This document shows, piece after piece, positions 1-64,000 of a stretch of 64,000 nt of DNA (within the stretch, counting starts at the first letter, position 1; every line of letters starts with the position of its first letter). Position numbers and translations under genes: made by a program. Below the pieces are notes generated by a model. That model had not been told where the DNA came from. It was given only the letters and a program-made list of their open reading frames with translations, and did no database searches. The stretch is from positions 15,932 through 79,931 of the forward strand of contig DASSJM010000061.1 in the NCBI GenBank assembly GCA_035691205.1, read 5' to 3'. The DNA is from Actinomycetota bacterium (GTDB lineage Bacteria; Actinomycetota; UBA4738; HRBIN12).

Positions 1-87
1 GATCCACCGGTACTCGTTCAAGGGCCTTGCCACCGGGTACTACGACGCGCCGGCGCCGGATAGGGTGGGGGAGACGGCGGAGGGCGA

Positions 88-393
88 GTGAACCACGAAG
101 AGGACGACATCGAGCGGTTCGAGGAAGAGCGAGAGCTCGAGCTGTACCGCGAGTACCGCGACGTCCTGCCGATGTTCGCATTCGTCGTCGAGACCGAACG
201 CCGCTTCTACCTCGCGAACCAGGTCGAGGTCACGCAGAAGGGCGACGGCTGGGTGGAGGTGGTCCTCGGGGACGCGTGGGTGTGGGACATGTTCCGCCCC
301 GCGCGGTTCGTCTCCAGCGTGCGCGTGATGACCCGACGGGACGTGAACGTCGAAGAGCTCCGCCGGGACGAGACGATGACGCTGCCCAGCTGA
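88..393 (+). CDS. DUF2469 family protein (conserved actinobacterial small protein)
   Basis: The 101-aa ORF with motif ELELYREYRDV and acidic N-terminus matches the DUF2469 family that sits next to yraN/comM/dprA in actinobacteria. Third-codon-position GC is strongly biased. Confidence 0.7.
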   Translation: MNHEEDDIERFEEERELELYREYRDVLPMFAFVVETERRFYLANQVEVTQKGDGWVEVVLGDAWVWDMFRPARFVSSVRVMTRRDVNVEELRRDETMTLPS

Positions 394-403
394 CCGGTCG
401 ACG

Positions 404-2146
404 GTGACGGTCGACGGCCAGCCGAGACGGGAGCGACGGGGTCGCCTGGCCGGGTGGGTCCCTGGACTTGGCGTCGTCGCGACCTACCGGCGATCCTGGC
501 TCGGACGCGACCTCGCCGCCGGCCTCGTCCTGACCGCGTTCCTCGTTCCGGTCGGCATGGGGTACGCGGAGGCCTCGGGCCTGCCGGCGAGTACGGGCTT
601 GTACGCGACGATGGTCCCGCTGCTCGCGTACGCGATCTTCGGCCCCTCCCGGATCCTGGTGCTCGGGCCCGACTCGTCGCTCGCTCCGATGATCGCGGTG
701 ACGGTCGTGCCCCTGGCCCACGGCGACCCCGACCAGACCGTGGCGCTGGCCGGCATGCTCGCACTGTTCGTCGGGCTCCTGCTCGTCGGGGCAGGGCTGG
801 CACGCCTGGGGTACCTGACCGACCTGCTCTCGCTCCCGATCCGCTACGGGTACCTGAACGGGATCGCGTTGACGGTGATCGTGAGCCAGCTCCCGAAGGT
901 CTTCGGGTTCTCCACGGACGCAGACGGCCTCGTGCCGCAGGCGGTCGCCTTCGTCGAGGGGGTCGTGGACGGGCAGACCGTGGGCGCCGCGCTCGCGGTC
1001 GGGGCGGTCTCGATGGCCATCGTCATCGTGGGTCGCCGGTACGTACCGGGCGTGCCCGCGGTGCTCGTCGCGGTCATCGTCGGGATCGCGGCGGTCGCCG
1101 TGTTCGATCTCGGCGGCGTGGTGGACGTGGTGGGTCCCCTCCCGGAGGGGCTGCCGTCGTTCGCCGTCCCGTCCGTCGACGTCGCGGACCTCGCCACGCT
1201 CGCGGCCGCCGCGCTGTCGATCGCGCTGGTCGCCTTCGCGGACACGAGCGTGCTCTCGCGAACCTTCGCAGCGCGGCTCGGCGATGACGTCGATCCGAAC
1301 CGGGAGATGATCGCGCTCGGCCTGGCCAACGCCGCCGGCGGTCTGTTCCAGGGCTTCCCGATCTCGAGCAGCGCGTCGAGGACGCCCGTGGCCGAGTCCG
1401 CGGGAGCCCGGACACAGCTCACCGGTGTGGTCGGCGCGGTCGCGATCGCCCTGCTCCTCGTGTTCGTCCCGGGCCTGCTCCGGAACCTGCCGCAGGCGAC
1501 CCTGGGCGCGATCGTCATCGTCGCCGCGACGAGCCTCGTCGAGGTCAGGGGGGTGCGCCGCCTGTGGCGGATCCGTCCGGCCGAGTCCTGGCTCTCGCTC
1601 GTGTGCTTCCTCGGCGTCGCGCTGCTCGGGGTGATCCCCGGGATCTTCCTCGCGATCGCCCTCGCGCTGGCGCAGTTCGTGCGGCGCGCGTGGATCCCAC
1701 ACGATGCGGTGCTCGGTCGGGTCGCCGGCCTGAAGGGCTACCACGACATCACGCGGCACCCCGAGGGCCTGCAGATCCCAGGCCTCGTGCTCTACCGGTG
1801 GGACGCCCCCCTGTTCTTCGCGAACGCCGCGCGGTTCCGCGAGCGGGTGCTCCGACAGGTCCGGCATGCCGACCCGCCGGCGCGATGGGTCGTGGTGGCC
1901 GCCGAGCCGATCACGGACGTCGACGCGACCGCGGCCCGCACCCTCGCCGACCTGCTCGGCGATCTCGAGGCACGTGACGTCCGGTTCGTGTTCGCCGAGC
2001 TGAAAGGCGGGGTCTGGGACCAGCTCAAGGTCGATGGGCTCGCCGAGCGCATCGGCGAGCGGTATCGGTTCCCGACGATCGGAACGGCCGTCCACGCGTA
2101 CGTGGCTGAGACGGACACCCCCTGGGTGGATCCCAACCCCGACTGA
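404..2146 (+). CDS. SulP family inorganic anion (sulfate) transporter with C-terminal STAS domain
   Basis: The 580-aa polytopic membrane protein has an N-terminus like SulP (RRSWLGRDLAAGLVLTAFLVPVGMGYAEASGLP) and a C-terminal STAS-like region. The exact start is uncertain. Confidence 0.8.
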   Translation: MTVDGQPRRERRGRLAGWVPGLGVVATYRRSWLGRDLAAGLVLTAFLVPVGMGYAEASGLPASTGLYATMVPLLAYAIFGPSRILVLGPDSSLAPMIAVTVVPLAHGDPDQTVALAGMLALFVGLLLVGAGLARLGYLTDLLSLPIRYGYLNGIALTVIVSQLPKVFGFSTDADGLVPQAVAFVEGVVDGQTVGAALAVGAVSMAIVIVGRRYVPGVPAVLVAVIVGIAAVAVFDLGGVVDVVGPLPEGLPSFAVPSVDVADLATLAAAALSIALVAFADTSVLSRTFAARLGDDVDPNREMIALGLANAAGGLFQGFPISSSASRTPVAESAGARTQLTGVVGAVAIALLLVFVPGLLRNLPQATLGAIVIVAATSLVEVRGVRRLWRIRPAESWLSLVCFLGVALLGVIPGIFLAIALALAQFVRRAWIPHDAVLGRVAGLKGYHDITRHPEGLQIPGLVLYRWDAPLFFANAARFRERVLRQVRHADPPARWVVVAAEPITDVDATAARTLADLLGDLEARDVRFVFAELKGGVWDQLKVDGLAERIGERYRFPTIGTAVHAYVAETDTPWVDPNPD

Positions 2147-2178
2147 GGCGTGTCGGTGCGGGCGACTACCGTCGCCTC

Positions 2179-2547
2179 ATGGAAGCGTCCACGCGCGACG
2201 TTCGACCCGCCCGCGGCCGAGCCGGGGAGGATGCCGCGCTCCGCGTCTACGAGCGCCGAGGGTACGCCCTGGTCGTGCGCAACTGGCGATGCGCGATCGG
2301 CGAGCTGGACCTCGTGCTGTGCAGACGCGACACGCTCGTCGTGTGCGAGGTGAAGACGCGCAGCGGTTCCGCCTTCGGCGGGGGGTACGAGGCGGTGACG
2401 TGGTCCAAGAGGCGGAAGCTCCGACAGCTCGCGGAGGCGTTCCTGCTGGACGCTGGGGCGCGGGTCGGGGCCGTGCGGTTCGACGTTGCCAGCGTGTGGC
2501 TCGGGCCTGGCGGTGCGGACGTCGAGATATTCGAGGACGCGTTCTGA
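2179..2547 (+). CDS. yraN: YraN family (UPF0102) endonuclease-like protein
   Basis: 122 aa with the motif ELDLV...VCEVKTR..., and it sits immediately upstream of the Mg-chelatase-like ATPase as in other actinobacteria. Confidence 0.8.
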   Translation: MEASTRDVRPARGRAGEDAALRVYERRGYALVVRNWRCAIGELDLVLCRRDTLVVCEVKTRSGSAFGGGYEAVTWSKRRKLRQLAEAFLLDAGARVGAVRFDVASVWLGPGGADVEIFEDAF

Positions 2548-2612
2548 CGGACGGTTGAGGGGGAGCTCCGCGCGCCGGCCATGTCGGTGGCGCGCGCTAG
2601 GGTCGCGCGACC

Positions 2613-4145
2613 GTGTACGGGAAGGTCACCGGCGTCACCGTCGTTGGAGTGCGGGGGTATCCCGTCACCGTTGAGTCGCACGTCGGGCGGGGCCTGCCGT
2701 CCTTGACGCTCACGGGACAGCCCGGGGCGGCGATCCAGGACGCCCGCGAACGGATCCGCCCGGCGATCGAGAGCGCCAGGCTCGAGTGGCCGCTCCGCCG
2801 GGTCGTCGTGAACCTCGTCCCCGGCAACCTGCGCAAGGAGGGTCCCGGACTCGATCTCCCCGTCGCCGTGAGCGTCCTGGCGGCCACCCGGCAGGTCCCC
2901 GAGCGTCGGCTCTCCGGATGGGTGTTCGCCGGCGAGCTCTCGCTGAAGGGAGTGCTCGTCTCGACGCCGGGGGTGCTCTCGGTCGCGATCGCCGCGGAGC
3001 GCGCCGGGCTGCGCGGCGTCGTCGTCCCCGACGCCAACGCCGCCGAGGCCGGCCTCGTCGAGGGCCTCGAGGTCATCGGGGCTCCCACGCTCGCCGAGGT
3101 CGTCGCGTTCCTGCGGGGAGCGTGGCGGCCCGCACCGACGCCGGAGACCCGATCGGAGGGGGTGATCTCCCACCCCGTCGACCTGGCCGAGGTCCGCGGG
3201 CAGGCGCAGGCGCGTCGAGCGCTCGAGGTCGCGGCCGCCGGCGGGCACAACCTCCTGCTGGTCGGATCGCCGGGCGCGGGCAAGACGATGCTGGCCCGGC
3301 GGCTGCCCACCATCCTGCCCGCGATGTCCCGGGACGAGGCGCTGCAGGTCACCCAGCTGCACTCGGTGGCCGGACTCCTCGACGGGGGGCTCGTGCGCGA
3401 GCGACCGTTCCGGTCGCCGCACCACACGGTCTCGCCGGCGGCGCTGCTCGGCGGCGGGTCGACGCGTCTGCGTCCGGGCGAGATCTCGCTCGCGCACCAC
3501 GGCGTGCTGTTCCTCGACGAATTCACCGAGTTCCGCCGGGATGCGGTCGAGGGGCTGCGTCAGCCGCTCGAGGACGGCAGGGTGGTGGTCACCCGGATGA
3601 CGGGAACGGCGGAGTTCCCCGCGCGCTTCACGCTCGTGGCGGCGTCCAACCCATGCCCGTGCGGGTACCGAGGGGACGCCACCCGTCGCTGCTCGTGCCG
3701 GGACGACCGCGTATCGCTCTACTCGGGCAAGCTCTCCGGCCCGCTGCTCGATCGTGTGGACCTGCAGGTCTCGGTCCCGCGGCTCACCCGCCAGGAGCTC
3801 CTCGGCGAGGGAGCGGGAGAGGCCTCGGCGATCGTGCGCGAGCGCGTCGAGGTGGCACGGGACCGTCAGCGGCGCCGATACGCACGCATCGGCTCCCCCT
3901 GCAATGCGCAGCTCCCCGGACCGATCGTTCGGCGCGAGGCCCGGGTCTCCGGCGAGGCGCACGAGATCCTCGCCGAGGCCGTCGACCGGCACGGCCTCAC
4001 GGGTCGCGGCTTCGATCGTGCGCTGAAGGTCGCCCGGACCATCGCGGACCTGGCCGGATCGGATGACGTCGGCCCCGATCACGTCGTCGAGGCCCTGGCG
4101 TATCGTCGGACGCCACCGTCCCTCGAGCTCGAGCATGCCGGCTGA
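2613..4145 (+). CDS. comM: YifB/ComM family Mg-chelatase-like AAA+ ATPase
   Basis: 510 aa with an N-terminal Lon-like domain, a Walker A motif (GSPGAGKT), Walker B (VLFLDEF) and a C-terminal Mg-chelatase subunit ChlI-like region. Confidence 0.9.
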   Translation: MYGKVTGVTVVGVRGYPVTVESHVGRGLPSLTLTGQPGAAIQDARERIRPAIESARLEWPLRRVVVNLVPGNLRKEGPGLDLPVAVSVLAATRQVPERRLSGWVFAGELSLKGVLVSTPGVLSVAIAAERAGLRGVVVPDANAAEAGLVEGLEVIGAPTLAEVVAFLRGAWRPAPTPETRSEGVISHPVDLAEVRGQAQARRALEVAAAGGHNLLLVGSPGAGKTMLARRLPTILPAMSRDEALQVTQLHSVAGLLDGGLVRERPFRSPHHTVSPAALLGGGSTRLRPGEISLAHHGVLFLDEFTEFRRDAVEGLRQPLEDGRVVVTRMTGTAEFPARFTLVAASNPCPCGYRGDATRRCSCRDDRVSLYSGKLSGPLLDRVDLQVSVPRLTRQELLGEGAGEASAIVRERVEVARDRQRRRYARIGSPCNAQLPGPIVRREARVSGEAHEILAEAVDRHGLTGRGFDRALKVARTIADLAGSDDVGPDHVVEALAYRRTPPSLELEHAG

Positions 4146-5388
4146 GGTCTCGGATCCATCCACGGGAGCCGCGTCCGATCCCTGGCCCGCGTGGCCCGAC
4201 GGGTTCGCGGAGGCGGACCAGGACCGGCGCGCGCTCCTCGTGCTCGTCTCGCTCCGAGGTATCACGCCGCGCCGGCTCCTCGAGCTGGCCGTTCGATCCG
4301 GTACGGCCTCGGCCGCGTTGGCTGCCATCGGCCGCGGGGAGGCCGGCAGCGAGAAGGACCGGGCCTTCGCCTCCGCGCTCGACCCCGATGCGATCGCCGC
4401 GGCGGTCCGAGCCCGCGGCGCGCGGTTCGTACCCTGGGGAGATCCGGGGTATCCCGAGCAGCTCCGGTCGATCCACGACCCGCCTGCGGGGGTGTTCGTC
4501 GCCGGACCATCGCCGCCCGATGTGACGCGGGCCGTCGCCGTGGTGGGCGCGAGGCGATGCACCGAGCTCGGGCGCGAGCAGGCTCGAGAGGTGGGTCGCG
4601 GTCTCGGATCGGCGGGCGTCACCGTCGTCAGCGGCGCGGCACGCGGGATCGACGCCGCTGCGCACGAGGGCGCGCTGTCGGTGGGCGCGGCGACGCTCGC
4701 GGTGCTCGGATGCGGGCTCGACGTCGACTACCCGCCGGGGAACCGCCATCTCCTCCGCCGGATCCGGGCGAGCGGCGGCGTCGTGAGCGAGTACGCGCCA
4801 GGGGTGCCGCCGGACCCCTGGAACTTCCCCGCCCGCAACCGGATCGTCGCCGGCCTGTGCTCCGCGACGGTGGTCATCGAGGGTGCCGACGGTAGCGGCT
4901 CGCTGATCACCGCGGAGCACGCGATGGAGTTCGGGCGCGACGTCTTCGCTGTCCCGGGACCCGTGAACAGCCCTCTCGCGGCCGTGCCGCTGCGCCTGAT
5001 CCGGGACGGCGCCACGATGATCCGGGGCGCGGCGGACCTCCTCGACGATCTGGGTCTCGAGCCGGTCGGCGAGCCGCTCGGGGGGTCCGCCGACCTGTCG
5101 GCCGCCGACCGGGAGGTGCTCGACCGGCTCGCGGGCCCCACGCTGCCGGACCGCATCGCGGCCGAGATGGGCTCGACCGTGCCCGAGGTCGTGCAGGTCC
5201 TGATGCGGCTGGAGCTGCGTGGCTTCGTGCGGAGCGTGGGCGGTCGGTACGAGTCGACGCTGAAGGCGCGGTCCGCTCAGGCTCCCCCGCGGAGCAGCCG
5301 AAGCGCCCGCGGCACGCCCGCCGTCGACACCACGCGGACCGGCACGCCCTCGCGCGCCAACATGCTCGCGACCATGGAGGAGCGGTAG
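4135..5388 (+). CDS. dprA: DNA-processing protein DprA
   Basis: Rossmann-like DprA core (GxARGIDAAAH, GTxxxFP) plus a C-terminal winged-helix region. I chose the internal ATG at 4135 (MPAEV) over the ORF-track start at 4063, because 4063 overlaps comM by about 80 nt. The ORF's 3' end overlaps a convergent gene. Confidence 0.8.
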   Translation: MPAEVSDPSTGAASDPWPAWPDGFAEADQDRRALLVLVSLRGITPRRLLELAVRSGTASAALAAIGRGEAGSEKDRAFASALDPDAIAAAVRARGARFVPWGDPGYPEQLRSIHDPPAGVFVAGPSPPDVTRAVAVVGARRCTELGREQAREVGRGLGSAGVTVVSGAARGIDAAAHEGALSVGAATLAVLGCGLDVDYPPGNRHLLRRIRASGGVVSEYAPGVPPDPWNFPARNRIVAGLCSATVVIEGADGSGSLITAEHAMEFGRDVFAVPGPVNSPLAAVPLRLIRDGATMIRGAADLLDDLGLEPVGEPLGGSADLSAADREVLDRLAGPTLPDRIAAEMGSTVPEVVQVLMRLELRGFVRSVGGRYESTLKARSAQAPPRSSRSARGTPAVDTTRTGTPSRANMLATMEER

Positions 5389-6644
5389 CCGCTCGCGCAG
5401 ACGATCGTAGAGCGCACGGAGCGCGAGAAGGCGTCGGCCGAGTCGGGGACGTCTCCGACGAAGACGTGCCGGGATCCCTCGAGGTGGCCGGCGTCCCACT
5501 CCGTCTTCTGGCGCACGTCGACGACGTCCCCGGCCTCCCCGCGCCCGATCTCCGCCACGAGCTGCTCGACACCGATCGCGGGGTACGAGGCGGTCTCCCG
5601 GCCCGACGCCGCCCAGGTCGCGACCCCGCCCTCGAGGTGGCCGAGCACCGGATCCCACCCGATCCGGTGCAGCTGGGTCGAGGCCTCCACGAGCCCCTCG
5701 TGCGACTCCACCAGGAGGACGATCGGAGTGGCGAACGGGAGCAGCCACCCGACGTACGCCGCGAACGAGGGTTCGAGCGGGACGTTCAGCGAGCCCGGCA
5801 CGTGGGCGCCCGCGAAGTGGGAGCCGTTCCGCGTGTCCACGAGCCAGGCGCCGCCGGCGAGCGCCGCCGCCGCGTCGTCCACCGTCATCGCCGCCGGGAT
5901 CGGGACGGCGCCGAACACGGGCGGCCCGGCGCGGTTGATCGGCGCCATGTGCGCGTAGTAGTCCGGGTACGCCACCAGGCCGGCCAGCTGCTGCCGCACG
6001 AACGCCTCCTCGTCCAGGTCGGCCAGGGCCGGGTTCAGGTGTCGTTCGTCGCCGAGCGTGGAGGTGCGTTCGCTGCTGGGCGGCGCGCTCGCGCAGAAGC
6101 TTCCGGCGCCGTGGGTCGGCAGGAGCAGGACCTGGTCCGGGAGCGCGGAGAGCCGACGCATGGTCCGGAACTGGAGACGCGTGAGCTCGTCGGCGCGCTC
6201 GGGGCCGAGCAGGTCCGTCCGTCCGGCGCTCCCGACGATCAGGCTTCCTCCCGAGAACAGTGCGACGCCCTCGCCATCGAAGTCCCGCAACAGGTAGGAC
6301 GTGTGCTCGGGCGTGTGACCGGGCGTGGCGAGCGCCTCGAGGCTCCCGTCGCCGATCGAGATCCGCGTCCCGTCCTCAACCGGCGTCGTCGGGAAGGCGT
6401 AGCCGCCGGTCGCCGGAGCCAGGATCTCGGCGCCGGTCGCCACCCGGAGCTCCCCCGCCCCGGAGACGTAGTCGTTGTGGACGTGCGTCTCGATGACGTA
6501 TCGGATCCGCGCGTCGCGGGACCGTGCCGTCTCGACGAACCGATCGACGTCTCGCTGTGGGTCGATGACGGCGGCCTCGTCCCCCCAGGACACCACGTAG
6601 CTGTTGTCGCCGAGCCCGGGCGTGACGAACAGGTCGAGCTCCAT
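5277..6644 (-). CDS. MBL-fold metallo-hydrolase fused to two rhodanese domains (persulfide dioxygenase / sulfurtransferase-like)
   Basis: N-terminal MBL motif HVHNDYVSG...TPGHTPEH, followed by two rhodanese modules, the second with an active-site Cys loop (CASGYRS). I chose the internal ATG (MELDLF) because upstream of it the ORF is Arg/Pro-rich and looks non-coding. Confidence 0.75.
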   Translation of the reverse strand: MELDLFVTPGLGDNSYVVSWGDEAAVIDPQRDVDRFVETARSRDARIRYVIETHVHNDYVSGAGELRVATGAEILAPATGGYAFPTTPVEDGTRISIGDGSLEALATPGHTPEHTSYLLRDFDGEGVALFSGGSLIVGSAGRTDLLGPERADELTRLQFRTMRRLSALPDQVLLLPTHGAGSFCASAPPSSERTSTLGDERHLNPALADLDEEAFVRQQLAGLVAYPDYYAHMAPINRAGPPVFGAVPIPAAMTVDDAAAALAGGAWLVDTRNGSHFAGAHVPGSLNVPLEPSFAAYVGWLLPFATPIVLLVESHEGLVEASTQLHRIGWDPVLGHLEGGVATWAASGRETASYPAIGVEQLVAEIGRGEAGDVVDVRQKTEWDAGHLEGSRHVFVGDVPDSADAFSRSVRSTIVCASGYRSSMVASMLAREGVPVRVVSTAGVPRALRLLRGGA

Positions 6645-6722
6645 CCGCGCATCGTACGCTCGCCCCTTGCTTGAATGGCACCCGTCGCGTTGGTACAAGG
6701 TCGGAACCGAACCGGGAGGATC

Positions 6723-7655
6723 ATGACCGCCCGCGAGCTTCCCCCGACCGACGCAGCCCTGATCGAGGGCTTCGTCGACCATCTCAGACTCGAGCGGCAT
6801 CTCGCCGCCGCCACGGTCGAGGCCTACCGCCGCGATCTCACGCAGCTCGGGACGTTCCTGTCTCGGACGCGCCGCGGCCTGCGGGGAGCCGACCTCGATG
6901 ACCTCCGTCGGTTCCTCGCGCAGCTCACGACCCTCGGTTACGCGCGCGCGTCGATCGCCCGGCGGGTCGGGGCCATCCACACCTTCTATCGGTGGGCCCT
7001 GTCCACCGGGGAGGTCGATCGAGACCCCGCCCTGTTGCTCGGCAGGCCGAAGGTGATCTCACGTCTGCCGACCGTCCTGCGGGTTCCCGAGGCCGCGGCG
7101 CTGGTCGAGGCCCCATCCGCGGCGTCGGGCGTCGCCGACCTCGATCGGGCCGTTGCGCTCCGTGACCGGGCGATCCTGGAGCTCATGTACGGATCGGGGC
7201 TGCGCGTCTCCGAGGTCGCCGGCCTCACGCCGGACCGCGTGGACATCCGGCGAGGACGGGTGCTCGTGCTCGGGAAGGGCTCGAAGGAACGCGATGTGCC
7301 GATGTCCGATCCAGCACGGTTCGCGCTCGCCGAGTGGATCGCGCTGGGGCGCCCGCTGATGCTGCCCGAGGGCGGGGCCGAGGCTCTCTTCCTCAACCGC
7401 CGATCCCGGCCGATCGGACCGCGCGACGTTCGACGCCTTGTGGGACGATACGGAGGCTCCACGCTTGCCGGCCGCCGGGTGACCCCGCACACGCTGCGCC
7501 ACTCGTTCGCCACGCACCTGCTCGAGGGAGGAGCCGACATCAGGGTCGTCCAGGAGCTGCTGGGCCACGCGAGCGTGGCGACCACCCAGCGGTACACGCA
7601 CGTCACCCGCTCACGCCTGTTCGAGGCGTACGAGCGGAGCCATCCGAGGGCCTGA
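6723..7655 (+). CDS. xerC: Tyrosine recombinase XerC
   Basis: Catalytic signature [39 protein letters not shown] with an N-terminal SAM-like domain. A GGAGGA ribosome-binding site precedes the internal ATG at 6723. Confidence 0.9.
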
Positions 7656-8524
7656 TGGCGCGCGCGAAGACCGAGCCCGCCAAGGAGCTCAAGGCCAAGC
7701 GGACCTCGCGAGCCAAGCCGGAGGAAGAGGGACCTTCGCCCGAACGGGCCCCGATCGACGAGCGCGCCCTGGAACTCTCGCGCCTGTGGGACGAGTACAA
7801 GGGTGCCGGCGGCACCGACGAGGTCCGCGATCGCCTGATCCTGCATTACGCGCCGCTCGTGAAGTACGTCGCGAGCCGCGTCGCGACCGGCCTGCCCGCC
7901 AGCGTGGAGCAGGCCGACCTGGTGTCGTACGGGATGTTCGGCCTGATCGACGCGCTCGAGAAGTTCGACCCGGCTCGGGGCAACAAGTTCGAGACCTACG
8001 CGATCCCCCGGATCAAGGGCGCGATCATCGACGAGCTGCGGGCGATGGACTGGGTCCCGCGCTCGGTCCGTTACAAGGCGCGCGAGATCGAGAGGGCCCA
8101 CACGGACCTCGAGACCCAGCTCAAGCGCGCGCCCACCGAGAACGAGCTCGCGGGTCGCCTCGGGATGTCGCTCCGCGAGCTGCACGACGTCGTCAACCAG
8201 ATCTCCTTCGTGCAGGTCCTGCAGCTGGACGAGATCCTCGCGGTGGGCGGGGATCGCGGGGAGCAGGTCTCGCTGATGGACACGCTGGCCGATCGCACGG
8301 TGGATCCGACGACCGGCCTCGAGGGCCAGGCGACGCGGGGCTTGCTCTCGGCGGCGATCAACTCGCTATCCGAGCGCGAGAAGATCGTCGTCACCCTCTA
8401 CTACTTCGAGGGCCTCACCCTCGCGGAGATCGGCGACGTCCTCGGCGTCACCGAATCGCGCATCTGCCAGATCCACACGAAGGCCGTCGGACAGCTCCGG
8501 CTCCAGCTGGCCGAGAACGAGTAG
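7655..8524 (+). CDS. whiG: FliA/WhiG family RNA polymerase sigma factor (sigma-28 type)
   Basis: 289 aa with sigma regions 2, 3 and 4 ([15 protein letters not shown]...; [15 protein letters not shown]; region 4 [24 protein letters not shown]). The start overlaps the xerC stop (TGATG). The whiG symbol is by analogy to the Streptomyces locus near rpsB. Confidence 0.8.
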
Positions 8525-8608
8525 TCGCTCGCGGCCGTGAGGTGCGTCACAGCCCGCCGCGACGTTAGGGACTAGGCTCCGGGCCGGTTCGACGATGGAG
8601 GTGACGAC

Positions 8609-9166
8609 GTGCTACACCACGCGCTCGCCCTCCCCCTCGCCCTGCTGCTTGCCGGCCCCGGCACGGCCGGCCCCGGTGCTTCCGACCTGCCGGTGCCGGC
8701 CGTCACGGCGGCGCTGCCTCCGGGGACGTGGTCGTGGCCCGTGCACGGTCCGGTCCTTCGTGGCTTCGACCCGCCCGAGTCGCCCTTCGGCGCCGGCCAT
8801 CGGGGCATCGACATCGCGGTTCCCATCGGGACCGTGGTGCGCGCCCCGGAGGGGGCGGTCGTTGCGTTCGCCGGCAAGGTCGGAGGACACCTGTTCGTGA
8901 CGCTGGACCACGGCGGCGAGCTCACGAGCACGTACTCCTGGCTCGCCGCCGTGCAGGTCCGCAAGGGCGACGTGCTCGCTCGAGGTCAGGCCTTCGCCAC
9001 CAGCGGACCCGGTCACCCGGGGTCGGTCGTTCCGCACCTGCACCTCGGGGTGAGGCTGGCGGGCGCGTACGTGGATCCGCTCCTGTACCTCGAGCCCGTG
9101 GGGGTCCAGGATCTCATCCGGCTGGCGCCGCTCATCGGTTCGGAGGTCGTGGCGCCGGCCGCGTGA
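8609..9166 (+). CDS. M23 family metallopeptidase (LytM domain), secreted
   Basis: An N-terminal signal peptide, then HRGIDIA...HLHLGVR, characteristic of the M23/LytM Zn site. Confidence 0.75.
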   Translation: MLHHALALPLALLLAGPGTAGPGASDLPVPAVTAALPPGTWSWPVHGPVLRGFDPPESPFGAGHRGIDIAVPIGTVVRAPEGAVVAFAGKVGGHLFVTLDHGGELTSTYSWLAAVQVRKGDVLARGQAFATSGPGHPGSVVPHLHLGVRLAGAYVDPLLYLEPVGVQDLIRLAPLIGSEVVAPAA

Positions 9167-9173
9167 GTACGAT

Positions 9174-10712
9174 GTGCGGCCCCGGCACCCGGAGGAGCTC
9201 CTGTCACCCACCCCGAACCGCCCGTCGTCGCGCGCCGCCCTCGCGGCCGGGCTGACGATCCTCGTGCTCGCGGCCGTCGCTCCCGGGGCGATCGCGCAGG
9301 AGGCGGACGCCACGTGGCCCCAGTACCAAGGCGGTGCCGCGCACCCCGGGGCGCTCGCGGAGGGACCGCAGCCGCCCTTCCGCGTGCGCTGGATGCTCCC
9401 GGCCCCCGCCGGCGAGGCCCTGTCCGCGGCGATCGTCGTCGGCGACCGGGCGATCTCCGTCGGGAGCGAGGCCGTGTACGCCATCGATCTGCAGACCGGC
9501 GTGGAGGAGACGATCGCGGCGCGCTCGGGTGGACCGCTGTCGGTGCCGGCGTTCGCGACCGTGGGCTCGACCCCGATGGTCCTGTACCTGGAGGGGCCGG
9601 AGGCGTCGGGGGCCGGGGCGTCGCCCACCCCATCGGGGACACCCTCTCCGACCCAAGCGACGACGACCTCGCCCGGAAGCGAGGCGGTCGGGCCGGACGA
9701 GGAGGTGCCTGCTTCCTTCTTGGTCGCGGTGTCGCTCGAGGACCGCTCCGAGCTCTGGCGGGTGCCGTTCGGGGCGACCACCCGCAGCGGGGTCACGGTG
9801 GACGGCGGAACCGCCTACGTCGGCGATCAGCAGCGGCACGTCGTCGCCATCGCGCTCGAGGACGGATCCGTCGTATGGACGGCCGATGTCCCCGGGCGCG
9901 TCGACGCGCCGGTCGCCGTCGCCGACGGCCGTGTCTACGTCGTCGCCCGAGACGGTGCGGCCGGGCAGGCCACGATCGTCGCGCTCGACGCCGCGACGGG
10001 GGAGCGCGCCTGGGCCGTCGTGCCGCAGGCGACGTCGACCCTGGCGTCGGCGCCGTCGGCGGGCGGGGGATCCGTCTTCGTGGGTGCCGCCGACCGCCTC
10101 GTGCGGTCCCTGGCGCCCGAGGACGGCGCCGAGCGCTGGACGTCCCTCGTCCTCTCGTTCTTCACGCCGTTCACCGCGCTCGCCGTCGCCGAGGGGGCGG
10201 TGTACGCCGCGGACGTCACCGCGGGGCTCTATCGACTGGACGCGGCCGATGGGCGTCGGCGATGGGGCTTCCAGCTGAACGACCGCGTCATCCGCAGCGC
10301 GCCGGTCGTCTCGGGTTCGACGGTCCTGTTGGGCCTGAACGACGGCCGCCTCGTCGCGATCGACACGGACTCTGGGCATCTCGTGTGGGAGTCCGAGGCC
10401 TCACCGGGGCTCGTCGGGACGATCGCGCTGGGAACGGACGTGGTGGTCGCCGTCAAGGGCGGCCGGGACGCCGGGCTGATCGCGTTCGAGCATGACCCCG
10501 ACGGCGCGCTCGTCGATGTCCCCTCGCCGACCGAGTTGGACGCTGGCACCACGTTCTCCCGCTACGGCATCGCGGCGGCGATCGTCCTCATCCTGGCGCT
10601 GATCCCGGGGATCGCGCTGCGGCGACGGCTGGGTCCGGTCGACCTGACGGGCGGCGTCGACCTGGACGACGAGGAACCGGCGGGCGGAACCGATGAGGGG
10701 GTCGAGGGGTGA
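9174..10712 (+). CDS. PQQ-like beta-propeller repeat protein (BamB-like), secreted with C-terminal TM anchor
   Basis: A signal peptide, repeated ...VYA.D..TG...W motifs typical of PQQ/BamB propeller blades, a central low-complexity P/S/T linker, and a C-terminal hydrophobic helix. Confidence 0.65.
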
Positions 10713-11677
10713 GCGGGAAGAAGCGGCCACCACGACGGCCCGCGCAGGCCCGGCCCGTGCCCGCGAAGCGCGCCGAGCCGCCCGCCGAGCCTCGTCGCCC
10801 GTTCGGGAGCGCGCTCTTCGGCCAGGCGAGCTCGGTGATGCCTCCGATCGGGCGATCGCTCGGCCGCGGGCTGCTGACGATCGTGTCCTCGCCGGTGCTG
10901 GTGGTCGTCGCCCTCGTGCTGGTGCCGCTCGCTTGGTTCGGGTTGCTCGCGATCGGCTTCGAGGGCTCGCCGTCACGACTGGTGGACGTGCTCGCCCTGC
11001 CGCCGATCTCGACCTACTTCGACCTGGGAACCGCCGTGAGTATCGTGGGGTTCGGACCGGCGTTCCTGGTGTTCACGGGCGCGGCGATCCTGATCCGCAG
11101 CCTCGTCTACGCGGTGCTCACCGGCGTGATCCTCGAGGCGCTCGAGGACGGCCGCGTCAGCTCGTACGGCGTCCTGCGCGGCGTCGGCGCGATCCCCACC
11201 GTCGTGGTCGTGCAGGTCCTCTCCTTCTCCCTGATCGTCGTCGGGAACCTGATCTTCCCGATCCTGGGGCCCGGGCTCGGCTTCCTCGCGTTCGTCGCCG
11301 CGCTCGTGGCCGGGCTGTTCTTCCTCGGCTTCGCGCCCACGGCGGCGATCCGTCAGCGCCGCGGGATCACGGAGACCCTGCGCCGCTCCGGACGAGCCGC
11401 GATGCTCCCGGGGTCCCGACAGCTCCTGTTCTGCACCCTGTACTTCTTCGTCGCCCTGCCCGTGGTGGTCGGGTTCGCGCCAGGAGGGTCCGACGTCACC
11501 GCCAACCCGACGCTCGGGACCTGGATCTTCGCCCTCGCGGTGAACGTGCTGCACCTGGGTTTCATGGCGGCCCTGTCGTACCGCTGGATCGTGGCCGAGC
11601 CCTCGGTGCCGGACCAGCCGGTCCGACGTCGGAAGGCCGCGCGTCAGCCCTCGGCCCGTCCGCGCGGCCGGCGGTAG
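10709..11677 (+). CDS. Hypothetical polytopic membrane protein
   Basis: The 322-aa ORF has at least six predicted TM helices and strong third-position GC bias. A GTG start overlaps the upstream stop (GTGA). I recognised no motif. Confidence 0.5.
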
Positions 11678-11844
11678 GCGCGAGGCCCCGGGGGCCGCGG
11701 TGCATCGTCGCTGCTAGACTGCCCGCTCGCCGGCGCGGCTCGCGCCGAGCTCACACGCCCGGGGATCGCGCCCGGGGTCCCGGTCTTCGGCCGGGCCGGG
11801 CGCGAGATGAGACGGGCGGAGGACAACCGGAAGGAGGAAGCGCC

Positions 11845-12813
11845 GTGCCTGTCGTCACCAGGCGGGAGCTCCTCGAGGCAGGGGTCCACTTCGGGCACCA
11901 GACCAGGCGCTGGAACCCGAAGATGGGTCGGTACCTGTACGGGGAACGCTCCGGGATCTACATCATCGACCTCGAGAAGACCCTGACCGGGCTCGAGGAG
12001 GCGTACGCGTTCGCTCGCGATCTGGGCCGGAGGAGCGGGGTGGTCCTGTTCGTCGGGACCAAGAAGCAAGCCCAGGAGGTCATCACCGAGCACGCCGAGC
12101 GTGTCGGGATGCCCTCGGTCACCACGCGGTGGCTCGGCGGCATGCTCACCAACTTCCAGACGGTCTCGCGCCGGCTCCTGCGACTGCGCGAGCTCCGCGA
12201 GATGGAACGCACGGGCGCGTTCGACTTCCTCCCGAAGAAGGAGGCGATCCGGCTCCGGCACGAGAAGGAGAAGCTCGAGCGCAACCTCGGCGGGATGCAG
12301 AGCCTCGAGCGCCTGCCCGACGCGGTCTTCGTGATCGACACGAAGAAGGAGCAGATCGCGGTGAACGAGGCTCGCAAGCTGGGCCTGCCCGTCATCGCGA
12401 TCGTGGACACCAACTGCGATCCGGACGAGGTGGACTATGTGATCCCCGGCAACGACGACGCGATCCGTTCCGTCTCGCTCGTGACCCGGCTGATCGCCGA
12501 CGCGCTCCTGGAGGGTAAGCAGGTGGGCCGCGAGTCGATCGTCACCCGCGCCACCGGACCCGAGATCGAGCCCGAGCCCGAACCGGTGGCGGTTCCCGAG
12601 CCCGTGCCCGTCCCGTCTCCACCGGCCGACGGCGGCGGTCCGGCGACGCCGCCCACCACACCCGCCGACGTCCCGACCGCCGACGTCCCGACGCCCGAGG
12701 TCGTGACGCCCGAGGTCGTGACGCCCGAGGTCGTGACGCCCGAAGTCCCGACGCTCGAGGTCCCGACGCAGGCCGACGCAGGCGGGGACTCCATCGAGAA
12801 GGAAGAGGGTTGA
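11845..12813 (+). CDS. rpsB: 30S ribosomal protein S2 with C-terminal Pro/Glu/Val-rich repeat extension
   Basis: The N-terminus ([27 protein letters not shown]) is the canonical S2 N-terminus. The GTG start is preceded by AGGAGG. The roughly 90-aa C-terminal extension contains TPEVV repeats. Confidence 0.9.
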
Positions 12814-13430
12814 GCACCGCCATGACGGAGATCTCTGCTGGTTTGGTGAAGGAGCTTCGTGAGCTGTCCGGGGCGGGGATGATGGACTGCAAGCGCGCCC
12901 TCCAGGAGACGGGCGGGGACGTGCAGAAGGCGTTCGAGCTGCTCCGGCAGAAGGGCATCGCCTCGGCCGCGAAGCGGGCCGGGCGCGTCGCCAACCAGGG
13001 GCTGATCGAGTCCTACATCCACTTCAACAACACCGTCGGCACGATCGTCGAGGTCAACTGCGAAACGGACTTCGTCGCGAACACGGAGGAGTTCAAGCGG
13101 CTGGCCAAGGACCTCGCGCTGCACATCGCGAGCCCCGCCGCCCCGCGATTCGTCTCGCGAGAGGAGGTCTCACCCGAGGAGCTCGGATCCGAGCGGCAGG
13201 TCTTCGAGGCGCAGGCCAGGGAGATGGGCAAGCCCGACAACGTGATCCCCAACATCGTCGAGGGCAAGATGCAGGCCTTCTACGAGCAGAACGTCCTGCT
13301 GGACCAGCCATTCGTCAAGGACGACTCGAAGACGATCCAGCAACTCCTCGACGAGGTTGGGGCCAAGGTCGGCGAGAAGGTGGCGGTCCGCCGCTTCGTG
13401 CGGTACAAGCTCGGCGAGGAGACCGGGTAG
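12810..13430 (+). CDS. tsf: Elongation factor Ts (short form)
   Basis: UBA-like N-terminus ([20 protein letters not shown]) and the EF-Ts core; it overlaps the rpsB stop. Confidence 0.9.
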
Positions 13431-13439
13431 GGTACCGGC

Positions 13440-14192
13440 ATGCCGGAGGGCGACCAGACGCGCGAGGGCGAGGCACGGCCCCTGTACCACCGGGTCCTGC
13501 TGAAGCTCTCCGGCGATGCCTTCGCGCCCCCCGATACCGGGTACGGGATCTCGACGGATTCGACCGGGCTGCTCGCGCGAGAGCTCGCCGACGTGATCGA
13601 CCTCGGCGTGCAGTGTGCCGTCGTCGTGGGCGGGGGCAACATCTGGCGCGGCCGGCAGGCGCCGGGCATCGACCGAGCGCGGGCCGATTACATGGGGATG
13701 TTGGCCACCGTGATGAACGCGCTCGCCCTCCAGGACGCGCTCGAGAAGATCCACCTCCCGAGCCGCGTCCAGACCGCGATCCACATGGCGCAGGTCGCCG
13801 AGCCGTACATCCCGCTCCGCGCGATCCGCCACCTCGAGAAGGGGCGCGTCGTCGTGTTCGCGGCCGGGATGGGGGCGCCGTACTTCTCCACGGACACCAC
13901 CGCCGCCCAACGTGCGCTGGAGATCGGGGCGCAGGCCATCCTGAAGGGAACCAAGGTCGACGGCGTCTACACGGCCGACCCCCACGTCGATCCGACGGCG
14001 GAGCGCTTCGACTCGATCGAGTACCTGGACGTGCTGCGCGAGGGGTACCAGGTGATGGACGCGACGGCGATCAGCCTGTGCATGGAGAACCGGCTCCCCA
14101 TCATCGTCTTCGATTTCGCGCGCGAGGGGAACATCCGTCGGGCCGTGTCGGGCGAGCCGATCGGGACCCTGGTCCACGGAGGTGCCCGTTGA
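13440..14192 (+). CDS. pyrH: UMP kinase
   Basis: Motifs LLKLSGDAF...[10 protein letters not shown] and the usual position between tsf and frr. Confidence 0.9.
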
Positions 14193-14749
14193 CGGTGGAG
14201 ACCGCCCTCGCGGCGGCGGCGGAGAAGATGGACAAGGCGATCGGCGTCCTCAAGGACGAGCTGGGCGGGATCCGGACCGGCCGCGCCACGCCGGCGCTCC
14301 TTTCCCGGATCGTCGTCGACTACTACGGGACCCAGGTGCCGATCCAGCAGCTCGCATCGTTCTCGGTGCCCGAGCCGCGCACGCTGATGATCTCGCCGTT
14401 CGACAAGAACGCGATCGCCGCGATGGAGAAGGCGATCATGGCGAGCGACCTTGGCATCACGCCCGGGAACGACGGCGCCGTGATCCGGCTGTCGTTCCCC
14501 GCGCTCACCGAGGATCGCCGCAAGGAGCTCATCAAGGTCGTCCACCATCGGGGCGAAGAGGCACGCGTTGCGGTTCGGAACATCCGCCGGCACTCCAAGG
14601 ACGAGCTCGAGGGACTTGAGCGCGAGGGCGGCATCTCGGAAGATGACCTCGTGCGCTCCGAGAAGGAGCTCCAGAAGCTGACGGACAAGCACGTCGCCGA
14701 GATCGACGAGGTCGTGGCGCACAAGGACGCAGAGCTCAAGGAGATCTGA
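14189..14749 (+). CDS. frr: Ribosome recycling factor
   Basis: Frr signature (...[20 protein letters not shown]...). The start is a TTG at 14189 overlapping the pyrH stop; an in-frame GTG at 14195 is an alternative. Confidence 0.85.
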
Positions 14750-14751
14750 TC

Positions 14752-16272
14752 GTGCCCGACGACGAGGAGCGGAACGAGGGCGAGGAGCTCTTCGAGGACC
14801 TCGACAAGTTCTTCGCGCCGATCCAGGACGTCGACTGGCCCGAGGGCGCGCCGACCCGTCCCGCCGAACCGGCCCCCGCGCCACCGGCCGCCGCGCCGCC
14901 AGAGCGCGAACCCGAGCCCGAGCCGGCCCCCGAGCCCGTCGTCGAGCCGTTCGAGGAGGAGGTCTCCGAGGAGGCCCTGCCGGCTGCGCCCGCACCGTGG
15001 GAGGCCGAGGCGACGCGGGAAGAGGAGCAGGCGACCGACGCCGGCGTGGGGTCGTTCCTGTTCGAGGCGGAGGCCGAGGAGTACGAGGGGCTCGAGGGGG
15101 AGGCGGTGCGGATCGAGGCCGTCCCCGCCGGGCAGGCCGGTGGCGAGGACGAGGGCGTCGCCGAGCTCATCGAGGAGGCCGAGCCCGCGATCGAGGAGGC
15201 ACCCGACCTCGAGGCCGTGGAGGCCGCGGCCGAGCACTTCGCCGGCTCGATCCGCGAGGAGACCGGGCTCGAGGGGGAGGCGCCGGTCGCACCGGCGACG
15301 GAGGAGATCGCTATCGCGCAGCTGCTCGGGGAGGAGGGCGAGGGCGCGCCCGGCGAGCCCGAAGGGGCCAGGGCCGTCCGGGTCGGGGCCGAGGGTCTCG
15401 GCGGCCCGAGCTGGCAGGAGCCGACCGCGCTCGAGGTGGGCGCGGAGCAGGAGGGCCGAGGGCCGCGCGAGATGCCCACCCGCTTCCTCACGGGCATCGT
15501 CCTGGCGGGGCTCGCGATCGGCGCGATCTTGCTCGGGGAGGGCGCCTTCGCGATCTTCGCGGGCCTCGTCGTGCTGTTCGCGCAGGGGGAGCTCTACCTC
15601 GCGCTGCAGAAGCACCACTTCCAGCCGGCGACCGCCCTCGGGCTTGTGGCCGGCGCGCTGATCCTGGGGGCCGGGTACTACCGGGGCGAGGGCGCGATGC
15701 TGGCCGTGACCGCGCTCGCGACGTTCGCCACGTTCCTCTGGTACATGACGGTGCCGCCGCAGCACCGACGGAACATCGTGAGCAACGTGGCGCTGACGGT
15801 GCTGGGGATCGCGTACATCCCGCTCCTGGCCGCGTACGCGCTCGCCGTGCTGAAGCTGCCCGACGGCCAGGGGCTGGCGGTCGCCATCATCGGCCTCACC
15901 TTCGTCTACGACACCGCCGCCTTCGGGGTCGGGTACTTCTGGGGGAGCCGCCCGCTCGCCCCGAACGTGAGCCCGAAGAAGTCGTGGGAGGGCGCGATCG
16001 GCGCGACGCTCGTCACGATCGCGGTCGCGGTCGGCGTGGTCGCCCCCTCGGTCACGCTGCTCGACACGGTCGGACGCTCCGTGGGGCTGGCGCTCGTGGT
16101 CGCCATCTTCGCACCGCTCGGGGACCTGGCCGAGTCGCTGTTGAAGCGGGATCTGGGGATCAAGGACATGGGTGGCGTGCTGCCCGGTCACGGCGGGGTG
16201 CTGGATCGCATCGACTCGGTCCTGTTCGTCGCCCCGGCGGCCTTCCTCTACCTCCGGCTCATCCTGCTCTGA
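14752..16272 (+). CDS. cdsA: Phosphatidate cytidylyltransferase CdsA with a roughly 240-aa acidic low-complexity N-terminal extension
   Basis: The C-terminal 266 aa carry the CdsA signature (SWEGAIGA...GDLAESLLKRDLGIKDMGGVLPGHGGVLDRIDS). The N-terminal region is E/A/P-rich and in frame from a GTG at 14752. Confidence 0.8.
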   Translation: MPDDEERNEGEELFEDLDKFFAPIQDVDWPEGAPTRPAEPAPAPPAAAPPEREPEPEPAPEPVVEPFEEEVSEEALPAAPAPWEAEATREEEQATDAGVGSFLFEAEAEEYEGLEGEAVRIEAVPAGQAGGEDEGVAELIEEAEPAIEEAPDLEAVEAAAEHFAGSIREETGLEGEAPVAPATEEIAIAQLLGEEGEGAPGEPEGARAVRVGAEGLGGPSWQEPTALEVGAEQEGRGPREMPTRFLTGIVLAGLAIGAILLGEGAFAIFAGLVVLFAQGELYLALQKHHFQPATALGLVAGALILGAGYYRGEGAMLAVTALATFATFLWYMTVPPQHRRNIVSNVALTVLGIAYIPLLAAYALAVLKLPDGQGLAVAIIGLTFVYDTAAFGVGYFWGSRPLAPNVSPKKSWEGAIGATLVTIAVAVGVVAPSVTLLDTVGRSVGLALVVAIFAPLGDLAESLLKRDLGIKDMGGVLPGHGGVLDRIDSVLFVAPAAFLYLRLILL

Positions 16273-16330
16273 CCGCGAGGTCCGTCGGCCGTCCCCGGTT
16301 CTCCCGGCCGTCGGGGTACTCTTGATTCCG

Positions 16331-17488
16331 ATGCGCTCGCTGGTGATCCTCGGGTCGACGGGATCGGTGGGGACGCAGGCGCTCGACGTCGTGCGTCGCA
16401 ACCCCGACCGGTTCAAGGTCGTCGGCCTGTCCGCTGGGACCAACCAGGAGCTGCTGGTCGGCCAGGTCCGCGAGTTCCTGCCGGCGGACGTCGCGATCGC
16501 CGACGAGGAGGCGGCCGCCGACCTGCGCGAGAAGCTCGCCGGCATCCGAGGCGTGCAGATCCATTCGGGTCCCCAGGCCGCGGAGATGCTCGCCCGCGAC
16601 GCCGAGGCGGACATGGTCCTGAACGCCCTCGTTGGTTCGGCCGGATTGGCGCCGACCCTCGCGACGCTGCAGGCGGGCAAGACCCTCGCCCTGGCCAACA
16701 AGGAGAGCCTGGTCGTCGGCGGCGAGCTCGTGCTGGACCTCATCAAGGGCGAACCCGAGCGGCTCATCCCGGTGGACTCCGAGCATGCCGCCCTCGCGCA
16801 GTGCCTGCGCGGGGAGCGGCGCGAGGACGTGAAGCGCGTGATCCTCACGGGGTCTGGCGGGCCGTTCCGCGGGTGGACGCACGGCGAGCTCGCGAAGGCA
16901 TCCGTGAAGGAGGCGCTGGCGCATCCCGTCTGGCAGATGGGTCCGAAGATCACGATCGACTCGGCCACCCTGATGAACAAGGGGCTCGAGGTGATCGAGG
17001 CGCACTACCTGTTCGCGCTGGAGTACTCGCAGATCCACGTGGTCATCCATCCCCAGGGCATCGTCCACGCGCTGGCCGAGTTCCGCGACGGCTCCATCAC
17101 CGCCCAGTTCGCGGTGCCCGACATGAAGCTGCCGATCCAGCTGGCGCTCGCCTGGCCCGAGCGGCTCCCGGCCGGCGTCGGCCCGGTGCCGCTCGCCGAC
17201 AGCCGGCTGACGTTCGAGCCGGTGGATCGCGAGGCGTTCCCGGCGATCGACCTCGCGTACCGGGTCGGCGAGATGGGCCTCACCTTCCCCGCGGTCATGA
17301 GCGCGGCCAACGAGGTCGCGGTCATGGCCTTCCTCGAGGGCAAGATCGCGCTCACCGGGATCGTCGAGGTCGTCTCGACGGTCGTGGACGAGCACGAGGC
17401 GCCCTCCTCGGTGGTCTCGGTGGTGAACCTCGAGCGGGCCGACGCGTGGGCTCGCCGTCGTGCCGCCGAGCTCATCGAGGCGCGGTAG
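16331..17488 (+). CDS. dxr: 1-deoxy-D-xylulose 5-phosphate reductoisomerase
   Basis: Motifs LVILGSTGSVGTQALDV...LANKESLV...; I took the internal ATG at 16331. Confidence 0.9.
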   Translation: MRSLVILGSTGSVGTQALDVVRRNPDRFKVVGLSAGTNQELLVGQVREFLPADVAIADEEAAADLREKLAGIRGVQIHSGPQAAEMLARDAEADMVLNALVGSAGLAPTLATLQAGKTLALANKESLVVGGELVLDLIKGEPERLIPVDSEHAALAQCLRGERREDVKRVILTGSGGPFRGWTHGELAKASVKEALAHPVWQMGPKITIDSATLMNKGLEVIEAHYLFALEYSQIHVVIHPQGIVHALAEFRDGSITAQFAVPDMKLPIQLALAWPERLPAGVGPVPLADSRLTFEPVDREAFPAIDLAYRVGEMGLTFPAVMSAANEVAVMAFLEGKIALTGIVEVVSTVVDEHEAPSSVVSVVNLERADAWARRRAAELIEAR

Positions 17489-17497
17489 GGACCCACG

Positions 17498-18646
17498 ATG
17501 GCCGGACTCGGCATCGGCGCGTTCATCGTCGTCCTGATCCTCGTGATCGTGGTCCACGAGGCAGCGCACTTCGGCGTGGCGCGACTGTTCGACATCAAGG
17601 TGACGGAGTTCTTCGTCGGCTTCGGGCCGAAGCTCTGGTCCCGCATGCGCGGGGAGACGGAGGTCGGCGTCAAGGCGATCGTCGCCGGCGGCTACGTGAA
17701 GATCGCCGGGATGAACCCGTACGAGACGATCGCGCCGGAGGATCTGCCGAGGACCTTCGGTGCCAAGCCCATCTGGCAGCGGGCGCTCGTGATCGGGGCC
17801 GGTCCGGCCACGCACTTCGCCCTCGCGTTCGTCTTCTTCGCCCTGTGGCTTGGGCTCGTGGGCGAGCCGACGGACGCCAAGCCCGTGCTGAGCGACGTGT
17901 GCGCGAGGATCGGCGGGACGCCGGTCTCGGGCGAGGATTGCACGACGATCGGCGGCGTGCCCGGGCCGGCGTTCGAGGCGGGGCTCGTTCCGGGCGATGA
18001 GATCGCCGCGATCGGCGGGGTCGAGCGCCCCACCGGGGACGAGATCATCGCCGTGACCCAGGACAACGTGGGTCGCCCGCTCGCGGTGACCGTCCTGCGG
18101 GACGGGCAAGAGGTCTCGGTGACCGTGGTCCCGGTCCTGGTCGAGGAGGACGGCGAGGCGACAGCGCGGCTGGGCGTGGTCCTGTCGCCGGGACGCCAGA
18201 CCGTCGGGCCGGTGGGCGCCGTGACGGGCGGCGTGGACCTCGTCTGGGACAACCTCGTGGGGACCGTGCGAGGCGTGGCGCGGATCTTCGGGCCGGAGGG
18301 GATCGGCCGGCTGTTCGAGCTGGTGTTCACCGACGAGCCCCGCGCCCCGGAGGACCCCGCGAGCGTCGTGGGGGTGGGGGCGGTCGCGGGGAACATCGCC
18401 TCCGAGGGCCGATTCGGGGACCTGCTCGTCCTGTTCGGCCTGGTGAACGTCTTCGTCGGGTTCCTGAACCTGCTCCCGCTCCCACCCTTCGACGGTGGGC
18501 ATCTCGCGGTCCTCGTGATCGAGAAGATCCGGCATCGGCCGGTGGACATGCGCCGGGTCGCCCCGATCTCGGCGGCGGTCGCCGCCTTCTTCATCCTGTT
18601 CACGCTCGCGGTGGTCTACGTCGACCTCGTGAAGCCACCCGTCTAG
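17498..18646 (+). CDS. rseP: M50 family site-2 protease (RseP/Rip1-like zinc metalloprotease)
   Basis: The HEAAH motif sits in the first TM helix, and the LDG motif (NLLPLPPFDGGH) follows a PDZ-like insert. It is conserved downstream of dxr. Confidence 0.85.
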   Translation: MAGLGIGAFIVVLILVIVVHEAAHFGVARLFDIKVTEFFVGFGPKLWSRMRGETEVGVKAIVAGGYVKIAGMNPYETIAPEDLPRTFGAKPIWQRALVIGAGPATHFALAFVFFALWLGLVGEPTDAKPVLSDVCARIGGTPVSGEDCTTIGGVPGPAFEAGLVPGDEIAAIGGVERPTGDEIIAVTQDNVGRPLAVTVLRDGQEVSVTVVPVLVEEDGEATARLGVVLSPGRQTVGPVGAVTGGVDLVWDNLVGTVRGVARIFGPEGIGRLFELVFTDEPRAPEDPASVVGVGAVAGNIASEGRFGDLLVLFGLVNVFVGFLNLLPLPPFDGGHLAVLVIEKIRHRPVDMRRVAPISAAVAAFFILFTLAVVYVDLVKPPV

Positions 18647-18719
18647 CGGCTCGACGCCTGCGCCGCCGCCACGATTTCTCAACACCTGGTCCGGAGGGCC
18701 TCCACGGCCTGCGGATACG

Positions 18720-19427
18720 ATGGGCGCCGTGACCGAGCAGACCGTTCTGGTCGTCGACGACGAGGCCGCGATCGCCGAGGCGGTCCGCGCACGGCTCTCC
18801 AGCGAGGGGTACCGGGTGCTGGTCGCCGGGGACGGCCCGCAGGCCCTGGAGGTCGCCGACGCCGAGCATCCGGACCTGGTGGTCCTCGACCTGATGCTCC
18901 CGGGCATGGACGGGCTGGAGGTCTGCAAGCGCCTCCAGCACGACCGGTGGGTTCCCGTCCTGATGCTCACGGCACGGACGGAGGAGGCCGACAAGGTGGC
19001 CGGGTTCGCGGTCGGCGCGGACGACTACCTGACGAAGCCGTTCAGCCTGCGCGAGCTCGCCGTCCGCGTGCGGGCGATCCTACGGCGCGTCGAGCGCGTC
19101 GCCTCCGGCTCGCCGAGCGAGCCGATCGTCCGAGGCGGCCTGACCGTGGATCCCGCCCGCCGGCGGCTCTCGGTGGACGGGGCCGAGGTCCAGCTCACGC
19201 CGCTCGAGTTCGACATCCTGCTGGCGCTCGCCCGCGACCCGGGCGTGGTGTTCACCCGTGAGCAGCTCATGGATCGCGTCTGGGGCTACCGCGACTATGC
19301 GGGCGGCCGGGTGGTGGACTCGCACGTCGCGAGGATCCGGCGCAAGCTGGGTGAGGACGGCGCCGAGCCGCGGTTCATCCGGACCGTGCACGGGGTCGGC
19401 TACGCCTTCCGGGACGACGCCCGATGA
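18720..19427 (+). CDS. OmpR-family response regulator
   Basis: Receiver domain (VLVVDDE...DLVVLDLMLPGMDG...) plus a winged-helix DNA-binding domain (LTPLEFDILLALA...GVGYAF). Confidence 0.85.
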   Translation: MGAVTEQTVLVVDDEAAIAEAVRARLSSEGYRVLVAGDGPQALEVADAEHPDLVVLDLMLPGMDGLEVCKRLQHDRWVPVLMLTARTEEADKVAGFAVGADDYLTKPFSLRELAVRVRAILRRVERVASGSPSEPIVRGGLTVDPARRRLSVDGAEVQLTPLEFDILLALARDPGVVFTREQLMDRVWGYRDYAGGRVVDSHVARIRRKLGEDGAEPRFIRTVHGVGYAFRDDAR

Positions 19428-20494
19428 GGTCACTGCAGCGGCTGCCAACGATCCGGGCCAAGCTCGGCTCGGTGATCGTGTTCGCGGTCGGCATGACGAT
19501 CTTGCTGGTGTACCTGATCCTCGGACTCGGGTTCCGGGTGTTCGACGTCGGGGACCACTGGTGGGAGCTGGCGCTCGCCGGCGCGCTCGGCGCGGGGATC
19601 GCCCTGTTGATCGCGCGGTGGGTCGCACGAGGGATGACCCAGCCCCTGCGTGACATGGCGCAGGCGGCGCGTCGCATGGAGACGGGCGACTACACCCAAC
19701 GTGTGCGCACGGACTCGGTGGACGAGGTCGGCCAGCTCGCCCACGCGTTCAACCGGATGAGCGCCGAGCTCGAGAGCCTCGAGCAGCTCCGTCGCGACCT
19801 GGTCGCGAACGTCTCGCACGAGCTGAAGACGCCGATCTCGGCGCTGCGCGCCCACCTGGAGAACCTGCTCGACGGCGTCGAGCGTCCGGACCCCGAGACC
19901 CTGCAGGTGATGCTCGCCCAATCCGAGCGCCTCGGCCGCCTGGTGGACCAGCTGCTGGACCTGTCGCGGCTGGAGTCCGGCGACGTGCCGCTCGAGCCGG
20001 TGCCCGTAGAGCTGGCGCCGCTCGTCTCGCAGGTGCTCTCGGAGATCGAGGTTGCGCGGTCCGATCGAGGCGTCGACCTGGACGATCGCGTACCCGACGA
20101 CCTGCCGCCCGTGCTCGCGGACCGGGAGCGCGTGCACCAGGTCCTGTTCAACCTGCTCGACAACGCCGTGCGATTCACGCCGGCGGGAGGGCGCGTCACC
20201 GTGACGGCCTCGCGCCACAACGGCTCGGTCGACGTCGAGGTCGCGGACACGGGACCGGGGATCGCGCCCGAGCACCTGGCCCGCGTGTTCGAGCGCTTCT
20301 TCCGCGTCGACGAGGCCCGCTCCCGCGACGAGGGGGGAACCGGCATCGGCCTCGCGATCGCGCGATCGGTCGTCGAGGCACACGGAGGACGCATCTGGGC
20401 CGAGAGCGAGCCCGGCCGCGGCAGCACGTTCACGTTCGAGCTCCCGGCCGCGCCCGCGGTGGGGGGGTACGACCCGACCAGGAGGAACCGATGA
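19424..20494 (+). CDS. Sensor histidine kinase (TM, HAMP, HisKA, HATPase_c)
   Basis: The H-box (VSHELKTPISAL), N box, G1 and G2 motifs (DTGPGIAPEHLARVFERFFRVD...GGTGIGLAIARS); it overlaps the response-regulator stop (ATGA). Confidence 0.85.
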   Translation: MRSLQRLPTIRAKLGSVIVFAVGMTILLVYLILGLGFRVFDVGDHWWELALAGALGAGIALLIARWVARGMTQPLRDMAQAARRMETGDYTQRVRTDSVDEVGQLAHAFNRMSAELESLEQLRRDLVANVSHELKTPISALRAHLENLLDGVERPDPETLQVMLAQSERLGRLVDQLLDLSRLESGDVPLEPVPVELAPLVSQVLSEIEVARSDRGVDLDDRVPDDLPPVLADRERVHQVLFNLLDNAVRFTPAGGRVTVTASRHNGSVDVEVADTGPGIAPEHLARVFERFFRVDEARSRDEGGTGIGLAIARSVVEAHGGRIWAESEPGRGSTFTFELPAAPAVGGYDPTRRNR

Positions 20495-20940
20495 GATCGG
20501 TCACGACCACGATCGAGGTCGCCGCAACCGCGCGGTACACGTACCTCGACCTTACCGAGGAGCTGGAGCGAGCCATCAAGGACTCGGGGGTGACCGACGG
20601 GGCCGCGATCGTGTTCTGCGCGCACACGACATGCGCCCTGCTGATCAACGAGTGGGAGGACGGGGCGCTCGAGGACTTCCGGAACCGCATGATCCATCTG
20701 GTGCCCGACGACGTCTACTACGCGCACGACGACCTCGTGCGTCGGACCCAGAACCTGGACGAGTCCCACGAGCGTCGGAACGGGCCCGCGCACGTGAAGG
20801 CGATGGTCCTTTCGGCGTCCTCGCACGCGATCCCGGTGGTCGACGGCGAACCGATGCTCGGCCGCTGGCAGCGCCTGATCCTGTTCGAGATGGACGAGCC
20901 CAAAGGCCGTCAGGTCGCGTTCCACGTGTTCGGCGAGTAG
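20491..20940 (+). CDS. YjbQ/UPF0047 family protein (secondary thiamine-phosphate synthase-like)
   Basis: 149 aa with a YjbQ-like core (TTCALLINEWEDGAL...NGPAHVKAMVLSASSHAIPVVDGEPMLGRWQRLILFEMD); it overlaps the histidine-kinase stop. Confidence 0.75.
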   Translation: MRSVTTTIEVAATARYTYLDLTEELERAIKDSGVTDGAAIVFCAHTTCALLINEWEDGALEDFRNRMIHLVPDDVYYAHDDLVRRTQNLDESHERRNGPAHVKAMVLSASSHAIPVVDGEPMLGRWQRLILFEMDEPKGRQVAFHVFGE

Positions 20941-20958
20941 CTGGGACACTTCCCCGGG

Positions 20959-22050
20959 ATGCTCGCTGAACGCAGGAAGAGCCGGCAGGTTCGCGTCGGC
21001 GACGTGACCGTCGGCGGCGACGCCCCCATCCGCGTTCAGTCGATGACCACGACGAAGACCGCGGACATCGACGCCACCCTCCAGCAGATCGCGTCGCTCG
21101 TGGCCGCCGGCGTGGACATCGTGCGGGTCGCGGTCCCGCACTGGGAGGACGCCGAGGCCCTCGTGGCGATCGCCGCCAAGTCCACCGTGCCCGTAGTGGC
21201 GGACATCCACTTCCAGTGGAAGTACGCCATGGCTGCCCTCGAGGCGGGGATCCAGGGTCTGCGGATCAACCCCGGCAACATCAAGTACCAGGACAAGGTG
21301 CGGCTCATCGCGCGCGAGGCCAACGCGCGCGGGGTTCCGATCCGGATCGGCGTGAACGCCGGGTCGCTCGAGAAGGACCTGCTCGAGCGGTACGGAGCTC
21401 CCACGGCCGAGGCGCTGGTCGAGAGCGCGCTCGGCGAGGCGCGGATCCTGGAGGACGAGGACTTCTTCGACATCAAGATCTCGGTGAAGCACTCCAACCC
21501 ACTCGTGATGATCGAGGCGTACCGGATGCTCGCCGAGCGTTGCGACTACGCGCTGCACCTCGGCGTGACGGAGGCGGGTCCGATGCCGATGGGGGGGATC
21601 AAGAGCTCCGTCGGGATCGGGGCGCTCCTCGCCGAGGGGATCGGCGACACGATCCGCGTGTCGCTCACCGACGACCCGGTGGAGGAGGTCAAGGTCGGGA
21701 TGTGGATCCTGCAGTCGCTCGGGCTGCGACGGCGTGGCCTCGACCTGGTGGCGTGCCCCTCGTGCGGGCGCGCCGAGGTGGACGTGCTCGGCCTGACGAA
21801 GCAGGTCCACGAGGCCCTCGAGCGCGAAGGCTTGAAAGCGCCGATCCGGGTCGCCGTCATGGGCTGCGTGGTGAACGGGCCCGGTGAGGCGCGGGAGGCC
21901 GACCTCGGCATCGCGGCGGGCAAGGGCCAGGGGTTCCTGGTCGTCAAGGGCGAGGTCGTCGACAAGATCCCCGAGGACCGGTTCGTCGAACGCCTGGTCG
22001 AGGAGGCGAGGAAGCTCGCCGCGGAGCGTGAGGTCTCCGGCGCTCTCTGA
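20959..22050 (+). CDS. ispG: 4-hydroxy-3-methylbut-2-en-1-yl diphosphate synthase IspG (GcpE)
   Basis: TIM-barrel N-domain (IRVQSMTTT) and the 4Fe-4S motif CPSCGR...GCVVNGPGE. Confidence 0.9.
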
Positions 22051-22120
22051 GCAGGTGGGTTGTGCCTTCCGTAACCTCCGGGGCATGATGGGCGTTGTCT
22101 TCCGATGTGAGGGGGTCTCC

Positions 22121-24085
22121 ATGATCGGTCCGTCGTTGCGTCGCGCCCTGGTTCCGACCGTAGCCGTCCTGCTGATCGCCGCCCTGGCCGGGACGGTCGC
22201 CGCGGCCGAGGGCTCCGGATCCGCCCGGAGCGGTCCGGCTCTCGTTCCGGGATCCCCGCCCGCCGCGGGCGGCGGCGGGGCGAGCGTCGACCCGCTGCTG
22301 GTGAAGCGGCTCGCGCGCGGCGAGGCGGTCGAGGCGCTGGTGACCCTGGACGGTGCCACAGCGCTCGCGGGCGCGACGGCCATGTCGGCGGCGTCCTCGC
22401 GCGACCTGCTGCGGACCACGGTGCCGGCCTATCGGGCCCTCAAGGACGGCGTGGCGGCGCGGGTCCCCGGGCTGGCGGTCCTCCGGGACTTCGCCGCACT
22501 GCCGATCCTGCACGTTCGGATCGACTCGCGGGCGGAGCTCGCGCGCCTGGCGGCCGACCCGGCGGTGGCCGGGATCGGCATCGACCGTCAGGACCGGATC
22601 CTGCTGTCCCAGAGCCTGGCGTTGATCGGGCAGCCCGCGGCCGCCGCCGCGGGTCACACGGGACTGGGAGTGTCGGTCGCCGTGCTCGACACCGGCCTCA
22701 ACTACACGAACCCGGCGTTCGGCACGTGTCCCACGCCCGGCGCGCCGGGGTGCAGGGTCCTCGTGGCCCAGGACTTCGCCCCCGATGACGCATCGCTGGA
22801 CGACAACGGGCACGGGACCAACGTCTCGGGGATCGTCGCGGGCGTGGCCCCGGAAGCGGGACTCTTGGGGCTCGACGTGTTCAACGGGAACCTCTCCTCG
22901 GCGTCCGACCAGATCGCCGCCATCAACTTCGTGATCGCGAACCAGGCGACCTACAACATCCGGGCGATCAACATGAGTCTCGGCTCGGCGAACAACTACA
23001 ACACGTCGCCGTGCAGCGACCCCGCCGATCCCCGCGTGGCTGCATTCGCCAACGCGCGCGCGGCGGGCATCCTTCCCGTCGTGGCGGCTGGCAACAACGC
23101 GTTCTCGAACGGCTCGTTCCACGTGGGGATCACGAGGCCCGCATGCATCCCGGGTGCGTTCCCGGTGGGCGCGGTCTACGACTCGGACGTCGGTGGCAAG
23201 GTGTGGGGGTCGCCCCCCAACCAGTGCACCGACGCGGCGACGGCCGCCGACCAGATCACGTGTTTCTCGCAGGCCTGGAACAACCCGATGCTCCTCGCCC
23301 CCGGCGCGCTCATCACCGCTGCCGGAATCACGCAAGGGGGGACCTCGCAGGCGACGCCGCACGTCGCCGGTGCGGTCGCGGTCCTGCACGACGCCGGTGG
23401 CATCGTGTCCGACCTCCCGGCGCTGGTGACCGTCGATCAGGTGCAGAACGCGCTCCTGAACTCGGGACCGTTGATCTTCGATCCGCTCATCAATCAGAGC
23501 GTGCACCGGCTGGACCTGCCCGCCGCGATCGCGGCGCTCGGCGGCCTGCCGCCACCCCCGCCTCCGCCGACGGGGCCGACGGTGACGTCGTTCTCCCCCA
23601 CGCTCGGACAGGTCGGCACCTCGGTCATCATCACCGGGACCGGGCTCACGGGCGCGACCGCGGTCACGGTCAACGGCGTGGCCGCCGCGTTCGCGGTGAA
23701 CCTGGATACGCAGGTCACCGCAACCGTCCCCGCCGGCGCCTCGACCGGGCCGATCGCCGTGACGACGCCGGGCGGAACCGGCACGAGCGCGGCACCGTTC
23801 GTCGTGCAGCACGCTCGGGACGTGTCGCTGCACTTCTCGAAGGCGAAGGGCGACATCACCGTGCTCGACGGATACAACGCGTGCGGGTCGGGGGTTCCGG
23901 TGAAGCTGCAGTTCTTCAAGAACGGGAAGTTCAAGACGATCGCGAGCGGGGTGACCAAGCCGAACGGCTCCTACAACCTGGGCAACGTCACCAACGAGGG
24001 CAAGTACCGCACGCTCGCCAAGCCGACGACGCTCGGCTCGGGCGACAAGTGCCTGAAGGACATCTCGCCGACCGTCCGACTCTGA
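22121..24085 (+). CDS. Secreted S8 family serine peptidase (subtilisin-like) with C-terminal IPT/TIG-like and beta-sandwich domains
   Basis: A signal peptide, then the Asp/His/Ser triad context (VAVLDTG; DDNGHGTNVSG; GGTSQATPHVAGAVAVL) and a Thr/Gly-rich Ig-like segment (PTVTSFSPTLGQVGTSVIITGTGL). The start is the ATG at 22121, preceded by GAGGGGG. Confidence 0.8.
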   Translation: MIGPSLRRALVPTVAVLLIAALAGTVAAAEGSGSARSGPALVPGSPPAAGGGGASVDPLLVKRLARGEAVEALVTLDGATALAGATAMSAASSRDLLRTTVPAYRALKDGVAARVPGLAVLRDFAALPILHVRIDSRAELARLAADPAVAGIGIDRQDRILLSQSLALIGQPAAAAAGHTGLGVSVAVLDTGLNYTNPAFGTCPTPGAPGCRVLVAQDFAPDDASLDDNGHGTNVSGIVAGVAPEAGLLGLDVFNGNLSSASDQIAAINFVIANQATYNIRAINMSLGSANNYNTSPCSDPADPRVAAFANARAAGILPVVAAGNNAFSNGSFHVGITRPACIPGAFPVGAVYDSDVGGKVWGSPPNQCTDAATAADQITCFSQAWNNPMLLAPGALITAAGITQGGTSQATPHVAGAVAVLHDAGGIVSDLPALVTVDQVQNALLNSGPLIFDPLINQSVHRLDLPAAIAALGGLPPPPPPPTGPTVTSFSPTLGQVGTSVIITGTGLTGATAVTVNGVAAAFAVNLDTQVTATVPAGASTGPIAVTTPGGTGTSAAPFVVQHARDVSLHFSKAKGDITVLDGYNACGSGVPVKLQFFKNGKFKTIASGVTKPNGSYNLGNVTNEGKYRTLAKPTTLGSGDKCLKDISPTVRL

Positions 24086-24131
24086 GGTCTCGTACTCGCG
24101 TTGAAGAGGGGGCGGCCGACCGGCCGCCCCC

Positions 24132-24704
24132 TCAGCGTTCGCCGAGCGTGGCGAGGAAGTTGCGGACGATCGTCGGTCCGTCCGGCGTCAGGATCGACTC
24201 GGGGTGGAACTGCACGCCGAAGCGCGGCAGCTCGCGGTGCTGGGTCGCCATCACCAGGCCGTCGTCGCTCCACGCGGTCAGCTCGAGCTCCCGGGGCAGG
24301 CCCGCGCGTCGCACGATGAGCGAGTGGTACCTCGCCGCCTCGAACGGGTTCGGCACGCCGGCGAGGATGCCGCGCCCTTCGTGGTAGACCAGCGAGGCCT
24401 TGCCGTGGACCGGCGCGGCGCGGTCGACAGTGCCCCCGGCGACCACCCCCATCGCCTGATGACCCAGGCAGACGCCGAGCACCGGCGTCGTGGGCGGCAG
24501 GATGCGGAGGAGCTCGGTGAACACGCCGGCGTCCTCGGGACGGCCCGGGCCGGGAGACAGGATCACGGCCGCGGGCCGGCGCGCGACGAGCGCCGGGGCG
24601 GGCTCGTCGTCGCTCTTCACGACCTCGGTCGGCGCCCCGAGGCTCTCGACCAGCTGGACGAGGTTGTACGTGAACGAGTCGTAGTGATCGACCACGAGGA
24701 TCAC
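24132..24704 (-). CDS. Glutamine amidotransferase component (anthranilate / aminodeoxychorismate synthase component II, TrpG/PabA type)
   Basis: Class-I GATase (VILVVDHYDSFTYNLVQ...GVCLGHQAMG...FHPES). The GTG start overlaps the stop of the upstream component I gene (GTGA). Confidence 0.85.
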   Translation of the reverse strand: MILVVDHYDSFTYNLVQLVESLGAPTEVVKSDDEPAPALVARRPAAVILSPGPGRPEDAGVFTELLRILPPTTPVLGVCLGHQAMGVVAGGTVDRAAPVHGKASLVYHEGRGILAGVPNPFEAARYHSLIVRRAGLPRELELTAWSDDGLVMATQHRELPRFGVQFHPESILTPDGPTIVRNFLATLGER

Positions 24705-26074
24705 GGGCCCGCCCCTTCGACGTCCAGTACGGCGGGCAGGATCGCCGCGGCCTTCCACTTCGTCTCGGCGAGCTCCGTGTCCGGGTCCGAGTCGGCGACG
24801 ATCCCCGCGGCGGTCTGGACGTGCGCGCGCCCTCCAGCGACCACCGCGGTCCGGATCGTGATGCAGAAGTCCAGATCCCCTGCGAACGTGCAGTACCCCA
24901 CGGCCCCCGCGTAGGGTCCACGCGCCGTGGGCTCGAGCTCCGCGATCAGCTCCATCGCTCGGCGCTTGGGCGCGCCGGTCACGGTCCCGTGCGGGAACGT
25001 CACCGCGAGTGCGTCGAACGGGTGCAGGCCATCGGCCAGCTCGCCCTCCACCGTGCTCACGATGTGCATGACCTTCGAGAATCGCTCCACGGTCATGAGC
25101 TCGGTCGGACGCACCGACCCGGGTGTGCAGACGCGCCCCAGATCGTTGCGCGAGAGATCGACGAGCATGGCGTGTTCGGCGCGCTCCTTCGGATCGGCGA
25201 GCAGCTCGTGCTCGTACAGGCGGTCCCGCAGCTCCGTCTCACCGCGAGGGCGTGTGCCGGCGATCGGCCTGGTCGTCACCCGGGTTCCCTCGACGCGAAC
25301 GAGCGGTTCCGGTGACGACCCGGCGAGCTCCACCCCCAGCATGCGGACGAAGAACATGTAGGGCGCGGGGTTCGTCACACGCAGGCGCCGGTAGACGGGG
25401 AAGCCCCCCCGGGAAGACGGGAAGGTGACGCGGCGCGACGGCACCGCCTGGTAGATGTCGCCGGCGGCGATGTGCTCCTTCATCGAGCGCACGATCTCGC
25501 GGTATCGGTCGTCGGTCATGTTGGACTCGCCGCCGTCGAGCGGTCCATCCGAGCCGAGCGGCTCCGGCGGCGGGGGAGCGGAGCGCGCGAGCCGCTCCGC
25601 CAGGTCCTCGAGCGCCTCGACCCCCGCGTCGTAGCCGCCCGGCGGGACGTGCGCGATCAGCAGCAGGCGCTGCCGCCAGTGATCGAAGACGACCGCGCGA
25701 TCGACGACCAACAGCCCGACCGGCGGGCACGGGGTCTCGCCGGCCGGAGCCGGGTGGCCGTCGAGCAGCCCTGCCGCCTCGTAGCTCAGGTAGCCCATCA
25801 GGCCGCCGGTGAGCGAGGGCAGACCGTCGACCCGCGGGGCCCTGAGCGCTCGCGCCAGAGCCACGAGGTCCGCGCGCGCGTCCCCGGATGAGGGAGGCGG
25901 CTCGAGCGGCAGCGAACGGACGACGTCTCGAACCCCGAGGCCGTCGGCCTCGACGGTGATCACCGCGGCCGGGTCCCCGGCGACGAACGAGTAGCGCCCC
26001 CAGCGCTCGGAGCGCTCCACGCTCTCGAGCAGCACCCCGGGGCCGTCGCCGGCGAGGGCGGCGAACACGCCCAC
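24701..26074 (-). CDS. Anthranilate synthase component I family protein (TrpE/PabB chorismate-binding enzyme)
   Basis: C-terminal chorismate-binding signature (...GAPKRRAMELIAELEPTARGPYAGAVGY...) in a roughly 457-aa protein. The frame stays open upstream, so the N-terminal start is uncertain. Confidence 0.8.
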   Translation of the reverse strand: MGVFAALAGDGPGVLLESVERSERWGRYSFVAGDPAAVITVEADGLGVRDVVRSLPLEPPPSSGDARADLVALARALRAPRVDGLPSLTGGLMGYLSYEAAGLLDGHPAPAGETPCPPVGLLVVDRAVVFDHWRQRLLLIAHVPPGGYDAGVEALEDLAERLARSAPPPPEPLGSDGPLDGGESNMTDDRYREIVRSMKEHIAAGDIYQAVPSRRVTFPSSRGGFPVYRRLRVTNPAPYMFFVRMLGVELAGSSPEPLVRVEGTRVTTRPIAGTRPRGETELRDRLYEHELLADPKERAEHAMLVDLSRNDLGRVCTPGSVRPTELMTVERFSKVMHIVSTVEGELADGLHPFDALAVTFPHGTVTGAPKRRAMELIAELEPTARGPYAGAVGYCTFAGDLDFCITIRTAVVAGGRAHVQTAAGIVADSDPDTELAETKWKAAAILPAVLDVEGAGP

Positions 26075-26413
26075 CGGGGTCGAGACGTCCGCGAGCAGCT
26101 CGGTCCAGACCGGCGCGAGGGCGTGGCCCTCGGCGATGCGGTCGAACGTCTCGCGATCAGGGCGGATCTTCAGGTCGATGCTCCTCTACCTACGACGAAC
26201 CCCGGGGGTCGGCCCCGGGGCTCTGGTGCGGTTCGGCGCGAACGCGTGCCGGGCTCCGGGCTCAGATGCCCCCCGACCAGGACCAGCGGCGGCCTCGTTC
26301 GCTCATCGTGGGCCGATGCTCCCACCGGTCCGTTCGACCCGTCAACGCCGTCCGGTGACGCTGGAGAGCGGCCGACGATAGGGTTGGCCACCCTCACACC
26401 TGGAGGCTCGTCG

Positions 26414-27994
26414 ATGCGATCGTTCCGTGCGCTGCTCCCCATCACCGCCGTCCTCGCCCTGGCCGGGACGCTGCTCGCCGCTCCCGTCGCCGCCGGTCGA
26501 GAGGCCCGGCCGGAGGTGAGGGCGGTCACGCGTTCGGTGGTGCACGCGGATCCGGTGGACTCCTCCCAGGAGCGGCCGACGTCGTTCGACGTCTTCTCCC
26601 GGGGCTCCCGGCCGCCGACCTCGCCCCCTCGGTCCGGCGACGTCGTCGGTCGCGGGCCCTCGGCGCCAAGCGTGACCTTCGGGTTCGATGCGCTGGCGGA
26701 TCTCGACGGCTTCTTCCCCTCCGACACCGTGGGCGCGCTCGGGGAGACGGTGTACGTCACGGCGGTGAACTCGAGCATCGGGATCTACAGCGCGGCCGAC
26801 GGCTCGGTCGTGCTGCCGCGGAGGACCCTCGGATCCCTGAGCGGCGAGCCTGGGTTCCTCCAGTTCGATCCCAAGGTGATCCACGACCCGTACGCCAACA
26901 TGTTCCTGGTGGTCTGGCTCGGGTTCGACGACGCCCCGCAACGGTCGACGATCTTCGCGCTCGCGATCCCCGATGCCACCGCGGCCGACACGGGGACGTG
27001 GTGCCTGACGAGCCTCCTCGGCGACCAGGTCCCGGGCGACGGAGCGCAGTGGGCCGACTACCCGGGGGTCGGCTACGACGAGGATCGGGTCACGATCACC
27101 ACGAACCAGTTCAGCTTCGCCAACGCCTTCCGGTACGCGCAGGTGATGTCCATCGACAAGACCTTGTACGACTGCGACCAGCCGACGCCGGTCCCGGTCG
27201 TGTTCGGCGGGTCCCAGACCCGCGACCGGAACGGGCTCCAGGCGTTCACGCTCCAGCCGGCGCAGACAGTGGGAACGGGCGGCGGGGCGCAGCTGCTCCT
27301 GTCGTTCGAGTTGGTGCGCGGCAGGTTCGACTACCTGACGATCTGGCGTATCAAGCCGACCGCGTCCGGGCTCGAGCTCAAGAAGGGCACGGTGCCCACC
27401 GGGAAGGTCTCGCTCCCGCCGCCCGGGACGCAGGGCGGCGGCGGCGTTTCCAACGCCGACCTCTTCTGGGACGCGGGTGACGAGCGACTGGTCAACGCGT
27501 TCTACGACGCCGACCGGGACGAGCTGTACGCGGCGCACGCGGTCCGCGTCAACCTCAAGCCCGACTCGGTGACCGGCTCCTACCCCGAGTCGGCGGTGCG
27601 CTGGTACGAGATCGACCCCGCGAACAAGCTTCCGAACTCGGTCCTGGTGCGGAAGGGACTGATCGGCACGGCGGAGGCGGACCTGGGCTGGCCCACCGTG
27701 GCCACCGACGCGAACGGCAACCTGTTCGTCACCTACAGCCGCGCCAGCTCGCCCCTCGGCGAGTTCCTCTCGGCGTGGGTGGCGGAGATCCCGCCGGGCT
27801 CCACCACGGCCACCCAGCTGCTCATGCGTCCGGGGCTCGCCACGTACGACGCCTCCTCCGGCGTCGAGCGCTGGGGCGACTACACCGGCATCAACCGCAG
27901 CCCGCTGGCTCCCCAGTCCATGGCGACCTTCAACCAGTACGCGGCGACCACCACGACGTGGCAACAGGTCGTGCACGCCGTGACGCACACGTAG
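26414..27994 (+). CDS. Secreted hypothetical protein (527 aa), possibly beta-propeller-like
   Basis: The ATG at 26414 follows GGAGG. A signal peptide (MRSFRALLPITAVLALAGTLLAAPVAA) and strong third-position GC bias support it. I recognised no catalytic motif. Confidence 0.6.
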   Translation: MRSFRALLPITAVLALAGTLLAAPVAAGREARPEVRAVTRSVVHADPVDSSQERPTSFDVFSRGSRPPTSPPRSGDVVGRGPSAPSVTFGFDALADLDGFFPSDTVGALGETVYVTAVNSSIGIYSAADGSVVLPRRTLGSLSGEPGFLQFDPKVIHDPYANMFLVVWLGFDDAPQRSTIFALAIPDATAADTGTWCLTSLLGDQVPGDGAQWADYPGVGYDEDRVTITTNQFSFANAFRYAQVMSIDKTLYDCDQPTPVPVVFGGSQTRDRNGLQAFTLQPAQTVGTGGGAQLLLSFELVRGRFDYLTIWRIKPTASGLELKKGTVPTGKVSLPPPGTQGGGGVSNADLFWDAGDERLVNAFYDADRDELYAAHAVRVNLKPDSVTGSYPESAVRWYEIDPANKLPNSVLVRKGLIGTAEADLGWPTVATDANGNLFVTYSRASSPLGEFLSAWVAEIPPGSTTATQLLMRPGLATYDASSGVERWGDYTGINRSPLAPQSMATFNQYAATTTTWQQVVHAVTHT

Positions 27995-28026
27995 CCCACC
28001 TCGCCCGCCGGTATCCTTGGGCCTCC

Positions 28027-29733
28027 ATGAGGCTCTCGGAGCTGTTCGCGCCCACCCTGCGGGAAGACCCCGCCGAGGCGGAGGTGCCCTCGCACCGCCT
28101 GCTGCTGCGCGCCGGGTTCATCCGACAGGTCGCCGCCGGCGTGTACACGGCGCTGCCCCTCGCGATGCGCTCGATCCGCAAGATCGAGGCGATCGTTCGG
28201 CAGGAGATGGACGCCTCGGGTGCGCAGGAGATCCGGATGCCGATCGTGCTGCCCGCCGAGCCCTGGAGGGCGACGGGCCGCTTCGACCTGTACGGCGATC
28301 TCATGTTCCGGCTCAGCGACCGACACGGTCGCGAGATGGTGCTCGGGCCGACCCAGGAAGAGGTGGTCACCCCGCTCGTGGACGCGGCGTTGCCCTCCTA
28401 CCGCGACCTGCCGGTGAACCTGTATCAGATCGAGTGGAAGTACCGGGACGAGTTCCGGCCCCGCTTCGGGCTCCTGCGAGGGCGCGAGTTCCTCATGAAG
28501 GACGCGTACACGTTCGACCGGGACGAGCAGGGGATGGCCGCCTCCTACCAGGTGATGTACGACGCCTACGTCCGGATCTTCGATCGGCTCGGGTTGGACT
28601 ACGTCGTGGTCGAGGCGGAGCCGGGGCAGATCGGCGGCGGCGTGAACCACGAGTACATGGCTCGCGCCGAGGTCGGCGAGGACCGCTTCGTCGAGTGTGA
28701 GAACGGCGATTACCTCGCCGACTGGAAGGCCGCGACGCCGATGCCGCCGGAGCCGGTTCCGGAAGGGACCGAGCCCCTGGAAGTCCTCGACACGCCGGGC
28801 GCATCCACCATCGAGGCCGTCTCCGCGCTGCTCGGCCGGCCCGCCGAGGGACTGCTGAAGACGATGCTCTACGACGCCGGCGGCCAGACGGTGGCGGTCC
28901 TGGTCCCAGGGGATCGTGAGGTCGAGGAGGCGAAGCTGGAGCGCGCGTTCTTCCCCACGCCGATCGCGCTGTTCGAAGAGGCCGACTTCGCCGCGCGGGA
29001 CTTCGTGAAGGGCTTCGTCGGTCCCCAGGGCATGGGGTCGGACGTGCTCGTGCTCGCCGACCACTCCGTTCGCGCGGGAGCGGACTGGGTGACCGGCGCG
29101 AACCAGCCCGATCGGCACGCGTCGGGGGTGAACACGCCGAGGGACTTCCGGGTCGATCGCTTCGAGGACGTCGTCGCCCTGCGTGAGGGCGATCGCTGCC
29201 CGGGCGACGGCGGCACGCTGCACGTGGGTCGGGCGATCGTCGTCGGCCACATCTACCAGCTGGGGACGAACTACTCGGGGCCGCTCGGCGCGCGGTTCGT
29301 GGACGAGGACGGATCCGAGCGCCCGTTCCTGATGGGCTCCTACGGCATCGGGATCTCCAGGATCGTGGCGGCGGCCGTGGAGCAGTTCCACGACGAGGCC
29401 GGCCTCACGCTCCCCAAGCACCTGGCGCCGTTCGGCATCGCGGTGATCGTCGCCAATCGGGACGACGAGGCCGTCGTCGAGCATGCCGAGCGCATCTACG
29501 ACGAGCTCCACGCGCGCGGCGTGGAGGTGGTGATCGATGACCGCGAAGAGACCGCAGGCGTCAAGTTCGCCGACGCCGACCTGATCGGCTACCCGGTCCA
29601 GATCGTGGTCGGCAAACGCGGTGTAGGTGGGGGGACCGTCGACCTGAAGCTGCGGACGACGGGGGAGCGGTCCCAGGCACCCCTGGCCGAGGCGGCCCAG
29701 GCCGCGGTGGACCTGCTGGCCGCCGCCCCCTAG
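28027..29733 (+). CDS. proS: Proline--tRNA ligase (bacterial type with INS editing domain)
   Basis: Motifs LRAGFIRQ...GVYT..P, a class II aaRS core and a C-terminal anticodon-binding domain. I took the internal ATG at 28027, because the upstream part of the ORF is His/Arg-rich and looks non-coding. Confidence 0.9.
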   Translation: MRLSELFAPTLREDPAEAEVPSHRLLLRAGFIRQVAAGVYTALPLAMRSIRKIEAIVRQEMDASGAQEIRMPIVLPAEPWRATGRFDLYGDLMFRLSDRHGREMVLGPTQEEVVTPLVDAALPSYRDLPVNLYQIEWKYRDEFRPRFGLLRGREFLMKDAYTFDRDEQGMAASYQVMYDAYVRIFDRLGLDYVVVEAEPGQIGGGVNHEYMARAEVGEDRFVECENGDYLADWKAATPMPPEPVPEGTEPLEVLDTPGASTIEAVSALLGRPAEGLLKTMLYDAGGQTVAVLVPGDREVEEAKLERAFFPTPIALFEEADFAARDFVKGFVGPQGMGSDVLVLADHSVRAGADWVTGANQPDRHASGVNTPRDFRVDRFEDVVALREGDRCPGDGGTLHVGRAIVVGHIYQLGTNYSGPLGARFVDEDGSERPFLMGSYGIGISRIVAAAVEQFHDEAGLTLPKHLAPFGIAVIVANRDDEAVVEHAERIYDELHARGVEVVIDDREETAGVKFADADLIGYPVQIVVGKRGVGGGTVDLKLRTTGERSQAPLAEAAQAAVDLLAAAP

Positions 29734-29742
29734 GCTCACGCC

Positions 29743-30027
29743 ATGGCCACGAGGCGCGCGCCCAGCGCGCTCCGAGAGTTCGCGAAGCTCCACCCGGAGG
29801 TCGAGGCGGTGCTCCAGCCCGTCGGCCTGCGGACCTGGGACCTCGTGCTGATCGACGTCACCGGCCGGTGGGTCCGCGACGTGTTCGAGACCGAGGAGGC
29901 CGCGGAGGCGACCTGCCGGGAGCTCGCGATCCGACTCCACCGCGGCTGGGACGACGCCAGGATCGCCCGGCGGATGAACGGCCGCGATCACTGGAACACG
30001 CCCGACGGGCAGCGCCGGGCGCTGTAG
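29743..30027 (+). CDS. Hypothetical small protein (94 aa)
   Basis: An ORF with near-complete third-position GC bias lies between proS and rimP. I recognised no motif. Confidence 0.4.
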   Translation: MATRRAPSALREFAKLHPEVEAVLQPVGLRTWDLVLIDVTGRWVRDVFETEEAAEATCRELAIRLHRGWDDARIARRMNGRDHWNTPDGQRRAL

Positions 30028-30089
30028 GACCTCCCGAGCAGGGCGTCCGGTATACTCCGAAGAGCGATTCGGAGCGGTTTCACCCCGGA

Positions 30090-30116
30090 AGTGGGCTCGC
30101 GCCCACTTTTCTTTTC
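30090..30116 (+). terminator. Rho-independent terminator / attenuator-like hairpin upstream of rimP
   Basis: The stem AGTGGGC, loop TCGC, stem GCCCACT, followed by TTTTCTTTTC. A perfect 7-bp stem plus a U-tract is rare in this GC-rich sequence. Confidence 0.5.
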
Positions 30117-30131
30117 GAGGGGGTCCCTCGG

Positions 30132-30641
30132 GTGGGCGACAAGGACGTGGAGGCGCTGGTCGGCCCGGTCGTCGAGGCCGCCGGGCTCGAGGTGTGGGAG
30201 GTCGGCTTCGGGCGCGAGCAGGGTCGGCGGGTCCTTCGGGTGATGGTCGATCGCGAGGGCGGGGTCGACCTGGACACGATCGCCGAGCTGTCGGAGCGGC
30301 TGTCTCGGCGACTGGACCTCGAGGGGTTCGCGGGAGATGCCTCCTACGCGCTGGAGGTGAGCTCCCCGGGGCTCGAGCGAGGGCTCCGGACGCCCCGGCA
30401 CTTCGAGCGGAGCGTCGGAGAGCAGGTGAAGGTGAAGACGGTGGAACCCGTCGAGGGGCGCCGGGTGCACGAGGGCGCGCTGGTCTCGGCCGACGCGGAG
30501 GCGATCGTGATCGCTTCCGCCGGCGGAGAGCTGCGCGTCCCCTACGCCGGCATCGCGTCGGCGCGAACCGTCTTCACGTGGGGACCGGGGGTCGAGCGGA
30601 AGAGCGAAGACCCCAGCAGAAGGGCGAGGAGCACGACATGA
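30132..30641 (+). CDS. rimP: Ribosome maturation factor RimP
   Basis: RimP core (...EVGFGREQGRRVLRVMVDREGGVDLD...SSPGLERGLRTPRHFERSVGE). The GTG start follows GAGGGGG. Confidence 0.8.
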   Translation: MGDKDVEALVGPVVEAAGLEVWEVGFGREQGRRVLRVMVDREGGVDLDTIAELSERLSRRLDLEGFAGDASYALEVSSPGLERGLRTPRHFERSVGEQVKVKTVEPVEGRRVHEGALVSADAEAIVIASAGGELRVPYAGIASARTVFTWGPGVERKSEDPSRRARSTT

Positions 30642-31885
30642 ACCAAGAGATGATCGGTGCGCTCCGCGAGCTGGAGCGGGAGAAGGGCATCGCCTTCGAG
30701 ACGATCCTCGCGGGGCTCGAGGAGGCGATGGCCTCCGCCTACAAGTCGTGGTGGAAGCAGCAGCACCCCGACCTGGACGAGGACTCCTTCGGCGTGCGGG
30801 CGATGATCGACCCCGAGTCCGGCGACCTCCGGGTGTGGCTCCAGGAGCTCGAGCACATCGAGCACGAGGACGAGGAGGGCGAGGTCACGACCGAGACCAA
30901 GGTCCAGTCCGAGCAGGAGGTCGAGGTCACCGACGAGTTCAAGGGTCGCATCGGCGCGCAGACGGCCAAGCAGGTCATCTTCCAGAAGCTCCGCGACGCC
31001 GAGCGCGAGATGACGTACGAGGAGTTCGCCGGACGCGAGGGAGACGTCGTCACCGGCATCGTGCAGCAGTCCGAGCGCCGGTACACGCTGCTCGATCTCG
31101 GCAAGGTCGAGGCGCTCCTGCCGCAGGCCGAGCAGGTGCCGAGCGAGCCCTACCGGAGCGGTGAGCGGCTGAAGGGGTACATCACCGAGGTTCGCCGCGG
31201 CACGAAAGGCCCGCAGATCGTGGTCTCCCGCACACACCCCGGACTGCTGAAGAAGCTGTTCGAGATGGAGGTGCCCGAGGTGCAGGAGGGGATCGTCGAG
31301 ATCAAGGCGGTCGCCCGCGAGCCCGGCCACCGGTCCAAGATCGCGGTCGCGTCCAACGAGCCGGCCGTCGATCCCGTGGGTGCGTGCGTCGGGCCCAAAG
31401 GTTCGCGGGTCCGCAACGTCGTCACCGAGCTCCGCGGGGAGAAGATCGACGTCGTCCCGTGGAGCGCGGAGGCGGCGGCCTTCGTGGCGAACGCCCTCCA
31501 GCCGGCCAAGGTCAAGGAGGCCCGGGTCGATCCCGAGACACAGACCGCGCTCGTGATCGTGCCCGACTACCAGCTGTCGCTCGCGATCGGCAAGGAGGGG
31601 CAGAACGCCCGGCTCGCGGCGCGACTCACCGGGTGGCGGATCGACATCAAGAGCGAGACGCAGGTCGCGGACGAGGCGCGCGGGGGCCCTCCCCTGACCG
31701 CCCAAGCGCCCGTGGAGGCCTCGGCCGCCGAACCGCCAGGGGAGCCGTCCGGCGCATCGGCCGTGCCTCCCGAGGCTGCGGCCGTCGACGAGGCCCCGTC
31801 GTCCGAGGACAACACCGGTGAGCCGGAGGTGCCCGAGATCGCCGAGGCGGAGGAGGCCCCGGCCGAGGAGACGGCGGGGGCCTGA
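30638..31885 (+). CDS. nusA: Transcription termination/antitermination factor NusA
   Basis: NusA N-terminal domain, S1 and two KH domains (GACVGPKGSRVRNVVTEL...; LAIGKEGQNARLAARLTGWRIDI), and an acidic C-terminal tail. The ATG overlaps the end of rimP. Confidence 0.9.
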   Translation: MNQEMIGALRELEREKGIAFETILAGLEEAMASAYKSWWKQQHPDLDEDSFGVRAMIDPESGDLRVWLQELEHIEHEDEEGEVTTETKVQSEQEVEVTDEFKGRIGAQTAKQVIFQKLRDAEREMTYEEFAGREGDVVTGIVQQSERRYTLLDLGKVEALLPQAEQVPSEPYRSGERLKGYITEVRRGTKGPQIVVSRTHPGLLKKLFEMEVPEVQEGIVEIKAVAREPGHRSKIAVASNEPAVDPVGACVGPKGSRVRNVVTELRGEKIDVVPWSAEAAAFVANALQPAKVKEARVDPETQTALVIVPDYQLSLAIGKEGQNARLAARLTGWRIDIKSETQVADEARGGPPLTAQAPVEASAAEPPGEPSGASAVPPEAAAVDEAPSSEDNTGEPEVPEIAEAEEAPAEETAGA

Positions 31886-31888
31886 GCC

Positions 31889-32164
31889 GTGGGCCCCTCG
31901 CACGGTCCCGAGCGGACGTGCGTGGGGTGCCGGACCAGCGCGCCGAAGCGGGAGCTGTTGCGTCTCGTCGTAACGCCGGACGGGCACGTCCGTGTGGATC
32001 CTCCCGGGGCCGCACCCGGCAGGGGGGCGCACGTGCATCGCGACCCGGCGTGCGTGGAGCTGGCGCTCGGACGAGGCGCGATCGCGCGGGCGCTGCGGGT
32101 TCGGTTGGACGAGGGTGGAGCCGCTACCCTTAGGGCGGACATCGAAGGAGAGCTGGGTACGTGA
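31889..32164 (+). CDS. YlxR family (DUF448) RNA-binding protein
   Basis: 91 aa with the motif RTCVGCR.......LLRLV, and the conserved position between nusA and infB. Confidence 0.8.
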   Translation: MGPSHGPERTCVGCRTSAPKRELLRLVVTPDGHVRVDPPGAAPGRGAHVHRDPACVELALGRGAIARALRVRLDEGGAATLRADIEGELGT

Positions 32165-34287
32165 GGGTTCACGAGCTGGCCAAGGAGCTCGGCGTCGCGA
32201 GCAAGGAGCTGCTCGCCGCGCTGAAGGAGATGGGACTCGACGGGCTGACGGCATCGTCGTCGGTGCCGGAGCAGGCCGTTCCCAGACTCCGGGCCTCCGG
32301 CGGCAAGGCCGTGCCCGAGGCCAAGATGAAGGAGGTGGTCGAGGAGCCCCTCCCCAAGACCCGTGCGCGGAAGAAGAAGGCCGAGCCCGAGGCCGCCGAG
32401 GCCGGTCAGCCGGAGGAGGCGCCGGCCGCGGCCGCGGCGCCGGAGGAGGCGGCCGTGGTGGAGCCTGCGGCGCAGCCGGCTGCGCCGGCGGTCGTCGCCC
32501 CTCCCGCGGCCTCGCCAGCCGCTCCGGCCGGCCCAGCACTGCCGGTGCTCAAGCTCGTCAGGGGGGCGACGGCTCAGGACGTGGCGGACAAGACCCATCG
32601 GACCCCGGCGGAGGTCGTGAAGTCGCTGATCTCGCTGGGGGAGATGGCCACGGCGACCCAGTCGCTCTCGGACGAGGCGTTGACGGCGCTCGCGGCGGAC
32701 CTCGGGTACGAGGTGGAGATCGTGGGGGTCGACGAGGGCGAGGAGGAGCCCGAGGAGGAGGTCGACGAGTCCCGGCTCGAGCCCCGCGCGCCGGTCGTCA
32801 CGATCATGGGTCACGTCGACCATGGGAAGACGCTGCTCCTGGACGCGATCCGCCGCACCGACGTCGTTTCGCAGGAGTTCGGCGGCATCACGCAGCACAT
32901 CGGTGCCTACCAGGTCCACACCGACGAGCGCGAGGTGACGTTCATCGACACGCCCGGCCACGAGGCGTTCACGGCGATGCGGGCACGAGGCGCACAGGTC
33001 ACGGACATCGCCGTGCTGGTCGTGGCGGCGGACGATGGGGTGAAGCCGCAGACCGTGGAGGCGTTGGACCACGCCAAGGCAGCCGGGGTCCCGATCATCG
33101 TGGCCGTCAACAAGATCGACAAACCCGAGTCCGATCCCACCCGCGTCCGTCAGCAGATGGTCGAGCACGGCGTGGTGCCCTCGGAGTGGGGTGGCACGAA
33201 CGAGTTCGTCGACGTCTCCGCCAAGGCCCACACCAACCTGGACAGCCTCCTCGACACGATCCTCCTCGTGGCCGACGTCGAGGAGCTGAAGGGGGATCCG
33301 ATCGGACGCGCCCGCGGGGTCGTGCTCGAGGCACACCTGGACAAGGGCCGCGGACCCGTCGCGACCGTGCTCGTCCAGCGAGGGACGCTCGACGTGGGCG
33401 ACTCGCTGGTGTCGGGGACGACGTGGGCGAAGATCCGGGCGATGCTCGACGAGAACGGCCAGACCGTGAAGCAGGCGGGGCCGAGCAAGCCGGTGCAGAT
33501 CCTCGGCTGGTCGGCCACGCCGAACGCGGGCGACGACGTGCGAGAGGTCGAGGACGAGCGCGATGCGCGCCACCTCGCGCAGGAGCGCGAGGCGAAGGTG
33601 CGCGCGGCCGAGCAGGTCGCCACGCGCCCACCCACCCTCCAGGAGCTCATGGCGCAGGCCGCGCGGGACGAGGTCCCCGAGCTCAACCTGATCGTGAAGG
33701 CCGATGCGCAGGGCTCGATCGGCGCGCTCGTGGACGCCTTCGCCAAGCTTCCCCAGGACGAGGTGCGCGTGAACGTGATCCGCAGCGCCTCCGGCGCGAT
33801 CACCGAGAGCGACATCGCCCTCGCCCTCGCCTCGGGGGCGATCGTGGTGGGGTTCAACGTCCGCCCCGATGCCCAGGCCCGGGAGCTCTCGGAGAAGGAG
33901 GGCGTGGACGTCCGCCTGTACCGCGTCATCTACGACGCGATCGACGACATCCGCGGGGCGCTCTCGGGGATGCTGAAGCCCGAGGAGCGCGAGACCGAGC
34001 AGGGTCGCGCCGAGGTACGGGCGCTCTTCCGTGTGCCCAAGGTCGGCACCATCGCCGGCTCCTACGTGTTGCAGGGCACCATCACGCGGAACGCGAGGGC
34101 CCGCCTCGTGCGCGATGGGGTGATCGTCTACGACGGCCGCATCGGCTCGCTGAAGCGTTTCAAGGACGACGTCCGCGAGGTCGCCGAGGGGTTCGAGTGC
34201 GGCATCGGGATCGAGAACTTCAACGACATCAAGGAGGGCGACGTCATCGAGGCGTACGAGGTCCGCGAGGTCGCGCGCGAGCTGTAG
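32161..34287 (+). CDS. infB: Translation initiation factor IF-2
   Basis: An Ala/Pro-rich N-terminal region, then a GTPase domain ([14 protein letters not shown]...DTPGHEAF...NKID) and the C-terminal domains. The GTG start overlaps ylxR. Confidence 0.9.
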
Positions 34288-34290
34288 TCG

Positions 34291-34584
34291 GTGCTGGTCG
34301 CGCTCGAGCGATTCGACCTCCGCATCCCCGGATGCGGCTCCCTGAAGGAGAAGCGCCACGTGGTCAAGACGCTCTCGAACGCGATCCGGAGCACCTTCAA
34401 CGTGGCGGTCGCCGAGGTGGATCACCACGACCTCTGGCAGCGCACGACGATCGCGGTCGCCGTGGTCTCGGGTGAGCAGTACCACGCCCGCAAGGTCCTG
34501 CACGAGGTCGAGAAGCTCGTCGAGCGCTGGGCCGAGGTCGAGGTCATCGACACGGAGCTCACGCTCCACTACCCGGAGGACTGA
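34291..34584 (+). CDS. DUF503 family protein (YlxP-like)
   Basis: 97 aa with the motif ...LRIPGCGSLKEKRHVVK..., and the conserved position between infB and rbfA. Confidence 0.75.
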   Translation: MLVALERFDLRIPGCGSLKEKRHVVKTLSNAIRSTFNVAVAEVDHHDLWQRTTIAVAVVSGEQYHARKVLHEVEKLVERWAEVEVIDTELTLHYPED

Positions 34585-34586
34585 CC

Positions 34587-34943
34587 GTGCCCGATGGCGC
34601 GAGACCTTCGCGGGTCTCCGAGGAGCTCCGCGAGATCCTGGCCGAGGAGATCCCTCGCCTGAAGGACCCGCGTGTCGGGTTCGTCACCGTGATCGGCGTC
34701 GCGATGACCCCGGACCTGCGTCGCGCACGCGTCTCGTACACCTCGATGGGCGACGAGAGCGAACGACGCGCGACCGCGGCGGCGCTCCGTTCCGCTCGAG
34801 GACACCTGCGCAAGGTGATCGGGCGGCAGATCCGGATGAAGGTGCTGCCGGACCTCGAGTTCGAGGAGGACGAGACGGAACGCACGGCCGAGCGGATCGA
34901 GGAGCTGCTCCGGAAGGTGCGCCGGGAGGAGGGGCCGGGGTGA
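34587..34943 (+). CDS. rbfA: Ribosome-binding factor A
   Basis: KH-like RbfA core (RVSEELREILAEEI..LKDPRVGFVTVIGVAMTPDLRRARV). Confidence 0.85.
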   Translation: MPDGARPSRVSEELREILAEEIPRLKDPRVGFVTVIGVAMTPDLRRARVSYTSMGDESERRATAAALRSARGHLRKVIGRQIRMKVLPDLEFEEDETERTAERIEELLRKVRREEGPG

Positions 34944-35926
34944 GCCACATGGACCCCTTCGGGCGGGCGGCCGTCACGCTCATGGAGGCCTCGAGCGTCG
35001 CGCTCGCCTGCCACGTGAACCCCGACGCGGACGCGCTCGGCTCGATGCTCGGCCTGTCCAACCACCTCCGGGCGATGGGCAAGCAGACGCTCTGTTCCTT
35101 CCCCAACGAGCCGTTCGAGCTGCCACGTTGGACCGAGATGCTCCCCGGGCACGACGCGCTCGTGCCGCCGGGGGAGTTCCCCGAGCACCCCGACGTGATG
35201 GTCACCTGCGACGTCGCCTCGATGGACCGCCTCGCGATGCTCGGCGGTCCCGCGACCCGCGCGAAGCACCTGATCTGGATCGACCACCACGTTACGAACG
35301 AGGGCCTGGGCACGATCGCGCTGATCGATCCGCGGGCGAGCTCCACCTGTGAGCTCGTCTGGCGCCTCGTGCACGAGACGGGCCTCGAGCCCTCGACCCA
35401 GACCGCCACCTGCATCTATGCGGGGCTGGTCACCGACACGGGGCGGTTCCAGTACGAGGCCGTTCGGCCCGACACGCTGCGCCTGGCGGCCGAGCTGCGC
35501 GAGTTCCCGTTCGACCACGCCGCCCTCGTCCAGGCCCTGTACGAGGACAACTCGGTCGCGTACCTCAAGCTGCTCGGCGTGGCCCTCGAACGCGTCCGGC
35601 TCGAGCCGGACGTGGACATGGTCTGGAGCTACCTCACCCGAGCCGACCTGGACGATGCCGGGGTGCATCCAGCGGAGACGGACGACCTGATCGACGTGAT
35701 CCGCACCGCGCGCGAGGCGGACATCGCCGTCGTGCTCAAGGAGCAGCGGGACGGAGGGTTCAAGGTCAGCATGCGATCACGAGGTCGACACGACGTCGCC
35801 GGTGTGGCCGCGGCCTTCGGCGGCGGGGGGCACCGGCTCGCCGCCGGGTACACGTCCACGCACGGCCTCGCCGACACGGTCGAGCGCCTGAAGGGCGCGC
35901 TCGCCGGTGCCCCCGTCGAGCCGTAG
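34940..35926 (+). CDS. nrnA: DHH-family bifunctional oligoribonuclease / pAp phosphatase NrnA
   Basis: DHH motif (ACHVNPDADALGS...IDHH) and a DHHA1 C-terminus (GGGGH). The start is the GTG at 34940 overlapping rbfA, or the ATG at 34949. Confidence 0.8.
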   Translation: MSHMDPFGRAAVTLMEASSVALACHVNPDADALGSMLGLSNHLRAMGKQTLCSFPNEPFELPRWTEMLPGHDALVPPGEFPEHPDVMVTCDVASMDRLAMLGGPATRAKHLIWIDHHVTNEGLGTIALIDPRASSTCELVWRLVHETGLEPSTQTATCIYAGLVTDTGRFQYEAVRPDTLRLAAELREFPFDHAALVQALYEDNSVAYLKLLGVALERVRLEPDVDMVWSYLTRADLDDAGVHPAETDDLIDVIRTAREADIAVVLKEQRDGGFKVSMRSRGRHDVAGVAAAFGGGGHRLAAGYTSTHGLADTVERLKGALAGAPVEP

Positions 35927-35928
35927 CG

Positions 35929-36780
35929 ATGGCGATCGGGCCCGACGGACTCCTGCTCGTGGACAAGCCCCCCGCGATGACCTCACACGACGTGGTCGAC
36001 GCCGAGCGTCGACACCTCGGCACCCGGAAGGTCGGCCACGCCGGGACCCTGGACCCGATGGCGACGGGGCTCCTCGTGCTCGGGATCGGTCGAGCGACGA
36101 GGCTGCTGCGCTACCTCGGCGACCTCCCGAAGACGTACGAGGGCACCGCGCGGCTCGGCGAGGAGACCGACACCCTCGATGCGGAGGGGGTCGTGCTTCG
36201 GACGGCACCCGTGGACGTCACCCACGCAGAGCTCGTGCGTGCGTGCGCGGCGCTGGTCGGGGAGACGATGCAGACCCCGCCGGCCTACTCGGCGGTGAAG
36301 GTCGGCGGGCGCAAGCTGGTCGACGCGGCCCGCAGGGGGGAGCGGCTCGAGGCTCCGGCCCGGCCGATCCGGGTCGATCGGTTCGAGGTCACGAGCTTCG
36401 CGACGCCCTCGTTCGGGTTCGAGGTGACCTGCTCGGGCGGCACCTACGTGCGGGTGCTGGTGGCCGACGTCGGTTCGACGCTCGGCTGCGGCGCGCACCT
36501 GAGCGCCTTGCGCCGGACCGCGATCGGTCCCTTCGACGTGGCCGACGCTCGAGCGCCCGGCCGGGGCGAGCCACTGCCGGTCGAGGCGGCGGTGCGACAC
36601 CTGCCGCGCGTGGACCTCGGCCAGGAGGAGGCCATGGCCGCCAGGCACGGGAGCATCCTCGGGCCCACCGGCATCCAGGGACCCCATGCGGTCTTCGCCC
36701 CCGACGGACGCCTGATCGGCGTCTACCGGGACGAGGGCGCCAAGGCTCGTCCCGAGGTGATCGTGCCGGAGAGCGTGTGA
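35929..36780 (+). CDS. truB: tRNA pseudouridine(55) synthase TruB
   Basis: Motifs LLVDKPPAMTSHDVV...GHAGTLDPMATGLLVLGIG and a PUA-like C-terminus. Confidence 0.9.
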   Translation: MAIGPDGLLLVDKPPAMTSHDVVDAERRHLGTRKVGHAGTLDPMATGLLVLGIGRATRLLRYLGDLPKTYEGTARLGEETDTLDAEGVVLRTAPVDVTHAELVRACAALVGETMQTPPAYSAVKVGGRKLVDAARRGERLEAPARPIRVDRFEVTSFATPSFGFEVTCSGGTYVRVLVADVGSTLGCGAHLSALRRTAIGPFDVADARAPGRGEPLPVEAAVRHLPRVDLGQEEAMAARHGSILGPTGIQGPHAVFAPDGRLIGVYRDEGAKARPEVIVPESV

Positions 36781-36815
36781 GCGCCCGCGTGCAGTCGCGG
36801 CGCACGTCTGCAAGC

Positions 36816-37931
36816 ATGTCCCATGACGTCCGACGAGCCAGGCACGGTATGACGCTCAAGCGCGTCGTCGGACTCGTCTTCTCCGTTGCGATCGTCGTCG
36901 GGATCTTCGCCTATGCGATCCCGCGCATCGCGGACTACTCAGCCGTCTGGGCGACGATCCAGAACCTCACGCCGATCGAGTTCGTATCGCTTCTCGCCGC
37001 GACGGTGCTGAACCTGTTCACGTACTGGCTCGCGAACATGGCGGCGCTGCCGGGGCTCCGTCTCGGGCCCGCCGCCGTCGTCACCCAGACGACCACGTCG
37101 GTGGCCAACACCCTGCCGGCGGGCGGGGCGATCGCGGTCGGACTCACGTTCTCCATCCTGCGGTCGTGGGGCTTCACGGCGCAGTCGATCACCCTGTACA
37201 TCGGGGTCACCGGCGTGTGGAACGTGTTCGTGAAGCTCGCCCTGCCGGTGGTCTCGTTGGCCTTGCTGGCTCTCACCGGGCAGGTGAGCCCGGCCCTGGT
37301 GGTGGCCTCGATCGTCGGGCTGGCGGTGTTGATCGTCGCGGTCGTCCTGTTCTCGCTCGCGCTGTCGAGCAAGGAGTTCGCGCGTCGGATCGGCGAGGGC
37401 CTCGGGCGGCTCGTGTCGTGGTTCCGCAAGCGCTTCCGCAAGGCGGCGGTCACGGGTTGGGGGGAGCACGCGGTCGCGTTCCGCAGACGGACGATCGTCC
37501 TGGTCGCCGGGCGCTGGATCAGGATCACCCTCACGACCATCGCGTCCCAGCTCGCGTTGTGGCTCGTCCTGCTGCTGTGCCTTCGCCACGTCGGGATCTC
37601 AGAGCAGGAGGTCTCCACCCTGCAGACCCTGGCCGTGTTCGCGTTCGGCCGGCTGCTCGGGGCGATCCCGATCACGCCGGGTGGCCTCGGCGTGATCGAG
37701 CTCGGGTACATCGGCGGACTGGTGGCGGCCGGCGGGAACGAGGCCCAGGTGGTGGCGGCGGTCCTGCTGTTCCGCGCGCTGACCTACGGGATCCAGATCC
37801 CGATCGGCGCGTTCACGTACCTGATCTGGCGCGCGAAGCGGAGCTGGAGGCTGGAGATCCACCCCGACATCGCCGGGGAGGCCCAGCTCGAGCCCGAGGC
37901 CGAGGTCGGAACCGACTTCCTCCCCGCGTAG
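36816..37931 (+). CDS. Flippase-like membrane protein (lysylphosphatidylglycerol synthase TM-region / UPF0104 family)
   Basis: About 370 aa with about eight TM helices. The C-terminal GRLLGAIPITPGGLGVIELGYIGGL motif is characteristic of the MprF-like translocase domain. The start is the ATG at 36816 or at 36849. Confidence 0.6.
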   Translation: MSHDVRRARHGMTLKRVVGLVFSVAIVVGIFAYAIPRIADYSAVWATIQNLTPIEFVSLLAATVLNLFTYWLANMAALPGLRLGPAAVVTQTTTSVANTLPAGGAIAVGLTFSILRSWGFTAQSITLYIGVTGVWNVFVKLALPVVSLALLALTGQVSPALVVASIVGLAVLIVAVVLFSLALSSKEFARRIGEGLGRLVSWFRKRFRKAAVTGWGEHAVAFRRRTIVLVAGRWIRITLTTIASQLALWLVLLLCLRHVGISEQEVSTLQTLAVFAFGRLLGAIPITPGGLGVIELGYIGGLVAAGGNEAQVVAAVLLFRALTYGIQIPIGAFTYLIWRAKRSWRLEIHPDIAGEAQLEPEAEVGTDFLPA

Positions 37932-37932
37932 C

Positions 37933-38610
37933 TCATCCGTCGCGCACGCTCTCGCGCCGCCGCAGGGCGACGTCGTGGATCTCGGTCACCAGGGCGGCGC
38001 AGCCCAGGGCGATGCCGGTCCCGAGCAGGACGCCCGCGAGGACGTCGGAGAACCAGTGCGCGAGAAGGTAGACGCGCGAGCTCGCCATGACGAACGCGAA
38101 CGCGGCGGCCGCGAACTCCCATCGTCGACGTTTGGGCCCAGGCGCCAGCAGGACCAGGACGAACGCCACGGCGATCGAGGCACCGGCCACCGCGTGACCC
38201 GACGGGAAGGAGAACCCGACGGTCTCGACGAGCGAACCGGGCGGGCGCCCACGGTGGAAGAAGTCCTTGGCCACCAGCACGGTGATCTCGGCGACCGCCC
38301 AGGTCAGGAGCCAGGTGGCGAGCGCTCGCCAGCGCGTCCTGGACAGGAGCCACAGCGCCACGACGATGCGGAACGGGATCGTGACCACGCCGCTCCCGAT
38401 GAGGTTGAGCAGGCGAGCCACGGCCGTGAGCGGCTCGTTCCGGATGTCGACCATCGCGTGGGAGATCGCGAGGTCCCATTCGCCCAGGAACGGCAGGGTG
38501 GTCTCCGGTGCCGCGGCGGGTGGGTGGCGACCCACCGCGACGAAGACGAAGACCGTCGCTGCGAGGAGCGCGATCGCCCACCAGAAGGCCCGGCGGTGGT
38601 CGGTGAGCAC
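37933..38610 (-). CDS. PAP2 family lipid-phosphate phosphatase (membrane)
   Basis: All three PAP2 motifs are intact: KDFFHRGRPP, FPSGHA, SRVYLLAHWFSD. Confidence 0.8.
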   Translation of the reverse strand: MLTDHRRAFWWAIALLAATVFVFVAVGRHPPAAAPETTLPFLGEWDLAISHAMVDIRNEPLTAVARLLNLIGSGVVTIPFRIVVALWLLSRTRWRALATWLLTWAVAEITVLVAKDFFHRGRPPGSLVETVGFSFPSGHAVAGASIAVAFVLVLLAPGPKRRRWEFAAAAFAFVMASSRVYLLAHWFSDVLAGVLLGTGIALGCAALVTEIHDVALRRRESVRDG

Positions 38611-38613
38611 TTC

Positions 38614-39198
38614 TCAGTCCTCGCCCACGCACGGCGGGGCTTCGGCGCCGCAGAGCGTGAGTCCCCATCCCTCCTCGACGAGGTCCACCACCTCCGCCCT
38701 CGGCAGGAACGTCAGGGCGTCGTCGGCCTCGAACGCGAGCGTCGCGGCCTGCGCGACGTCGAGGAATCGGTATCGGTAGGTTACGCAGCCGCCGACGAAC
38801 ACGAAGTGCCGATCGGCGGCGTACGGGGTGACGCTGATCGATTCGCGGTACACCCGCACGTCGAGCTCGCCCGAGGCCCTCGTCACCTCCTCGAGGCCGG
38901 CGACGTCGCAGCTCGGCGCGAGCACGACCTCGACCGAGTGGATCCCGGCCCGGTCCGAGTCCAACCAGAACCGCGCGGTGCCGTTGCGCATCTCGGAGCC
39001 GCCGTATCCCCATCCCGGCGGGAACAGGCGGATACACGGGAGGAGCGTCGCCGAGGGGACGGATTGCGCCATCAAGATGAAGGGCGCCGCGTCGTCCGGC
39101 TGACACAGCACCTCCTCCGAACGCGCCGAGCCCGCCGCGCACCCTGAGAGCGTGACGGCGACCGCGATCAGGGCGAGGACCCTGGCCGATGGGCTCAC
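38614..39198 (-). CDS. Cys-rich lipoprotein of unknown function
   Basis: The GTG start overlaps the upstream stop (GTGA). A lipobox (AVAVTLSGC) is present. Six further Cys suggest disulfides, and third-position GC bias is strong. Confidence 0.55.
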   Translation of the reverse strand: MSPSARVLALIAVAVTLSGCAAGSARSEEVLCQPDDAAPFILMAQSVPSATLLPCIRLFPPGWGYGGSEMRNGTARFWLDSDRAGIHSVEVVLAPSCDVAGLEEVTRASGELDVRVYRESISVTPYAADRHFVFVGGCVTYRYRFLDVAQAATLAFEADDALTFLPRAEVVDLVEEGWGLTLCGAEAPPCVGED

Positions 39199-40880
39199 GC
39201 GAACACCGCCCAGTTGTTCACGACCAGCAGGAGCGCCAGCATGAGGACCAGCACGACCCCGAGCGTCAGGGTCACCCGGCGGATGCTCCAGCGCTGGATC
39301 GCTACCGGCGCACGGTCGGGGGCGAGCCGGCGGAAGCGTGCCAGCAGGTCCCGGCCGTCGCGCTTGAGGTGCGCCCGCAGCTGGGTGGGGCTCGCGACCC
39401 CGCGGGTCGCGGCGAACGCCTCGGCGAGTTCGTCCTCGGTGAAGAAACTCGTGGCCCGCTGGTAGACGCGGTCGGCGTCGGTGCGGAGCGCGAGGACCAG
39501 CATCATGTTGGCCAGGTCGACGGCCTGGCGCCACGGCGACGGACGGACCTGGACGAAGAAGACGTCGATCAGCTTGAGCTGGCCGTCCTGCACCATGAGG
39601 TTCGCCGGCTTGATATCTCGGTGGGCGAGCCCCTCGTCCCAGAGGCGTCGGACCAGCATGAGGCCCTGCTCGATGATCGAGTCGTCGACGTCCGCCTCGC
39701 TGATCTCGACGGCGCCGTCGAAGAACTCCATCACGATCATGTACTCGCGCTCGGGGGTGATCTCCACGACCCCGTACGGTGTGGGGGAGGGGAGCCCGAG
39801 GTCCTGTAGGAGCCGAAGGGTGTAGTCCTCGTACTCCACGAACCGCCGGACCGACGTGAACCGGCTCTCGTCCTCCAGGGCCCCGTACAGGATCGTCCGA
39901 CCGAGCTTGTACCAGCGGTCGGCGCGGACGTGGCTCTTCGCGTAGAGCTTGGCGAACAGGTACCGCTCGGGCTGGCCGCCGCCGGCGGCGATGCGCAGCC
40001 GCAAGGGGGTGGAGCCACCCGAGGCCTCCAGCCCGACCGGCTTCAGGTCGAGCACCTCCATGTCGAGCTGGTCGCGCACCCCCGCGACGATCGCCTCGCC
40101 CCGACGACCCCCGACGTCCAGGTGCGCGGCCTTGCCCCTCCCATAGGTCACGGGGAAGACGTCGTTCGGCGTGAACAGGCGGAAGGCGACCAGACCGATC
40201 GCGACCCCGAAGATCGCCCCGAACACGGCGTCCGTTGGGAACTCGACGGCCAGGTAGATGCGCGCGAGCCCGACCAGCCCGAGGACGATCCCGATCGCCC
40301 ACTTGGTCCGGTAGCGGGGCCGCCCCGGCACGACCAGGCAGTAGGCCATGCCGATCAGCGTCACCGCGAGCCCGGCCATCGGCCGTGATGGCATCGAGAA
40401 GTCCTCCCAGGAGGCGAGGATCCTGACATCGAGGGGTCGCGGGCGGCCCATGACGACCGACAGGTCGTAGGCCAGCACACCGGTGACGATCAGTGCGCCG
40501 AGGAACACGAACAGATGCCGCCACCTCCGAAAGGCGATCAGGGCGCCGATGGTCCCCCATCGCAGGATCCGGATCGTCCAGCTCAGCGCCAGCACGTTCA
40601 CGAGCTTCATCGCATCGGTGAGCCACGGGGTCCGCAGCTCGGCGATCCACCGGAGCACGGCGGACTCCAAGCGCTGGAACACGTCCGCCACCGTGGGGAG
40701 CAGCAGGGCGCCGGCGAACACGAGCAGGAAGTAGCCGGCCATGATCAGCCAGAAGCGTCCGGACCGCCCCAGGTCTCTCGGGAGCGGCGGCGGCTCGCCG
40801 GAGGGCCGACGACGCCGGGTCCGGCCACCGGGCAGGTGCCGCTCGTCGGCGACGACTCGAGGATCCCGGGCGGCGTCCAT
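39195..40880 (-). CDS. Membrane protein fusing a degenerate PAP2-like domain to an ePK/Kdo-type protein kinase-like domain
   Basis: The N-terminal 6-TM region has PAP2-like motifs with the catalytic residues substituted (GRPRP; PSRP instead of PSGH; ARIYLAVEFPTD, with His replaced by Glu). The C-terminus has a kinase fold (FAKLY lysine, catalytic loop HRDIKPANLMV, LIDVFF in place of DFG) and a terminal TM helix. Confidence 0.7.
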   Translation of the reverse strand: MDAARDPRVVADERHLPGGRTRRRRPSGEPPPLPRDLGRSGRFWLIMAGYFLLVFAGALLLPTVADVFQRLESAVLRWIAELRTPWLTDAMKLVNVLALSWTIRILRWGTIGALIAFRRWRHLFVFLGALIVTGVLAYDLSVVMGRPRPLDVRILASWEDFSMPSRPMAGLAVTLIGMAYCLVVPGRPRYRTKWAIGIVLGLVGLARIYLAVEFPTDAVFGAIFGVAIGLVAFRLFTPNDVFPVTYGRGKAAHLDVGGRRGEAIVAGVRDQLDMEVLDLKPVGLEASGGSTPLRLRIAAGGGQPERYLFAKLYAKSHVRADRWYKLGRTILYGALEDESRFTSVRRFVEYEDYTLRLLQDLGLPSPTPYGVVEITPEREYMIVMEFFDGAVEISEADVDDSIIEQGLMLVRRLWDEGLAHRDIKPANLMVQDGQLKLIDVFFVQVRPSPWRQAVDLANMMLVLALRTDADRVYQRATSFFTEDELAEAFAATRGVASPTQLRAHLKRDGRDLLARFRRLAPDRAPVAIQRWSIRRVTLTLGVVLVLMLALLLVVNNWAVFA

Positions 40881-40978
40881 GGGTCCCGGCGACTCTACCC
40901 TGCCACGCGGGCCGTACGGATGCCGCCCGGCGGGCCGCGTGTGAAGATGTCCGCATCGCAGGCAGGCTGGGGGAGCAC

Positions 40979-41833
40979 GTGACGGTGGACGACGCGAAGA
41001 AGGCGAAGGCCCACAAGCATCGCGACGTCGAGGATCGCAACAGTCGCCTGCCCAAGAAGGCCTACGAGAAGGAGCTGCGGCGCCTCCAGGAGGAGCTCGT
41101 CAAGCTCGAGGACTGGGTCGCGGCCGTCGGTGCCCGCATCGTGGTGGTGTTCGAGGGTCGGGACGCCGCGGGCAAGGGCGGCACGATCAAGCGGATCACG
41201 CAGTACATGAACCCCCGGATCACCCGGATCGCCGCCCTGCCCAAGCCGACGGAGCGAGAGCGCACGCAGTGGTACTTCCAGCGCTACATCGACCAGCTAC
41301 CCGCGGCCGGCGAGATCGTCCTGTTCGACCGTAGCTGGTACAACCGGGCCGGCATCGAGAAGGTGCTCGGGTTCTGCACCCCCGATGAGCACCGTCGGTT
41401 CCTTCGCCAGTGCCCGATCGTGGAGCGACTGATCGTGGAGGACGGGATCACCCTCCTGAAGTACTGGTTCTCCGTCTCGGACGAGGAGCAGGAGCGCCGC
41501 TTCCGGGCTCGGATCGACGATCCGATCCGGCGGTGGAAGCTCTCCGACACCGACCTGTACTCGCGCTCGCGCTGGGTCGACTACTCCAGGGCGAAGGACG
41601 AGATGTTCGTCCACACGGATATCCCCGAGGCCCCCTGGTACCTCGTCGAGGCCGACGACAAGCCGAGCGCGCGGCTGAACTGCATCGCCCACCTCCTGTC
41701 CCAGATCCCGTACGAGCCGGTGCGGCACGATCGGCTCGCCGTTCCGGAACGGCAGTCGGACGAGGGGTACGTCCGCCCGCCCCGCGAGGCGTTCACGTAC
41801 GTGCCGGACCACGCGGCCACGCTGCTCGCCTGA
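40979..41833 (+). CDS. Polyphosphate kinase 2 (PPK2) family protein
   Basis: Walker A (FEGRDAAGKGGTIKR) and the PPK2 lid motifs (LFDRSWYNRAGIE...KYWFSVS...RRW). Confidence 0.85.
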   Translation: MTVDDAKKAKAHKHRDVEDRNSRLPKKAYEKELRRLQEELVKLEDWVAAVGARIVVVFEGRDAAGKGGTIKRITQYMNPRITRIAALPKPTERERTQWYFQRYIDQLPAAGEIVLFDRSWYNRAGIEKVLGFCTPDEHRRFLRQCPIVERLIVEDGITLLKYWFSVSDEEQERRFRARIDDPIRRWKLSDTDLYSRSRWVDYSRAKDEMFVHTDIPEAPWYLVEADDKPSARLNCIAHLLSQIPYEPVRHDRLAVPERQSDEGYVRPPREAFTYVPDHAATLLA

Positions 41834-41864
41834 GCCATCACACCGTTCGATACGCTGCCGGGCC

Positions 41865-42794
41865 ATGGAGCGTCTCCGCGGTCTGGACGCGCTGCCGCTC
41901 GCCGGTGGCCGCAGCGTCGTCACGGTCGGCTTCTTCGACGGGGTGCACATCGGGCATCGGGCCGTCCTGGCGCGCACGGTCGAGCGAGCCCGGGAGCGGG
42001 ACGCTCCCGCCATCGCCGTCACGTTCGACCGTCACCCGCGAGAGGTGCTCACGCCGGGGAGCGAGCCCCGGCTGCTCACGTCGGTGGAACGCAAGGCCGC
42101 GTTGATCGAGGGTGCGGGGATCGACGTGCTGCTCGTGGTCGAGTTCACCGAGGAGTTCAGCCGGTGGCCGGCCGATCGGTTCGTCGCCGACGTGCTCGCG
42201 GACGGGCTGCACGCCGAACACTGTGTGATGGGCGCGAACTTCACCTTCGGCCACAAGGCCGCCGGCAACGTCGATCGCCTCGTCGAGGTCGGTCCGGCAC
42301 ACGGCTTCACGGCCGAGCGGGTCGAGCTCGTCGATCTGGGCGGCCGCCGCGTCTCCTCGTCCTCGATCCGGGAGGCGCTCGCCGAGGGGGACCTCGGGTG
42401 GCCCGAGGCCGCGCTCGGCCGGCGGTACGTGCTGGACGGCACGGTCGTGCGTGGGGCCGGTCGCGGCCACGACCTCGGGTTCCCGACCGCGAACCTACGG
42501 ACCTGGCCCCGCCTGCTCCTTCCGGGGCGAGGGATCTACGCGGGGCGCGCGGAGGTCGACGGCGGGGCCCACGTGGCCGCGATCAGCGTCGGCACCAACC
42601 CGACGTTCGGCACCGAGCCGCTCCACGTCGAGTCCTACCTGCTGGACTTCGACGGGGACCTGGTCGGTCGAGAGATGGCCGTCGAGTTCTGGTCGTACCT
42701 GCGCGATGAGGTACGCTTCGACACCGCCGCCGCCCTCGTCGACGCGATGACGGAGGACGTTCGCCGGACCCGCGAGCTCGTCCGGAGCGACTGA
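41865..42794 (+). CDS. ribF: Bifunctional riboflavin kinase / FMN adenylyltransferase
   Basis: Motifs GFFDGVHIGH and GRGHDLGFPTANL... Confidence 0.9.
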   Translation: MERLRGLDALPLAGGRSVVTVGFFDGVHIGHRAVLARTVERARERDAPAIAVTFDRHPREVLTPGSEPRLLTSVERKAALIEGAGIDVLLVVEFTEEFSRWPADRFVADVLADGLHAEHCVMGANFTFGHKAAGNVDRLVEVGPAHGFTAERVELVDLGGRRVSSSSIREALAEGDLGWPEAALGRRYVLDGTVVRGAGRGHDLGFPTANLRTWPRLLLPGRGIYAGRAEVDGGAHVAAISVGTNPTFGTEPLHVESYLLDFDGDLVGREMAVEFWSYLRDEVRFDTAAALVDAMTEDVRRTRELVRSD

Positions 42795-42798
42795 AGTC

Positions 42799-43899
42799 AT
42801 GGCCCCACGCCACGCCCGCCGCACCCGCTTCCCCTTCGCCCTGGTCGTCGCGATCCTTGCCGTGGCCGCGGCGGCGGCCTGGTTCCTCGGGGGTCGCGAG
42901 GGTACCGACGCCGAGGCGGGAGCGGTCCCGGGAGCCGGCGGGGGCTCGGCGACGGGTACCGCGACGGGGAGCACGGCCGACCTCGCCGGTGACTCGCCCG
43001 ACGCTGCGCTCACCCCCGCGCCCGAGGCGACCCCGGCCTCCGAGCCGAGAGGGAAGCTCGTGATCCACGGGACCGGCGACGTGAGCCTGGACCCCTCGTA
43101 CATCCCGGCGCTCGCAACCAACGGGTACGGCTGGGCCTGGAGCGGCCTCGATGGTCTCTTCCGGGACGACGATCTCACGATCGTCAATCACGAATGCCCC
43201 TCGACGGACATCGTCGCGCCGATCTCGAAGACCTTCGTGTTCCGGTGCGACCCGCGGGCGCTGGATGAGGCGCTCGCGGCCGGCGTCGAGGTGGCGAACC
43301 TCGCGAACAACCACGGATACGATCAGGGTCCGGACGGCCTGTTGGATTCGATCCGGAACATGCGGCGGGCGGGCGTGCTTCCGGTGGGCGCGGGGGAGGA
43401 CGCGACCACGGCCGACGCCCCCCGGTACGTCGAGGTCAAGGGGTGGCGGATCGCGATCGTCGGCGTCGGAGAGGTCCTGGACCCGCTGACGCAGGTCGCG
43501 ACCGAGGACCGGCCGGGGACGGCGGTCGGCCACGAGTTCGGCCGGGCGCTCCGAGCGATCCGCGAGGCTGAGGCCGAGGCCGACCTGGTGCTCGTGACGA
43601 TCCATTGGGGGATCGAGCTCGACACCCAGCCCCGCGATTACCAGGTCCAGGAGGCCCGCGCGATGATCGACGCCGGGGCCGACGCGATCTTCGGTCACCA
43701 CTCGCACCGGCTGCAGCCGATGGACACGTACCAGGGCCGGCCGATCTTCTACGGCCTCGGGAACTTCGTGTGGCCCAGGTTCTCGGTCGAGGGCTCGACG
43801 ACGGCGGTCGCCCGCGTGGTGGTGCGTCCCGACGGCACGATCACGGGCACGCTCCTGCCCGCCGAGATCGTCTCGGACGGCCACCCGGTCCTTCGGTAG
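42799..43899 (+). CDS. CapA family metallophosphoesterase-like protein (poly-gamma-glutamate synthesis CapA/PgsA-like), membrane anchored
   Basis: An N-terminal TM anchor, then the calcineurin-like motifs (HGTGD...NHEC...NLANNHGYD...GHHSH). Confidence 0.75.
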   Translation: MAPRHARRTRFPFALVVAILAVAAAAAWFLGGREGTDAEAGAVPGAGGGSATGTATGSTADLAGDSPDAALTPAPEATPASEPRGKLVIHGTGDVSLDPSYIPALATNGYGWAWSGLDGLFRDDDLTIVNHECPSTDIVAPISKTFVFRCDPRALDEALAAGVEVANLANNHGYDQGPDGLLDSIRNMRRAGVLPVGAGEDATTADAPRYVEVKGWRIAIVGVGEVLDPLTQVATEDRPGTAVGHEFGRALRAIREAEAEADLVLVTIHWGIELDTQPRDYQVQEARAMIDAGADAIFGHHSHRLQPMDTYQGRPIFYGLGNFVWPRFSVEGSTTAVARVVVRPDGTITGTLLPAEIVSDGHPVLR

Positions 43900-43979
43900 T
43901 GCGCACGAACACCCGCCCGCAGCGCTCCGTTCGTACCGCCGGCCTGCGGCGCCTCGAGCGCATCTGCTAGAAAGCCCTG

Positions 43980-46262
43980 GTGAGCACATCGCTCGGTCCG
44001 GGCGGCCGATTCGGCGACTACACGATCGCCTCGATGCTCGGCCGCGGGGGGATGAGCGTGGTCTACCTGGCCGAGGACCGTCGGCTCGGCCGCCAGGTGG
44101 CGATCAAGGTCCTCGCCGAGGAGCTCGCCGAGGACGAGTCCTTCCGCACCCGGTTCATCCGGGAGTCCCAGCTCGCGGCCGGCCTGGAGCATCCCAACAT
44201 CGTCCCCGTGTACGAGGCGGGCGAGCTCGAGGGACACCTGTTCATCGCGATGCGGTACGTCCGCGGTACCGACCTGCGCACGCTGATCTCCCGCGAGGGT
44301 CCTCTCGCCCCCGATCGTGCCTTGGCCCTGCTCCGGCCGATCGCCGCGGCGTTGGATGCCGCGCATCGCCGCGGATTGGTCCATCGAGACGTGAAGCCCG
44401 CCAACATCCTCGTGGCGATCGACGAGGGGGAGGAGCACCCCTACCTGTCGGACTTCGGGCTCACGAAGCACGTCTCGTCCAAGAGCGGCCTCACCAAGAC
44501 CGGGCAGTTCATGGGGACGGTCGACTACGTCGCGCCCGAACAGATCCGCGGGGAAGAGGTCGATGGCCGTACCGACGAGTACTCGCTCGCGTGCGTCCTC
44601 TACCAGTGCCTGACCGGCGAGGTGCCGTTCGACAAGCAGGCGGACGTCGCCACGATGTTCGGGCACCTGCAGGATCCGCCTCCGAGGGTCTCGGCGCGGC
44701 GACCCCTGGTCCCGTCCGGTCTCGACGACGTCGTGATCCGGGGCATGTCGAAGGAGCGCGAGGACCGGTTCCCGACGTGCACGGCCATGATGGAGGCGCT
44801 CAACACCGCGGTCGGGCTCCCGTCCCTGCCTCGCGAGCAGCCCTCGATCGACCCGTCGATCGTGGCGATGCCGCCCCAGCCCGGTACCGGACCGCTGCTC
44901 CCGGCCGCCCCCGCGACGCCGTCCGGGCCGTCCGCGACGCCTCCGTCGGGCACGAGCACCGTTCGGGTGCCGGCCGCCGCGCCCTCGCCCCCTCGGGGCA
45001 CGAGCCGGCGCGCCCTCCTGATCGGCGGCCTCGCCGCGGTCGCCGTCGTCGTCGTCGTCGTCCTGGTCGTGCTGTCGTCCGGCGGCGAGGAGCCCGTGCC
45101 CGGTCCGGGACCGACGGGTGAGACCGCCCCGGGCTCCGCCTTCGCGAACGAGCGGCCGATGGACATCCCCGGCGCCGGGATCACGGCCCCGTACCCCTCG
45201 TCGATCGAGGTCGCCGACCTCTCCGGCACGATCGACGACGTGAACGTGACGATCCACGGGTTCGCTCACGCGTTCCCCCGCGACGTGGACCTCGTCCTGG
45301 AGGGACCCGGCGGCCAGACGGTCTTCCTCATGGAGGGGATCGGTGGACCCGAGGGGGTGAGCGGGCTGACGATCACGTTCGACGACGCCGCACCTTCCCT
45401 GCCCTCCTCGAGGGCGCTGTCGAGCGGGAGCTTCCGGCCGACGACCGCCGTGGGCGACGGGTTCGGGTTCAACGGGCCGCCGCCCGCTCCCGAGCCGCCC
45501 TACGGACTGGACCTGTCCGTGTTCAACGGCACCGATCCGAACGGTACGTGGAACCTGTTCCTGTTCGACGACTCGCAGGGGTCCGGCGGCCAGATCGCCG
45601 GCGGCTGGAGCCTGGACATCGAGCTCGCCGGCCCGACGACGACCGGCGCGACGGGATCCACCGGCGCCACCGGCCCCTCGGGCGAGGTCATCTTCACCGA
45701 CGACTTCTCTGACCCCGCGTCCGGGTGGGACGTGTTCGACGAACCCAGGCAGCACGGCGGCTACCAGGACGGCGAGTACGTGCTCGGCGTGGTGGGCGGG
45801 CTCCGCGTGGTGGGGGACTTCAACACCTCGACCCAGGAGTTCGCCACGCTGGGGGACGTGCGGGTGGAGGCGACCGGCCGGATGCTCACGCCGGAGAGGG
45901 ATTCGGTGTACGGGGTGGTCTGTCGGGCCGCGACCGCCGACGACTACTACTACTTCCTGATCGGGGGCAACGGGAAGTACTTCATCGGGGAGAACGATGC
46001 GACCGGGGCGACGAACTTCGACGTCGGGGTCTCGCCCGCGGTGGTCCGTGGTCGCGGGCCGAACCGGATCGTCGCGGAGTGCATCGACGGACCCGAAGGG
46101 GTGATCCTGCGGATGATCGTCAACGGCATCTCGGTCAACACGGTGGTGGACGCGGTCGAGCCGATCGCCTCGGGCGCGACCGGGTTCCGTGTGGACTCGG
46201 GGGGCTCCGACGCGGAGGCGGCGTTCGACGACTACGTGCTGAGCGCGCCTTCGAGCCCCTGA
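43980..46262 (+). CDS. Transmembrane Ser/Thr protein kinase with extracellular proprotein-convertase P-domain and a ConA-like beta-sandwich domain
   Basis: Hanks kinase domain (GRGGMSVVY...AIKVL; [10 protein letters not shown]; DFG; APE), a TM segment ([20 protein letters not shown]), then a P-domain-like region ([26 protein letters not shown]...) and a C-terminal jelly-roll-like domain. Confidence 0.85.
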
Positions 46263-46306
46263 CCAGGGGGTTTCGCGGACGCCGTCTGGTAGCCTTGGCT
46301 CTCCGT

Positions 46307-46576
46307 ATGACCCTCACCAAGACCCAGAAGTCCGAGATCATCTCCGAGCACCGGCGCTCCGACGCCGACACGGGCTCCGCGGAGGTGCAGATCGCCGTGC
46401 TCAGCAAGCGGATCTCGGACCTCACCGAGCATCTGAAGAGCCACAAGAAGGACCACGCGTCCCGGCGGGGCCTCCTGATGCTGGTGGGGCGTCGGCGGCG
46501 GCTCCTCGAGTACCTGAAGCGCGAGGACATCAACCGCTACCGCGAGATCGTGGCGAAGCTCGGACTTCGCCGGTAG
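46307..46576 (+). CDS. rpsO: 30S ribosomal protein S15
   Basis: 89 aa ([40 protein letters not shown]...). Confidence 0.9.
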
Positions 46577-46781
46577 GACCCGGAGGGCGCCCGAGGGCGC
46601 CTTCTCCGCAGGAGGGATGCGAACGACCTGACCCACCCGACCAGCGAGGCGGGACGCCCGCGGTCGGTTCTCAGTAGCGAGCCACCGAACCAGTGTCGGC
46701 GGTTCACCACTGACAACCGGCCCGGCCCGCCTCCTCACCAGCGCGGCTCACGCCGCGCCCGTACCCCAGGAGGATCGGCCG

Positions 46782-49058
46782 ATGGCCATCAACATGTCCC
46801 GAGAGTTCGGGAGCCACACCCTGACGTTCGAGTCGGGCAAGCTCGCCAAGCAGGCGGACGGCTCGTGCGTCGTGACCTACGGCGAGACCCAGGTGCTCGC
46901 CACCTGTACCACCGCCAAGCCCCGCGAGGGGATCGATTTCTTCCCGCTCACGATCGACGTCGAGGAGCGGATGTACGCGGCCGGCAAGATCCCCGGCGGC
47001 TTCTTCCGTCGCGAGGGCCGGCCGTCCGAGACCGCCATCCTCACGGCGCGCCTGACCGATCGCCCGATGCGGCCCAGCTTCAAGGACGGGTACCGCGACG
47101 AGGTCCAGGTCGTGATCACGGTCCTGTCCGTCGACATGGCCAACCCGTACGACATCCCCAGCATGAACGCCGCGAGCCTCGCGACGATGCTGTCGGGCAT
47201 CCCGTTCGAGGGACCGGTCGGCTCCGTGCGTCTGGGCCTGATCGAGGGGCAGTGGGTCATCAACCCGACCTTCCAGGAGGTCGAGGAGGCGACGTTCGAC
47301 ATCGTCGTGGCCGGACGGCGCAACGACGCCGGCGGGGTCGACATCCTGATGATCGAGGGGGAGGCGCCGGACAACACGTGGACGCTGCTCGAGGGCGGAC
47401 GAGGCGTCGCCCCGTCCGAGTCGGTCGTCGCGGAGGGCCTGGAGGCCGCCAAGCGCGCGATCGACGAGCTGATCGAGTTCCAGCTCGAGTTCGTCGCCCA
47501 GGCCGACGTCAAGCCCAAGCCGTTCGAGCCGCGGTTCCTGTACTCGGAGGACACGTTCGCCGCGGTCTCGGCCTTCGCCAAGGAGCGTCTGGAGACCGCG
47601 ATCGTCCCCGATCGGGCCGAGCGCGAGGCGGCCCTGGATCAGGTCAAGGACGAGCTGAAGGTTCACCTGCAGGAGACCTGGGGGGAGGAGGCCTTCGCCG
47701 AGCGAGCCGCGGAGATCTCGCCGGCGTGGAAGGACCTGCAGAAGAAGGTCATGCGCGCCAGGGTGATCGAGCACGGCGTGCGACTCGACGGTCGCGGGCC
47801 GCGCGACCTGCGGCCGCTCTCGGCCGAGGTGGGGATGATCCCGCGCGCTCATGGTTCGAGCCTGTTCCAGCGGGGCGACACGCAGGCGCTCAACGTCACC
47901 ACCCTCGGCATGCTGCGGATGACGCAGATGATCGACACGCTGGACCCGGAGGAGAGCAAGCGATACATGCACCACTACAACTTCCCGCCCTTCTCCACGG
48001 GCGAGGTCGGCCGGATCGGCTCACCGCGTCGTCGCGAGATCGGCCACGGCGCCCTCGCCGAGCGGGCACTCTTGCCGGTCGTTCCTCCGGAGGAGGAGTT
48101 CCCCTACGCACTCCGCCTCGTCTCGGACATCCTGGGCTCCAACGGGTCCACGTCGATGGCGAGCGTATGCGCCTCGACGCTGTCGCTGATGGACGCCGGC
48201 GTGCCGATCAAGGCGCCCGTCGCGGGCATCGCGATGGGGATGATCGCCGAGGGCGACACGTTCGTGACGTTGACGGACATCCTCGGCGCCGAGGACGCGC
48301 TCGGCGACATGGACTTCAAGGTCGCCGGCACGAGCGAGTTCGTGACGGCGATCCAGCTGGACATGAAGGTCACGGGGCTGCCCGGCGACGTCCTGGTCGG
48401 CGCGCTCGAGCAGGCGAAGGAGGCGCGCCTGAAGATCCTCGAGGTGATGCTCGCGGCGATCCCCGAGCCGCGCACCGAGGTCAACCCGAAGGCACCGCGG
48501 ATCCTCACGCTGAAGATCCCCGTGGACAAGATCGGCGAGGTGATCGGCCCCAAGGGCAAGAAGATCAACGAGATCGTCGCGATGACCGGCGCCGACATCG
48601 ACATCCAGGACGACGGCACCGTGTTCGTGGGCGCCCGCGAGGCCGCGGGTGCCGACGAGGCCGTGCGGATCATCGACGAGATCGCGAACCCGCGCCCGAT
48701 CACGGTGGGCGAGCGCTTCACGGGGTCCGTCGTGAACACCACGACGTTCGGTGCCTTCGTGAACCTCGTCCCCGGCCGCGACGGCCTGATCCACATCTCC
48801 AAGCTCGGGCGCGGAAAGCGCCTGTCCAGCGTGGAGGAGGCCGTCAAGGTGGGGGACACGATCGAGGTCGAGGTCCAGGACATCGACGACCGGGGCAAGA
48901 TCAGCCTGAAGCCGGTCGGCGAGGAGTGGGCGATCCCCGAGGGGATGGAGCCCGAGGCCGCCCAGGACCGGCCGCCGCGCCGCGATCGGGATCGCCGGCC
49001 GCGCGACCGCGATCGCCGGCCGCGCGACCGCGACCAGGCGCCGAGGGACCAGGCCTAG
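46782..49058 (+). CDS. pnp: Polyribonucleotide nucleotidyltransferase (PNPase) with an RD-repeat C-terminal tail
   Basis: Two RNase PH domains, a KH domain and an S1 domain. The C-terminus is RDRDRRPRDRDRRPRDRD. Confidence 0.9.
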   Translation: MAINMSREFGSHTLTFESGKLAKQADGSCVVTYGETQVLATCTTAKPREGIDFFPLTIDVEERMYAAGKIPGGFFRREGRPSETAILTARLTDRPMRPSFKDGYRDEVQVVITVLSVDMANPYDIPSMNAASLATMLSGIPFEGPVGSVRLGLIEGQWVINPTFQEVEEATFDIVVAGRRNDAGGVDILMIEGEAPDNTWTLLEGGRGVAPSESVVAEGLEAAKRAIDELIEFQLEFVAQADVKPKPFEPRFLYSEDTFAAVSAFAKERLETAIVPDRAEREAALDQVKDELKVHLQETWGEEAFAERAAEISPAWKDLQKKVMRARVIEHGVRLDGRGPRDLRPLSAEVGMIPRAHGSSLFQRGDTQALNVTTLGMLRMTQMIDTLDPEESKRYMHHYNFPPFSTGEVGRIGSPRRREIGHGALAERALLPVVPPEEEFPYALRLVSDILGSNGSTSMASVCASTLSLMDAGVPIKAPVAGIAMGMIAEGDTFVTLTDILGAEDALGDMDFKVAGTSEFVTAIQLDMKVTGLPGDVLVGALEQAKEARLKILEVMLAAIPEPRTEVNPKAPRILTLKIPVDKIGEVIGPKGKKINEIVAMTGADIDIQDDGTVFVGAREAAGADEAVRIIDEIANPRPITVGERFTGSVVNTTTFGAFVNLVPGRDGLIHISKLGRGKRLSSVEEAVKVGDTIEVEVQDIDDRGKISLKPVGEEWAIPEGMEPEAAQDRPPRRDRDRRPRDRDRRPRDRDQAPRDQA

Positions 49059-49064
49059 CCCGAG

Positions 49065-50327
49065 ATGCCGATCGGGCGGACGGAGTTCGCCTCCGGCCTG
49101 CGCGTCATCACCGAGCGGATGCCCGGCGTCCGCTCGGTGGCGCTCGGCCTGTGGGTGCTCGCCGGCTCGCGCGACGAGCCGCCCCCGATCAGCGGGTCGA
49201 GCCACTTCCTGGAGCACCTGCTGTTCAAGGGGACGAAGACGCGCTCGGCGCGGGACATCGCCGAGGCCTTCGACGCGGTCGGAGGCGAGGTGAACGCGTT
49301 CACGGCCAAGGAGTACACGGCGTACTACGCGCGGGTGCGCGATCACGACCTGCCGATGGCCGTGGAGCACCTCGGGGACATGCTCGGCAACTCCGTGCTT
49401 CGGGCCGCGGACTTCGAGGCCGAGCGCAGGGTGATCCTCGAGGAGATCAACGTCCACGAGGACACCCCCGACGACCTCGTGCACGACGTGTTCACCGAGA
49501 CGCTGTGGCCGGGGCATCCGCTCGGCCGACCGATCCTCGGGACGCGAGCGAGCATCCTGGCGGCCTCGCGCGACCAGGTGCGTCGGTTCTATCGCCGGCA
49601 CTACGTGCCGGGGAGCGTCGTGGTGGTCGCCGCCGGGAACCTTCGCCACGACGCCCTGGTGGACCTGGTCGCCCGGCACATGCGCCCCGGCCCGATCAGA
49701 TCCGAGGGACCGGCCGCGTGGAAGCTCCGGCCGGCGAGTGAGGCTCCGATCCCCTCGGGGCGCTCGCTCGTCAAGCGGCGGAAGACCGAGCAGGCGCACA
49801 TCTGCATCGGGACGAGCGGGCTCTCACGCGTCGATCCCGACCGGTTCGCGTTCGGCGTGGTGAACAACGCACTGGGCGGCGGGATGAGTTCGCGGCTGTT
49901 CCAGGAGGTCCGAGAGAAGCGGGGGCTCGCGTACAGCGTCTACAGCTACCACGCGATGTACGCGGAGGCCGGGCTCTTCTGCGCGTACGTCGGCACGACG
50001 CCCGACCGCGCGAGGGAGGTCCTCGCCCTCGTGCGGGGGGAGCTCGACGACGTCGCGAGCGACGGCCTGGGCGGCGAGGAGTTCGAGCGGGCGAAGGGTC
50101 ACATGAAGGGCTCCCTCGTCCTGTCGCTCGAGGACCCCGCGGGGCGGATGTCGCGGCTCGGGAAGTCGGAGATCGGCCACGGCGAGATCCTCACCGTGAG
50201 CCAGCTCCTGTCGAGGATCGAGGCGGTGACCCCGGAGGATGCGCGGCGGGCAGCCGAGCGCGTACTCTCGCAGCCGATGACCACGACCGTGCTCGGCCCC
50301 TTCTCGCGCAAGGACCTCCTCACGTGA
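49065..50327 (+). CDS. M16 family zinc peptidase (PepR-like)
   Basis: Inverted zinc motif HFLEHLLFKGT...E, and the conserved position between pnp and dapB. Confidence 0.85.
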   Translation: MPIGRTEFASGLRVITERMPGVRSVALGLWVLAGSRDEPPPISGSSHFLEHLLFKGTKTRSARDIAEAFDAVGGEVNAFTAKEYTAYYARVRDHDLPMAVEHLGDMLGNSVLRAADFEAERRVILEEINVHEDTPDDLVHDVFTETLWPGHPLGRPILGTRASILAASRDQVRRFYRRHYVPGSVVVVAAGNLRHDALVDLVARHMRPGPIRSEGPAAWKLRPASEAPIPSGRSLVKRRKTEQAHICIGTSGLSRVDPDRFAFGVVNNALGGGMSSRLFQEVREKRGLAYSVYSYHAMYAEAGLFCAYVGTTPDRAREVLALVRGELDDVASDGLGGEEFERAKGHMKGSLVLSLEDPAGRMSRLGKSEIGHGEILTVSQLLSRIEAVTPEDARRAAERVLSQPMTTTVLGPFSRKDLLT

Positions 50328-51130
50328 TCCGTGTCGGCGTGATCGGCGCCTGCGGCAAGATGGGCCTGATGGTGTGCCGGACGGTCGCGGAGGCCCCGGA
50401 TCTGGCGCTGGTCGCCGCGATCGACCGATCGAAGGTGGGACAGAGGATCGGCCAGATGATCGGGCACCCGGAGGTGGACGCGCCGGTCTCCGACGAGCTC
50501 GACCGGCTCCTCGAGGCCGAGGTCGACGTCGCGATCGACTTCACGCATCCGGAGGTCGTCATGGACGACGTCCGCTGGTGCATCTCGCATGCGGTCCACC
50601 TCGTCGTGGGGACCACGGGGATCACGCAGGAGGACCTCCAGGAGATCGACCGGCTCATGTCGGACGAGGGCCACGAGTCCAACGTGATCGTGGCGCCCAA
50701 CTTCGCGCTCGGCGCCGTGTTGATGCAGCGGTTCGCGGCGCAGGCCGCCCGTCACTTCGCCGCGGTCGAGGTCATCGAGCTGCATCACGACCAGAAGGCC
50801 GAGGCGCCCTCGGGGACGGCGATCGCGACGGTCCGGCGCATCCAGGAGGAGCGTGGAGAGGCCTGGCACGGGCCGCTCCCCGAGACGCTGGAGGGCGTCC
50901 GGGGCGGCGACGTCGACGGGATCCGCATCCACTCGGTCCGGTTGCCCGGGCTCGTCGCGCATCAAGAGGTGATCTTCGGCGGGCTGGGGCAGACCCTCAC
51001 GATCCGCCACGACTCGACCGACCGGTCCTCGTTCATGCCCGGCGTGCTGATGGCCGCTCGGGCCGTCCTCACCCGCAAGGGGCTCACCGTCGGCCTCGAG
51101 CCGCTGCTCGATCTGCCGCCGCTCCCGTGA
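50324..51130 (+). CDS. dapB: 4-hydroxy-tetrahydrodipicolinate reductase
   Basis: Motifs IRVGVIGACGKMG...E.HH..K.DAPSGTA; the GTG start overlaps the upstream stop. Confidence 0.9.
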   Translation: MIRVGVIGACGKMGLMVCRTVAEAPDLALVAAIDRSKVGQRIGQMIGHPEVDAPVSDELDRLLEAEVDVAIDFTHPEVVMDDVRWCISHAVHLVVGTTGITQEDLQEIDRLMSDEGHESNVIVAPNFALGAVLMQRFAAQAARHFAAVEVIELHHDQKAEAPSGTAIATVRRIQEERGEAWHGPLPETLEGVRGGDVDGIRIHSVRLPGLVAHQEVIFGGLGQTLTIRHDSTDRSSFMPGVLMAARAVLTRKGLTVGLEPLLDLPPLP

Positions 51131-51909
51131 CCCAGCGGATCGTGGGCGTGTTCGCCCACCCCGACGACGACACCTACGGGGTGGGAGGCAGCCTCGCGCT
51201 GCATGCCGGCGACGACATCGAGGTCACCGTGGTGATGGCGACGAGCGGCGACGCAGGCAGGATCGCCGACCCGTGGCTCGCGACCCGAGAGACCCTGGGA
51301 CGGGTACGGGAGGCCGAGGACCTCGCCGCCTGGAGGGCGCTGGGGCTCGAGCCGGACATCCGCTTCCTGCGGCACCCCGATGGCCGGCTGGCCGAGGTGC
51401 CTCGCGAGGAACTCGTCGCCGAGGTCGTGGCCGTGCTGGAGGACGCGCGACCCGACGTCGTGATCACGTTCGGGCCCGACGGCATCACGGGGCACGAGGA
51501 TCACGTCGCGATCGGCGCCGCCGCGACCGAAGCCTTCCACGCGGCCAGGGGCCGCACGCGCGAGCGAGCGTTCGCCCGCCTGCTCCACCTCGCGCTGCCC
51601 GCCGGGCAACTCGAACGGCTGAACGAGCTGCTCCGCGAGCGAGGGCTCGAGCCGATCGACCCGACGCAGCCCTTCATGCCGCGCGGTGTGCCGGACGCCG
51701 ACATCGGCGTCCGGGTGGACTGCTCGAGCGTCTTCGACCGCAAGCTCGAGGCCCTCCGGGCCCACAGGACGCAGGGTGAGATGGAGGACGTCCCCTTCGA
51801 CCTGTGGCCACAGATCCTGGGCGTCGAGACGTTCTCGACCGCGTGGCCAACACGGGGGCGTGCGGACCCGGTCCTGTCCGACGTGCTCGAGGGTCTGGCT
51901 CCGGCGTAA
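51127..51909 (+). CDS. PIG-L family deacetylase (LmbE-like)
   Basis: Motif VFAHPDDDTYG and an HED.H zinc site. The GTG start overlaps the dapB stop (GTGA). Confidence 0.8.
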   Translation: MTQRIVGVFAHPDDDTYGVGGSLALHAGDDIEVTVVMATSGDAGRIADPWLATRETLGRVREAEDLAAWRALGLEPDIRFLRHPDGRLAEVPREELVAEVVAVLEDARPDVVITFGPDGITGHEDHVAIGAAATEAFHAARGRTRERAFARLLHLALPAGQLERLNELLRERGLEPIDPTQPFMPRGVPDADIGVRVDCSSVFDRKLEALRAHRTQGEMEDVPFDLWPQILGVETFSTAWPTRGRADPVLSDVLEGLAPA

Positions 51910-51920
51910 GCTCGGGGGTC

Positions 51921-53135
51921 GTGGACATCCAGATCCGCGCGATCGGCGAGGACGAGTTCGAGGCGTACGCGAACGCGGTCGAGACCGCGTTCGGCAGCTT
52001 CGTCGACGCCGCCGACCTCGAGCGCGAACGCTCGATCGCGGAGCTCGACCGGTCGTTCGCCGCGTTCGACGGCGACCGCATCGTCGGCACGGCGGCGACC
52101 CTCACGATGCCGATGACCGTCCCCGGCGCCGAGCTGGAGGTCGGGTTCGTGACCGCGGTCGGGGTGCTCCCCACGCACACGCGGCGGGGGATCAACACGG
52201 CGCTGATGCTCCGCACCCTCGAGGACGCGCGCGACCGCGGGGAGGCCGTGGACGTGCTCTTCGCATCCGAGGGCGGGATCTACGGACGCTTCGGGTACGG
52301 GATGAGCGCGCCGGAGCTCACCCTCGACGTCCGCACGACCCACGCCGCCTTCATCCGCGGCTACCGGCCGTCCGGAGCGGTCCGACTCGTGGGAGCCGAG
52401 GAGGGGATGCAGGGCATCATCACCGTCCACGGATCGCTCCGTCACGAGCGCCCCGGGGCCATCGAGCTCACCCCGACGCGCCTGAACTCCGCGCTCCACG
52501 ACCACGGCGAGGACAAGGGCAAGCCGAGGTTCTTCGCGCTCCACGAGGGGCAGGAAGGGGTGGACGGCTATCTCGCCTACCGCGTGAAGCACGACTGGGC
52601 GACCGGCACACCCGAGAACCACCTGGAGATCCACCTGCTCGACGGCTCGAGCCCAGGTGCGTACGCGGACCTGTGGCGCTACGCGTTCGACGTCGACCTC
52701 GTCGCCCGGGTCACGGCGTGGGCGCGACCGGCCGATGAGCCCCTCGTGCACCTGGTGCGTGAGCCGCGCCGGCTGAACGCGAGGCATTCGGACGGGCTGT
52801 ACCTCCGGGTGGTCGACGTGCCCGCCGCGCTCGAGGCTCGCCGGTACGCCGCGGCCGGACGGGTCGTCCTCCAGGTGCACGATCCCTTCTGCGCCTGGAA
52901 CGAGGGCCGGTTCGCGCTCGAGGGCGGTCCAGATGGCTCGGCGTGCGCTCGCACGGACGAGGAGCCGGATCTGATCGCGACCGTGAGCGAGATCGGCGCC
53001 ACCTACCTCGGCGGCCCGTCCTTCCGCCAGCTGCATCGGGCCGGTCGCGTCTCGGAGGAGCGCGCCGGGGCGCTCGCGAGGGCAGACGCGATGTTCGGCT
53101 GGGACCCTGCCCCCTGGTGCGCCTTCGGCTTCTGA
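51921..53135 (+). CDS. GNAT family N-acetyltransferase, Eis-like (GNAT-GNAT-SCP2 architecture)
   Basis: About 404 aa with a GNAT acetyl-CoA motif (VGVLPTHTRRGINTALM) and a C-terminal SCP2-like region, similar in length and layout to Eis. Confidence 0.7.
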   Translation: MDIQIRAIGEDEFEAYANAVETAFGSFVDAADLERERSIAELDRSFAAFDGDRIVGTAATLTMPMTVPGAELEVGFVTAVGVLPTHTRRGINTALMLRTLEDARDRGEAVDVLFASEGGIYGRFGYGMSAPELTLDVRTTHAAFIRGYRPSGAVRLVGAEEGMQGIITVHGSLRHERPGAIELTPTRLNSALHDHGEDKGKPRFFALHEGQEGVDGYLAYRVKHDWATGTPENHLEIHLLDGSSPGAYADLWRYAFDVDLVARVTAWARPADEPLVHLVREPRRLNARHSDGLYLRVVDVPAALEARRYAAAGRVVLQVHDPFCAWNEGRFALEGGPDGSACARTDEEPDLIATVSEIGATYLGGPSFRQLHRAGRVSEERAGALARADAMFGWDPAPWCAFGF

Positions 53136-53149
53136 GGGGCGGCGGTCGG

Positions 53150-53764
53150 TCAGCCGGTGAACCCGCTCACGATCAGGAGCAGACCGAGCACCCCCAACGC
53201 GACGGCGAGCACGTCGCCCAAGATCCGGAGCGTCCGGTCGCTCACGCGGTGAGCTCCCGTGCCGAGCAGCACCATCGCGAAGTCCATGAGCGACACGCCG
53301 GCCAGCAGGGCGATCACCGTGACGAACGCCTGCGGGCGCCCGCCACGCTCGAGCGCGCTCGCGACGACGGCGGTGCCGGTGGTCGCGAGGAACACGTAGA
53401 CGCCGGGGTTCAGGAGCACGGCGACGACGCCCCGGAGCGAGGGGTGCAGGCCGGGGCGATCGGCGTCGGCGGCCTCGGGGCGGCGGCTCTCGCGGACGGC
53501 GTCGATCGCCAGGAACACCAGGAACGCGCCGCCTACGACCTGCACCACGCGCAGGAACGCCTCGCCCGGCGCCAGGGAGGACAGCCCCGCCGCGAGCAGG
53601 AGCATCATGAGGCCGAACGTGCCGTTGGCTCCGGCCATCGCGAGGACGCCGCGGCGGACCCCGCCTCGGGAGGCCTCCGAGAAGAGCAGCAGCTGGACCG
53701 GACCGGGCGAGGTCCCGAGGGCGACGCCGAGCCCGAAGGCCGCGAGCGCGACGGAGGCCTCCAC
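53150..53764 (-). CDS. LysE/RhtB family amino-acid exporter
   Basis: Six TM helices, a conserved N-terminal GxSPGP motif, and a length of about 203 aa from an internal GTG. Starting at the ORF-track start at 53839 would overlap the upstream gene. Confidence 0.6.
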   Translation of the reverse strand: MEASVALAAFGLGVALGTSPGPVQLLLFSEASRGGVRRGVLAMAGANGTFGLMMLLLAAGLSSLAPGEAFLRVVQVVGGAFLVFLAIDAVRESRRPEAADADRPGLHPSLRGVVAVLLNPGVYVFLATTGTAVVASALERGGRPQAFVTVIALLAGVSLMDFAMVLLGTGAHRVSDRTLRILGDVLAVALGVLGLLLIVSGFTG

Positions 53765-53769
53765 GATCG

Positions 53770-54222
53770 CTAGAGTCGGAGCTCCTCGAGCTCGACCGGT
53801 GCCTCGTCGTGCTCCCTGCGCAGGAGCACGCCCTCGCACTCGCGGAGCGGCTCGATCTCACGGGCGGTGAGGCCGAGGACGGCGCGTTCGATCAGCGGTG
53901 TGTGCGAGACGGCGAGGCCCCTGCCCTCCTCGGGCACGGCGTCGAGGAGCGCGGCGACGACCCCGGCCATGGCCAGGGGGGAGCCGTCGTTGTCCTTCGC
54001 CGCGAGGCCGGGGACCACGGCGTGGGCGGGCAGCTGCTCCCCGAGGCCCCGCAGCATCCACGCCACGGTCTCGGCCGCCCGCTGGGCGGGTGAGATGAAC
54101 ACGACTCCGTACCCCCCCGCGAGCGATGCCCCGACCGACTGCGCGTGTGCGCGGCCCTCCTGCGAGAGCCGATCGGCGGTCGGATCGCGTTGCGCGTGAC
54201 GACGGAGTTCCAGGGTCCTCAC
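53770..54222 (-). CDS. Histidine phosphatase family protein (SixA / phosphoglycerate mutase-like)
   Basis: 150 aa with an N-terminal LRRHAQ (RHG-type) motif and a later catalytic His. Confidence 0.7.
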   Translation of the reverse strand: MRTLELRRHAQRDPTADRLSQEGRAHAQSVGASLAGGYGVVFISPAQRAAETVAWMLRGLGEQLPAHAVVPGLAAKDNDGSPLAMAGVVAALLDAVPEEGRGLAVSHTPLIERAVLGLTAREIEPLRECEGVLLRREHDEAPVELEELRL

Positions 54223-54255
54223 CGTTGGGGTTCCTCCGGCTGCGGTTCAGGTAGC

Positions 54256-54735
54256 ATGCCGCGACCCGTGGAGACTACCCGTCGCTTCGCCGTGCTCGCC
54301 CTTGCCGGGACGTTGCTCCTCGGCGCCTGCACGGGGTCCGGCGATGGCTCCGAGACCACCGGCTCCACCGGTGGGGCGGGGATCACCGGTGTCCAGGACA
54401 CCGGCCCCACCCCCGCGCAGACGCTCACGCCGGGCGTCGGCACGTTCACCTACGAGAACGGCGGTCTCACCGTGACGGCCGACATCGAGGCATCCAGCGG
54501 AACCCTGGAGGTGGACAACCGGAGCGGGCACGACCTGGCGGCGCCCGATCTCTACGTCCTCGACGCGGTCGACGGTCATGAGGTCGCGGTGGACGTCGCC
54601 GGAAGCGAGCCGGTCGCGGCCGGTGAGACGGCGACCTTCGACGTCTCGCTCGGTGAGGTCGACGTGGACCAGGTGGGGCTGCTCGTGCTGCTGTTCGGGA
54701 AGGACAACTACGGCGCCTTCGTGCGGACCGGCTAG
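54256..54735 (+). CDS. Small secreted lipoprotein of unknown function
   Basis: Lipobox (LLLGAC) after the internal ATG at 54256. The protein is Gly/Thr-rich and shows third-position GC bias. Confidence 0.5.
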   Translation: MPRPVETTRRFAVLALAGTLLLGACTGSGDGSETTGSTGGAGITGVQDTGPTPAQTLTPGVGTFTYENGGLTVTADIEASSGTLEVDNRSGHDLAAPDLYVLDAVDGHEVAVDVAGSEPVAAGETATFDVSLGEVDVDQVGLLVLLFGKDNYGAFVRTG

Positions 54736-55283
54736 CTCTGCCTGCTTGCGGGCTCGGCCTCGCCGGCCGCGATCCTGGCCAGCACGAACAGCAGGTCCGA
54801 GAGTCGATTGAGGTAGGTCAGGACCGCGTCGTTCACCCCCGTCCCTGAGTCGCGGAGCTCGACGACGCGTCGTTCGGCGCGGCGCGTCATCCCGCGCGCG
54901 ACGTCGAGACACGCCGAGACCGGGTTCGCGCCCGGCACCACGAAGGCCTGGGGCAGGGGATGAGCGGAGACCAGGGTGTCGATCCGCGACTCGAGGCCCT
55001 CGACCATGTCGGGTGTGACGACGGATACGCCGGGTTCCAGGCGTGCGCGCTCGGCCGGATTCGCCGCGAGGTCGGCGCCCAGCACGAAGAGCTCCCGCTG
55101 GATCTGCAGGACCTCGTCGGCGAACGGCCGGTCCTCGCTCAGCGCCCGCGCGAGCCCGAGGGCGGCGACCACCTCGTCCAGGGTGCCGCAGGCCTCGGGG
55201 ACCGGGTGGGCCTTGGAGACCCGACCCCCGTACAGGAGCCCGGTAGTGCCGTCGTCGCCGGTCTTCGTGTAGATCCGCGGCAT
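54732..55283 (-). CDS. Cob(I)yrinic acid a,c-diamide adenosyltransferase, PduO type
   Basis: N-terminal signature MPRIYTKTGDDGTTGL and a PduO-type helical bundle. Confidence 0.85.
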   Translation of the reverse strand: MPRIYTKTGDDGTTGLLYGGRVSKAHPVPEACGTLDEVVAALGLARALSEDRPFADEVLQIQRELFVLGADLAANPAERARLEPGVSVVTPDMVEGLESRIDTLVSAHPLPQAFVVPGANPVSACLDVARGMTRRAERRVVELRDSGTGVNDAVLTYLNRLSDLLFVLARIAAGEAEPASRQS

Positions 55284-55389
55284 CCGGCTAGGATAGCCGG
55301 GTCACTCCTCCCATCTGGGGGGGAACGGGCCGGGAGCGCAGGAGATGCAGGAGGCACGAGCGACGCTCCTTCCGCTGGTTGAAGGCGAG

Positions 55390-55545
55390 CCCCCTCGGGC
55401 TCCTGCCCCTCTGCGGGCTCCTGCCGCCCCTGAGGTTCATGGTCCTCTTTGGGCTCCTGCCGCCCCTGAGGTTCATGGCTCTCCCTGGGCTCCTGGGGCT
55501 CTCAGGGTGCAGGTCGCTCTTGGGCTGCAGGCCCCTCATAAACGA
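55390..55545. repeat. Array of about five imperfect tandem repeats of roughly 36 nt (core GGGCTCCTGCCGCCCCTGAGGTTCATGG) in the divergent pduO/dapA intergenic region
   Basis: I found the repeats by reading the sequence. Two units are nearly identical and the flanking units are degenerate. Confidence 0.7.
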
Positions 55546-55734
55546 CATGTGCAACATGTGGCAGATGTGGCTGTTGTGCGGGAAGTGGAACGGTGCTAGG
55601 CTGCGGTCTCGAGCGTGGGGCCGGTCGACCGTGGCAAGCCAGGACGCCTGAGCGGGGCCCGGTCGCCCGGCCCGACGTCGTCCCCGGAACCGCTCGTCAC
55701 GCCGACCGCCGCACCGGAACGAGGAGGCATCGTC

Positions 55735-56619
55735 ATGGCCGGTAGGTTCGGGGCGGTCGTCACCGCCATGGTCACGCCCTTCCACGAGGATCACACCCTC
55801 GACCTGGACGCCGCCCGGTCGCTCGCCGCGTACCTGTACGAGCACGGATCCGAGTCGCTCGTCGTCGCGGGCTCGACCGGCGAGTCACCCACCCTCACCC
55901 ACAAGGAGAAGCTGGAGCTCTTCCGCGCCGTGATCGAGGTGGCGCAGGGCCGGGGGAAGGTGCTGTGCGGCACCGGCACCTACGACACGGCCGAGACCGT
56001 GGAGCTCTCACGCGAGGCCGAGGGGCTCGGCGCCGACGGGCTGCTGCTGGTGACGCCGTACTACAACAAGCCGCCGCAGGCGGGCCTGCTCGAACACTTC
56101 ACGCGGGTGGCGAACGCCGTGAGCATCCCGATCATGGCCTACAACATCCCGGGCCGCACGGGCATCCGGATCGAGCACGACACGCTCCTGCGGATGGCCG
56201 AGATCCCGAACATCGTCGCGGTGAAGGACTCGACGGGGGACTTCCAGGCGATCAGCCGGCTGATCTCCGAGGCGCCGCCGGACTTCGAGGTCTACTCGGG
56301 CGACGACTGGGCGACGTTCGGCTACCTGTGCCTGGGCGCCGTGGGGATCGTGAGCGTGGCCGGTCACCTCGTCGGTACGCGCATCGGCCAGATGTGCGAT
56401 CTCATCTTCGCCGGTGACATCCCGGCTGCCCGCAAGATCCACGAGGAGCTCACCCCGCTGTTCAACGCCCTGTTCATCACGTCGAACCCGATCCCGGTGA
56501 AGACCGCGCTCGGCCTGGTGGGTCACCCGGTCGGCCCGCCGCGCCTGCCGCTCGTGCCGGCGACGCCCGAGGAGCGCGAGCGGATCCGCAAGGCGCTGAT
56601 GGATGCCGGCCTCCTCTAG
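55735..56619 (+). CDS. dapA: 4-hydroxy-tetrahydrodipicolinate synthase
   Basis: Motif AGSTGES.TL, the Schiff-base Lys (VAVKDSTGD) and a (beta/alpha)8 barrel. An ATG at 55735 follows GAGGAGG. Confidence 0.9.
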   Translation: MAGRFGAVVTAMVTPFHEDHTLDLDAARSLAAYLYEHGSESLVVAGSTGESPTLTHKEKLELFRAVIEVAQGRGKVLCGTGTYDTAETVELSREAEGLGADGLLLVTPYYNKPPQAGLLEHFTRVANAVSIPIMAYNIPGRTGIRIEHDTLLRMAEIPNIVAVKDSTGDFQAISRLISEAPPDFEVYSGDDWATFGYLCLGAVGIVSVAGHLVGTRIGQMCDLIFAGDIPAARKIHEELTPLFNALFITSNPIPVKTALGLVGHPVGPPRLPLVPATPEERERIRKALMDAGLL

Positions 56620-58297
56620 CAAGCGGACGAAGTCCGCCCCGTCCGCCCGCGTCGTCTTCCTCGGCGGCGTCGGCGAGGTCGGGCGGAACATGGCGTGCGT
56701 GGAGCTCGACGGCCGCCTGCTCGTGGTCGACGTCGGCCTGTCCTTCCCCCACGCCGAGATGCCCGGGATCGACCTGGTGCTTCCGGACTTCGAGTACGTG
56801 CGGGACCGGTTCGATGACCTCGAGGCCGTGGTGCTCACGCACGGGCACCAGGACCACATCGGCGCGATGCCGTACCTGCTCCGCGAGCTCGCGGGGCGGG
56901 CGCTCCCGGTGTACGGGACCCCGTTCACGCTCGCGCTGCTGGAGGGTCAGCTCGAGGAGCACGGCGTGCGCGACCGCGCCGAGTTCCGTCAGGTGACCCC
57001 GGGGGAGGACGCGAGCGTCGGGCCGTTCTCGATGCGGTTCATCCGGGTGACGCATTCGATCCCCGACGGGATGGCCGTGGTCATCGACACGCCGTTCGGC
57101 TCGATCCTGCACACGGGCGACTTCAAGGTGGATCAGACGCCGCTGGACGGCCGGCCGACCGACCTGCACGGGCTGGCCGAGGAGGCCGGTCGGGGCGTCC
57201 ACCTGCTCCTGTCCGACTCGACCAACGCCGAGGAGGCGGGCTACACCGACAGCGAGCGCAGCGTGGGGCCGGTCCTGCAGGACATCATCGCCCGCGCCCC
57301 GCAGATGGTCGTGGTCGCGTGCTTCAGCAGCCACATCCACAGGATCCAGCAGGTCGTGAACGCCGCCCGCGCCGACGAGCGCGTCGTCGCCTTCCTCGGC
57401 CGCTCCATGCATCAGAGCGTCGAGGCGGCGCGCGAGCTCGGGTTGCTGCACGCGCCCGAGCAGGACGTCGTGCCCATCGAGGAGGTCGAGCGCCTCGACC
57501 CCTCGCGCGTGGTGGTCGTCTGCACGGGCTCGCAGGGAGAGCCGCTCTCCGCGCTCAGCCTGATGGCCGCGCGGGAGCACAAGTGGGTCAAGCTCGACCA
57601 GGGCGACACGGTCGTGCTCTCGAGCAGCCTGATCCCGGGCAACGAGCCGGCGATCCACCGCGTCGTCGACGGCCTGTACCGGACCGGCGCCGACGTGTTC
57701 CACCTGCCCGCGTACCCGGTCCACGCGAGCGGCCACGCAGCGGCGGAGGAGCTTCGGCTGATGCTCTCGCTCGTTCGTCCGCGCTGGTTCATCCCGATCC
57801 ATGGGGAGCGCCGGCACCTCGCCCACCACGCGAAGATCGCGACCGAGGTCGGCATCCCGTCCGATCACGTCCTGATCTGCGAGGACGGCGACGTCGTCGA
57901 GGTGGGGGAGAAGGTCCAGGTCGTGGACCGGGCGCCGGCGGGGATGACGTTCGTCGACGGCCTGGGCATCGGCGACGTCGGCCAGGTGGTGCTTCGGGAT
58001 CGCCGCAAGCTGTCCTCGGACGGCGTGGTCGTGGTGGTCGTCGCGATCGATGCCCACCACGGGCAGGTCGTCTCGGGCCCGGACATCGTGAACCGCGGCT
58101 TCGTGTTCGAGGAGACCTCTGGCGACATCCTTGAAGCGGGGCGCGAACGCGTCATGCTTTCCCTGCAGGAGAGCGCGCAGGCGGAGGTCGTGGATCGCAG
58201 CGTGCTCGAGCAGAACATCCGGCGCGTGCTCGGGAAGTACTTCTACGAGGTCACCCAGCGCAAGCCGGTGATCGTGCCCGTCATCGTGGAGGTGTAG
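56603..58297 (+). CDS. rnj: Ribonuclease J
   Basis: MBL motif (THGHQDHIG) and the beta-CASP motifs; it overlaps the end of dapA. Confidence 0.9.
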   Translation: MPASSSKRTKSAPSARVVFLGGVGEVGRNMACVELDGRLLVVDVGLSFPHAEMPGIDLVLPDFEYVRDRFDDLEAVVLTHGHQDHIGAMPYLLRELAGRALPVYGTPFTLALLEGQLEEHGVRDRAEFRQVTPGEDASVGPFSMRFIRVTHSIPDGMAVVIDTPFGSILHTGDFKVDQTPLDGRPTDLHGLAEEAGRGVHLLLSDSTNAEEAGYTDSERSVGPVLQDIIARAPQMVVVACFSSHIHRIQQVVNAARADERVVAFLGRSMHQSVEAARELGLLHAPEQDVVPIEEVERLDPSRVVVVCTGSQGEPLSALSLMAAREHKWVKLDQGDTVVLSSSLIPGNEPAIHRVVDGLYRTGADVFHLPAYPVHASGHAAAEELRLMLSLVRPRWFIPIHGERRHLAHHAKIATEVGIPSDHVLICEDGDVVEVGEKVQVVDRAPAGMTFVDGLGIGDVGQVVLRDRRKLSSDGVVVVVVAIDAHHGQVVSGPDIVNRGFVFEETSGDILEAGRERVMLSLQESAQAEVVDRSVLEQNIRRVLGKYFYEVTQRKPVIVPVIVEV

Positions 58298-60499
58298 GTG
58301 GCGACGAAGACGAAGGGCCGCGGCAGGTCACGCGGCCCTGCCCGAACGTCGGTGCGGAGCCACCTGTCGCCCTGGGCGCGCGACGCGCTCGGGATCGGCC
58401 TGGTCGTGCTCGGCCTGCTCGCGGTGCTCGGCCTGTGGTTCGGGTCCGCCGGGCCCGTCGGCCGAGGTCTCGACTGGGTCCTGCACGCCTCGATCGGGGT
58501 CGCGGCGGTGGCCTTCCCGGTGATCGCCGTGTACTGGGGTGTCCTCCTGCTCCGAGACACGGCGGAGCAGGATCGGGTCCGGATGTTCATCGGGTTCCTC
58601 ATCGCGTTCGTCGGAGTGCTCGGGCTGATCTCGCTCGCCCGGGGCAACCCTCGCCCGTTCGGCGGGTACGACAAGGTTGCTGACGCCGCCGGCGCCATCG
58701 GCGCGCTGGGTGCGTGGCCGCTCGGCAAGTTGATCTCGCGGATCGGGGTCGCGATCGTGTGGACCGGGGCGGTCGTGCTCGGCCTGCTCATCTTCACGGG
58801 GACGCCGCTGTCGGCCGTGTGGGAGCGGATCCGTGGGGCGTTCGAGCGCGAGGACCGGGATCTCGAGGAGGAGGAGGAAGAGGACGAGGAGCCCGAACCC
58901 CGTCGCCGAGAGCCGCGGGTGATCCACACGGATCCCGAGCTGCCCGTCGTCGAGCTCCCGGAGGAGGAACCCGAGGAGCCCGAGCTCGAGCCGATCGAGG
59001 TACCCGAGATCGTGCGGCCCCGATCCTCCGGGGGCCGGTACGAGCTTCCACCGCTCGAGCTGCTGCGGACCTCGCCGCCGTCCGGTGGCGCCGAGCGCGA
59101 CGAGGAGCACCAGATGGAGGCGCTGGAGCGGACGTTCCACACCTTCGGCGTGCCCGCGCACGTCGTGGCCGCGCACCGCGGGCCGACCGTCACCCTGTAC
59201 GAGGTGGAGGTCGAGGCCGGGACCAAGGTGAACAAGGTCCTGTCCCTCGCGGACGACATCGCGTACGCGCTCGCCACACCCGACGTCAGGATCATCGCCC
59301 CGATCCCCGGCAAGTCGGCGATCGGAGTCGAGGTGCCCAACAAGGTCCGAGACTTCGTGATGCTCGGCGACATCCTGCGGTCGAAGGCCGCCGCCGCCGA
59401 CGCCCATCCGCTGTCGGTCGCGCTCGGCAAGGACGTGCATGGGCGCGCGCAGCTCGTGAACCTCACCGCGATGCCGCACCTGCTGATCGCCGGGGCGACT
59501 GGCGCCGGCAAGTCCAGCCTCATCAACTCGTTCATCACGTCGATCCTGATGAGGACCGACCCGGACGAGGTCAAGCTCGTGCTCGTCGACCCCAAGCGGG
59601 TGGAGCTCACGCACTTCGCCGACCTGCCGCACCTGCTGGTTCCTGTGATCGTCCACCCCAAGCGCGCCGCCGAGGCGCTCGCGTGGGTCACGCGCGAGAT
59701 GGAGCAGCGCTACGAGCTGCTCGCGATGGTCGGGGTGCGCGACATCGACGGCTATCGCGCCGGCCTCGAGGAGGAGACCCTTCGCATCCCGCCTGGCCAG
59801 GAGGACAAGGTCGTCGACTTCCCGTACCTGCTCGTCGTGATCGACGAGCTCGCGGACCTGATGATGGTCGCACCGCGCGACGTCGAGGACGCGATCTGCC
59901 GCATCGCGCAGATGGCCCGCGCCGTCGGCATCCATCTCGTCGTGGCCACGCAGCGGCCCAGCGTGGACGTCGTCACCGGCCTGATCAAGGCGAACATCCC
60001 CTCGAGGATCGCGCTCATGACCTCGAGCCAGGCCGACAGCCGCGTGATCTTGGACATGAACGGGGCGGAGAAGCTCGTCGGGCACGGCGACATGCTGTTC
60101 GCGCCGTCGTCGGCGTCCAAGCCGACGCGACTGCAGGCCGCGTGGGTGACCGAGAAGGAGATCCAGACGGTCGGCGACTGGGTGCGCGAGCAGCGCCAGG
60201 TCGAGTACGCGATGAGCGTCGAGGGGCTCGGGAAGCCGCCGACCGAGTCGGAGGAGGGGGGCGGCCTCGGGGGTGACGACGAGCTGCTCGAGCAGGCCGC
60301 CGAGCTCGTGATCCGCTCCCAGCTCGGCTCGACGAGCATGCTCCAGCGCAAGCTGAAGGTCGGGTTCGCCCGCGCAGGCCGCCTGATGGACCTCCTCGAA
60401 GATCGAGGGATCGTCGGCCCGTCCCTCGGCTCGAAGGCCCGCGACGTGCTGATCACGCCCGAGGAGTGGGAGGAGTCCCGCTCCGCCCGCGCCTCCTGA
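58298..60499 (+). CDS. ftsK: DNA translocase FtsK
   Basis: N-terminal TM domain, an acidic linker, the motor with Walker A (GATGAGKS) and Walker B (LLVVIDELADL), and the gamma domain (GSTSMLQRKLKVGFARAGRLMD). Confidence 0.9.
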   Translation: MATKTKGRGRSRGPARTSVRSHLSPWARDALGIGLVVLGLLAVLGLWFGSAGPVGRGLDWVLHASIGVAAVAFPVIAVYWGVLLLRDTAEQDRVRMFIGFLIAFVGVLGLISLARGNPRPFGGYDKVADAAGAIGALGAWPLGKLISRIGVAIVWTGAVVLGLLIFTGTPLSAVWERIRGAFEREDRDLEEEEEEDEEPEPRRREPRVIHTDPELPVVELPEEEPEEPELEPIEVPEIVRPRSSGGRYELPPLELLRTSPPSGGAERDEEHQMEALERTFHTFGVPAHVVAAHRGPTVTLYEVEVEAGTKVNKVLSLADDIAYALATPDVRIIAPIPGKSAIGVEVPNKVRDFVMLGDILRSKAAAADAHPLSVALGKDVHGRAQLVNLTAMPHLLIAGATGAGKSSLINSFITSILMRTDPDEVKLVLVDPKRVELTHFADLPHLLVPVIVHPKRAAEALAWVTREMEQRYELLAMVGVRDIDGYRAGLEEETLRIPPGQEDKVVDFPYLLVVIDELADLMMVAPRDVEDAICRIAQMARAVGIHLVVATQRPSVDVVTGLIKANIPSRIALMTSSQADSRVILDMNGAEKLVGHGDMLFAPSSASKPTRLQAAWVTEKEIQTVGDWVREQRQVEYAMSVEGLGKPPTESEEGGGLGGDDELLEQAAELVIRSQLGSTSMLQRKLKVGFARAGRLMDLLEDRGIVGPSLGSKARDVLITPEEWEESRSARAS

Positions 60500-60544
60500 G
60501 GCCGAGGGAGCCCCACCGGTGCCGCCGCCGAGCCGCAGGCGGGA

Positions 60545-61030
60545 TCAGGAGCGCGCGGCGGCGCGCGCCTCGGCGATCACCTCGAGGGCCTCGGCGCGGT
60601 GGCCGAACCCCTCGGTCGCGACCTCCTTGTGCTCGAGGTCCTTGTAGACCTGGAAGAAGTGCTCGATCTCGTTCAGGAGGTTGGGGTTGACGTCGTCCAC
60701 GTCGGCGACCTGGGACCACATCGGGTCGCGGAGGGGGACGCACAGGATCTTCTCGTCCGGGCCCTTCTCGTCCCGCATCCGGAACAGGCCGATCGGCCGA
60801 GCCCTGATCCGGCAGCCCGGGAAGGTGGGTTCGCCGACGAAGACCAGCGCGTCGAGCGTGTCCCCGTCCCCGCCCAGCGTCCCGTCGATGAACCCGTAGT
60901 CGGCGGGGTACTGCATGGACGTGAACAGCATCCGGTCCAGGACCAGGTGGCCGGTCTCGGGATCGAGCTCGTACTTGTTGCGGGAGCCCTTGGGGATCTC
61001 GACGACGACCGTGACGACGTCCGGGTCCAT
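60545..61030 (-). CDS. ppa: Inorganic pyrophosphatase (family I)
   Basis: Motifs [13 protein letters not shown] and DGD.LD..V. I took the internal ATG (MDPDVV). Confidence 0.85.
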
Positions 61031-61091
61031 CCGGCGGGAGCCTAGCAGGGCTTCTCCGCTAGGATGCGGGCGGCCGAGAGGGGAATCGCAG

Positions 61092-61823
61092 GTGCAACGA
61101 TCCACGCTCGGCGTCGGCTCGGCCCTTCGGAGCGTGCGTGAGGGCCTGGGGCTGACGCTCGAGGAGGCGGCGCGCGACACGCGGGTCCGTCACGAGTTCC
61201 TGGAGGCGTTGGAGGCCGAGGAGTGGGACCGTCTCCTCGGCGACGTCCACGTGCGCGGATGCCTGCGCACGTACGCGACCTACCTGCGCCTGTCGCCCGA
61301 CAAGGTGGTCGCCGCGTACGAGACCGAGAACCCCTCCGAGCCGACCCTTTCGACCGCGACGCCCCCGCCGGGACGGACCGAACCGGCCCTGGGGCGGCCC
61401 CGCCGGCGCGACGACCACCGACTCTTCATCCTGGTCGCGGCCACGCTCCTGGTCCTGGCCGGGGCCTTCGGCGTCCTCTCGGCGCGGCGCCCGGCACCCC
61501 AACCCGCTGACCTCCCTGCGGAGGCGAGCACCGTCACTCCGGAGGCCGTCGCCGTCGCCAGGGGTCTGACGGTGACGGTCGTGGCGCGACGGCCGGTCGA
61601 GGTCACGATCATCGCCGACTCGGGCGAGCCGCAGGAGTTCGCGCTGCGATCCGACGAGGGGCGCTCCTTCGAGGCCGATGCCTCGATCACCGTTCGGCTG
61701 GCCGAGGGCTCGAGCGCGCGCGTGACCGTGAACGGGGTGGACAAGGGCTACCCGGGTGAGGCCGGCGCCGCATGGGAGGAGACCTTCAGCTACGGGGACC
61801 CCTCGCCCACGCCCGGAGGCTAG
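61092..61823 (+). CDS. Helix-turn-helix (XRE-like) membrane protein with C-terminal DUF4115 (RodZ-like)
   Basis: HTH region ([23 protein letters not shown]), a single TM helix and a C-terminal beta-rich domain. The GTG start follows GAGAGGGG. Confidence 0.6.
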
Positions 61824-61831
61824 ATCCCCGG

Positions 61832-63079
61832 ATGCGCGCCGAGATCGTCGCCGTGGGCACCGAGCTGCTGCTCGGGCAGATCGCGAACACGAACGCCCAG
61901 TGGATCTCGGAGCGGCTCGCCCGGATCGGCGTCGACGTCCTGCACCATCAGGCGGTCGGCGACAACCACGAGCGGGTGGTCGAGGCGATCACCCTCGCTG
62001 CGTCGCGGAGCGACGTCGTGATCGTGAGCGGTGGGCTCGGTCCCACCCAGGACGACCTCACGCGCCCGGCGCTCGCCGAGGCGGCCGGCGTGCCGCTGGT
62101 GCGCGTCCCCGAGATCGTGGACGCCCTGCGCGAACGGTTCCGCATCCGAGGACGCGAGATGCCGGAGTCCAACCTCGGGCAGGCCGACGTCCCGGAGGCG
62201 GGCCGGTACATCGCCCCCGAGCGCGGCACGGCCCCGGGGCTGGTCGTGCGGATCGCCGGCGCGACCGTGTACGCGCTCCCGGGCGTGCCCGCCGAGATGC
62301 GCGAGATGATGGAAGGAACCGTCCTTCCTGAGGTCGGATCCCTTGCGGGTCCGTCGTCCCTCGTGTCGCGCACGCTCCGCTGCTACGGGCTGGCCGAGTC
62401 CCGGATCTCCGAGCTCCTCGAGGACCTCTACTACGGTTCCACCAACCCCACGGTCGCCTACCTCGCCGGCGGGGGAGAGGTGCAGGTCCGCCTGACGGCG
62501 AAGGCGCAGACCCGCGAGGAGGCGGAGGCGCTGGTGGCCCCGCTCGAGTCCGAGGTCCTCGCGCGGCTGGGCGATCACGTCTACGGGGCCGGAGACGAGG
62601 GACTGGAGGTGATCGTGGTCCGTGCGCTCGTCGAACGGGGGCTCACCCTCGCCGCTGCCGAATCGCTCACCGGGGGTGGCTTCTCCGAGCGGATCACCGC
62701 GGTCCCCGGCGCATCGCAGACCCTGCTGGGTGCGGCCGTGACCTACTCGGCGCGATCCAAGCGCGAGGTCCTGGGCGTCTCGGCCGAGACGTTGGAACGC
62801 GAGGGCCCGGTGAGCCAGGCGTGCGCCCTCGAGATGGCGGCCGGCGCTCGACGGGTGTTCGGAGCGGACCTCGGCGTCGCCCTCACCGGGGCCGCCGGTC
62901 CCGAACCCCACGGAGGCGCCGAGCCCGGTCAGGTGTGGGTCGCGCTCGATACCGAGGCCGCGCGGCACCCGGTCGGATTCCGGTGGCCGGGCGACCGGGC
63001 GCTGGTCCGGCGGTTCGCCGAGCAGGCGGCGCTCGACCTCGTGCGCCGCCACCTGCTCGGCCTTCCGCTCCCGGGCTGA
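61832..63079 (+). CDS. cinA: Competence/damage-inducible protein CinA (MoCF-binding and CinA C-terminal domains)
   Basis: N-terminal MRAEIVAVGTELLLGQIANTN and a C-terminal NMN-deamidase-like domain (ESLTGG). Confidence 0.85.
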   Translation: MRAEIVAVGTELLLGQIANTNAQWISERLARIGVDVLHHQAVGDNHERVVEAITLAASRSDVVIVSGGLGPTQDDLTRPALAEAAGVPLVRVPEIVDALRERFRIRGREMPESNLGQADVPEAGRYIAPERGTAPGLVVRIAGATVYALPGVPAEMREMMEGTVLPEVGSLAGPSSLVSRTLRCYGLAESRISELLEDLYYGSTNPTVAYLAGGGEVQVRLTAKAQTREEAEALVAPLESEVLARLGDHVYGAGDEGLEVIVVRALVERGLTLAAAESLTGGGFSERITAVPGASQTLLGAAVTYSARSKREVLGVSAETLEREGPVSQACALEMAAGARRVFGADLGVALTGAAGPEPHGGAEPGQVWVALDTEAARHPVGFRWPGDRALVRRFAEQAALDLVRRHLLGLPLPG

Positions 63080-63663
63080 TGGCGCGGGACCGGGCCTCCC
63101 GCCCCGAGGCGAAGCCGCTGAGGCTGTTCGTGGCCGTGGACGTCCCCGAGCCGATCCTCGAGGCCGTCCGCGATGCCGTCCAGCCCCTCCGCGAGCGCTT
63201 CCCGAGGGCAAGGTGGGTCCCGACGGCGAACCAGCACCTCACGCTGAAGTTCCTCGGCGGCACGTACCCGCGACTGGTCGAATGGGTGACGACGAGCGTG
63301 CGCGCGGTCGCCGCGGCCCACGAGCCGTTCGAGGCCGCCGTGGGAGGCCTCGGCGCGTTCCCGAACGGCCGCCGCGCGCGGGTGCTGTGGGCGGGGCTGG
63401 ACGATCCCGGGTCCAGGTTCGGCCGCCTCGCGGCGGGCCTCGACGATGCGCTCGCTCGGGAGTTCGACCCGGAGAAGCGGCCCTTCACCCCCCATCTCAC
63501 GGTGGCGCGGTTCGACCCGACGGTCGACGTGGGGGACCTGCCGGGGGCCCTCGGCCTGGGGCGAGAGCGGTTCTCGGTCGATCGCCTCGTCCTGTATCGG
63601 AGCCACCTGCGTCGGCCGGCCCCGGTCTACGAGGTCCTGGAGACGTTCCCGCTCGGTCCTTGA
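63079..63663 (+). CDS. thpR: RNA 2',3'-cyclic phosphodiesterase ThpR (2H / LigT family)
   Basis: Two H-x-T-x motifs (HLTLKF, HLTVAR). The start overlaps the cinA stop (TGATG). Confidence 0.8.
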   Translation: MARDRASRPEAKPLRLFVAVDVPEPILEAVRDAVQPLRERFPRARWVPTANQHLTLKFLGGTYPRLVEWVTTSVRAVAAAHEPFEAAVGGLGAFPNGRRARVLWAGLDDPGSRFGRLAAGLDDALAREFDPEKRPFTPHLTVARFDPTVDVGDLPGALGLGRERFSVDRLVLYRSHLRRPAPVYEVLETFPLGP

Positions 63664-63665
63664 CC

Positions 63666-63681
63666 TCGAACACCTGTTCGA
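63666..63681 (+). promoter_or_regulatory. LexA/SOS box upstream of recA
   Basis: The palindrome TCGAACACCTGTTCGA matches the actinobacterial LexA consensus TCGAAC-N4-GTTCGA. Confidence 0.7.
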
Positions 63682-63821
63682 GTACGGTCCTGCACGGTTG
63701 CAGGTCGGTAACTACAGGGGTGTAATCCATGTCAGAGCCTCGCGGTAGCGTTCGCCCGGTCGACGGGGAGGAGCTCACGCGGGCGGTGGCTCGGTGGGCG
63801 AGGGGACAGGAGGCTTCGCGG

Positions 63822-64000
63822 ATGGATCGGGACAAGATGCTCGAGGTCGCGCTGACGCAGATCGAGAAGCAGTACGGCAAGGGCGCCGTGATGAAGCTCG
63901 GCGAGCACCCGATGGGCGCGGGCATCGGCGTGATCCCGACGGGGTCGCTCGCGCTGGACATCGCGCTCGGTGTTGGCGGGATCCCGCGGGGTCGCATCGT
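63822..64000 (+). CDS. recA: Recombinase RecA (5' partial; continues beyond the window end)
   Basis: N-terminus ([27 protein letters not shown]...[22 protein letters not shown]). The ATG at 63822 follows GGAGG. The in-frame upstream ATG at 63729 has poor third-position GC bias, so I treated it as leader. Confidence 0.8.

Follow-up and report, generated by a model that had tools for sequence, protein, structure and literature searches.

What holds together the short, patterned sequence between two divergently oriented genes in an uncultured soil Actinomycetota, and what is it for? The genes are pduO and dapA. In the 64,000-nucleotide stretch of DNA analysed here (the window), the original prediction placed between them about five imperfect repeats of about 36 nt, followed by an AT-richer stretch of reiterated ATGTGG/CATGTG hexamers, and offered iterated regulator sites, an RNA element or a minisatellite as explanations. 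We find that the 36-nt repeats and the ATGTG stretch are one structure, a lattice of 9-bp units lying between two predicted promoters (Table 1). Comparison of related loci shows a lattice that is, judged from its sequence, non-coding, under purifying selection, specific to this locus and present throughout a clade of uncultured Actinomycetota. The locus joins lysine and diaminopimelate (cell-wall precursor) synthesis with the major ribonuclease RNase J, and we know of no dedicated dapA-rnj regulator described in Actinobacteria.

Table 1. Features of the pduO-dapA intergenic region and its flanking genes, in window coordinates
Feature	Position	Strand	Evidence or context
pduO, PduO-type cob(I)alamin adenosyltransferase gene	54732-55283	minus	divergent from dapA
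Predicted symmetric bidirectional -10 element CTAGGATAG	55288-55296	both	conservation in 72 loci
Block A, distal units CAGGAGATG CAGGAGGCA CGAGCGACG ...	55333-55375	+	blastn conservation
9-bp phased lattice: 28 nonamers in a row, sharing one register	55339-55590	+	sequence wrapped at 9 nt; autocorrelation
Tandem expansion, 126 nt (14 nonamers)	55417-55542	+	three-way alignment with L126 and L003
Block B, five units CATGTGCAA CATGTGGCA GATGTGGCT GTTGTGCGG GAAGTGGAA	55546-55590	+	unique GTG run; conservation
P2, predicted dapA-rnj promoter	55574-55602	+	conservation in 70 distinct loci
Block C, conserved hairpin of the predicted dapA leader (5'-terminal)	55610-55680	+	folding, covariation, covariance model
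C-rich motif GACCGCCGCACCGGA, then dapA Shine-Dalgarno GAGGAGG	55700-55734	+	recurrence in relatives
dapA, lysine-pathway gene	55735-56619	+	followed by rnj (RNase J)

A phased lattice of nonamers

The divergent region measures 451 nt (55284-55734), where 450 had been given, and its last repeat unit ends 145 nt before the dapA ATG, close to the predicted 150. The lattice units follow one another without spacing and are degenerate, five being strong and about 23 degenerate, with the consensus C-n-n-G-T-G-n-C-n; 24 of the 28 nonamers begin with C. Across 55380-55600 the autocorrelation has maxima at lags of 9, 18, 27 and 36 nt (z 5.8, 8.5, 4.7 and 8.5) and none at 3, 6 or 12, so the true period is 9 or 18 nt and the '36-nt' unit is four nonamers. 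The predicted array is nevertheless real over this shorter underlying period: a repeat search recovered five 36-nt copies in an 18-nt register (55391-55516), and Tandem Repeats Finder reported a 36-nt unit in 2.2 copies with 91% matches (55415-55495) together with a weaker 9-nt period across 55415-55501. The word GGGCTCCTG occurs four times in 55397-55495; the window as a whole has seven copies where 1.2 are expected, and none of 100 shuffles reaches that count. The hexamers were confirmed as well, both as a run of five GTG triplets spaced exactly 9 nt apart (55549-55587), which has no equal elsewhere in the 64 kb and is absent from all 100 shuffles, and as a dip at 55510-55599, where GC content is 0.53-0.57 and that of the whole window 0.71.

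Much of this lattice is old. Block B is conserved in about 100 loci, with the unit consensus CATGTGRCn and ATGTG units that are nearly invariant across the clade. GTC never takes the place of its GTG, although the two codons are about equally common in real genes here (GTC 123, GTG 100), which points to a constraint on nucleotides, not codons. At the other end, block A shows 90-93% identity in over 20 loci (blastn) and includes a Shine-Dalgarno-like AGGAG and an ATG at 55345. Between the same pairs of loci, identity is 0.81-0.87 in the intergenic region against 0.62-0.70 at four-fold degenerate dapA sites.

The distal units diverge strongly in sequence between lineages, and 18-nt duplications have arisen independently in other lineages. 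With block B removed beforehand, a register-coherent 9-nt periodicity was found upstream of dapA in 80 distinct related loci: the distal lattice alone gives mean z values of 2.8 (lag 9) and 2.6 (lag 18), whereas lags of 3, 6, 8 and 10 stay near 0, that is, no codon periodicity. Read in the register of block B, the distal units are enriched in C at positions 1 and 8 and in G at positions 4 and 6; the maximum of C falls at position 1 or 8 in 62 of the 80 loci, most registers being coherent with block B. Tandem Repeats Finder likewise returned mainly periods of 9 and 18 on the related loci (67 and 9 arrays). Outside dapA upstream regions, 9-nt phasing occurs almost nowhere in about 900 kb, and no other lattice or block B-like array was found in the window, in about 490 kb or then in about 900 kb of related DNA.

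The 36-nt array itself has a different history. Alignment with the two closest relatives (L126, with a dapA 92% identical, and L003, 91%), both of other species than the window's, contains a single gap of 126 columns in both, the placement of which within the repeats is arbitrary. The extra DNA holds two near-identical 36-nt copies (55415-55450 and 55451-55486) and degenerate flanking copies. From the same species, no exact DapA match was found, and no protein among 5.8 billion is more than 91% identical. As this alignment shows, the 36-nt array is a recent in-register duplication of 126 bp, found in this species only and set within an older 9-base array; it is probably near neutral or merely modulatory. 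Its head-to-tail copies of a unit of at least 10 nt at high identity are a mark of minisatellites, and that part of the original prediction fits the 36-nt array. The prediction had also said that it would be undone by a lack of transcription and of conservation in relatives, and on conservation the two elements part ways: the hexamers are conserved and the 36-nt array is not.

Predicted promoters and a leader hairpin

Block B runs into a predicted promoter, P2, with a -35 element TTGTGC (55574-55579), a 17-nt spacer, the TG of an extended -10 (55594-55595) and TAGGCT (55597-55602), from which transcription would start at about 55609-55610. The arrangement TTGTG(C)-17/18 nt-TGnTANNNT recurs in 70 distinct loci, the three middle positions of the -10 varying freely, and P2 has the layout of a sigma-70-type extended -10 promoter (hexamers 17 +/- 1 bp apart, TG one base upstream). 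An E. coli-style promoter and terminator scan found nothing, its consensus being uninformative for a GC-rich lineage; it missed P2 because TAGGCT matches TATAAT at only three of six positions. Unit 4 of block B contains the -35, and the invariant ATGTG units span -28 to -64 relative to the predicted start, the -35 included. In short-form relatives a deletion has taken the -10 and the downstream hairpin but spared block B, which there stands about 25 nt upstream of the dapA Shine-Dalgarno; block B is thus retained even when its position relative to a -10 changes.

The second predicted promoter lies at the pduO end. The symmetric element reads TAGGAT on the plus strand (55289-55294) and TATCCT on the minus strand (55295-55290), TANNNT in both directions. 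The motif is found in 60 of the 72 loci, and the inverted form CTATCCTAG, again TANNNT on both strands, in the other 12. We infer promoter function for it from this pattern. On the minus strand 6 nt separate TATCCT from the pduO ATG (55283), so the pduO mRNA would be leaderless; the plus-strand promoter, P1, with a predicted start near 55301, would read into the repeat array. The element is kept in three loci where pduO is deleted (L013, L015 and L049); conserved in both orientations and outliving the loss of pduO, it makes plus-strand transcription into the lattice likely. The distance between the two promoters, taken modulo 9, has only a broad peak at 2-4 and is not decisive.

A transcript from P2 would begin with block C, a conserved hairpin of about 70 nt that forms 28 base pairs around invariant internal loops and the apex GCAAGCCAGGnCGCCUGAGCGGGGCC in minimum-free-energy and centroid folds and in the RNAalifold consensus. 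Across the alignment 85% of cells are paired, a share that drops to 26-44% if the partners are shifted along the sequence. Compensatory change is seen at 14 pairs; shuffles give 7.7 +/- 1.6, and none of 500 gets to 14. Block C has no match in Rfam. Searched with its own covariance model, the window yields a single copy (92 bits) and the short-form loci yield none; at least 75 examples are now found, all upstream of dapA, and in a metagenome scan 44 of the 45 hits with enough downstream sequence sit 85-150 nt before dapA. Such specificity for dapA led us to reject a riboswitch serving many genes. One look-alike (L102, 40.6 bits) lies in unrelated surroundings of lower GC. The hairpin is a clean, covariation-supported candidate for a new family of cis-regulatory RNA. 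Further downstream, CCGCCGCACC(C)GG precedes AAGGAGG in most loci, hairpin-less ones included.

A proposed operator array and its alternatives

From sequence comparison we conclude, with moderate confidence, that the lattice is an array of DNA operators to which a regulator of dapA-rnj binds cooperatively. The invariant units next to the promoter, four or five in number, would act as DNA and form the putative operator; a small regulator would bind one unit per protomer or dimer, spread cooperatively from the strong proximal units onto the weaker distal ones, control initiation at P2 and perhaps also block transcription arriving from P1. Slippage during replication, by 9, 18 or 36 bp at a time, would change the length of the array and leave its phase intact. 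In its favour are the shared register and periodicity, the restriction to one locus, the purifying selection, the constraint on nucleotides and not codons, the lack of unusual RNA folding and of an Rfam match, the in-phase expansion, the actinobacterial proteins known to bind 9-bp direct repeats, and the promoter conserved at fixed spacing beside the units in 70 loci. Of the functions first proposed, iterated regulator binding sites is the best reading for ATGTG units that are invariant across the clade and abut or overlap the -35. The protein that would bind them was not found in the window: it holds no RHH, BldC or response-regulator gene (26 proteins were scanned with Pfam for RHH). In the DNA examined the arrays occur at a single locus, which is unusual for a transcription-factor regulon and speaks against an operator, as does the retention of block B in short-form loci.

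How much of the lattice need be functional is a separate matter. Function might reside only in the promoter core and perhaps one or two adjacent units, the remaining lattice, 36-nt array included, being an essentially neutral, slippage-prone spacer whose periodicity is kept up by repeated in-phase duplication and deletion; we think this unlikely. Such a minisatellite would account for the absence of the 126-nt array from the closest relatives, for the divergence of units and the independent 18-nt duplications, and for a spacer that ranges from about 90 to about 370 bp and in some lineages has lost the lattice altogether (L016, L040, L067 and L069, with intergenic regions of 43-114 nt). Distal periodicity could indeed persist by repeated slippage, a form of concerted evolution, without selection on each unit. 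The neutral reading is harder to square with an intergenic region that is conserved in its entirety beyond four-fold sites, with a distal register coherent with block B in most of 80 loci, and with the conservation of block A far from any promoter core; moreover, if 100-350 bp of DNA had been useless, the deletion bias of bacteria should have purged it over such divergence.

If P1 is active, the lattice is transcribed, and the conservation of block B could then reflect a function in RNA. P1 would give dapA a long leader in which the GUG units, block A or both act, an arrangement we regard as unlikely. The units could offer an oligomeric RNA-binding protein a platform of triplet repeats, by the logic of TRAP or HutP, or the leader could contain a translated upstream open reading frame or a Rho-loading region that sets read-through into dapA-rnj. 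The symmetric -10 with its persistence after pduO loss, the AGGAG-N9-ATG that block A keeps in many loci, the short-form loci with block B directly upstream of the dapA ribosome-binding site and the C>G skew and A-poor composition of the window array all fit such a device. Against it, the array shows no excess folding on either strand, and the spacing of block B to the -35 and -10 is fixed in 70 loci. TRAP and HutP operators consist of NAG triplets 2-4 nt apart, whereas these are GUG triplets 6 nt apart, and we know of no RNA-binding system with triplets spaced by 6 nt. Nor does the frame opened by block A (ORF84, 55345-55599) behave like a conserved upstream frame or a leader-peptide attenuator. 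Its ATG has become ATT in L126 and ACG in L033, and the reading frame of block A relative to block B is shifted in L009 and differs in L001, L004 and L005. No frame of the lattice is clearly depleted of stop codons or specifically stop-free, and GC at third codon positions (GC3) in ORF84 is 0.52 against 0.91-0.96 in real genes.

The last of these observations also bears on a small protein gene (ORF84, ORF90 or the antisense ORF185), which we judge very improbable. ORF90 (55379-55651, Leu/Pro-rich, GC3 0.88) has gene-like GC by codon position and is accepted by a crude GC3-based gene caller, and the ORF84 frame is open in several relatives. In relatives, however, the ORF90 frame is interrupted by TGA within TGTGAC units, and the N-terminal part of ORF90, about half, is the species-specific insertion, and on these grounds we reject it. 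ORF84, with its tripeptide and hexapeptide repeats (x-Val-x), falls to its loss of start and frame and to valine codons that are always GTG in the repeat; its stop coincides with the TAG of the P2 -10. The lattice has no 3-nt periodicity in the 80 loci, and no Pfam or NCBIfam match was found for these frames. The coding-like GC pattern is a by-product of the 9-nt repeat, by which gene callers may be led to annotate a spurious 90-aa protein (ORF90).

Weakest, and extremely improbable, is a riboswitch or structured small RNA within 55390-55600: the position before an amino-acid biosynthesis gene and the highly patterned sequence recommend it, but the Rfam covariance-model scan that the original prediction had called for yielded nothing beyond chance (three snoRNA-like matches with E of at least 1 in a permissive scan of 55100-55900; none at gathering thresholds across the window, the lysine riboswitch RF00168 and actinobacterial leader motifs covered), the segment folds no better than shuffled sequence on either strand (z = +0.23 and -0.03), most of it is missing in the nearest relatives, and the real structure lies just outside it, downstream, in block C.

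Returning to the operator array, it has a bolder form, which we consider improbable and put forward tentatively: the lattice may be a dedicated nucleoprotein-filament platform, 20-40 phased 9-bp sites long maintained at one chromosomal locus. A small cooperative DNA binder (or an oligomeric RNA binder on the P1 leader) would polymerise from the invariant proximal units, and the filament would couple the divergent pduO promoter, block read-through and gate dapA-rnj, with in-phase slippage serving as an evolutionary tuning knob. If true, this and the unclassified dapA-specific 5' hairpin would make up a previously undescribed two-layer control region. A cooperative operator of either form would make the lattice a sequence handle with which to fish out its regulator from uncultured soil Actinomycetota.

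Comparison with known systems

Parts of the region resemble familiar elements. Warman et al. are said to have described, in 2021, divergent transcription from overlapping -10 elements at symmetric bidirectional promoters, and CTAGGATAG likewise has TANNNT on both strands, with predicted starts here about 18 bp apart; unlike in a simple symmetric promoter, the plus-strand arm leads not directly to a gene but to 100-370 bp of lattice and a second promoter. With minisatellites and VNTRs the 36-nt array shares head-to-tail copies that are 91% identical, and it is there in the window but missing from L126 and L003, as slippage could bring about; yet it sits inside a much older, conserved periodic array and keeps the phase of that array. 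There is no CRP/GlxR site (TGTGA-N6-TCACA): the TGTGA cores recur in direct orientation every 9 bp and lack a TCACA partner. Neither, by inspection, is there a cluster of DnaA boxes (TTGTCCACA, reverse complement TGTGGACAA, at least 8 of 9 positions): the window units TGTGGCAGA and TGTGGCTGT match at 6 and 5 of 9, and only the TGTG(G) half fits.

Two actinobacterial regulators also use a 9-bp unit. In mycobacteria, the MtrA box consists of GTCACAgcg in direct repeat (PMC4285127, PMC13189361), and in most relatives the minus strand of block B reads GTCACAtgaGTCACAtgt (GTCACAtga GTCACAtgt), with the exact GTCACA core. In the window it reads GCCACAtctGCCACAtgt, with GCCACA and TGCACA cores, and the match rests on the 6-nt core. 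An MtrA box has two repeats, whereas here there are three to five strong units and a long degenerate lattice, and Streptomyces MtrA sites are spaced by 11 bp; we treat the resemblance as a possible lead and not as a test. BldC of Streptomyces binds a 9-bp direct repeat per subunit, in variable repeat numbers, as a cooperative head-to-tail filament (PMC5859096, PMC11963761), and its family is actinobacterial. The BldC unit, however, is the AT-rich AATTnnnn(C) (PMC5859096), and no lattice unit contains AATT, so that a BldC operator is not what we see. In the BldC footprint at smeA-ssfA one helical turn separates the protected tracts, unlike in the unspaced lattice, and BldC has many targets, the lattice being seen at one locus only.

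A further parallel in architecture is a plasmid centromere. ParB of pCXC100 from Leifsonia xyli, an RHH protein, binds cooperatively to nine unspaced 9-bp repeats, one dimer per unit, strong sites recruiting protein to adjacent weak ones (PMC3074162). Both arrays are built from direct repeats, exactly 9 bp long and unspaced, with modest unit conservation, and both were first noticed as a weak periodicity; like RHH subsites, the lattice units carry a short palindromic core (CATG/ACATGT). Other RHH operators are also built of unspaced short repeats, the 8-bp metboxes of MetJ and the 7-bp heptads of omega, and the lattice has the general form of such an operator, in which at least two direct repeats of 7-9 bp adjoin one another at a promoter or centromere or overlap it. 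It differs from the pCXC100 centromere in its consensus (CATGTGRCn versus AGNTGGAAA), in having no RHH gene in the 64-kb window, in its length of 20-40 units versus nine and in its chromosomal place between the promoters of two housekeeping genes. If it is a cooperative operator, the lattice would be an unusually long chromosomal counterpart of plasmid-centromere and BldC-type 9-bp arrays.

A 9-nt lattice upstream of dapA

A PduO-type cob(I)alamin adenosyltransferase gene and dapA flank the segment, which is part of a stretch of core chromosome from an uncultured member of Actinomycetota. Its best public DapA matches reach only 90–92% identity, and soil or groundwater MAGs are the source of all of them. 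Other genes near dapA include dapB, an Eis-like GNAT gene, a LysE exporter gene, ftsK, ppa and cinA. Convergent with pduO, a 196-aa ORF (54145–54735, plus strand; GC3 0.87) overlaps an antisense ORF (54247–54912, minus strand) and has no match in Pfam or NCBIfam; since relatives have a plus-strand gene that terminates in ...DNYGAFVR... at this position, the ORF is probably a genuine, conserved gene whose function is unknown.

Coordinates of genes and of observed and predicted elements around the pduO–dapA spacer
Feature	Position	Strand	Detail
PduO-type adenosyltransferase gene	54732–55283	minus	
pduO–dapA spacer	55284–55734		451 nt; holds the flagged segment
Near-palindromic putative −10 element, CTAGGATAG	55288–55296	both	TAGGAT plus, TATCCT minus
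Predicted P2 −35, TTGTGC	55574–55579	plus	followed by a 17-nt spacer
Predicted P2 extended −10, TG(c)TAGGCT	55594–55602	plus	
Leader hairpin	55610–55680	plus	70 nt; directly at the predicted P2 start, 5′ end of dapA mRNA
C-rich motif, CCGCCGCACC(C)GG	55700–55722		about 10 nt 5′ of the dapA Shine–Dalgarno
dapA	55735–56619	plus	3′ end overlaps rnj start
rnj	56603–58297		

The original prediction described a tandem repeat of about 36 nt and a locally AT-richer stretch of ATGTG hexamers, together too structured for a simple spacer, and this description is genuine. Tandem Repeats Finder reports 2.2 copies of a 36-nt unit at 55415–55495 (91% matches), and GGGCTCCTG, for which 1.2 occurrences are expected in the window, is found there seven times, four of them within 55397–55495. 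Five GTG triplets at exact 9-nt spacing (55549–55587) form the sole such run in the 64 kb and are matched in none of 100 shuffles, and GC dips to 0.53–0.57 at 55510–55599, against 71% for the window. The region is in fact more structured than that first reading could see: autocorrelation peaks at lags of 9, 18, 27 and 36, the highest z being 8.5, but not at 3, 6 or 12, which shows an underlying period of 9 nt. Wrapped at this length, 55339–55590 resolves into 28 consecutive nonamers in a single register, 24 of which start with C (consensus C-n-n-G-T-G-n-C-n), and the 36-nt repeat and the hexamers are therefore parts of one lattice.

For comparison, we used 80 loci around dapA homologues from species-representative genomes and 49 metagenome loci. 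The divergent pduO–dapA order is conserved, spacer length varies between 43 and about 520 nt, and 9-nt periodicity is common to almost every spacer longer than 150 nt. With the promoter-proximal units and all downstream sequence removed beforehand, the distal lattice of 80 distinct loci gives mean z values of 2.8 (lag 9) and 2.6 (lag 18); lags 3, 6, 8 and 10 stay near 0. Distal units are in phase with the proximal ones: C occupies unit positions 1 and 8 in 57% and 52% of cases, G occupies positions 4 and 6 in 56% and 46%, and C peaks at position 1 or 8 in 62 of the 80 loci. When about 900 kb of related DNA is scanned by sliding windows, nearly all of the strongest 9-nt-periodic stretches lie upstream of dapA. 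Arrays like the promoter-proximal ATGTG units (55546–55590) occur nowhere else in the window, nor elsewhere in the first 80 related loci. Whole-spacer identity is 0.81–0.87, compared with 0.62–0.70 at four-fold degenerate dapA sites for the same pairs. The lattice is coherent in phase, specific to this locus and under purifying selection. Three loci (L009, L022 and L025) have a weaker second segment of 9-nt periodicity at about 6050–6070, ~3 kb past the dapA start; it probably encodes tripeptide repeats of N-terminal FtsK and has no connection with the promoter lattice.

Aligned with its closest relatives, L126 and L003 (dapA 92% and 91% identical), the window differs by one extra block of exactly 126 nt, the length of 14 nonamers, or of 3.5 36-nt units; the rest aligns. 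Other lineages carry young duplications of their own (18 nt × 2.2 at 95% identity in L039/L085; others in L100, L084 and L118), and periods of 9 (67 arrays) and 18 (9 arrays) dominate the tandem repeats upstream of dapA. The in-phase block and the young duplications elsewhere therefore indicate that the lattice grows and shrinks by in-phase slippage, its largest current expansion being that of the window. The suggestion of a minisatellite thus fits the 36-nt array, a young slippage product absent from L126 and L003; that the clade-wide 9-bp lattice is largely neutral, with function confined to the promoter core, we consider unlikely. The insertion (55417–55542) also amounts to 12.0 B-DNA turns at 10.5 bp per turn, so that both lattice register and helical face are kept between the putative distal (P1) and proximal (P2) promoters, a fit that may be coincidence.

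Promoters and leader of dapA–rnj

The ATGTG units are conserved in relatives as part of an architecture found in 70 distinct loci: G(T/C)KSAAC - nTGTGRCnC - nTGTGRCnC - TTGTGCG - 17 or 18 nt - TGn - TANNNT. Across these loci T, A and T are fixed in the last element and its middle three positions are free (GGC, GCA, CGC, GAT, TCG and others), which, together with the TG, is by sequence the signature of an extended −10 element. The predicted start of this dapA–rnj promoter, P2, is about 55609–55610; the invariant units span about −64 to −20 of it, the fourth coinciding with the −35. The proximal units are constrained at the nucleotide level and fixed in position at a conserved promoter. A generic scan for E. 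coli consensus promoters, which suit this lineage poorly, found nothing, as expected because TAGGCT matches three of the six positions of TATAAT. Short-form relatives (most of L001–L033, for example L017 2915–3000) have lost ~115 nt corresponding to 55592–55706, and with it the −10, the hairpin and the variable leader. Retained directly 5′ of the dapA ribosome-binding site are the ATGTG units and the CGCCGCACCGG motif; TATCGT, which may be a shifted −10, takes the place of the TTGTGC −35.

At the pduO end, the minus-strand TATCCT sits 6 nt before the pduO ATG, implying a leaderless pduO mRNA. CTAGGATAG is present in 60 of 72 loci and its mirror form CTATCCTAG, again TANNNT on both strands, in the other 12. 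The element is retained where pduO is deleted (L013, L015 and L049) and where the spacer is only 43–100 nt, in which case it must be the dapA promoter. From this retention, transcription of the lattice by a distal plus-strand promoter, P1, is very probable; the lattice would then be at once the upstream DNA of P2 and the leader RNA of P1. Such transcription would favour an RNA-level role for the lattice, as would the adjacency of units and ribosome-binding site in short-form relatives, yet we rate this role as improbable overall. The small RNA or riboswitch first envisaged for the segment found no support: folding of 55303–55610 is no better than that of shuffled sequence on either strand (z = +0.23, −0.03), and the Rfam covariance-model scan gave no match there. 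At gathering threshold, the whole 64 kb contains no known RNA family (tRNA, riboswitch or leader), despite its pnp, infB/rbfA-type, dapB and LysE exporter genes.

The leader hairpin is nearly invariant in sequence. Over 48 distinct sequences, pairing at its 28 pairs is 85%, compared with 26–44% for slid partners. Compensatory change affects 14 of the pairs; shuffles give 7.7 ± 1.6, and none of 500 attains 14. Searched with a covariance model, the window yields a single copy (92 bits), and loci in which one deletion took both −10 and hairpin yield none. Of 45 metagenome matches to the apex with enough downstream DNA, 44 lie 85–150 nt before dapA; this leader element is thus specific to dapA, and its occurrences, at 75 loci or more, are confined to dapA leaders. 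Absent from Rfam, it is a candidate new cis-regulatory RNA family and may serve as a 5′ stabiliser, an RNase target (the operon encodes RNase J) or a ligand or protein sensor. A match in L102 (1318–1383, minus strand; 40.6 bits, E about 1e-5) has an identical apex and an unrelated context of lower GC, with no dapA downstream and a terminator-like hairpin following. The C-rich motif is conserved in most related loci, hairpin-less ones included, and in some (for example, L048) is complementary to the G-rich 5′ hairpin arm, making alternative pairing possible.

Coding and operator readings

ORF84 (55345–55599), in which units read x-Val-x, was rejected as a peptide: its GC3 is 0.52, against 0.91–0.96 in adjacent genes, the ATG gives way to ATT (L126) or ACG (L033), it is frameshifted in L009, and units fall in another frame in L001, L004 and L005. 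Its 'stop' is the TAG of the P2 −10, and GTG in units is never GTC, whereas real genes here use GTC 123 and GTG 100 times. ORF90 (55379–55651, plus strand) has gene-like GC by codon position (0.57/0.54/0.88) and is accepted by a crude GC3-based gene caller; it was rejected on TGA stops in that frame in relatives and on a first half that is species-specific insertion. It owes its coding-like GC to the 9-nt repeat, an artefact that may lead automatic annotation to predict a spurious hypothetical protein there. No frame is selectively stop-free across 80 loci and lattice ORFs match nothing in Pfam or NCBIfam; coding and riboswitch readings are each very improbable.

Iterated regulator binding sites, also raised in the original prediction, agree with the position of the units at a conserved promoter and their nucleotide-level constraint, but the 64-kb window holds no gene for a suitable array binder. 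The proximal units would be putative operator sites, bound one unit per protomer or dimer, from which the protein would spread cooperatively onto the weaker distal units, controlling P2 and possibly blocking elongation from P1. We give an operator array for a cooperatively binding regulator an even chance. The objects of interest are the clade-wide 9-bp lattice on the dapA–rnj promoter and the unclassified hairpin, not the 36-nt array.

Actinobacterial precedents for unspaced 9-bp direct repeats offer architectural analogies and one sequence-level lead. The ribbon-helix-helix (RHH) protein ParB of pCXC100 covers nine unspaced, modestly conserved 9-bp repeats with strong cooperativity (PMC3074162), an arrangement of direct repeats like that of the lattice. 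In mycobacteria, the MtrA box consists of directly repeated GTCACAgcg (PMC4285127; PMC13189361); in most relatives the units read GTCACAtgaGTCACAtgt on their minus strand. On the operator reading, the lattice would be a variant of the tandem-repeat operator array.
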